From the NCBI RefSeq assembly GCF_001194135.2, contig NC_069008.1, forward strand, positions 7,923,742 to 7,958,683: a stretch of 34,942 bases of DNA. The letters run 5' to 3'. The notes under the pieces were generated by a model that saw nothing but the letters and a program-made list of their open reading frames with translations, was not told the DNA's origin and ran no database searches. Shown here piece after piece: positions 1 through 34,942 of the stretch. This DNA is from Octopus bimaculoides (lineage: Eukaryota). Position numbers and translations under genes: made by a program. Within the stretch, counting starts at the first letter, position 1. Each line of letters begins with the position of its first letter.

Positions 1-490
1 CTGAGCAAGTGTCTTCTACTATAACCTCGGGCTGACCAAAGCCTTGTGAGTGGATCTGGTAGACAGAAACTGAAAGAATCCCATTGTATATATATATATA
101 TATATATATACATCTCTATATATGTGTGTGTGTATATATATATATATATCATCATCATCATCATCATCGTTTAACGTCCACCTTCCATGCTAGCATGGGT
201 TGGACGATTTGACTGAGGACTGGTAAAACCGGATGGCAACACCAGGCTCCAAATATATGTATGTATGTATATATGTGTGTTTTTGTGTCTATTTGTCCCC
301 ACTATCATTGCTTGACAACTTGTGATGGTGTGTTTACGTCCCTGTAACTTAGTGGTTTGGCAAAATAGATCGATAGAATAAGTACCAGGCTTAAATAAAA
401 AAAAAAGTGTTGGGGTCAATTCATTTGTCTAAAATTCTTGAAGGTAGTGCCCCAGCATGGCCACAGTCTAATGAGTGAAACAAGAAAAAG
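1..490 (+). mobile_element. SINE family A copy (tRNA-derived, internal microsatellite), 5' end cut by window edge
   Basis: Aligns with the near-complete copy at 13700-14102: GGCAAGTGTCTTCTACTATAGCC...GAAACTGAAAGAA, then (TA)n/(TG)n, then GATAGAATAAGTAC...CCAGCATGGCC...GAAACAAG. Confidence 0.85.
150..252 (-). mobile_element. SINE family C 3' fragment nested in the microsatellite of the family A copy
   Basis: Reverse complement matches the 3' end of the copies at 21628-22133 and 28190-28548 (CCAACCCATGC(C/T)AGCATGGA...CGTTAAA-(GAT)n). Confidence 0.75.
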
Positions 491-616
491 ATGTGCAAAA
501 CAAAACAGAAATTTTGAAAGAAATATCTATAAAACTGGTTTTTAAACATTGAGGGTCCACCAGAATAAAATAGTAATCAAAGGGGTCCATACGTGAAAAA
601 TGATTGAGAACCTTTG
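490..616. mobile_element. hAT-type MITE right-end fragment
   Basis: Ends GGGGTCCATACGTGAAAAATGATTGAGAACCTTTG, similar to GGTTGAGAAACACTG at about 6654-6668; the reciprocal end CAGTGGTTCTCAACC occurs at about 28866. Confidence 0.45.
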
Positions 617-734
617 CTGCAGTGGATTGAATCAACAATGGTGGATCAGTTACCATCAGTAGCTACATACTAGGTGGTATCAAAATGTCCCACGACTAGT
701 TATGTTTAACAGAAAATAACTTATTTAACCTAAA

Positions 735-1101
735 TTGGCCATGCTGGGGCACCAACTTGAAATGCTTTTTAGTTGAATGAATCATACACAGTATTTATTT
801 TTTGTAAGCCTAGTACTTATTCTATTGGGCTCTTTTGCTGAACAGCTAAGTTATGGGGGACGTAAACATGCCAACATCAGTTGTCAAGCAGTGATGGTAG
901 AGACACAGACACATATATTTATACATGTATCCTTTAAGTTCGTTTAATGAGAAACACTTTGAATATGCATATAAAAGCTCCTATTGTATTATGCCATTTA
1001 CAGCCTCATGATACAAACTGATAATACTAGTTTTTTATATGACAAGCTTCTTTCAGTTTCCATCTATCAAATTAACTCATGAGGCTATAATAGAAGACAT
1101 T
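735..1101 (-). mobile_element. SINE family A copy, degenerate, with extra sequence in the microsatellite segment
   Basis: GGCCATGCTGGGGCACC...GTAAGCCTAGTACTTATTCTAT...CTTCTTTCAGTTTCC match the reverse complement of family A. Confidence 0.8.
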
Positions 1102-1198
1102 CTTAAAGTATAGAGTTGAATTTCGTGTAGCCACCTGTTGGCAACTTTTCTCCACCACCCATTTTGTAGGGGATATTACACATAGTTAAGAGAGTGAA

Positions 1199-1513
1199 GG
1201 TGCGTGGCTCAGTGGTTAGGGGTACCCAGCCCATGATCGTAAAGTTGTGAGTACGACTCCCTGCAAAGTGCTGTGTTTTTGAGCAAAGTACTCTACTTCA
1301 CCTTTCTGCAGTTCACTCAGCTGGCAAAAATGAGTTGTAGCTGTAATTCAATGGGGCCAGCTTTGTCACATTCTGTGTGAAGCTGAATCTCCCTGAGAAC
1401 TACCTTATGGCATGCATGTCTGTGGAGTACTCAGCCACTTACGTGCTAATTTTATGAGCAGACTGTTTGTTGATCAGATAAACAGGAACCTTGTCGTTTG
1501 TAACCCATGAAGA
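1199..1513 (+). mobile_element. SINE family B (tRNA-derived), near full length
   Basis: A-box TGGCTCAGTGG at 1205-1215, degenerate B-box GAGTACGACTCC; body CACTCAGCTGGCAAAAATGAG...GCTGAATCTCCCTGAGAACTAC is repeated at 1835-1990 and 11925-12177. Confidence 0.8.
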
Positions 1514-1834
1514 GCTATTTTTTAAAAAGAGTGAAAGAAAAGGAAATGTTCCATGTTGTAAGGCAAAAATGTCATGTGTTTAGTATAAACAGTGAAAGCT
1601 AAGACGAAATAATTGCTATTCCATCATGTATTCACCCTTGACTCACGCTCAGTTTGCTAACAACAGTCTGTGCATCAGTGTTTATCTTGGGGCTTGGCCT
1701 CCAGATCTGTGAGACCCACAAATGCTGCTGTTAGGATTGGATTAACACCCATAGGGACCCTAACGACTAAAAAAGATTTTCCTGCCCCTATAAAGGATCC
1801 TTTTTTTTTATTTTCTTCCAACCACTTGAAGGTT

Positions 1835-1990
1835 TTTCTTGCTCCAGTCCACTCAGCTGGCCAAAATAAGTTGTAGCTGTGATTCAAAGAGACCAGCCTT
1901 GTCATATTCTGTGTGAGGTTGAATCTCCTTCAGAACTACGTTAATGATATGCATGTCTGTGGAGTAAGCAGCCACTAGTAAGTTGATTTT
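1835..1990 (+). mobile_element. SINE family B partial copy
   Basis: GCTCCAGTCCACTCAGCTGGCC...GAATCTCC...CATGTCTGTGGAGT matches 1310-1440. Confidence 0.8.
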
Positions 1991-2504
1991 ATCCTCGTGT
2001 TATAATGAAAAGTGAAAATGACATCCAATATTTGCTGTGTCTCTGTATCTATATATCAGCATTTCTTTCAATCTATGTATCTACTGTCTCTCTCACTCTC
2101 TCTTCCTCTGTGTCCCTCCTCTCAATGTGTGTATGTATCTATGTATCTACTTTTCTTGCGATGTGATAAATATTTAAAAAATACAAAACAAACGCCGTCA
2201 CCACTCACTGTCTCTCTCTCTTTTGCTCTTTCTCGCTTTGCCACTCACTTCTTTGAAGTGTGACACACACCGCAGGTATGTACAAAAAGAACAAGTTGGT
2301 ATATTAATATTATTGACAATAATGATGATAATAATCGTTGGATGGAATTTATATTTTAATGCATTGCTATGCACGTTTCCTAAAGGACACATGATTTGTG
2401 GAAACGTGTAGCAATGCATTGAAATATTTATAAATTCCATCCAAGAATTATTATAATCATTATTATTACTATTTACACACACACACACACATATATATAC
2501 ATAT

Positions 2505-2660
2505 ATATGTGACAGGCTTCTAGTTTCTGTCTACCAAATCCACTCACAAAGCTTAGGTCAGCCCAAGGCTTTAGAACAAAATACTTGCTCAAGGTGCAAC
2601 ACAGTGGGATGGAACCAGGAATCATGTGATTAGGATGCAAGCTTATAACCACAACCACGC
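2505..2660 (-). mobile_element. SINE family A 5' half
   Basis: GACAGGCTTC...CCAAATCCACTCACAAAGC...GGAACCAGGAATCATGTG is the reverse complement of the family A head. Confidence 0.75.
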
Positions 2661-3810
2661 CTTTGTATAAAATTTCATTAAGATATACTCATTTTTAGGA
2701 AAGTTGTGAAGAAACAAAATTCGGAGTGTATGTGTGCATGTGTGTGTGTGGGGAGGGCACAATTGTGTAGTTATGCCCCATACTTTCGGTCTATAATGTC
2801 CCGCTCACAAGGAAATTAATCAACCAAGCTGAGGGTTATAGCAGAAGACACTTGTTGGGGATGGGTGCCGCGAGAAGCAATCAAATTCGGTACCACCGGC
2901 ACACAAGCCATACTACATGCGCCTATTGAAAATGAACGGTAGGAATTTGCCAAAACGACATTCCTTAGGAGGTTATTAAAGAAATAAAAGAAAACTAGGT
3001 GTGTAATTAGTAGGACGTGTAATTATAGGATTCATTATTTCTGCTCCCCGTCCCCCTAACTACATAGAACAATCTTAATAGGAAATCATTTTGAAAGTAG
3101 AGTGACTCACGATTATCTCCCTTCTACTAACACACACAGGAAGTTAACTTGACATTAGAGAGAAACAGTCATAGGGAACAAGCGGTGGCGGTGGGGACGG
3201 CAGTGGAGTTGGTGGTAGTGGATGTAGAGACAGCAATAGTAGCGGCGATGGTGGTGGAGGTGGCGATGGTAACGATGGAGGTGGTGGTGTAAATGGAGGG
3301 AGTATGTGAGTCATTTGTGCTCTACTCCTAATCATCACTTCACACACACACACGCACAGTGATCATGTTATTTCGTAACCGTCATCCATGTATGTCTGTT
3401 GTCTATTTAGTCTCTCTCATCTAACCGCCCTACCTACCTTACCTGCCATCCCTCCGCCGCTAAATCTTGTCCCTTTTAATTTAGCATTATCAATTTATCA
3501 GATTTTCTTCATTTCCCGTCCATTTCCTACACATACAATCAGTCTCCTCATGAAAAAAAAATTCCACCAATGGGAGGATATCAAGGATTAGATATCCCGG
3601 AAAATTTACGTTTTTTTTTCTGTCACTGACCCACTACAAGGTCTCCAAAAGACTGGTGGATGCGACATGCCCTTCGCTAAGAGGGTGCACTGGACGGCAC
3701 TGCGCCTCACTATTCGATGGTGCACCCTCAGATTTAGAAACTACAGTTTACAAAAATCTTCCCGCAATACAAATTAATGCCCAGCCAGAATAATCTGAAG
3801 CATCCCCAGG

Positions 3811-3974
3811 CAGGGCCGACCAAAGGGTTGCTGGCGCCCGGGGCAAGCTGAACTTCGGCGTGTACAAGCTGACGGTCGTGGAAATTTCCTTGGCTTTGTC
3901 ACGCCCTTCTTTGCACTCTAGCACATGGCGCCCCAGGCAACTACCCGAGTTGCTGGTACCATGAGCCGGTTCTG
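3811..3974. mobile_element. Putative GC-rich MITE (hAT-like termini)
   Basis: Termini CAGGGCCGAC / GCCGGTTCTG (imperfect inverted repeat); subterminal GGCGCCCGGGGCAA / GGCGCCCCAGGCAA; no clean TSD. Confidence 0.4.
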
Positions 3975-4841
3975 CCCCCCCCAGTCTGGTGACAGGCCTT
4001 GAAAGAGGGAGAGGAGTGGAGTATCATGAAACTAAGGGCCTGGCCTGAATGCTTGCGACACAAAGGAATCCCCTATTGTAGTGCTAAGTCTACTATCCAA
4101 GTAGACGAGATTGGAACTTCGAACGTCAAGAGTCACAACAAATACCGCCTAGGCATATCTGGTCCGGCATTCTTACAGTTGTATCGGTCCACACCACCAT
4201 GCATTAGATTTTGATCTTTATCAAGATTGAAAAGACAAAACGGGAAGCTGGCCTCGGCTGGTTTTGAGCTCAGAGCACAAAGTGTCAGAACAAATATGTG
4301 GTGTTATTTTTACCTAACGCTCTAATGACTCAGTCATTTGGCCTCTAGCGATAAAGCAGAACAAGCTTAACTGCAGATGCGTGTCCCCTTCTCCACACCG
4401 TCTTAGTTTTTATCATAATTTTCTGAAAAACGAGTTTTTTAATGAGGGCATTACTACACAAGTGTGCCCCGCCAACAGTTTTCTTATAACTTTCAGTAAA
4501 ATGGATATTTTTTCCATGAAATTTTCTACAAATATCTTTCGGATAGTGTACAATACCAATATATAGGGATTTAATACGAAATAAAAACAAAAAATAGAGG
4601 GGGAAATTAGCAGACACTCACAAATCACATTTTAAAAAAAAATTTCAAGTTTTATTTTGTAGATATATATGTGCACATGTCTACCAATTTTCTTCCTTCT
4701 TTTTTGTTTGTTTCACATTAACATTCCACTATAATAGTAATCTACACTACCTAAAGGGTATTTCTAAAATATTTCATTTAAAAATATCCATGTTTCAGGA
4801 AGTTATGAGGAAACTAATTTGGGAGCAGACACTTGTGTATA

Positions 4842-5761
4842 TTAGGTCATCCCATAAATGCGTTTTTATCAATTGCATGGACTAAAAGTCTGAGGGGGAC
4901 AGGATAAATTACCTACATCAACATTTTATAAAAGCAAGTAGTAATTTTACCTTGTACTTATTGTTAGTGCCAGTTTTTGAAGAGTGCAATTTGATTTTAA
5001 CAGTTATTTTTTCAAAGCTGTAATGGAAGTGACAAAGGAGCATATTCGGCATATTTTGCTTTATGAGTTCAATAAAGGCAACAACATAGCAGAAAGTGCG
5101 AGGAATATTAATGCAGTAAATGGGGATCGGACAATAAGTGTAAACCAGTGTCAACGGTGGTTTCAGAAATTCTGAGCTGGAAACTACTGCCTAGAAGACG
5201 AGCCTCATCCTGGGAGACCTGTAGAGTTTGATGAGGACATCCTGTAAACCCTGCTGGAACAAAATCCCATTATAACTGTTGAAGATCTAGCAGAGAAGCT
5301 TGGATTTGGTCATTCAACCATTCATGGACACCTGTGTGCCATCGGAAAAGTCAGCAAATTAGGTCAATGGGTTCCTCACAAACTTTCTGAATCTAATGGT
5401 CAGCCACATACAGCAAGGATGACATTCCGAAGGCTGGAGCAGTTTGAATGGGAAACGATTCCCCACCAACAATAGTTGCCAGACATTGCCCCATCTGATT
5501 ATCATTTAATCTGCAGTCTCCAAAATCATTTTAACGGAAAAAATATAAATTCTGTCAGTGAGGTCAGAACAGTACTGGAGGAGTATTTTTCATCATGGAC
5601 AAGTGAATTTTGGAAGAGGGGCCTTGCAAGTCTACCAGATAGATGGAAGAGCATTGTAAAAAAATGGAGGAGAGTATATTTTAGATTAAAAAAGAACTTT
5701 ATCTTAATTTTGAAAAATAAAAGAAGTATAAAGAAACCACATTATTTATGGGATGACCCAA
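4842..5761 (+). mobile_element. Mariner (Tc1/mariner) transposon, internally deleted, 920 bp
   Basis: TIRs TTAGGTCATCCCATAAAT (4842-) and ATTTATGGGATGACCCAA (-5761), each flanked by TA; transposase remnant inside. Confidence 0.95.
5023..5689 (+). pseudogene. Mariner transposase pseudogene
   Basis: MEVTKEHIRHILLYEF...CQRWFQKF*...WVPHKL (WVPHEL motif) joined to (N)GQPHTA...PDIAPSDYHL (YSPDLAPSDY motif)...LPDRW; several stops and the catalytic core is deleted. Confidence 0.93.
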
Positions 5762-5989
5762 TACATACCTCTGATGAAATTTTCTACAAATACCTTTCGG
5801 ATAACGTAAATTATGAACTTGGATATTGGAACTTTATATGAAAAAAGTTCGGGTGGAGTGGGATAATACATGAACCTCACCAAAATGTGAGAATATAAAG
5901 TTAACATGCATAAATTATCCAAAACTACTCCCTCCAAAAACATTTTTTTTCTTCACAATTTATACTGTAGGAAATTCTACGAGAAAAAA

Positions 5990-6260
5990 AAGAAACAAGA
6001 ACAAAAAACACATAACTTAGAAGCAGCGCCACAGATGTACCAACACAACACACACGAGATTGAAACAGCCGACCTCACACACTTCTCATGAGGAATTCCA
6101 GAAGAAGCTTCATGAGACCACTACTGAGACGCTTCCGAAAAAAGGAAAACCGTTGGAAAACAGTTTACAGCAGAGACTCCAGCAAATAGGATCTGAAGAA
6201 GGAATTGTAATTCCGAAATATCATCGGACTACAGATAACCAAGTTACAACAGGTATATAG
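5990..6260 (+). mobile_element. Probable 3' terminal fragment of a Penelope-like element
   Basis: Differs in composition from the flanking repeat; contains a minimal hammerhead motif of the PLE pLTR type at 6190-6225; protein similarity is weak (LEAA only). Confidence 0.5.
6190..6225 (+). ncRNA. Minimal type I hammerhead ribozyme motif
   Basis: GAT-CTGAAGA-A-GGAAT-TGTA-ATTCC-GAAA-T-ATC-ATC: intact core, 5-bp stem II, AUC triplet, loopless stem III, only 3-bp stem I. Confidence 0.7.
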
Positions 6261-6742
6261 TCCATTTTTTGTTCTATAGTGCATTGTTATACCATTCTAA
6301 ACTTTTTATTCTTTACAAAAAAGACATACATTTTTCAGAATGTTATGGGGAAACAAAGTCGAGATGCAGAGATCATCTGAAACTCTCATCCCCTCCAAAA
6401 GAGTTTTTCACAAAAAATGTTAATAGTATCAAAATCTACACCATCTGAATCTTCATTCAAAAATATTCATTTTTCAGAAATTTATGAGGAAGCAAAGTCA
6501 AAGCATGTGCATTGTCTGCCACTGAATCCCGTTTCTTTGTTGTTTTTTCTACATTAAATTCTGATAGAGTCATAATCTACACCATTTGAGAGATACCTCA
6601 GAAAAATTTCATTAGAAAAATATGCATGAAAGGGGTAGATAGGCAAAAAATGGTTGAGAAACACTGGTCTCGACTGATTAGAAGAGTTTGTGTTGTGAGG
6701 TGTTGGTGATATGTCTGGGAGAGATGGTGTTGTTAGGATGGT

Positions 6743-7132
6743 GTTTCAGTCATTTGACGGCGGCCATGCTGGAGCAATGCCTTAAAGAGCTTCTTAAGTT
6801 GAAGAAATCAACCCCAGGACTTATTCTTTGTAAGCCTAGTACTTAATCTATTGGTCTCTTTTACCGAACTGCTAAGTTACGGGGGTCATAAATACAAAAA
6901 TATTGGTTGTCAAGTGATGGTCGGCAGGGGGACAAACATACACAAATATAAATATATATATATATATACACGATGGGCTTCTTTCAGTTTCCATCTACCA
7001 AATCCATTCACAAGGCTTTGGTTGATCCGAGGCTATAGTAGAAGACACTTGCCAAGATGCCACGCAATGAGACTGAACCAGGAACCATGTGGTTGTGAAG
7101 CAAGCTTCTTACCACACAGCCACACCTGCACC
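6743..7132 (-). mobile_element. SINE family A, near full length
   Basis: Continuous reverse-complement match to 13700-14102, including head, (TA)n centre and tail. Confidence 0.9.
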
Positions 7133-7353
7133 TATGAGAATGAGAAGGGAAAGTAGGGGTGATGGAAGAGAAGGGGCTGGAATAACAATGAGAAGAAAAC
7201 TTACTTGTTGATTGGTCAATGAATATTCACTTTTACCATGAACATGATTTGTAAAACTTCTTTCCTGCAACGACAACAACAACAACAACACTTAGCAATT
7301 CATAGAACACAAAAACAAAAGAAAGAAGGAAAGAAGCATAGCAAATAGCAAAA

Positions 7354-7505
7354 CATCATCATTATTTAGTGTCTGTATTCCAGGCTGGCATCGACTGAAT
7401 GGTTTGACAGGATCTCAGACAACAGTGCTGAGCACCAATATCTATTTAGGCAAGGTTTCTAAAGCTGAATGACTTTCCTAATGCCAACCACTTTACAAAG
7501 TGTAC
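7354..7505 (-). mobile_element. SINE family C 3' part
   Basis: (CAT)n tail, then a match to CTTCCTAATGCCAACCACT (reverse complement of AGTGGTTGGCATTAGGAAG at about 21719). Confidence 0.65.
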
Positions 7506-7509
7506 TTAA

Positions 7510-7727
7510 CCCTTTAGCATTTAAACCAGCCAAAATATTCTACCTGGGTTTATCTTCAAACTGGCCAGATCCGGCCTCTCACACTTACTCTACAATATTA
7601 TTCTAAAAATAAACAATCACAGCTCATGTCATTGAAATCTCTAAGTTACAAGGAAATGCAGGACAAATTCAAATCAATGTGGACAGATAAACAATACATT
7701 TGACAAAGAAAACGGAATGCTAAAGGG
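7510..7727. mobile_element. piggyBac-type MITE, 218 bp
   Basis: TTAA|CCCTTTAGCATT...AATGCTAAAGGG|CCAA: perfect 12-bp TIR starting CCC, TTAA on the left and a mutated site on the right; second copy inverted at 22533-22745. Confidence 0.75.
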
Positions 7728-8292
7728 CCAAGGATTTTGTGTGTTACTGGCATGGTCACCAAAGAGCTCACAAAACAAGATTCCTTAATTGAGGGACAAG
7801 TAGAGGCAGCCTGGTTATAGGAAAGTTCACCACCATCATTTCACTGTGAAAAAAGTTTACCGTGAGGAAAGTGTACTGAGTAAATATATCCATAATATCT
7901 CATCATTTATAGTTAAAAACTATTTTATTAGAGAAAAAAAATGGTGAACTGATGATTGAACTTATCAGACATGAAGTAGTTTACACCAGATGTTGAGAGG
8001 TAAGAGTATGATAGAAGGGTAGGGACAGGAATCTTGTAGAGGAGATACCTGGCTACCCCAGCTGGGAGTGTATCTGTGTGTATATATGCATGAGCCAACA
8101 AAAAAGGCCTCTACAGAGTTGAGGGAGATAGCAGTCAAATCTAACTTCAATCACAACCTACCATCATATGTATGTACATATGTGAGCACGCGCGCACGTG
8201 TGTGTGTGTGCATGACCTCTACATTGCGTGATAGCTAGAAAACAAGAGATGGCAGTGATAGGGTGTCAGTACTTTATCAACCCTTTTCTCTC

Positions 8293-8379
8293 CTATTTTT
8301 TCTGTTGCAAACCACGACTTGAACAATGAGATAGCAGACCTTTCTTGGTGGCCATTGGAGTATCACATCCACAACAATG
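8293..8379 (-). pseudogene. RTE-like LINE C-terminal zinc-knuckle fragment
   Basis: Minus strand reads HCCGCDTPMATKKGLLSHCSSRGLQQKK*, a C-x2-C-x12-H motif with GLxSH as found at RTE ORF ends. Confidence 0.45.
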
Positions 8380-8999
8380 AAATACTGCTGTTTGTTTCCA
8401 TAGTTTCTTGGGGTTAATGAGGATTCATTAGATATAAGTAAAGCTATATAAAAAAACGTATTCCATTTTACAACAGAAATCTTTCTTCTAACGACACTGC
8501 AGTGTTGTAACAGTTGTGTTTAGGAGACATTGCACCATTTTGAACTAAAAGTGTTATCAAGTGATTAAACAGATATTATTTGCATGTTGTCTATCACCCA
8601 CCTTAATCTTAGTTTTTGACACACAGGTTTTTGATTTGTTTAAGTAGATTTAAGTAGGCATTCAATTCAACCCTTTAACAAAATTGATTGGACCCTGAAG
8701 ACTGTCTTCAAATTGCTCTGGCATCAAAATGCCTGATTTTGACATAATTGTAACAAAGATGAAACATCATTTCTCCAAAACCTGAAGTGAAAAAGTTTTG
8801 AAAAAAATCCTTTTGTTTCATAATGAAGATATTAATTTATTTTATCACATTTGTTTTATACTTTTTATATTTATAATTGTATTTTCCATATAAATAGATT
8901 CAATAAACCTTTTGAATTAAAAGAATCAATAATTTTCTTCCTTTCAAATCAAGGGGGAAATGTCGGTGTAAATAAATATATTTTGAGATAATTGGATAA

Positions 9000-9330
9000 A
9001 AAAGTTCCCCAACCCCAGTGTTAGGGTCTCAGCTATGGCTTAATTAGCACATTTGGGCTTGCCTACCTGTGCTTGTGAAAGACTGAATCGGGCAGACTCT
9101 ACAGAAGAAGCCTTCATAGTTCCAAGGCGGGAAAGATGGCTGCAACAATGTATTATGCAATACAGAGAGCAAGATGAAGCAAGTAAGACATCTTGGTCAT
9201 CCACTACATCCGTCTCCAACCCCAGTCGTCTTGACCTGGTCTTGCCACTGGACTGAAGATGGTCATCGATGAGAGAATGAAGACCAGATGACCTACATTA
9301 CTCGAATGGAGGAAAAGGAATGTCTTCATC
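9000..9330 (-). mobile_element. Possible 5' UTR fragment of an RTE-clade LINE
   Basis: Minus strand GTCCAGTGGCAAGACC...CAAGACGACTGGGG resembles RTE 5' regions as I recall them; not verified by search. Confidence 0.35.
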
Positions 9331-9585
9331 ATTGTTGGAGCTCATGACACTGAATACTACATCTAAAATGAAAAGTAGAAGGGAGCACCAAAGTGGCCAT
9401 TCTTGGTTGCATGATAATAACTGTCATAAACCAACAGAGGAAACCTGATAGCAATAGTAGCCAAACTGCCCTCAAAATCACATTCTGCTGTCATATGTAT
9501 GTGTAAGCCAGTAAAGAAGATCTCTCCACGATAGCTAGCCCTGGTAGAGATAACTACCAAATCTTCTTTAAATCACACCCTGCAG

Positions 9586-9850
9586 TCGTGTGTGTGTGTG
9601 TGTGTGTGTGCATGCGTGCACACGTGTGTGTGTGTTAGTGACACTGCCAAATGGTGATGATGAGGGTTCCAGTGGATGTATATATATATGTATGTATCTG
9701 TGTGTGTGTATATATATGTATGTATGTATGTATGAATGAATGTGCATGTATGTGTGAATGTGTATGTTATGTATGTGTGTGAGTGTATATGTATGTGAGT
9801 GTGTGTGTGTGTGTATCTATGTATGTATGTATGAATGCATGTGTATGTGT
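9586..9850. repeat. Compound microsatellite (TG)n/(TA)n/(TATG)n
   Basis: Directly visible. Confidence 0.9.
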
Positions 9851-9879
9851 GTGCATGAACTAATGTAAAGTGATCAGTC

Positions 9880-10200
9880 AGGAATAGAGAAACTGTTGGT
9901 CCAACAGCCCCATTCTGGGTGTGATAAATGTGGGCATGTTTTCCTCACAGGTCACCTACACAAACACATTGACACTGGAAGGCCTCAAGCTGAATAAAAC
10001 CATTTCTAGCAACTAATCTAATATGCAATCTATGTGCTGGGATGTTTTCCAACTGACCCAGACTCGCAAGTCACATGAAAGTATGCAATCAATGTGCTGC
10101 TCAGAATGAATATCCCAGTGAAACACATCAATACGAATGCTGCATCTGCAACAAAAAATGCAAAGTCACTTCCTGGCATTAAAGCCATTACACTGTGTAA
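9880..10200 (+). pseudogene. RTE-like LINE 3' end with three zinc-finger-like motifs
   Basis: Frame-broken CDKCGHVF..., CNLCAGMFSN*PRLASHMKVC and CCICNKKCKSLPGIK(S)H. Confidence 0.55.
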
Positions 10201-10544
10201 CACAAATTTTGTCCTTGGGTAGCAACTGTTATTCCCTGTTTGCTTACCCCTACAAAGTATGGAAAATGGTTAATATTTCTTTCAAACTTTGGCTTTTGTT
10301 ACATTTATTCAAACCCCAAAGAATCCCTCTCAACACATAGCTATGATGTTCCCCAACTATTCCTGCTCATCATCAGAGATGCACATATTGTCAGCCACAA
10401 GTGGTTATGGCCAGGAACTGACAAGCATACCTGTGGTATTGTGCAGAATATTTGCTATAATAAAATTTCTGCTTCAGCAAGCCAAACTAAACTAACTAAA
10501 AACTAAACATTTTGGAGAAGTCATTCAAATAATTCCTATAAAAA

Positions 10545-10960
10545 TAGGTTTAGGTGTGGCACAAAGCTTGCTTCCCTACCACGTGGTTCCAGGTTCAGTC
10601 CCACAGCATGGTATCTTGGGCAAGTGTCTTCTACTATAGCTTTGGGCTAACCAAAGCCTTATGAGTGGCTTTGATAGATGGAAACTGAAAAAAGCCCATT
10701 GTATATGTATGTATGTATATCTAAGTGTGTGTGTGTCTTTGTGTGTGTTTCTTCTCCCATCACTGCGAGACAACCAGTGTTGATGTGTTTACATCCACAC
10801 AACTTAGCAGTTCAGCAAGAAAGACCAATAAAATAAGTACTAGGCTTAAAAAAACAAGTCCTGGGGGTTGATTTGTTTGACCAAAAACACTTCAAGGTAG
10901 TGCTCCAGCATGGCCGCAGTCAAATGATTGAAACAAGTAAACGAATAAAAGAATAAAAAG
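10545..10960 (+). mobile_element. SINE family A, near full length
   Basis: Head CCACGTGGTTCCAGGTTCAGTCCCAC (B-box), TA/TG centre, tail GAAACAAGTAAA. Confidence 0.88.
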
Positions 10961-11291
10961 GTACAGTTACTGGAGGAGACAATTTTTGAAGCTTTGTTGT
11001 AAAATGGTGTCAGAAATTATGTGTCAAAGCCAACTGGCATCTCATCTGATGTGGAAGCTAATTAGCAGAGTAATTACAGGATTGGTTGAGTTCAAATCAT
11101 ATGTAAGTCAACTTTGTCTTTCACCTTCTTGGGTTCAATAAATACTAGTCTAAGCAGGTGGATTGGCAGAAATGTTAAAGCATCTGGCAACATTTTTTTT
11201 GGGCTCTTAGAAATCTGAGCTCAAGTTGTAATAAGATTAGCTTTGCTTTTTCATCCTTCCAAGAGCTGATAAACAAAGTACAACAGAATCA

Positions 11292-11890
11292 TTACAAAAT
11301 ATATATTAGCAACAGAAGCAGTATTAATACCAAGAGGTAATATTTATCCCCACTTCTGGCAGGTATCTCTAGCAGTCAAACGTCCATCGTGAATTTTGCA
11401 CCAGAAGACAATATGAGAGTTTCTCTCTACTGCAGTATAATTTGTTCCAACAGAACATCCACATTTAAGTGAGGATAAATATTCTTTTCTACTCTAGGCA
11501 CAAGGCCCAAAATTTTGGGGGAGGGGACCAGTCGATTAGATCGACCCCAGTGCACAACTGGTACTTAATTTATCAGCCTGGAAAGGATGAAAGGCAAAGT
11601 CGATCTTGGCGGAATTTGAACTCAGAATGTATAGACAGAAGAAATACCACTAAGCATTTCACCCAGCGTGCTAATGTTTCTGCCAGCTCATCACCTTAGT
11701 GAGGATAAATATTATCTCTGAGTTTTAATACTGCCTCTGTCTCAAATATATATCTTTTAACAAGCTCACTGACTAATTGTGACACCAGCACCCATTCTGG
11801 CATTGTTTTTCTATACATTACTAGTGGGGAGATGAGTCACTGCTATCTCTAGCAGTCAAGCATCCATCATTGATAAGGCCAAGGCTCACA
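11292..11890 (+). mobile_element. Decayed second locus of the hammerhead-bearing repeat (retrozyme-like)
   Basis: 11391-11483 matches about 30622-30720 and 11714-11880 matches about 30390-30535; HHR core degraded to TTGATAA (11870-11876); inverted 60-bp segment at 11292-11355. Confidence 0.75.
11484..11697 (-). mobile_element. SINE family E with 16-bp TSD
   Basis: AGTGAGGATAAATATT at 11468-11483 and 11698-11713 flanks a complete reverse-complement family E copy. Confidence 0.92.
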
Positions 11891-11924
11891 ATCATAAAAT
11901 TGAGAGATAAATTCCTGGCAACGC

Positions 11925-12177
11925 TTTTATATCCTTGAGCAAGACACTTTATTCCACATTGCTCCAGTCCACTCAGCTGGCAAAAATGAGCTGTACCTGT
12001 AATTCAAAGGGGCCAACCTTGTCACATTCTGTGTCACGCTGAATCTCCCTGACAACTACATTAAGGGTATGTGTGTCTGTGGAGTGCTCAGCCACTTGCA
12101 CATTAATTTCACAAGGAGGCTATTCTGTTGACTTGATCAACTGGAACCTTCACCACCAAAACCAACAGAGTGCCAGT
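11925..12177 (+). mobile_element. SINE family B, 5' truncated
   Basis: CCTTGAGCAAGACACTTT...GCTCCAGTCCACTCAGCTGGCAAAAATGAG...CAACTGGAACC matches 1199-1513. Confidence 0.85.
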
Positions 12178-12662
12178 AATTGTAAAGGAGGTGAGAACAT
12201 TCCTTGGAAACAAAAACGTGAATGCTTCATGTTTTCATGATTCTGCTTTGCTTGTAACCTAGTCATTTCTGGTGGACATTACATCTCATTCGAGATAACT
12301 TACATCAACTACTTTAGGGATAAAATTAGCTGAGTCATAAGATGTATGGTGATAGAGTCACATTTGAAAGAGAGCAGCAGTTGTGGGAGTAGTAACTTCA
12401 AAGAGGAGATTGGATGGCTGTATGGTTAAGAAGCTTGGTTGACAAGGAGGTCTTACGGTACAACAGCTAGGGCCAATGTCTTTTACTATAAGCCCCAGGC
12501 TGACCAAAGCCTTGAGTGGAATTGGTAAGAGCAAAAACTGAAAGAAGCCCAGGGCTTATTTAAGTCTATTACTTTCGCCAGACCACAAAATTACAGGGAT
12601 ATAAACAAACACTGGTTGTTGAATAGGGGAGGAAAAGACAAAGACACACACATGTGTATATA

Positions 12663-13032
12663 TTCTTTTACTTGTTTCAGTCATTTGACTGCGGCCATGC
12701 TGGAGTACCGCCTTTAGTCAAGCAAATCAACCCCAGGACTTATTCTTTGTAGGCCTAGTACATATTTTATCAGTCTCTTTTGCCAAACTGCTAAGCTACA
12801 GGGATGTAAACGCACCAGCATCAGTTGTCAAGCAATGTTGGGGGGATAAACACAGACACACACACACATGATGAGCCTCTTTCAGTTTCCGTTTACCAAA
12901 TCTACTCACAAGGCTTTGGTCATCCCGAGGCTATAGTAGAAGACACTTGCCCAAGGTGCTATGCAGTGGGACTGAACCCGGAACATTGTGATTGGTAAGC
13001 AAGCTACTTACCACACAGCGACTCCTGCACCT
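12663..13032 (-). mobile_element. SINE family A, near full length, short microsatellite
   Basis: Continuous reverse-complement match to 13700-14102. Confidence 0.9.
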
Positions 13033-13344
13033 ATATATANNNNNNNNNNAAGATTGTAGTTGTTGTGAAAAGCCAGAACAATGTGAGAAGGTACAAAATA
13101 AACTACAAAATGAAAAGAAAACAGAACAAAGTTGCAGTTTTACCATGTATTTCTATATTTCAGGACATTCAGAAAAGCAGTGATTGGAAAAGTTTGTTGC
13201 TCCTGAGCAACCCTGAGCTTTTCCCAATTTCTGCAACTTTCTTGTTTTATTATTTTGTAGTTTACTTTGTACCTTCTTGCATTGTTCTGGCTTTACACAA
13301 CTACATTCTTTAAAGCACCTCACAATGCTTCACAAAAACAACCT

Positions 13345-13530
13345 CATTTTTAATATATATAGGGAGAATTCACAAAAAAACAAACAACAAAGACAGGTGG
13401 TGTAGACAACAAACAGATGTTTTAGTTTAACGCTCGAGAAGTGAAAAAGTCTTTAACGTTTTGAGCCTATGCTCTTCCACAGAAAGAAACAGGGAGAGAA
13501 AATAAAGAATGTGTAGTGGCTTGCGATCTA
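13345..13530 (-). mobile_element. Probable Penelope-like terminal fragment with hammerhead relic
   Basis: Minus strand carries an HHR-shaped motif at 13450-13487 followed by a T-rich tract and a (TA)n tail. Confidence 0.45.
13450..13487 (-). ncRNA. Minimal type I hammerhead relic (two core substitutions)
   Basis: TCTTT-CTGTGGA-A-GAGC-ATAG-GCTC-AAAA-C-GTT-AAAGA: perfect stem I (5 bp) and stem II (4 bp), palindromic AACGTT, but A6->U and G12->A. Confidence 0.6.
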
Positions 13531-13699
13531 TCACATATATATACATTATGTGACAAGCTTCTTTGAGTTTCTATCAGCCAAATTCACTCACATGGTGTCA
13601 TGCAATAGAACTGAACATGGAGCCATGTGGTTGGGAAGCAAATTTATTACCACATAACTGTGCCTGTGCCTATATTACGTTTCATTTTTCATCATACGC

Positions 13700-14102
13700 A
13701 GGCGCAGGAGTGGATATGTGGTAAGTAACTTGCTTACCAGCCACATGGTTCCGGGTTCAGTCCCACTGCGTGGCACTTTGGGCAAGTGTCTTCTACTATA
13801 GCCTCAGGCCGACCAAGGCCTTGTGAGTGGATTTGGTAGACGGAAACTGAAAGAAGCCTGTCGTGTGTATATACATGTATATATATATATGCGCGTGTGT
13901 GTGTGTGTTTGTCCCCCCCCCCCCAACATTGCATGACAACTGATGCTGGTGTGTTCACGCCCCCGTAACTTAGTGGTTCGGCAAAAAGAGACCGATAGAA
14001 TAAGTACTAGGCTTCCAAAGAATAAGTCCTGGGGTTGATTTGCTCGACTAAAGGCGGTGCTCCAGCATGGCCACAGTCAAATGACTGAAACAAGTAAAAG
14101 AG
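13700..14102 (+). mobile_element. SINE family A, full length (used as reference copy)
   Basis: tRNA-like head with A-box-like TGGATATGTGG and B-box GGTTCAGTCCC, central (TA)n(TG)n, 3' tail GAAACAAGTAAAAGA. Confidence 0.92.
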
Positions 14103-14112
14103 TATACTATTC

Positions 14113-14482
14113 TTTTATTCTTTTACCTGTTTCAGTCATTTGACTGTCGCCATGCTGGAGCACTGCCTTGAAAGGTTTTAGTTGAACAAATCAACCCCAA
14201 GACTTGTTTCTTAAGATATTCTACCGGTATCTTTTAATGAAATGCTAAGTTATGGGGATGTAAGCCCACCAACATCGGCTGTCAAGTGATGGGGGAGGGA
14301 AAACACACACACATATATAGACAATGGGCTTCTTTCTGTTTCCATCTACTAAATCCACTCAAAAGGTTTTTTGGTTGACCTGAGACTATAGTAGAGGACT
14401 ATAGTAGAAGCCCAAGGTTCCACATAGTGGGACTGAACCCTGAGGTTGTGAAGCAAGCTACTTACTAGACAGGCATACCTGC
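14113..14482 (-). mobile_element. SINE family A, tail-to-tail with the preceding copy
   Basis: Reverse-complement match starting about 10 nt after the end of 13700-14102. Confidence 0.88.
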
Positions 14483-14794
14483 ATCATGTTCAAACTATTT
14501 ATAATTTTAAAGACTTGTTTGTGCTTTTTTTTTTTAATAGGTTTAAAATGATGCCTCAATTGAACTAAATTACATTAAAACTGAAATCTTAGATTAGTAA
14601 TCAACGTAAGTTCACTGTGCAAAAATTATTTTCTGGCATGTCTCATATTTAATGGAAAATATAATCGGATATAATTAGATGAATATTCCCATGTTTAACT
14701 ATTTTTGTGGTATTTATCTAACACACAGTCCAATTATTATTAAACTATCTGACCAACAGACGTAAGAAGGTTGACCACTCCCCGATAGAAATAT

Positions 14795-15003
14795 TGGTTT
14801 CAAATTTTGGCACAAGGGCAGCAATTTTGGGGAAGGGGACAAGTCAATTACATTGATCCTAGTGTATAACTGGTACTTATTTTAACCCTGAAAGAATGAA
14901 AGTCAAAGTTGACCTCGGCAGAATTTGAGCTCAGAATGTTAAGTCGAAAGAAATGCTGCTAAGCATTTTGCTTGGCATGCTAACAACTGCCAGTTTGCCA
15001 TTT
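14795..15003 (-). mobile_element. SINE family E
   Basis: Reverse complement of the family E body (ACTGGTACTTATTTT...GATGAAAG(G/T)CAAAGT...GAGCTCAGAATG). Confidence 0.85.
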
Positions 15004-15034
15004 TGTCTGATACAATTATTAACTGGATAATCAG

Positions 15035-15475
15035 ACAATGTGTAGATATTGTCTGAAAAGACAGACAGACACAGTGAGAAAATGTTGACTAGATATTGAC
15101 TTGGTAGACAGATAGTGTGTAGATATCAACTTGATAGACAAATACAGTGTGGATAAATAGACACAGAGTGCAGTTATCAACTTGACAGATACACATAGTG
15201 TGCAAATGTTTATTGAATAGACCGATTCAGAGTAGAAGTCAACTGGATAGAGAGACAAAAGTGTGTAGATGTTCACTGGAGATGGACACTGTGTGAGGAA
15301 GTTTACTGGAGAGATAGACACTGTAGGCAGTTGTCAACTGAATAGACAGAAAGAGTGTGTAGATCTTCAGTATAGAGATAAACATTGTGTAAATGTCAAT
15401 GGAGTAGACAGACACAAATGTGTAGAAGTTGACTGAATAGACACAGTGTGTGGCTGATGACTGGATAAGACAGAC
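15035..15475. repeat. Degenerate minisatellite of about 30 bp (GTGTGTAGATGTTGACTGGATAGACACA-like)
   Basis: More than 10 diverged units; the same unit occurs inverted at about 20098-20165. Confidence 0.75.
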
Positions 15476-15725
15476 AGAAATGGGGATGTAAACACACCAA
15501 CACTGGTTGTCAAGCAGTGGTGGGAGATTAAAGACAAAGATACACACACATATTTATATATATATATATACACAATGGGTTTCTTTCAGTTTCTGTTCAC
15601 AAATCCAATCACAAGGCTTTGGTTATCCCAAGACTATAATAGAAGACACTTGCCCAAGGTACCACACAGTGGGACTGAACCTGGAACCATGTGGTTGGGA
15701 AGCAATCTTCTTGCCACACAGCCAC
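15476..15725 (-). mobile_element. SINE family A, 3' truncated at the minisatellite
   Basis: Head and microsatellite present; the match stops at GGGGATGTAAACACACC. Confidence 0.85.
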
Positions 15726-16527
15726 TTCAGCAAATCTTTTGTACTTGGATTGCCTGACACTTCTTTACCCAATGGCCATCCTCCACCTACACCCCATGCT
15801 TATAGGAAGTGCCGTCTTTCCATTTCCAAATATGGAACATGAGAGACTATATATTAACTAGAAACACAGAAAAGGTGCCTGTCTATATTCCAGTTTTTCT
15901 CTCAGCCCATTTTGCTCCATCTTTCATGCACACTGGCACTATACACACAACAGAGATTATTTATTTGTCTTAATTTCTCTCCAGCTATAAAATATGGTTT
16001 TTCTGCAGAGGATCATAATGAAAGATGAGTTCAGAACTTACAATCTACACACTTTGTCCAATAATATAAAATGTAAGCCAGCTCAGTCACCGGGACATTT
16101 TCCCAGTGCACACCCACACACACACACACCCACACACACTACATTATATATATACATACACATATACATACACATATCTACATATGTAAGTATATATATA
16201 TAAATATATATATATATATACACACAGATACATATATATCCTGTGAGGAAATTTGATCCCCACCCCAACAGCATCCTAGCCAACTACTTGCTGCATCATC
16301 AAAGTCAAAAGGAAATAATTATATTGCTATTCATACTCAAACCATCTCCTGCTCACCACCCAACACCACCAAAACCATCCTCATCATCATCATCATCATC
16401 CTTACAGTTAATAATAAGCCTCATCATTATCCTCATCAGCATCATCATCATTAGCCTCATAAACATTAACGTTACCCTTAATAATAAGCATCACCATCAT
16501 ATGATTATTATCATTATTATTATTATT

Positions 16528-16750
16528 AAGGTAGTGAGCTGGCAGAATTATTAGCATGCCGGGCAAAATACTTAGTGGCATTTCATCCATCTTTACGTTG
16601 TGAGTTCAAATTCCATTGAGGCCAACTTTACCTTTCATCCTTTTGGAGTTGATAAAATAAGTACCAGTTGAATACTGGGGTCAATGTAATCAACTTCCCC
16701 TTCCCCCAAAATTGCTGGCCTTGCATCAAATTTGAAGCCATTATTATTGT
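16528..16750 (+). mobile_element. SINE family E (tRNA-derived), full length
   Basis: AAGGTAGTGAGCTGGCAGAA...GAGTTCAAATTCC (B-box)...CCTTTCATCC...GATAAAATAAGTACCAG...(ATT)n. Confidence 0.88.
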
Positions 16751-17245
16751 NNNNNNNNNNNNNNNNNNNNNNNNNNNNNNNNNNNNNNNNNNNNNNNNNN
16801 NNNNNNNNNNNNNNNNNNNNNNNNNNNNNNNNNNNNNNNNNNNNNNNNNNNNNNNNNNNNNNNNNNNNNNNNNNNNNNNNNNNNNNNNNNNNNNNNNNNN
16901 NNNNNNNNNNNNNNNNNNNNNNNNNNNNNNNNNNNNNNNNNNNNNNNNNNNNNNNNNNNNNNNNNNNNNNNNNNNNNNNNNNNNNNNNNNNNNNNNNNNN
17001 NNNNNNNNNNNNNNNNNNNNNNNNNNNNNNNNNNNNNNNNNNNNNNNNNNNNNNNNNNNNNNNNNNNNNNNNNNNNNNNNNNNNNNNNNNNNNNNNNNNN
17101 NNNNNNNNNNNNNNNNNNNNNNNNNNNNNNNNNNNNNNNNNNNNNNNNNNNNNNNNNNNNNNNNNNNNNNNNNNNNNNNNNNNNNNNNNNNNNNNNNNNN
17201 NNNNNNNNNNNNNNNNNNNNNNNNNNNNNNNNNNNNNNNNNNNNN
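16751..17245. other. Assembly gap (others at 13040-13049, 18507-18935, 27693-27815, 33599-33809)
   Basis: Runs of N. Confidence 1.
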
Positions 17246-17444
17246 TATATATGTATGATGAGCTTCTTCCAGTTACCGCCTACCAAATCTACTCTCTATA
17301 GGCTTTGGTCGGCCCAAGATGCTATGCAGTGGGACTGAACTTTGGGAAGCAAGCTTCTTCCTAATTCACCTACAACTACAGGGATACATTTAACCTACAC
17401 TTTCCATATCTCTAACTCTATGGTTAGGTCCTGGTACTTTACTA

Positions 17445-17645
17445 CTCGTGCCGGGCAAAATGCCTAGCAGCAATTTGTCTGTCTTTATGTTCTGAGTTCA
17501 AACTCCACTGAGGTTGACTTTGCCGTTTATCCTTTCATGGTCGATAAACTAAGTACCAGTGAAACACTGGAGTCGATGTAATTGACTAGTCCCCACCTGC
17601 AAATTTCAGGCTTTGTGACTTTGGTAGAAAGGATTATTATTATTG
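17445..17645 (+). mobile_element. SINE family E, 5' truncated
   Basis: GTGCCGGGCAAAATGC...GAGTTCAAAC...AAGTACCAG...GGTAGAAAGGATTATT. Confidence 0.85.
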
Positions 17646-18029
17646 TTATCATCATCATCACTATCAACATTTAAGAGCAGCTGACAATGGATCTGTCCGT
17701 TACACAGTAGCTTATGTTAGAAATAACAACACAATCTCAAATCTGGACAGAAACTGCTGAAGGTCATTGTGGTGATGTGTTATGTATGTCAGCAAAAGTA
17801 GTTAACATCAGAGAAAGAGAAACCAGCAAAAGTATTATTTGTTTTGCCCTAATTGTGTAGACTATCCCTTGTCAATCTTGCTTTAAGAAAATGCAACAAA
17901 CTCCTGAGTGACTGGTTTGAAGTCCTGAAACCAACAACCTTATATAATAAGCCTCTTCATTATCCTCACCAACATTTAATCAGCATCATCATCATTAGCC
18001 TCATAAACATCAACATTACCCTGTTTTCC

Positions 18030-18370
18030 ACTGGCACCAAGAATCCAGACAAAGCAAGTCCATCGAGAAGCTCATGATGATCCCATTTTTCAACAACAAG
18101 GGTAACAATATATCCACTAGGTTCTCTCTGGCCAGATGGTTTTGAGATGGTTTAGGAAGAGATTTTGTAGCAAAAGACCAGAGTTCGGGTCAATGGTACC
18201 AGCACCAGTCCACAATTCCATCCTGGTAACCCAACTACTTGACAGAGATGGGCATCAAAACGATCTTACTCCTTGGTACTTTTGGTTGTTTCCCAGAATG
18301 AAGGAGGCTGTGACAAGAACCTGAACACCTTCAGATTGAAGGACCTCCATGGGGCCTTCACTCAGTGCAT
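18030..18370 (+). pseudogene. Mariner-type transposase remnant (second subfamily)
   Basis: Frame-broken KLMMIPFFxxKG...VLRWFRKRFCSKRPE...APVHNSILVT...DLTPWYFWLFPRMKEAV...DLHGAF, matching the DDD-domain motifs KxMxxxFFDxxG, KRP, HxDNAPxH and DLAPxDFWLFP. Confidence 0.78.
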
Positions 18371-19184
18371 TTAAGTCAGAGGACTCTATTTTAAAAGAGG
18401 TTAGGGTTTTATACATTTTTGAAATTAATAAATGTCTCTGGAAAAAGTTTTAAACTTCTGTGCTGTTTGGTAAGAAGCTTGCTTCCCAAAATTCAAAGTT
18501 CAGTCCNNNNNNNNNNNNNNNNNNNNNNNNNNNNNNNNNNNNNNNNNNNNNNNNNNNNNNNNNNNNNNNNNNNNNNNNNNNNNNNNNNNNNNNNNNNNNN
18601 NNNNNNNNNNNNNNNNNNNNNNNNNNNNNNNNNNNNNNNNNNNNNNNNNNNNNNNNNNNNNNNNNNNNNNNNNNNNNNNNNNNNNNNNNNNNNNNNNNNN
18701 NNNNNNNNNNNNNNNNNNNNNNNNNNNNNNNNNNNNNNNNNNNNNNNNNNNNNNNNNNNNNNNNNNNNNNNNNNNNNNNNNNNNNNNNNNNNNNNNNNNN
18801 NNNNNNNNNNNNNNNNNNNNNNNNNNNNNNNNNNNNNNNNNNNNNNNNNNNNNNNNNNNNNNNNNNNNNNNNNNNNNNNNNNNNNNNNNNNNNNNNNNNN
18901 NNNNNNNNNNNNNNNNNNNNNNNNNNNNNNNNNNNCTGTTGAATTCATTAATTTAATTCATAGCAAAAGTGACAAAGGGAGGAAGAAAGTAGTTGGGTTC
19001 AGCATATTATCCTCCATTTTCTAATTGTTACACAAATTTTGGGTAAAACCTCCACTTTTACCCGCTCCCATTGATTGCACCTAGTATAGCACTAGCGTAG
19101 CAATAATTGGGTACCCTCCCAGCAGTATACTGGATAGATACTATCCCTTAGTGGGTTGTACCCCCAACCCCTAACTCTCTCACG

Positions 19185-19186
<2 letters not shown>

Positions 19187-19226
<40 letters not shown>

Positions 19227-19437
19227 GTGTGTGTGTATCTGTGTTTGTCTCCCTGCCATTGCTTGGCAACTGGTGTTGGTGTGTTTACATCCAATAACTT
19301 AGTAGTTTGTCAAAAGAGACTGATAGAATAAGTACTAGGCTTACAGAGAATAAGTCCTGGTGTCGATTTCTTCAACTAAAACCCTTTAAAGCAGTGCTCC
19401 AGCATGGCCACAGTCAAATGACCGAAACAAGCAAAAG
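19187..19437 (+). mobile_element. SINE family A 3' half with (TA)n
   Basis: Microsatellite followed by the family A tail; head absent. Confidence 0.82.
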
Positions 19438-19719
19438 AATGCACCTTGTAACTCTCACTGTTGCAAGAATTCAGGCCTAGTCTCTGGTTTGAGGATAATT
19501 TCCTCCCCTCCTTCCATCAATCTCAAAGGCCCTGAGAAAAAAAGGGAATCATGGGCTCTACCCTTCCCTACCCAAGTAATCAATACAAAAACAAAACAAA
19601 ACAAAACAAAACAAAACCCTCTCCATGTATTCTCTTATCCTACTGCAACCAGCTTAAGGATGGGGAGGGGTTCCATCCCAATATATTTACACAAACTGCA
19701 GGGTTGGATTTGTCATCGA

Positions 19720-20060
19720 TCTTTCTCCTTCAAACTCTATTCTCTCTTACTCCTCCTGTCTGCAGCCACCACCACCACCACCAACCACTTCTTTCCTTTA
19801 CTGGATTATTGCCATTCAACCCCCCCCCCACCTCTTTGTTCTTACTCAACACTATCGCAACGATAGTCTGTCTTCCAATTTCTATTTTGCTTGTGGTTCA
19901 CTTCCTCCCACTTCTGTTTCTTTCTCTTTCTCTCCCTCTCACTTGTATGCCTTTCCTTCTCTTTTCCTAATCTTTATTTCTTTCTACTCTTCTTTCTTTT
20001 ATTCCTTCCTCCCCTTCTCTGTCATCACTCTCAACCATCTTCCATCCAGCTCCTTCTTTT
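19720..20060. repeat. Pyrimidine-rich low-complexity tract
   Basis: CT-rich strand with (ACC)n and (TC)n. Confidence 0.75.
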
Positions 20061-20693
20061 TCCCCAATACATCAGGCCACATAGTCACTACTTACAGCAT
20101 CTATCCAACCACCCTCCATCTACACACTGTGTCAATCTATCCAGTCAACACTTACACACTGTTTCCAAGAGTGATTTGGCAAAATGAATTGCAATAGTAA
20201 ATTGAGGACTACCATTATAAAGATTCCAACCTTGAGACATACACACAGAATACTTTACATTATTGGTTCTCAGTCAGGGTCCAGATAAGATTTGAGGGGA
20301 GGGGTGGGTCAACACAAGCAAAATAATAAATTGGGGATCCACAGTAATATTGTAAGGGTTTATGAAATTTTTTTGCTTCAGACGTATCTATTGCAAGAAA
20401 CAGCAAGGTTTCTTTCTATAACGTTTTACATAGTTCTACAAAACAGAAAGAAGCGTCTATGAAACAAGATTTAAAATATTGAATGGCTAGCAGGAGTGCA
20501 CCCATGTGAAATAAGAATCAAAGGGATCCATAGATAAGATATTTTTTATCTATGGATTACCTAGAACTACTGCTCTAGTGCCTGGCACTAGAAGACTTAA
20601 CTCTTACACAAACTCTTCAACAGCATCTCCAGTTAATGACATGATTCATTCGAGTCATATGCTACACAATCACCTACTCTTTACTCTCTCTTT

Positions 20694-20916
20694 ACTCTTT
20701 TACTTGTTTCAGTCATTTGACTGCGGCCATGCTGGAGCATCGCCTTTAGTCGAGCAAATCGACCCCAGGACTTATTCTTTGTAAGCCTAGTACTTATTCT
20801 ATCGGTCTCTTTTGCTGAACTGTTAAGTTATGTGGACGTAAATACACCAGCATCGGTTGTCGAGCAAAATTGGGGGGACAAACACAGACACACAAACATA
20901 TACACACACACACACG

Positions 20917-20947
<31 letters not shown>

Positions 20948-21110
20948 GACAGGCTTCTTTCAGTTTCCGTCTGCCAAATCCACTCACAAGGCTTTGGTAG
21001 GCCCGAGGCTATAGTAGAAGACACTTACCCAAGGTGCCACGCAGTGGGACTGAACCCAGAACCATGTGGTTGGTAAGCAAGCTACTTACCACACAGCCAC
21101 TCCTGCGCCT
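20694..21110 (-). mobile_element. SINE family A, full length, low divergence
   Basis: Continuous reverse-complement match, including A-box TGGCTGTGTGG and B-box GGTTCAGTCCC. Confidence 0.93.
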
Positions 21111-21156
21111 ATACTGTTTATATTCTACACAATTACTACACAATATGTAGTGTTAA

Positions 21157-21484
21157 GGTCATCGCTACAAATTTTCTGAAGCCAGCACTGATCCTGTTAC
21201 GACACTTCATATCCGAGATGTCAGATGGAAAAAAAACAATGAGATCAAAGGTGTAAAAATGGTAAAAATGGGCGTAAAGACATATTTTGGGAGATTCTGC
21301 TCCTTCATCAGCACCCATCCAAAGCCATTAATAATCATCCGCGGACTCATTGCTTAAATAGCCACTACATATGGCGGAATAACGTTACTGGACAAACCAA
21401 TTTATATATTAAACACATTCCTGGAAGCTGGTATGTAAACATTGTGCCAGCTTTAATTTCAATAGAAAATCTGTAGCGATGACA
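21157..21484. mobile_element. Non-autonomous TTAA-specific DNA transposon (Kolobok-like), 328 bp
   Basis: TTAA|GGTCATCGCTACAAATTTTCT...AGAAAATCTGTAGCGATGACA|TTAA: 21-bp TIR with 2 mismatches, TTAA TSD, 5'-RR terminus. Confidence 0.8.
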
Positions 21485-21627
21485 TTAACAAGTGATTTAA
21501 GTGCACTGCTAACACAGTAGAACATGCTATTGATTTATGAAAACGTTTTATATACTTTGTAGCATAACAAAATACTGTGTGCCTACAAGTCAACACTATA
21601 TAGTTTACAGAAATGCCACACAACACA

Positions 21628-22133
21628 GGCATTGCATCAAGGCAATGTAGCTGATGCTGGTGTCACGTAACTGGCACCTGTGCCAGTGACACACAAGAGC
21701 ACCCATTACACTCTCGGAGTGGTTGGCATTAGGAAGGGCATCCAACTGTAGAAACCATGCCAAATCAGACTGGAGTCTGATGCAGCTCCCTCAACCTACC
21801 AGCCCTGGTCAAACAGTCTAACCCAGGGGTTTTCAAACTGGTCCGCGGACCACAGGGGGTCCGTGGACAGCAAATACTTTTTATGGGCAATTTGATTTTA
21901 TATATGCTTTTTAATTGAAATCTTTTAATTGACAATAAACCTATTTGTTAAACACTGTTAAATAAATAAATGTAAAAATATATGTTATTTTAAGCAAATA
22001 TTTATGTATAAATTTCCTAAGGCAAAGCCTGAAATATAAGGGGGTCCCGCAAGTCAAAAAGTTTGAAAACCCTTGGTCTAACCCATGCCAGCATGGACAA
22101 CGGACATTAAATGATGATGATGATAATGATGAT
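21628..22133 (+). mobile_element. SINE family C interrupted by a hAT MITE
   Basis: AAGAGCACCCATTACACTCTCGGAGTGGTTGGCATTAGGAAGGGCATCC...CCCATGCCAGCATGGACAACGGACATTAAA(TGA)n. Confidence 0.85.
21824..22075. mobile_element. hAT MITE, 252 bp, with perfect 8-bp TSD
   Basis: TIR CAGGGGTTTTCAAACT / AGTTTGAAAACCCTTG; TSD GTCTAACC at 21816-21823 and 22076-22083. Confidence 0.93.
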
Positions 22134-22299
22134 GAATGAGTACAAACACTGGAGTACATAACTGGAGATGTATACAAACACAACTCTACATGTTGAAAAG
22201 ATAATGTTGCACACAGCTCAGGATGATAGTGCATCTGCTATCATGGTAGAAACTTACATCAAACTATTTCAAACATGATAATATTAGTGCTAAGGCCAA

Positions 22300-22510
22300 C
22301 TAGCCAGCTGGCAGAGTCGTTTGTGCACCAGGCAAAATACTGAGTGGCATTCTACATGTTCTGAGTTCAAATTCCACCAAGGTCAACTTTGCCTTTTCAT
22401 CCTTTTGGGGTCAATAAAGTAAGTACTAGTTGAACATTGGGGTTGATGTATTCGACTTACCCCTTCCCTGAAACTGCTGGCCTTGTGCCAAACGTTGAAA
22501 CAAATATTAT
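22300..22510 (+). mobile_element. SINE family E
   Basis: GCTGGCAGAGTCG...GAGTTCAAATTCC...AAGTACTAG...GCTGGCCTTGTGCCAAA. Confidence 0.85.
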
Positions 22511-22532
22511 AAAACAGAATCACAAGGTTTAA

Positions 22533-22745
22533 CCTTTTAGTAATCAAATTACTCTGACAAATTTAATATTAATTCACATTGTTTTGAATTAATCATGCAT
22601 TAACTCATAGCTTGCAGGTTTCAATGATGTGACTGCTTATTTTTAGAATGACATTGTACAGTAGGTGTAAGAGGCCAGATCTGACTAGTTTGAACATAAA
22701 ACAGGTAGAATATTTGGGCTGGATATGACCAAAGATTTAAATTTG
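22533..22745. mobile_element. piggyBac-type MITE, degenerate inverted copy of 7510-7727
   Basis: TTAA|CCTTTTAG start; GGCCAGATC, GTTTGAACATAAAACAGGTAGAATATTT and TTTTTAGAAT match the reverse complement of 7510-7727. Confidence 0.65.
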
Positions 22746-23189
22746 AGAGTACGATATAGTCAATTATATCAACAGCAGAACTTACAGTCTACCTTGGCAA
22801 TGCATGATGGTGACTTCATTACCATGGCTGATGACTGAAATACATATGTTGGATTGACAGAACTGTTTGAATGTCTGATAAAATGTTTTATGGGATTAGT
22901 TGCCACTCTTTATATACTGAGTTCAGATCTTGCTACAGTCAGCTTAGCCTTTTATTCTTTTGGGTCAAGTTCTGCAGTTGGACATCAGAACAATGGAATT
23001 GAGGCACTGAATAAAGGGGAGAAGATTTAACTTCCAATCGATTTGCTTAACAGCAAGAAAGGGTTGCATGAATGTGTGTGTCAAACAGACAACAAACCAA
23101 AAACTAACATTTTTTCTTAAGGATAGCTTTTATTACATTTATGAATTTGTTTTGAAAGATTCCTGATGTGAAACCATGTGTTGAAACAG

Positions 23190-23535
23190 ATATTGTTAGA
23201 TTTCAGGATGGTCATTTCTTTTTTTTCTTTTTTTGCCAAATAAACACACACACTATATATTTGTTCTTCACTCATTTATTATGGTCGATTTTCTGGAAAT
23301 CTTTCGTCACACATCTGTGACCACTTCAGCGACAGAATGGATTAAACAGAACAGGATGAAACGTGGATGGAAGAGTCATTGAAGAGGTCATGGACGTGTG
23401 ACGAAAGATTTCCAGACAATGGACATAAAATAAAATAATAGTAATAAACAAGTGAAGAATGAATATACTGTGGGTGTGTTTATTTGGGAAGTAAAAAAAA
23501 AAAAAAAAGATGACTATCCCAAAATATAACAATAT
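23190..23535. repeat. Fold-back inverted repeat, arms about 140-155 bp, spacer about 50 bp
   Basis: Arm 23190-23328 is the reverse complement of 23380-23535 (for example CTGGAAATCTTTCGTCACAC / GTGTGACGAAAGATTTCCAG and CCAAATAAACACAC / GTGTGTTTATTTGG). Confidence 0.85.
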
Positions 23536-23709
23536 GATTATTATTTTCACTATAGATAATTACAAGAATTATTAAAATGATACTATAACTCTCTTATGGA
23601 GATTATAAAAATGAAGCCACTAGGAAAAGACACATTGGAATATAAATTCATTTGAGCTTTCGGCATTGTTCATGTCAAACAAATGTACAAATTGAGGAGG
23701 AAAGAAAAG

Positions 23710-23744
<35 letters not shown>

Positions 23745-24218
23745 GTGCACTTTTCTATCCAGAACTAATTGAAGCATCACTTTCTTTGTAGCGATCTAAA
23801 ACATTGTCATCATCATCATCTAACTCATCTGATGACAGATAGTCAGAAAAAACTTCATCCTATAAATTATGCATTTGTGACTTGATTTCTTCTATTGATA
23901 AGTGTTAATTACATTTAGGCATATTTCAATGAAGTATACCCTTGTGTATATCAGATAAAATATATCCACATGAAATAGTTGAAATATCAATTGATGAAGC
24001 CTGCTCTTCACTAATGAAACATCCATTGATGATGTCCACTGTTTAAAGGCTTAAACTATTGAACTAATGGTAACTAGACATACCTGTCAGGTAAAGTGAG
24101 AGAGGGACAGGCAGGTGAAAGAGGGAGGCCATGCAGGTGAGTTTTAGCAATGAAAAATAGAAGAATTTTCCAACTTCCCAATTTTCATCATCTGCACACA
24201 TACATACACACAGATATA

Positions 24219-24395
24219 CAGGGTGTCCACAAAGTCTGGGTACACATATACACATACAGGGCGTACACAAAGTCTGGATACACACATATATATATATATA
24301 TATATATACATATACAAGGTGTCCACATATATACATATACAAGGTGTCCACCCTGTATATGTATATATGTGTACCCAGACTTTGTGGACACCCTG
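24219..24395. mobile_element. Tc1/mariner-type MITE, 177 bp
   Basis: TA|CAGGGTGTCCACAAAGTCTGGGTACACATATA...TATATGTGTACCCAGACTTTGTGGACACCCTG|TA: perfect 32-bp TIR, TA TSD. Confidence 0.88.
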
Positions 24396-24737
24396 TATAT
24401 TAAGCATGACTGTATGTGTGAGATGTCTACTTCATAACCCTGTGATTGTGATTTCAATCCCATTACACAGCAACTTTGTAGACCAATACCTTGGGAGTGG
24501 AATTTAATAGATGGTGGGTGGGTGGGTGTGCGTATGTAAATGCTTGTATTTTATGAAAGGACTACTTTGAGATAGTCATGCATTAAGTTAAATATTCCCT
24601 TCTCATCAGAAATGCTGTATATATAAACAATAATACTTCACTTTATGAGGACCTGCTTTACGAGACCCTGGGTTTACAAGTTTTATTTTATAATAAATAT
24701 AAAAAGGTTAAATAGCCATTTTGTGTGTGTGTGACAA

Positions 24738-25191
24738 TGTTGCAACATGTGGCAACACTGGTTTTGACACATCTACACAGTGACAGATTAAATGATAGTG
24801 TAGCGAGGCACAAAGAAGCCAGTGCCATTTTGAAACAGCGAGATCTCGCCTGCAACCATTGCCATACACAAGACAAAAATGAGATCTCGCCCGCAACCAT
24901 TATTTAAGGAAAAGACAACAACATTTTCCCTCTCATTCTTCTCACACTGACGCCAAGCAAGACTTCGAAGCCAGGAGCTCACAGCGGACTTTGTCCCGCT
25001 GTGAAACCACATGCATTGTCTCCAGAGGCTATTGAACCTCATGTGTATGGGAGAGAAGGCTAACTACGCACCTCTGTGAAGATGGTTACTGAAAGCAAAC
25101 CCCTTGCATGAAGCACCTGTGAATAAACGGTTATTGAATTTACTCCGCCTGAGAACTACATTCTTCGTATTTCCAGTGCCTTGAATCAACA
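24738..25191 (+). mobile_element. Probable solo LTR (TGTT...AACA, BEL/Gypsy-like), 454 bp
   Basis: Termini TGTTG/CAACA; 21-bp direct repeat GAGATCTCGCCYGCAACCATT (24840, 24881); TATA-like TATTTAA at 24901; AATAAA at 25122; flanks GACAA/GAATA match only 3 of 5 as a TSD. Confidence 0.6.
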
Positions 25192-25364
25192 GAATAATTA
25201 TAATGGAAGAAGATACCCCAAAAGTATCATAAAAACCTGCCTTCCATTATAACAGCATAAAAATTTCTTTGCTACTATGAGAAATTATTGCTCTGCTTTA
25301 TGAGCCTTTGCTTTACGAATGATCTCTGGGAACAAATTAACTCGTATATTGAGGCATTACTGTA

Positions 25365-25366
25365 TA

Positions 25367-25450
<84 letters not shown>
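25365..25450. repeat. (TG)n(TA)n microsatellite
   Basis: Directly visible. Confidence 0.95.
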
Positions 25451-25451
<1 letters not shown>

Positions 25452-25924
25452 AATATATGAGTATATGCATATATATGTACATGTATGTACATACCTTCAT
25501 CTACATGTACATATAGATACATATCTGGGTACATGACATTGCAAAAGAACATGGACAAAATGATAAACAAGGTACAGAAAACACACAGGCCACATAGAGA
25601 ACATATCCTTCATCAGCTGCCACCACTAAAACACAGATAGATAGATAGATAGATAGATAGATATAAACCAGTGATTGGCCTATTGAAAACTTGCAACCAA
25701 TGACAACTATCATTCAGCAATTTTGATTTATTTATTTGTTCATTTAGATCTCATTTCCTCCATGTGATTGTCAAGCAAACTTCTTAATCTCACAGCCATA
25801 CCTGTGCCTATAGGCATAAAACACACAAGTGCAGACATGACAATCACAGCCCCTCATCCACATACATATCAACACAGCCATAGTACCACACACTCACAAT
25901 GACACACATACAAGTCAGCAAGGG

Positions 25925-26070
25925 AGTGTCTATGCGATCGTTTACTAGAAATAGCAAACAAATCTCTTTGAAATCACACCAGGCAATCACACAATGTGGC
26001 CCTGTGTTCCATGAACCCAGCTTGATCATAACTCTGCTTGCAAAGGACTGGCCTGGGGCTACACAACATC
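25925..26070 (+). mobile_element. Interspersed repeat family D fragment (others at about 8090-8165, 9500-9585, 28960-29105 minus, 30135-30180, 30725-30800)
   Basis: Shared core GAAATAGCA(G)CCAAATCT...CAAATCACACC. Confidence 0.55.
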
Positions 26071-26384
26071 TCCCCTCCTCCTGCACACACATTGGATAAA
26101 TATTCTTTCACATACACACACCAGTAAACATACTGATACATGTTCACACATACATATGCTGTAAAACACTGATGAGCTCACACACACACACACACACACA
26201 CACATGCACGCACACATTCATACTGTCAAATACACAAATTCTAAAACATAAATGTACGAACATACACCCACAAACACACATCATTTAGAGAAATTTATAT
26301 ATGAGAAAGGGGTGAGATAAAGTGACAGAGAGAGAGAAGAACAATAGGAAAATGATAGACTGAAAAGTCAAAGTACAGTATATA

Positions 26385-26416
26385 CAGTGTGTATATAGAT
26401 ATGTGTGTGTATGTGC

Positions 26417-26450
<34 letters not shown>

Positions 26451-26615
26451 ATACATATATATATATATGTATGCATACATATATGTGTGTGTATGCATAC
26501 ATATGTGTATGTATGAATATATATATGTATGTGTACATATATATATATGTATGTATATATATATATATATACATATATATCTGTATGAGTATATATATGT
26601 GTATATATGTATGTA

Positions 26616-26651
<36 letters not shown>

Positions 26652-26700
26652 CATACACACACGTATGTTCATGTTATCTGTGAGAGAGAGAGAGAGAGAG
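26385..26700. repeat. Compound (TA)n/(TG)n/(GA)n microsatellite
   Basis: Directly visible; it generates several spurious ORFs in the track. Confidence 0.95.
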
Positions 26701-27097
26701 ATTGAGTGATATGTATATAATTTCTCTTTTATCAAATTCCTTGGTACTTTATATGAAATGAAAGGAAAACCAATTTTCAAAAGGAAAAAAAAATATTTAT
26801 TACCCTCAACAAAATTAAATAAACAAATTTTTCATTTGTACATTTGCAGTAAACATGTTATTATTTTGCTAAAATTTATCAACATAATTGCAATCTACTC
26901 CATTGAAAACCTATCTCGGTAAAATTTGATGTAACAATACGTATTTATCAGAAAGTTATAAGACGTTCCTCTAATGTTAACTGTCTCTCTATCTCTCTTT
27001 AACTCTCTCTACATGATGTAAAGCATGACTGGGGAAATCAACCAACCAACATTTGTATCACCTATTATTATTATTATTATTATTATTGCTATTATGT

Positions 27098-27300
27098 AAG
27101 GTGGTGAGCTGGCAGAACCATGAGCACAGCGGGCAAAAATGCTGAGTGGCATTTTATTTATTGCTATGTTCTGAGATCGAAATTTCATTTTTTGGGGGTC
27201 GATAAAATAAATACCACTTTGTGTACTGGCATTGATGTGATCGACTTCCCCTCCCCCAAATTTCTGGCCTTGTGCCTATAGTAGAAAGGATTATTATCAT
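27098..27300 (+). mobile_element. SINE family E
   Basis: AAGGTGGTGAGCTGGCAGAA...GGGGTCGATAAAATAAATACC...GTAGAAAGGATTATT. Confidence 0.87.
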
Positions 27301-27302
27301 TA

Positions 27303-27535
27303 TATCTTTATTGCCAACAGGGGGCTAAACATAGAGGGGACAAACAAAGACAGACAAAGGGATTAAGTCGATTACATTGACCCCAGTGCATAACTGGTAC
27401 TTATTTAATTGATCCATGTAAGGATGAAAGGCAAAGTTAACCTCAGTGGAATTCGAACTCAGAATGTAACGGCAGATGAAATACCGCTAAGCATTTTGCC
27501 CAGCATGCTAATGATTCTCCCAGCTTGCCACCCTT
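27303..27535 (-). mobile_element. SINE family E variant with a different 3' tail, tail-to-tail with the preceding copy
   Basis: Head and core are the reverse complement of family E; tail reads TTTGTCTGTCTTTGTTTGTCCCCTCTATGTTTAGCCCCCTGTTGGCAATAAAG on the minus strand. Confidence 0.85.
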
Positions 27536-27997
27536 CTAAGACATACATATATGGACATAAGCACACACAAACATTTAGACAAATTTATATATGAGAAAGG
27601 GGTGAGATGAGTAGAAAAGAGTCATGTGAAAGTAGAAGTGAGAGAGAAACAGAACAATTTTTATTATTGTTATTATTATCATCTACTATATANNNNNNNN
27701 NNNNNNNNNNNNNNNNNNNNNNNNNNNNNNNNNNNNNNNNNNNNNNNNNNNNNNNNNNNNNNNNNNNNNNNNNNNNNNNNNNNNNNNNNNNNNNNNNNNN
27801 NNNNNNNNNNNNNNNATATATATATTATAAGGCAGGAAGCTAGCTGTATCATTAACATGCTAGATAAAATGCAGTGGCATTTCATCTGCCATTATGTGCT
27901 GAGTTCAATTCTGATGATGGTGGTGATGATGTGGTAGTAGTAGTAGTAGTAGTAGTAGTAGGTGTGTGTGTGTGTGTGTGTGTTGTTCTCCAGTTAG

Positions 27998-28190
27998 CCT
28001 GCAGCATAGAAGCAATCAACTACAGATCCAACCTCCCAATGGTAGTATGTCTCCACATAGTTAAGGACCATATTGCACCTGACATGCAATCACAAATAGC
28101 ACAGGGCAGTGTAACAGTCAGAGTACACTGCACTCTCTCCACTGTCCACTGCATTTCTTGTGCACTTGTTAGACATTGCACACTGAAATG
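27998..28190 (-). pseudogene. RTE-like LINE fragment (Cys/His-rich segment after RT)
   Basis: Frame-broken C..C...VHKKCSG ... C.C.SGAI ... VVDCFY.G, resembling the WVHKxCSG and LExVDxFxYLG motifs I recall from RTE ORFs. Confidence 0.5.
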
Positions 28191-28548
28191 AAATTGTAGT
28201 CGTGGCCGATGCCAGTGTTGTGTAACTTGCACCTATGCCACATAAAAAGCACCTTTTGAAATTTGGGACTCAGAGGCAGTGACAAAAGACTGAGACCTTT
28301 GGCGCTATACCGTGCTTCAGAAGACCTGTCAAGGTAAGTGAGATCGTAGTTGGGGTTGATGCTGGTGATGCGTAAAAAGCATCCACTACACTCTTGGAGT
28401 GGGTGGCTTTAGGAAGGGTATCCAGCTGTAGAAATGATGCCAAATCAGATTGGAACCTGGTGCAGCTCTTTAGCTAACCAGTTTCAGTGAAACCATCCAA
28501 CCCATACCAGCATGGAAAACAGATGTTAAATGATGATGATTATGATGA
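28190..28548 (+). mobile_element. SINE family C with internal duplication
   Basis: GTAGT...GATGC...TAAAAAGCA occurs twice (about 28197-28251 and 28346-28381) before the standard body and (TGA)n tail. Confidence 0.8.
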
Positions 28549-29281
28549 GGTAAGTAAGTAAAATCCCTGGCTGGTGACTGGAGTGGGAGGCTGTCCTCTC
28601 AACCAATAAACTGCTGTGGGTGCCACTGGATGATGGACTCTGGTGATGATTTTATTCTTCACTTTCCAATCCATAGTGCTAGTCTTAATGTGCTTGAGGT
28701 CGAGGTGCTGAACACACCAAGTTGCAGCTGGAGGTGGTGGTGTCACAGCATGTGGCATCCAAGATGAAGGGCCAATCGATACAGAATGAGAAAATTGTCA
28801 TACTGTCAGGCCTTGGTCTAACCCTGCTGGCTCAAGCTGGGAAGAGAAGCCTGCAACGTCAAGGCCAGTGGTTCTCAACCGGGGTCCATATAACCATTAG
28901 GGGTCCCATATAAGTTAATGTTGATTATGGATGTATCTTTTTTCTTTTCTCCAAAGATGGTTAAGTATGATTTGAAGGAGATTTAGCTGTTATTTCTTGC
29001 TGGTTGAGTGATCACAGTGATGCCTGCCAGGGGTGGTGTTTAGTTCCAGGTCAACCAAACAAGCAGACTTGTAATCAATAAGACTTCCTACCATGACCAT
29101 ATCATATTACATCAGACATAATAGACAGGAGTAAATTATCCAACATGTGTCCTTCCTGTTTTTTGCTTTCTTTTTAAATTGGTAGAGTGAGATTGGAGAA
29201 GCAACAGCCAATTCTCCCTGAAATCTCATGTAAAAAGGATGGACCTTAAGTCATTAGATATTATATAATATAGTGCAAGAT

Positions 29282-29465
29282 CAACCATGAGCAAACTGCA
29301 GCCCATGGGCCGCATGTTGCCTGAAGGCCACATGTAGCTTGTACGAATTTGTGAATGGCATGCCTAACGAAAACATTACCTCGAATGTTTTTAGTAGTGT
29401 AGCCAACCTGATGATAAGCCATGTCTTATGTGGCCCACTTCTCAAAAAAAGGTTGACCATGGCTG
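29282..29465. mobile_element. hAT MITE (GGCCCGCGGGCC subterminal type)
   Basis: Imperfect TIR CAACCATGAGCAAACT / AGGTTGACCATGGCTG; subterminal GCCCATGGGCCGC and GTGGCCC; TSD TGCAAGAT/TCCTAGAT (6 of 8). Confidence 0.65.
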
Positions 29466-29539
29466 TCCTAGATATACAGGGTGATACAAAAGTCCCTTTA
29501 ATATTTAACTCTTTTATTTATTTACTTATTTATTTTTTG

Positions 29540-29760
29540 AAGGCAACGGGCTGGCAGAAACATTACTATGCCAGGCAAAATGTTTAGAAGTCTTTCATCC
29601 ATCTTTATGTTCTGAGTTCAAATTCTGCCAAAGTCAACTTTGGCATTCATCCTTTCAGGGGGTCGATCACATAAGTACCAGTTGAGCACTGGAGTCAATG
29701 TAATCAAATAGCCCCCTCCCTCAAAATGGCTGGCCTTGTACCAAAATATGAAACTGATAT
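29540..29760 (+). mobile_element. SINE family E
   Basis: AAGGCAACGGGCTGGCAGAA...GAGTTCAAATTC...AAGTACCAGTTGAGCACTGG...GGCCTTGTACCAAAA. Confidence 0.87.
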
Positions 29761-30202
29761 TAATTCTTTTGATACCATTTTGTTTGAGACTTACTGTCCT
29801 TGGTCCAATGATACAACTTTCATATCTTAAAGTGATCTAAATTAAAACATTTCATCAAAATTCCATGTTTATTTTATATTCTAAACATCAGCTTAAAGTA
29901 GAGAGTTAGTTTACAAAATTCTTTTACTGTTATTTCTAGCAGATTAAATTACCACATACCAATTGCTATCGTCATTAGTGGTGGTGGTGGTTGTGGCTGT
30001 TGCAGTGTTGGTGGCTGTTGTGGTGTTAGTTAGTGGTTGTTGCGGCAGTGGCTGTTGTGGTGATGGTGTTGGTGGTTGTGGCGGTGGTTAGCTCGACTGG
30101 CGACAAAGAGTCAAATCTTTTTAAATGACACTCTGGAGTTGTTAGAAATAGCAGCTAAATCACTCTCAAATCATAACCTATTGTTACATATAATTATGCA
30201 TG

Positions 30203-30720
30203 TTAAACAAAATATTAGAGACCAGGGCAGATTCAATACTAAGAGGTAATATTTATTCCCACCAGATCATGTGTGTTTGACCTTTCAATCTGGTGGTCAT
30301 AACACTGGAGGTGGTTGGGGTTTATCTCTCTGTTAGCGATATAAACAAGAGTGTATTTCACACCAAAAGCCAAGCAGTTGTATAAATATTACCTCCCGGA
30401 ATTAATACTTTTGAACAAGCTCACTGGTGAATCATGACACTAGCGCTTGTTTTGGCACTGTTGCTCTATCTATCGCTGGTAGGGAGGTGAGTCGCTGCTA
30501 TTTCTAGCAGTTGAGGGTCCATCACTGATGAGACCAGGGATGGTTGAAATCCCATGATCTGGTGGTCCCAGGCTGGAGATGGAGAGGATTTATTTCCCTG
30601 CTCGCGATATAAACAAGACTGCATTTTGCATGAGAAGCCAATGTGTGAGTTTCTCTCATGGTATCTACCACAGTATAGTTTGTTCCAACAGAACTTCCAT
30701 GTTTAAGTGGAGATAAATAT
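30203..30720 (+). mobile_element. Non-coding hammerhead-bearing tandem element (non-LTR retrozyme-like) with inverted 5' segment
   Basis: Direct repeat ATCTGGTGGTC...GCGATATAAACAAGA at 30288 and 30557 (period 269 nt); full HHR at 30515-30569; no ORF; inverted segment at 30203-30270. Confidence 0.75.
30515..30569 (+). ncRNA. Type I hammerhead ribozyme, apparently intact
   Basis: GGGTCCATCA-CTGATGA-GACCA-GGGA-TGGTT-GAAA-TC-CCAT-GA-TC^-TGGTGGTCCC: all core nucleotides, stem II 5 bp with GNRA loop, closed stem III, AUC triplet (cut after 30559), stem I 6 bp + U.U + 3 bp. Confidence 0.88.
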
Positions 30721-30949
30721 GTACGCCTATTTGTATGAGCCAACAAGGGACCCTGGTGGAAACAGCAGTCAAATTACCCTCAAATCACACCCAGAAACTG
30801 TAGTTGCAGTTGTAAGATATTCAGCTGCAGTACTTCAGGTCAAATCCAATCAAGCAGATCCAAGACAATCAAGCTATGCCACTCCAGTTGAATTTTTTTA
30901 AACATCCATATACAGATAAATAAATAAAGATACAGATAAACAGATAGAC

Positions 30950-31325
30950 ATGTGGTGACCATGTGGTAAAAACTTGCTTCTGAACCACATGGTTTTAGGT
31001 TCATTTCTACTCCTTGGAACTTTGGATAATTGTCTTCTACTACACCTGTGAGCCAACCAAAATCTTGTGAGTAGATTTGGTAGATGGAAAGAAAGAACCT
31101 GGCCATGCGTGTATGTGCAGGTGTCTGAGCCTCCACAGCTAGACAACCAGTATTGGTTTCTTTACATCCCTTATAACATAAGCAATTCGACAAAAGAAAC
31201 CGACAGAATAAGTACCATACTTAAAAAAAAAAAAAGGAGGGTGAATGGGTTCATTTGTAAAACAAAAATCTCTCAAATCAGTGCCCCAGACTAGCTGCAA
31301 TCCAACAACTGAAACAAGATAAAAA
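30950..31325 (+). mobile_element. SINE family A, degenerate
   Basis: Head AACCACATGG..., TTGTCTTCTACTA, GTGAGTAGATTTGGTAGATGGAAA, tail GAATAAGTACC...GAAACAAG. Confidence 0.8.
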
Positions 31326-31336
31326 GATACTGACAG

Positions 31337-31491
31337 AGATTTGATTGCTATTTCTAGCATGTCGAGCAAGCAAATACAGGCTTCCTTGTCAACTGAAAAA
31401 CTGGGCTGTTCTTGCTCAACTGCTATTTTTAGCAGGTTGAGCAAGCAGATACAGGCTTCCTTGTTAACTGTTGAAGAACTGGACTGTTCTT
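31337..31491. repeat. 78-bp tandem repeat, left remnant (about 2 diverged units)
   Basis: GCTATTTCTAGCA...CAAGCAGATACAGGCTTCCTTGTTAACTG..GAAGAACTGGACTGTTCTT matches the unit at 33295-34015. Confidence 0.85.
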
Positions 31492-31538
31492 TATTTACAT
31501 TATTTACATTTGACGGATAGTTGTCCTTGTTTGTTGTT

Positions 31539-31584
31539 AACACAACGTTTCGGCTGATATACCCTCCAGCCTTCTTCAGGTGTC
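31539..31584 (-). ncRNA. Minimal type I hammerhead ribozyme in the PLE terminal repeat
   Basis: GACAC-CTGAAGA-A-GGCTG-GAGGGTATAT-CAGCC-GAAA-C-GTT^-GTGTT: intact core, 5-bp stems I and II, palindromic AACGTT stem III, GUU triplet. Confidence 0.85.
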
Positions 31585-31722
31585 TTAGGGAAATTTCAAA
31601 CCTGGATTCTCATTCCTAAGGTATTTTTTGATGTTATTATTATTATTACTATTGTTCAGGTCACCGCGCTCTTAACCACTACGCCATATGCCCGTGGGCA
31701 ATTATGGAGTGAATTTTAGGGC

Positions 31723-32262
31723 TTATAAATCTAATATTTTCCTATCCTTCCTTAATACTGGTTCCCATATGCTGCTCATATCTGTACTCTGTCTGCTTAG
31801 GAGGTTGTTGTATCCTAGCATATGTGCTGCTTATTCAGTTTTCCAGTGGTGATCTCTGTCTATTATTTTAACTTCATCCTACAGGGGGAGGTGGTCTCCA
31901 TTTTTCCATACATGATCAGCTATACTCGATTTATCAACATCGAGTGTCACAGCTTTGCGATGTTCGTCTACACTCATTTTGAGGGGGCGGCATGTTTTGC
32001 CTTTGTATAACCTACCACAGCTGCATGGGATGGAGTACACACAGTCTTTGGTCATATTCTCTTCTGTTGGTGGTTTTATTTGAAGGAGATACTTGTGAAG
32101 TGTTGTATTACTCTTGAATACTGCCCTGATGTCATATGGGCCGCATATCTTTTGTATCTTTTCGGAGAGGCCTTTCACACAGGGTAGACAGATTGTGGAC
32201 AGTTTATTGGCCTCATTCTCTCTCTTCTTCATAATTTCATAATCTTCTTCCTCTCTCTTCTT
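31723..32262 (-). pseudogene. PLE GIY-YIG endonuclease remnant (inverted arm)
   Basis: ...CVYSIPCSCGRLYKGKTCRPLKMSVDEHRK...SSIADHVWKNGDHLPL*DEVKIID...; TGG->TAG stop and a small deletion. Confidence 0.9.
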
Positions 32263-32267
32263 CAAAA

Positions 32268-33043
32268 GAAGACAATCAGCTGGCATTCCTGGACGTATTA
32301 ATAACACGTACCAAGTATGGATTCAGGACGTCCGTATACGGCAAACTGACCTTTCCTGGACGATACCTCAACTTCAATTCCCACCATCCATACAGTGTAA
32401 AGAGAGGGATTGCTCAATGCCTAAAACATCATGCAAAGAATATAAGCAGCGATCGTGATACACACCACGAAGAAATGATCAAGCTCAATAATGATCTGTT
32501 AAGCAACAACTACCCCAAAAGTATACTATCCATTCCAATTATGAAGAGAGAGGATTAGGCCAATAAACTGTCCACAGTCTGTCTACCCTGTGTGAAAGAC
32601 CTCTCCGATAAGATATGCAGCCCACATGACATCAGGACAGTATTCAAGAGTAATACAACACTTTGCAAATATCTCCTTCAAGTAAAACCACCAATAGAAG
32701 AGAATATGACCAAAGACTGCATGTACTCCATCCTATGCAGCTGTGGTAGGTTATAGAAAGGCGAAACATGCTGCCCCTCAAAATAAGGGTAGACAAACAT
32801 CGCAAAGCTGTGACACTAGATGTTGATAAATCGGGTATGGCTGATCTTGTATGGAAAAATGGAGACCACCTCCCCCTGTGGGATGAAGTTAAAATAATAG
32901 ACAGAGAACACCACTGGAAAATACGAAAACTAAAAGAAGCAGCACATATGCTAAGACACAACCTCCTAAGCAGACTGAGTGCAGATATGAGCAGCATATG
33001 GGAACTGGTATTAATGAAGGATAGAAAAATATTAGATTTATAA
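32268..33043 (+). pseudogene. PLE RT C-terminus/linker plus GIY-YIG endonuclease remnant
   Basis: EDNQLAFLDVLITRT...TSVYGKLTFPGRYLNFNSHHPYSVKRGI...; CMYSILCSCGRL*KGET...KEAAH; stops at 32556 and 32754, 1-nt frameshift at about 32775. Confidence 0.92.
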
Positions 33044-33072
33044 GCCCTAAAATTCACTCCATAATTGCTCAC

Positions 33073-33150
33073 GGGCATATGGCATAGTGGTTAAGAGCGC
33101 AGGCTACTATCACCAAGATTCTGAATGTTGATTCCAAGCAGTGACTTGAA
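33073..33150 (+). promoter_or_regulatory. tRNA-like Pol III promoter module inside the PLE 3' terminal region
   Basis: A-box TGGCATAGTGG (33080-33090), D-arm-like GGTTAAGAGCGC, degenerate B-box GTTGATTCC (33127-33135); the minus-arm copy (31653-31696) keeps the A-box but lacks the B-box. Confidence 0.6.
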
Positions 33151-33294
33151 CAATAACAATAATAATAACAACAGAAAAATACCTTAGGAATGAGAATCTA
33201 GGTTCGAAATTTCAGCCAAAACGTGTTAACAACTAACAATATCCGTCTAATGTAAATAATGTACATAATTCCTCATCTCTTAAATACAGAGCTG

Positions 33295-34015
33295 TGGACT
33301 GTTCTTGCTAAGCTGCTATTTCTAGCAGATTGAGCAAGCAGACACAAGCTTCTTTGCTAACTGATGAAGAACTGGGCTGTTCTTGCTAAGCTGCTATTTC
33401 TAGCAAGTCAAGCAAGCAGATACAGGCTTCCTTATTAACTGGTGAAGAACTGGACTGTTCTTGCTAAGCTGCTATTTCTAGCAAGTCAAGCAAGCAGATA
33501 CAGGCTTCCTTGTTAACTGGTGAAGAACTGGACTGTTCTTGCTAAGCTGCTATTTCTAGCAAGTCAAGCAAGCAGATACAGGCTTCCTTGTTAACTGTNN
33601 NNNNNNNNNNNNNNNNNNNNNNNNNNNNNNNNNNNNNNNNNNNNNNNNNNNNNNNNNNNNNNNNNNNNNNNNNNNNNNNNNNNNNNNNNNNNNNNNNNNN
33701 NNNNNNNNNNNNNNNNNNNNNNNNNNNNNNNNNNNNNNNNNNNNNNNNNNNNNNNNNNNNNNNNNNNNNNNNNNNNNNNNNNNNNNNNNNNNNNNNNNNN
33801 NNNNNNNNNCAAGCAGATACAGGCTTCCTTGTTAACTGGTGAAGAACTGGACTGTTCTTGCTAAGCTGCTATTTCTAGCAAGTCAAGCAAGCAGATACAG
33901 GCTTCCTTGTTAACTGGTGAAGAACTGGACTGTTCTTGCTAAGCTGCTATTTCTAGCAAGTCAAGCAAGCAGATACAGGCTTCCTTGTTAACTGTGAAGA
34001 ACTGGGCTGTTCTTG
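33295..34015. repeat. 78-bp tandem repeat array (contains an assembly gap)
   Basis: Unit GAAGAACTGGACTGTTCTTGCTAAGCTGCTATTTCTAGCAAGTCAAGCAAGCAGATACAGGCTTCCTTGTTAACTGGT; period 78 (33841 to 33919); stops in all six frames of the consensus. Confidence 0.95.
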
Positions 34016-34744
34016 TTAGTGTGTTAACAGTAGTAGCAACATTATCAAGTAACTGTAATAATATTAATAATAAGTGAAGTTCTGGTGGTGGTGCTGTTAA
34101 GAGTAGTAATAAAAGCACTTAAGCGATGATTTCACTGCGACAGGCAGCAAATGGTAGGAAGGCAGTGGTGGTGGTGGTGGTGTCATATTTAGAAATGGTG
34201 ATGACGGTGTCGGTGATAACAAGCTGAGTGATTAAAAAGATTACATCGCCAGTTGAAATCATGATGATGGAGAGGCATGTAGGTAGGGCGGGGAGGAGGG
34301 GGCGGGGAATGGCAGCACGGAACCATGTTGATAAACACATCTTAATATCAAGTTGGGGGAATTCTAGTTTACATATATATGTGAGTGTGTGCGTGTGTAT
34401 GCGTGAGGGTGTATACATGTACATATGTATGTATATGCATGCCAAGAGATACTAGGAATTTTGAATTTATCAACACTCATTGAAGTAAATACAAATATAA
34501 CATAACAACATAGTCACACACATACTACAATCGTAGAGATGTATATACATACACAGATGCATGTGTACATACATACTGATGCATAAAAGATATACATACA
34601 CATACATATTCTTATATGAACATGCACATGTTTCATTGTTTGTGCTGCTTCTGCAACTTGTTTATGGTTTCAAAATCTTAGCAGACAGATCTACATATCG
34701 TGCTACCAATTTGATTATATATTATCTATCCAGTCATATTTCCA

Positions 34745-34942
34745 TAGATCTATCTATCTAGTTGTATAGATCTAACTAGTCGTACTTCGATAGATCTAAG
34801 TATCTAGCCGTACTTCTACAGATCTGTTTATCTAGCCAGCCGTACTTCTACAGATCTGTTTATCTAGCCAGCCGTACTTCTACAGATCTGTTTATCTAGC
34901 CAGCCGTACTTCTACAGATCTGTTTATCTAGCCAGCCGTACT
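34745..34942. repeat. 32-bp minisatellite running to the window end
   Basis: Unit TAGCCAGCCGTACTTCTACAGATCTGTTTATC, period 32 (34811 to 34843), preceded by degenerate (TCTA)-rich units. Confidence 0.92.

What the first reader, a model, noticed from the sequence alone, without database searches (positions are those of the whole stretch)
30288..30720. Intact type I hammerhead ribozyme in a tandem non-coding unit: candidate retrozyme / circRNA-producing element
Seen: a complete HHR at 30515-30569 with every core nucleotide, a GNRA loop II, a closed stem III and an extended stem I. The sequence just after the cleavage site (ATC^TGGTGGTC...GCGATATAAACAAGA) recurs 269 nt upstream, so the HHR sits in a head-to-tail repeat with no ORF. 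Combining this locus with the 11.3-11.9 kb locus gives a full unit of roughly 330-350 nt. Established: metazoan non-LTR retrozymes and ribozyme satellites (newt satellite 2, Schistosoma Sm-alpha) are short tandem units with type I HHRs whose transcripts self-cleave to monomers and can circularise. Inference: this is a retrozyme-like family in a probable cephalopod genome, possibly mobilised by PLE machinery. I cannot tell whether it has been described.
Basis: partly seen in the sequence, partly recalled or inferred. Interest (0 to 1): 0.9.

Follow-up and report, generated by a model that had tools for sequence, protein, structure and literature searches.

The report
Decayed hammerhead retrozyme relic in octopus
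This is one surviving hammerhead-ribozyme motif inside an old, partly tandem 331-base non-coding repeat of an octopus genome, next to a Penelope-like retrotransposon: most likely a worn-out copy of a known class of ribozyme-carrying mobile elements, and not a working circular-RNA factory.

Summary
The motif is real. At 30515-30569 (+) every hammerhead core base is present, with three helices in type I topology. A descriptor scan finds it once in the window and 3 times in 3000 shuffled windows. It is weak, though. Rfam Hammerhead_1 gives 18.1 bits against a cut-off of 34. The helix II closing pair is a G-U wobble, and the hammerhead fold is 9 kcal/mol worse than a competing fold.

It sits in a reconstructed 331-nt unit that is non-coding, 44% GC and strongly self-paired (z -3.6). 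The locus holds about 1.6 head-to-tail units. A second locus at 11.3-11.9 kb has unrelated flanks, and there is a fragment at about 29.0 kb. All other hammerhead positions are decayed or deleted, so the locus fails the "two consecutive complete ribozymes" rule and cannot itself release circles.

An inverted pair of truncated Penelope-like element copies lies 0.9 kb downstream. It is inserted, with an 11-bp target duplication, into a 78-nt satellite related to the sequence just 5' of the ribozyme.

The host is an Octopus species. No further family copies could be reached, so conservation and covariation remain untested. Verdict: probable relic of a metazoan non-LTR retrozyme, a new member of a known kind, of modest interest.

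The parts
30515..30569 (+). Type I hammerhead motif. Helix I 5' strand 30515-24; CUGAUGA 30525-31; helix II 30532-45 (G10.1-U11.1 wobble, GGGA loop); GAAA 30546-49; helix III 30549-58 (3 bp, CCAU loop); predicted cleavage after C30559; helix I 3' strand 30560-69.
   Evidence: Rfam RF00163 matches 30519-30565 over the full model at 18.1 bits (cut-off 34).
30291..30559 (+). One genomic repeat unit (269 nt), running from a dead cleavage-site equivalent to the live one. It carries an internal deletion of about 62-70 nt relative to the 331-nt unit.
   Evidence: As a circle it folds with z -3.1.
30560..30720 (+). Following half unit (unit positions 1-161). The array ends at ...GATAAATAT.
   Evidence: It matches 11390-11482 at 78%.
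30263..30290 (+). Decayed 3' half of the upstream unit's ribozyme: no CUGAUGA, and GACC in place of GAAA. It is followed by a conserved ATC/TGGTGGTC.
30201..30262 (+). Left-terminal segment shared with the second locus (11292-11353). Its last ~32 nt in this locus (30231-30262; 34 nt, 11320-11353, in the second locus) are an inverted copy of unit positions 148-181.
   Evidence: z 4.0 and 11.2.
11292..11890 (+). Second locus of the family. It holds the left segment, the pre-ribozyme module, a deletion of the ribozyme plus unit positions 1-60, and then unit positions 62-331. A SINE with its target duplication is inserted at 11484-11713. The ribozyme core is decayed to TTGATAAG...CACAATC.
   Evidence: Its flanks are not homologous to those of the 30.2 kb locus.
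28975..29037 (+). Third, fragmentary copy of the pre-ribozyme module plus the 5' half of the ribozyme (GTGATGCC...CCAGGGGTGGT).
   Evidence: It aligns to unit positions 256-316 with score 21; 0 of 1000 shuffles reach that.
31346..31490 (+). Left part of a 78-nt satellite array. It shares GCTGCTATTTCTAGCA and the following bases with the pre-ribozyme module.
33295..34015 (+). Right part of the same 78-nt satellite array, in the same orientation. It contains an N gap.
31491..33294 (.). Penelope-like element insertion. An inverted 5'-truncated copy (minus strand, 31491 to about 32250) lies head-to-head with a longer 5'-truncated copy (plus strand, about 32262-33294; RT C-terminal part and endonuclease-like domain). 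A 28-nt tail is present on one end only. The 11-bp target duplication TGGACTGTTCT is at 31480-90 and 33295-305.
   Evidence: The architecture is as drawn for PLEs in PMC8557442.
31539..31584 (-). Minimal hammerhead-like core in the PLE 3' UTR, read by eye: GACAC-CUGAAGA-A-GGCUG(10 nt)CAGCC-GAAACGUU/GUGUU, with a palindromic ACGU in place of a helix III hairpin. It is deleted in the plus-strand arm. It is present in O. sinensis at L001 10937-10983.
   Evidence: Rfam is silent.

Best explanation
The region is a decayed insertion of a metazoan non-LTR retrozyme. This is a short, non-coding, tandemly integrated retroelement. Its transcript is cut once per unit by a type I hammerhead, the monomer is ligated into a highly self-paired circle, and the circle is copied back into DNA by a Penelope-like element's reverse transcriptase and endonuclease.

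Shown here:
- the hammerhead motif;
- the 331-nt unit and its partial tandem arrangement;
- a second dispersed locus and a third fragment;
- low GC content and excess self-pairing;
- a typical PLE insertion next door.

Inferred:
- The family's founder had an active ribozyme. The paralogues keep recognisable remnants, and the U at 11.1 would result from a C-to-T change at a CpG.
- Propagation went through self-cleaved or circular RNA and PLE enzymes.

Present state: a relic. Only one of the ribozyme positions is complete, and it is weakened. A transcript could at most be cut once, so no unit-length circle can arise from this locus.
For: - Motif complete and in type I topology.
- One hit in the window against 0.001 per shuffled window.
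- Full-length alignment to Rfam Hammerhead_1, with every conserved core base matched.
- The head-to-tail repeat puts the cleavage-site equivalents 269 nt apart.
- Reconstructed unit: 331 nt, 44.4% GC. As a circle its MFE is -107.9 kcal/mol against -87.5 +/- 5.6 for shuffles (z -3.6). Flank controls give z -0.6 and -0.2.
- No ORF with homologues.
- The second locus has non-homologous flanks, and there is a third fragment.
- Paralogues retain TTGATAAG and GTGATG...CCAGGGGTGGT at the core and helix II, and ATC/TGGTGGTC at the cleavage site.
- A PLE with an inverted truncated copy, a one-sided tail and a TSD lies 0.9 kb away.
- These features match published descriptions of non-LTR retrozymes: units of 150-450 bp, GC below 45%, self-paired circles, co-occurrence with PLEs (PMC7229834; 10.64898/2026.07.22.740005).
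- Type I hammerheads are annotated in another cephalopod genome (235 in the giant squid, PMC6962438).
Against: - The Rfam score is 18.1 bits, well under the cut-off of 34. The site is absent from the gathering-level search and from the 600-nt search.
- The 10.1-11.1 pair is G-U, and helix I has a U-U mismatch.
- The hammerhead fold (-16.1 kcal/mol) loses to an alternative fold (-25.0).
- No other copy has an intact core, and the GAAA half is supported only by the live copy.
- The locus does not have two consecutive complete ribozymes.
- TRF does not call the tandem repeat.
- No family copies were found in 42 kb of O. sinensis DNA.
- No predicted protein matched a translation of the unit.
- At 0.001 per 35 kb, roughly 80 chance motifs are expected in a 2.8-Gb genome.
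Confidence: 0.6

Rival explanations
1. A chance hammerhead-like motif in an old non-coding repeat that never depended on a ribozyme. The palindrome CATCA-C-TGATG supplies most of the CUGAUGA box, and the rest arose by drift.
For: - Sub-threshold Rfam score.
- Only one complete motif among four copies.
- G-U at 10.1-11.1, and an unfavourable fold energy.
- The related T-motif / PLE-tail-like elements carry the same palindrome and hairpin without a ribozyme.
- About 80 chance motifs per genome are expected at 0.001 per window.
Against: - Given about 17 expected CUGANGA boxes per window, completing the motif by chance has a probability of about 1e-4 or less per box.
- The motif sits exactly where unit periodicity places a cleavage site.
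- Paralogues differ from the core mostly by transitions.
- Unit size, GC, self-pairing and the PLE neighbour all fit retrozymes.
Confidence: 0.2
2. Not a separate non-autonomous element, but a fragment of the terminal (pseudo-LTR) region of an autonomous Penelope-like element family whose coding part is absent here.
For: - PLEs carry hammerheads in their terminal regions and insert as tandem or inverted partial copies (PMC8557442).
- The antisense of the pre-ribozyme module matches a PLE-3'UTR-like element in O. sinensis (L001 11690-11800); 0 of 1000 shuffles reach the score.
- Retrozymes and pLTRs are reported to be homologous in Xenopus (10.64898/2026.07.22.740005, section 14).
Against: - Neither locus is joined to RT or endonuclease coding sequence.
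- The 3' UTRs of the PLE copies actually present show no significant similarity to the unit.
- The hammerhead has canonical helices, not the minimal PLE form seen at 31539-31584.
- The shared module is in antisense orientation.
Confidence: 0.12
3. A host-exapted ribozyme that processes a cellular transcript.
For: A few conserved hammerheads in amniotes are thought to act in mRNA biogenesis (PMC7229834, introduction).
Against: - No gene context was found in the window.
- The motif carries decay marks.
- It lies in a repeat-rich stretch among SINEs, a satellite and a PLE.
Confidence: 0.03

Closest known systems
Metazoan non-LTR retrozymes (Acropora, Mytilus, axolotl; Cervera & de la Pena 2020, PMC7229834)
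   Same: A type I hammerhead inside a short head-to-tail non-coding repeat of a few hundred bp; GC below 45%; a strongly self-paired monomer; dispersed copies; PLEs in the same genome. Helix III of 2-3 bp with a tetraloop, as in invertebrate examples.
   Different: Only about 1.6 units, with a single complete ribozyme. The copies are old (70-78% identical). The helix II closing pair is G-U. No expression or cleavage data. Both loci start with the same left segment, which is not expected for random permutations of a circle.
Minimal hammerheads of Penelope-like elements (Cervera & de la Pena 2014; PMC8557442)
   Same: Same ribozyme class and same genomic neighbourhood. The adjacent PLE has a minimal hammerhead-like core in its 3' UTR.
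   Different: The PLE form has no helix III hairpin (a palindromic ACGU instead) and short helices. The motif studied here has three proper helices and is not attached to a PLE coding region.
Newt satellite 2 and Schistosoma Sm-alpha ribozyme repeats
   Same: Tandem units of about 330 nt, each with a type I hammerhead whose cut defines the monomer.
   Different: Those form long arrays of near-identical, transcribed, demonstrably self-cleaving units, and some work as dimers because helix III is very short. Here the array is a short degenerate remnant.
Plant LTR retrozymes (PMC4918200)
   Same: Non-autonomous, ribozyme-flanked, circRNA-based life cycle.
   Different: The plant elements use type III hammerheads inside LTRs, have a primer binding site (PBS) and a polypurine tract (PPT), are 600-1000 nt with high GC, and are mobilised by Gypsy-type elements.

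Membership tests
Hammerhead ribozyme, type I (Rfam RF00163) | Conserved core CUGANGA ... GAAA ... U-H at the junction of three helices | tested here: met
   All core positions are present at 30525-31, 30546-49 and 30558-59.
Hammerhead ribozyme, type I (Rfam RF00163) | Helices II and III closed by loops, helix I open (type I topology) | tested here: met
   Helix II is 5 bp with a GGGA loop. Helix III is 3 bp with a CCAU loop. Helix I is 6+3 bp and open.
Hammerhead ribozyme, type I (Rfam RF00163) | Base pair 10.1-11.1 closing helix II (G-C in most natural hammerheads; my own knowledge) | tested here: inconclusive
   The pair is kept only as a G30532-U30545 wobble. The U is followed by G12, so a C-to-T change at a CpG would produce it (inference).
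Hammerhead ribozyme, type I (Rfam RF00163) | Score at or above Rfam's curated gathering threshold | tested here: not met
   18.1 bits against 34. The site is not reported in the whole-window or 600-nt searches. This is an operational criterion, not a biological one.
Hammerhead ribozyme, type I (Rfam RF00163) | Mg2+-dependent self-cleavage 3' of position 17 | not testable with these tools
   The predicted site is after C30559. The hammerhead fold is 9 kcal/mol above the MFE.
Hammerhead ribozyme, type I (Rfam RF00163) | Covariation in helices across homologues | not testable with these tools
   Only three partial, decayed paralogues are available. No eukaryotic genome could be searched by nucleotide.
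Metazoan non-LTR retrozyme | Type I hammerhead within a short head-to-tail repeat (150-450 bp) | tested here: met
   The reconstructed unit is 331 nt (269 nt in the genome). There are about 1.6 units at 30263-30720.
Metazoan non-LTR retrozyme | [quoted passage not shown] | tested here: not met
   The upstream ribozyme (30263-30290) is destroyed, and there is none downstream. Hence a relic, not an active copy.
Metazoan non-LTR retrozyme | Non-coding, GC below 45%, monomer RNA highly self-paired | tested here: met
   No ORF with homologues. GC is 44.4%. Circular fold z is -3.6, against -0.6 and -0.2 for flanks.
Metazoan non-LTR retrozyme | Multiple dispersed genomic copies | tested here: inconclusive
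   Three loci lie in this window with unrelated flanks. None was found in 42 kb of O. sinensis. The genome-wide count is unobtainable here.
Metazoan non-LTR retrozyme | Expression as unit-length linear and circular RNA | not testable with these tools
   No transcript data were accessible. A search with translated frames found no predicted ORFs from assemblies.
Metazoan non-LTR retrozyme | Co-occurrence with Penelope-like elements | tested here: met
   A PLE insertion lies at 31491-33294.
Penelope-like element (the neighbour at 31491-33294) | [quoted passage not shown] | tested here: inconclusive
   The window copy keeps the RT C-terminal part and an endonuclease-like domain (VYSIPCSCGRLYKGKT...EH...H, by eye). 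Homologues at E 1e-99 extend into RVT_1, and their profile hits solved RTs at E 0.002. Pfam does not call GIY-YIG. The structure model is too poor to use, pLDDT 46.
Penelope-like element (the neighbour at 31491-33294) | Insertion architecture: inverted 5'-truncated copy, a 30-40 bp tail at one end, target duplication | tested here: met
   Inverted arms (pairs I4, I6, I8). A 28-nt tail on the plus-strand arm only. An 11-bp TSD. Matches Fig. 2 of PMC8557442.

The most novel reading that the evidence does not exclude
In octopus the retrozyme, a dispersed ~45-nt 'T' element resembling a PLE 3' UTR, and a 78-nt satellite all share one hairpin module (CUGCUA-NNNN-UAGCAG plus flanks). The PLE has inserted into that satellite. 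This could mean that a retrozyme lineage was built from the antisense of a PLE tail, later spawned a satellite, and that the module is the sequence PLE enzymes recognise or target. That would be a directly readable example of retrozyme birth from, and homing with, its helper element.
Probability: 0.12. Interest if true: 0.55.

Novelty: new member of a known kind. Interest (0 to 1): 0.3.

Why it matters
If confirmed genome-wide, it would add octopods to the animals carrying non-LTR retrozymes. It would also give a locus where a retrozyme, a derived satellite and a Penelope-like element lie side by side, which is useful for the current question of whether animal retrozymes descend from PLE termini. 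As it stands it is an ordinary decayed transposable-element copy. It does not open a new mechanism, and this particular locus is unlikely to make circular RNA.

Tried and rejected
- Rfam at gathering level on the whole window, and at E<=10 on 600 nt: no hammerhead hit. Only an 86-nt search shows the sub-threshold match.
- TRF and the repeat finder do not list the 269/331-nt tandem. blastn was needed.
- Attempts to reach more family copies all failed:
  - O. sinensis DNA fetched through a PLE protein and a mariner protein (L001, L005; 42 kb) holds no copy.
  - ENA and JGI contigs fetched the same way (L002-L004) are not octopus: they share no SINEs with the window.
  - A protein search with the concatenated open frames of the unit found nothing.
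  - A metagenome scan for module plus CUGAUGA gave 33 chance matches. The only one nhmmer picked up (L018, E 0.024) has no convincing extended homology to the unit.
  - The window's own PLE ORF is not on record.
- The 39-nt direct repeats flanking the locus (30140-78 and 30754-92) were considered as a long target duplication. I rejected this because the left copy is closer to a third copy at 28966-97 than to the right one, and the motif is dispersed.
- The left flank was considered as a long inverted partial unit. Only about 32-34 nt are significant.
- Similarity of the unit to the 3' UTRs of the PLE copies present is not significant.
- Pfam and a structure model for the GIY-YIG domain: negative or too low in confidence, so no fold search was run.
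- Bacterial promoter/terminator and tRNA scans are uninformative here.

Full report
**1. The observation**

The sequence at 30515-30569 on the plus strand reads as a type I hammerhead.
- Helix I 5' strand: GGGUCCAUCA, 30515-24.
- Core box: CUGAUGA, 30525-31.
- Helix II: GACCA/UGGUU with a GGGA loop, 30532-45.
- GAAA: 30546-49.
- Helix III: AUC/GAU with a CCAU loop, 30549-58.
- C17: 30559.
- Helix I 3' strand: UGGUGGUCCC, 30560-69. Helix I has six pairs, a U-U mismatch and three more pairs.

A descriptor scan that I wrote requires the core, contiguous helices II and III, and a helix I. It finds this site and nothing else on either strand of the window. In 3000 dinucleotide-preserving shuffles of the window it fired 3 times at the stricter setting and 31 times at the lenient one. 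It fired zero times in 380 kb of reversed real sequence.

So the motif is far from expected in one window. At 0.001 per 35 kb, however, roughly 80 such motifs would arise by chance in a 2.8-Gb genome.

**2. Weak points of the motif**

- Rfam reports no hammerhead at gathering level on the whole window, nor at E<=10 on 30200-30800.
- Only when 86 nt are searched does Hammerhead_1 appear, at 30519-30565. The match covers the full model and every conserved core base, at 18.1 bits against a cut-off of 34.
- The pair that closes helix II (10.1-11.1) is G-U instead of the usual G-C. The U is followed by G12, so a C-to-T change at a CpG would produce it (inference).
- The hammerhead secondary structure costs -16.1 kcal/mol, while the minimum-energy fold of the same 68 nt is -25.0. 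That fold keeps helix I but replaces helices II and III. Its z-score against shuffles is only -1.1.

**3. The repeat**

- blastn shows that 30264-30373 matches 30531-30641 at 71%.
- 30380-30539 matches 11722-11884 at 72%.
- 30620-30720 matches 11390-11482 at 78%.
- The string ATC/TGGTGGTC recurs 269 nt upstream of the predicted cut.
- The upstream unit lacks about 62-70 nt that are present both downstream and at the 11-kb locus.
- Joining 30560-30720 to 30390-59 gives a 331-nt unit.

The 30.2-kb locus is therefore laid out as follows:
- a shared left segment, 30201-62;
- the decayed 3' half of a ribozyme, 30263-90;
- one internally deleted unit ending in the live ribozyme, 30291-30559;
- half a unit, 30560-30720.

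The 11-kb locus has the same left segment (11292-11353). It also has the module that precedes the ribozyme, a deletion that removes the ribozyme and unit positions 1-60, the rest of a unit interrupted by a SINE with its target duplication (11484-11713), and a second ribozyme position decayed to TTGATAAG...CACAATC.

Flanks of the two loci are not similar, so these are separate insertions and not a segmental duplication.

A third fragment at 28975-29037 aligns to unit positions 256-316. None of 1000 shuffles reaches its score. It reads GTGATGCC...CCAGGGGTGGT where the live copy has CTGATGAG...CCAGGGATGGT.

Taken together, the paralogues support an ancestral NUGAUGAG box, helix II, and the cleavage-site/helix I strand. 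The GAAA half is supported only by the live copy.

With copies about 70-78% identical to each other, retention of one complete core among four positions needs no selection (my estimate).

**4. Properties of the unit**

- It is 331 nt long with 44.4% GC.
- Folded as a circle, its minimum free energy is -107.9 kcal/mol against -87.5 +/- 5.6 for shuffles (z -3.6).
- The 269-nt genomic unit gives z -3.1.
- Two flanking control stretches give z -0.6 and -0.2.
- The main helix pairs the bases just after the cut with the module just before the ribozyme.
- The longest stop-free stretches are 72-78 codons on the minus strand. A protein search with all open frames concatenated found nothing.

**5. The neighbourhood**

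From 31491 to 33294 lies a Penelope-like element insertion.
- A plus-strand copy runs from about 32262 to 33294. It encodes the C-terminal part of the reverse transcriptase (FLDVLITR...YLNFNSHHP) and an endonuclease-like domain (VYSIPCSCGRLYKGKT...EH...H).
- A shorter copy lies in inverted orientation from 31491 to about 32250.
- A composite of the two translations finds 205 proteins at E<=1e-10. The best named hit is an uncharacterised Octopus sinensis protein at 74% identity.
- Longer homologues extend into RVT_1, and their profile matches solved reverse transcriptases at the YVDD region.
- Pfam does not call GIY-YIG, and an AlphaFold model was too poor to use. The endonuclease assignment therefore rests on motif reading.

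The architecture is the one drawn for PLEs in PMC8557442: an inverted 5'-truncated copy, a tail of 28 nt on one end only, and an 11-bp target duplication, TGGACTGTTCT, at 31480-90 and 33295-305.

In the minus-strand arm, and in the O. sinensis copy (L001 10937-10983), the 3' UTR reads GACAC-CUGA(A/U)GA-A-(G/A)GCUG...CAGCC-GAAACGUU/GUGUU. By eye this is a minimal PLE-type hammerhead with a palindromic ACGU in place of a helix III hairpin and one extra A. Rfam does not see it.

**6. The satellite and the shared module**

The PLE sits inside a 78-nt satellite, at 31346-31490 and 33295-34015, in the same orientation on both sides. The satellite shares the 16-mer GCTGCTATTTCTAGCA with the sequence immediately 5' of the ribozyme. 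It aligns over 42 columns with the 11-kb copy through to the decayed core, with a score above all 500 shuffles.

The same hairpin, in the opposite orientation and with a characteristic tail (GCTAGAAATAGCAGCYAAATC...CAAATCACACC, about 45 nt), occurs at nine or more other places in the window. Two of them flank the 30.2-kb locus.

The antisense of the pre-ribozyme module, and of the 29-kb fragment, is significantly similar to a stretch of O. sinensis DNA (L001 11690-11800). That stretch itself aligns with PLE 3' UTRs.

The 3' UTRs of the PLE copies actually present are not significantly similar to the unit. I leave this link as an unexplained lead.

**7. The host**

The window's SINEs recur at 77-90% identity in two O. 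sinensis loci.

**8. Interpretation**

These features fit the non-LTR retrozymes described by Cervera and de la Pena (PMC7229834):
- type I hammerheads in head-to-tail repeats of 150-450 bp;
- GC below 45%;
- self-paired circular monomers;
- PLEs in the same genome.

A 2026 preprint (10.64898/2026.07.22.740005) reports that such elements are related to PLE termini. It uses "two consecutive units with complete hammerheads" as the mark of an active copy. This locus fails that mark.

The best reading is a relic of such an element (confidence 0.6). The rivals are:
- a chance motif in an unrelated repeat (0.2);
- a fragment of a PLE terminal region rather than a separate element (0.12);
- a host-exapted ribozyme (0.03).

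**9. Novelty**

I found no paper in the searchable library that describes retrozymes or hammerhead repeats in octopus. The giant-squid genome paper lists 235 Rfam Hammerhead_1 hits, so the ribozyme class is already known in cephalopods. This is a new member of a known kind.

**10. Limits**

No eukaryotic genome could be searched by nucleotide sequence. Copy number, consensus, covariation, expression and activity all remain untested.

Noticed in passing
window 31480-33305: A Penelope-like element inserted as a head-to-head pair of 5'-truncated copies into a 78-nt satellite. The 11-bp target duplication is TGGACTGTTCT, and a 28-nt tail is present on the plus-strand arm only.
   Followed up: yes
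window 31539-31584 (minus strand); L001 10937-10983: A minimal hammerhead-like core in the PLE 3' UTR (CUGANGA, an extra A, a 5-bp helix II, GAAACGUU/GUGUU). It is shared with an O. sinensis copy but deleted in the plus-strand arm. Rfam is silent.
   Followed up: partly
window 9449, 9552, 17718, 25946, 30143, 30757 (plus strand); 28998, 29938, 31356 (minus strand): A dispersed motif of about 45 nt with a GAAA-capped 6-bp hairpin (GCTAGAAATAGCAGC) and a tail ...CAAATCACACC. It is the antisense of the module 5' of the ribozyme, and it resembles a PLE-3'UTR-like stretch in O. sinensis (L001 11690-11800). Its origin and meaning are unexplained.
   Followed up: partly
window 29905-30178: Two copies of that motif lie in inverted orientation around a (GTG)n microsatellite at 29978-30089.
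   Followed up: no
window 11484-11713: A SINE inserted into the second retrozyme-like locus, with a 17-19 bp target duplication (TTA(A)GTGAGGATAAATATT). This shows that the host element is older than that SINE insertion.
   Followed up: partly
window 33060-33140 and 31666-31700: The PLE 3' UTR contains a stretch that looks tRNA-like by eye (GGCATAGTGGTTAAGAGCGC...GATTCC). It is partly deleted in the minus-strand arm. ARAGORN calls no tRNA.
   Followed up: partly
window 4880-5850; L004: An internally deleted mariner-type transposase pseudogene. It is 86% identical in DNA to a JGI metagenome contig (sample 3300002938) that shares none of the octopus SINEs. The mariner may therefore be shared across unrelated hosts.
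   Followed up: no
window 34724-34942: A 32-nt tandem repeat (AGCCGTACTTCTACAGATCTGTTTATCTAGCC) runs off the end of the window.
   Followed up: no
window 16.7-17.25 kb, 18.5-18.94 kb, about 27.7 kb, 33599-33809: Assembly gaps total 1268 N. One lies inside the 78-nt satellite, so the true length of that array is unknown.
   Followed up: no
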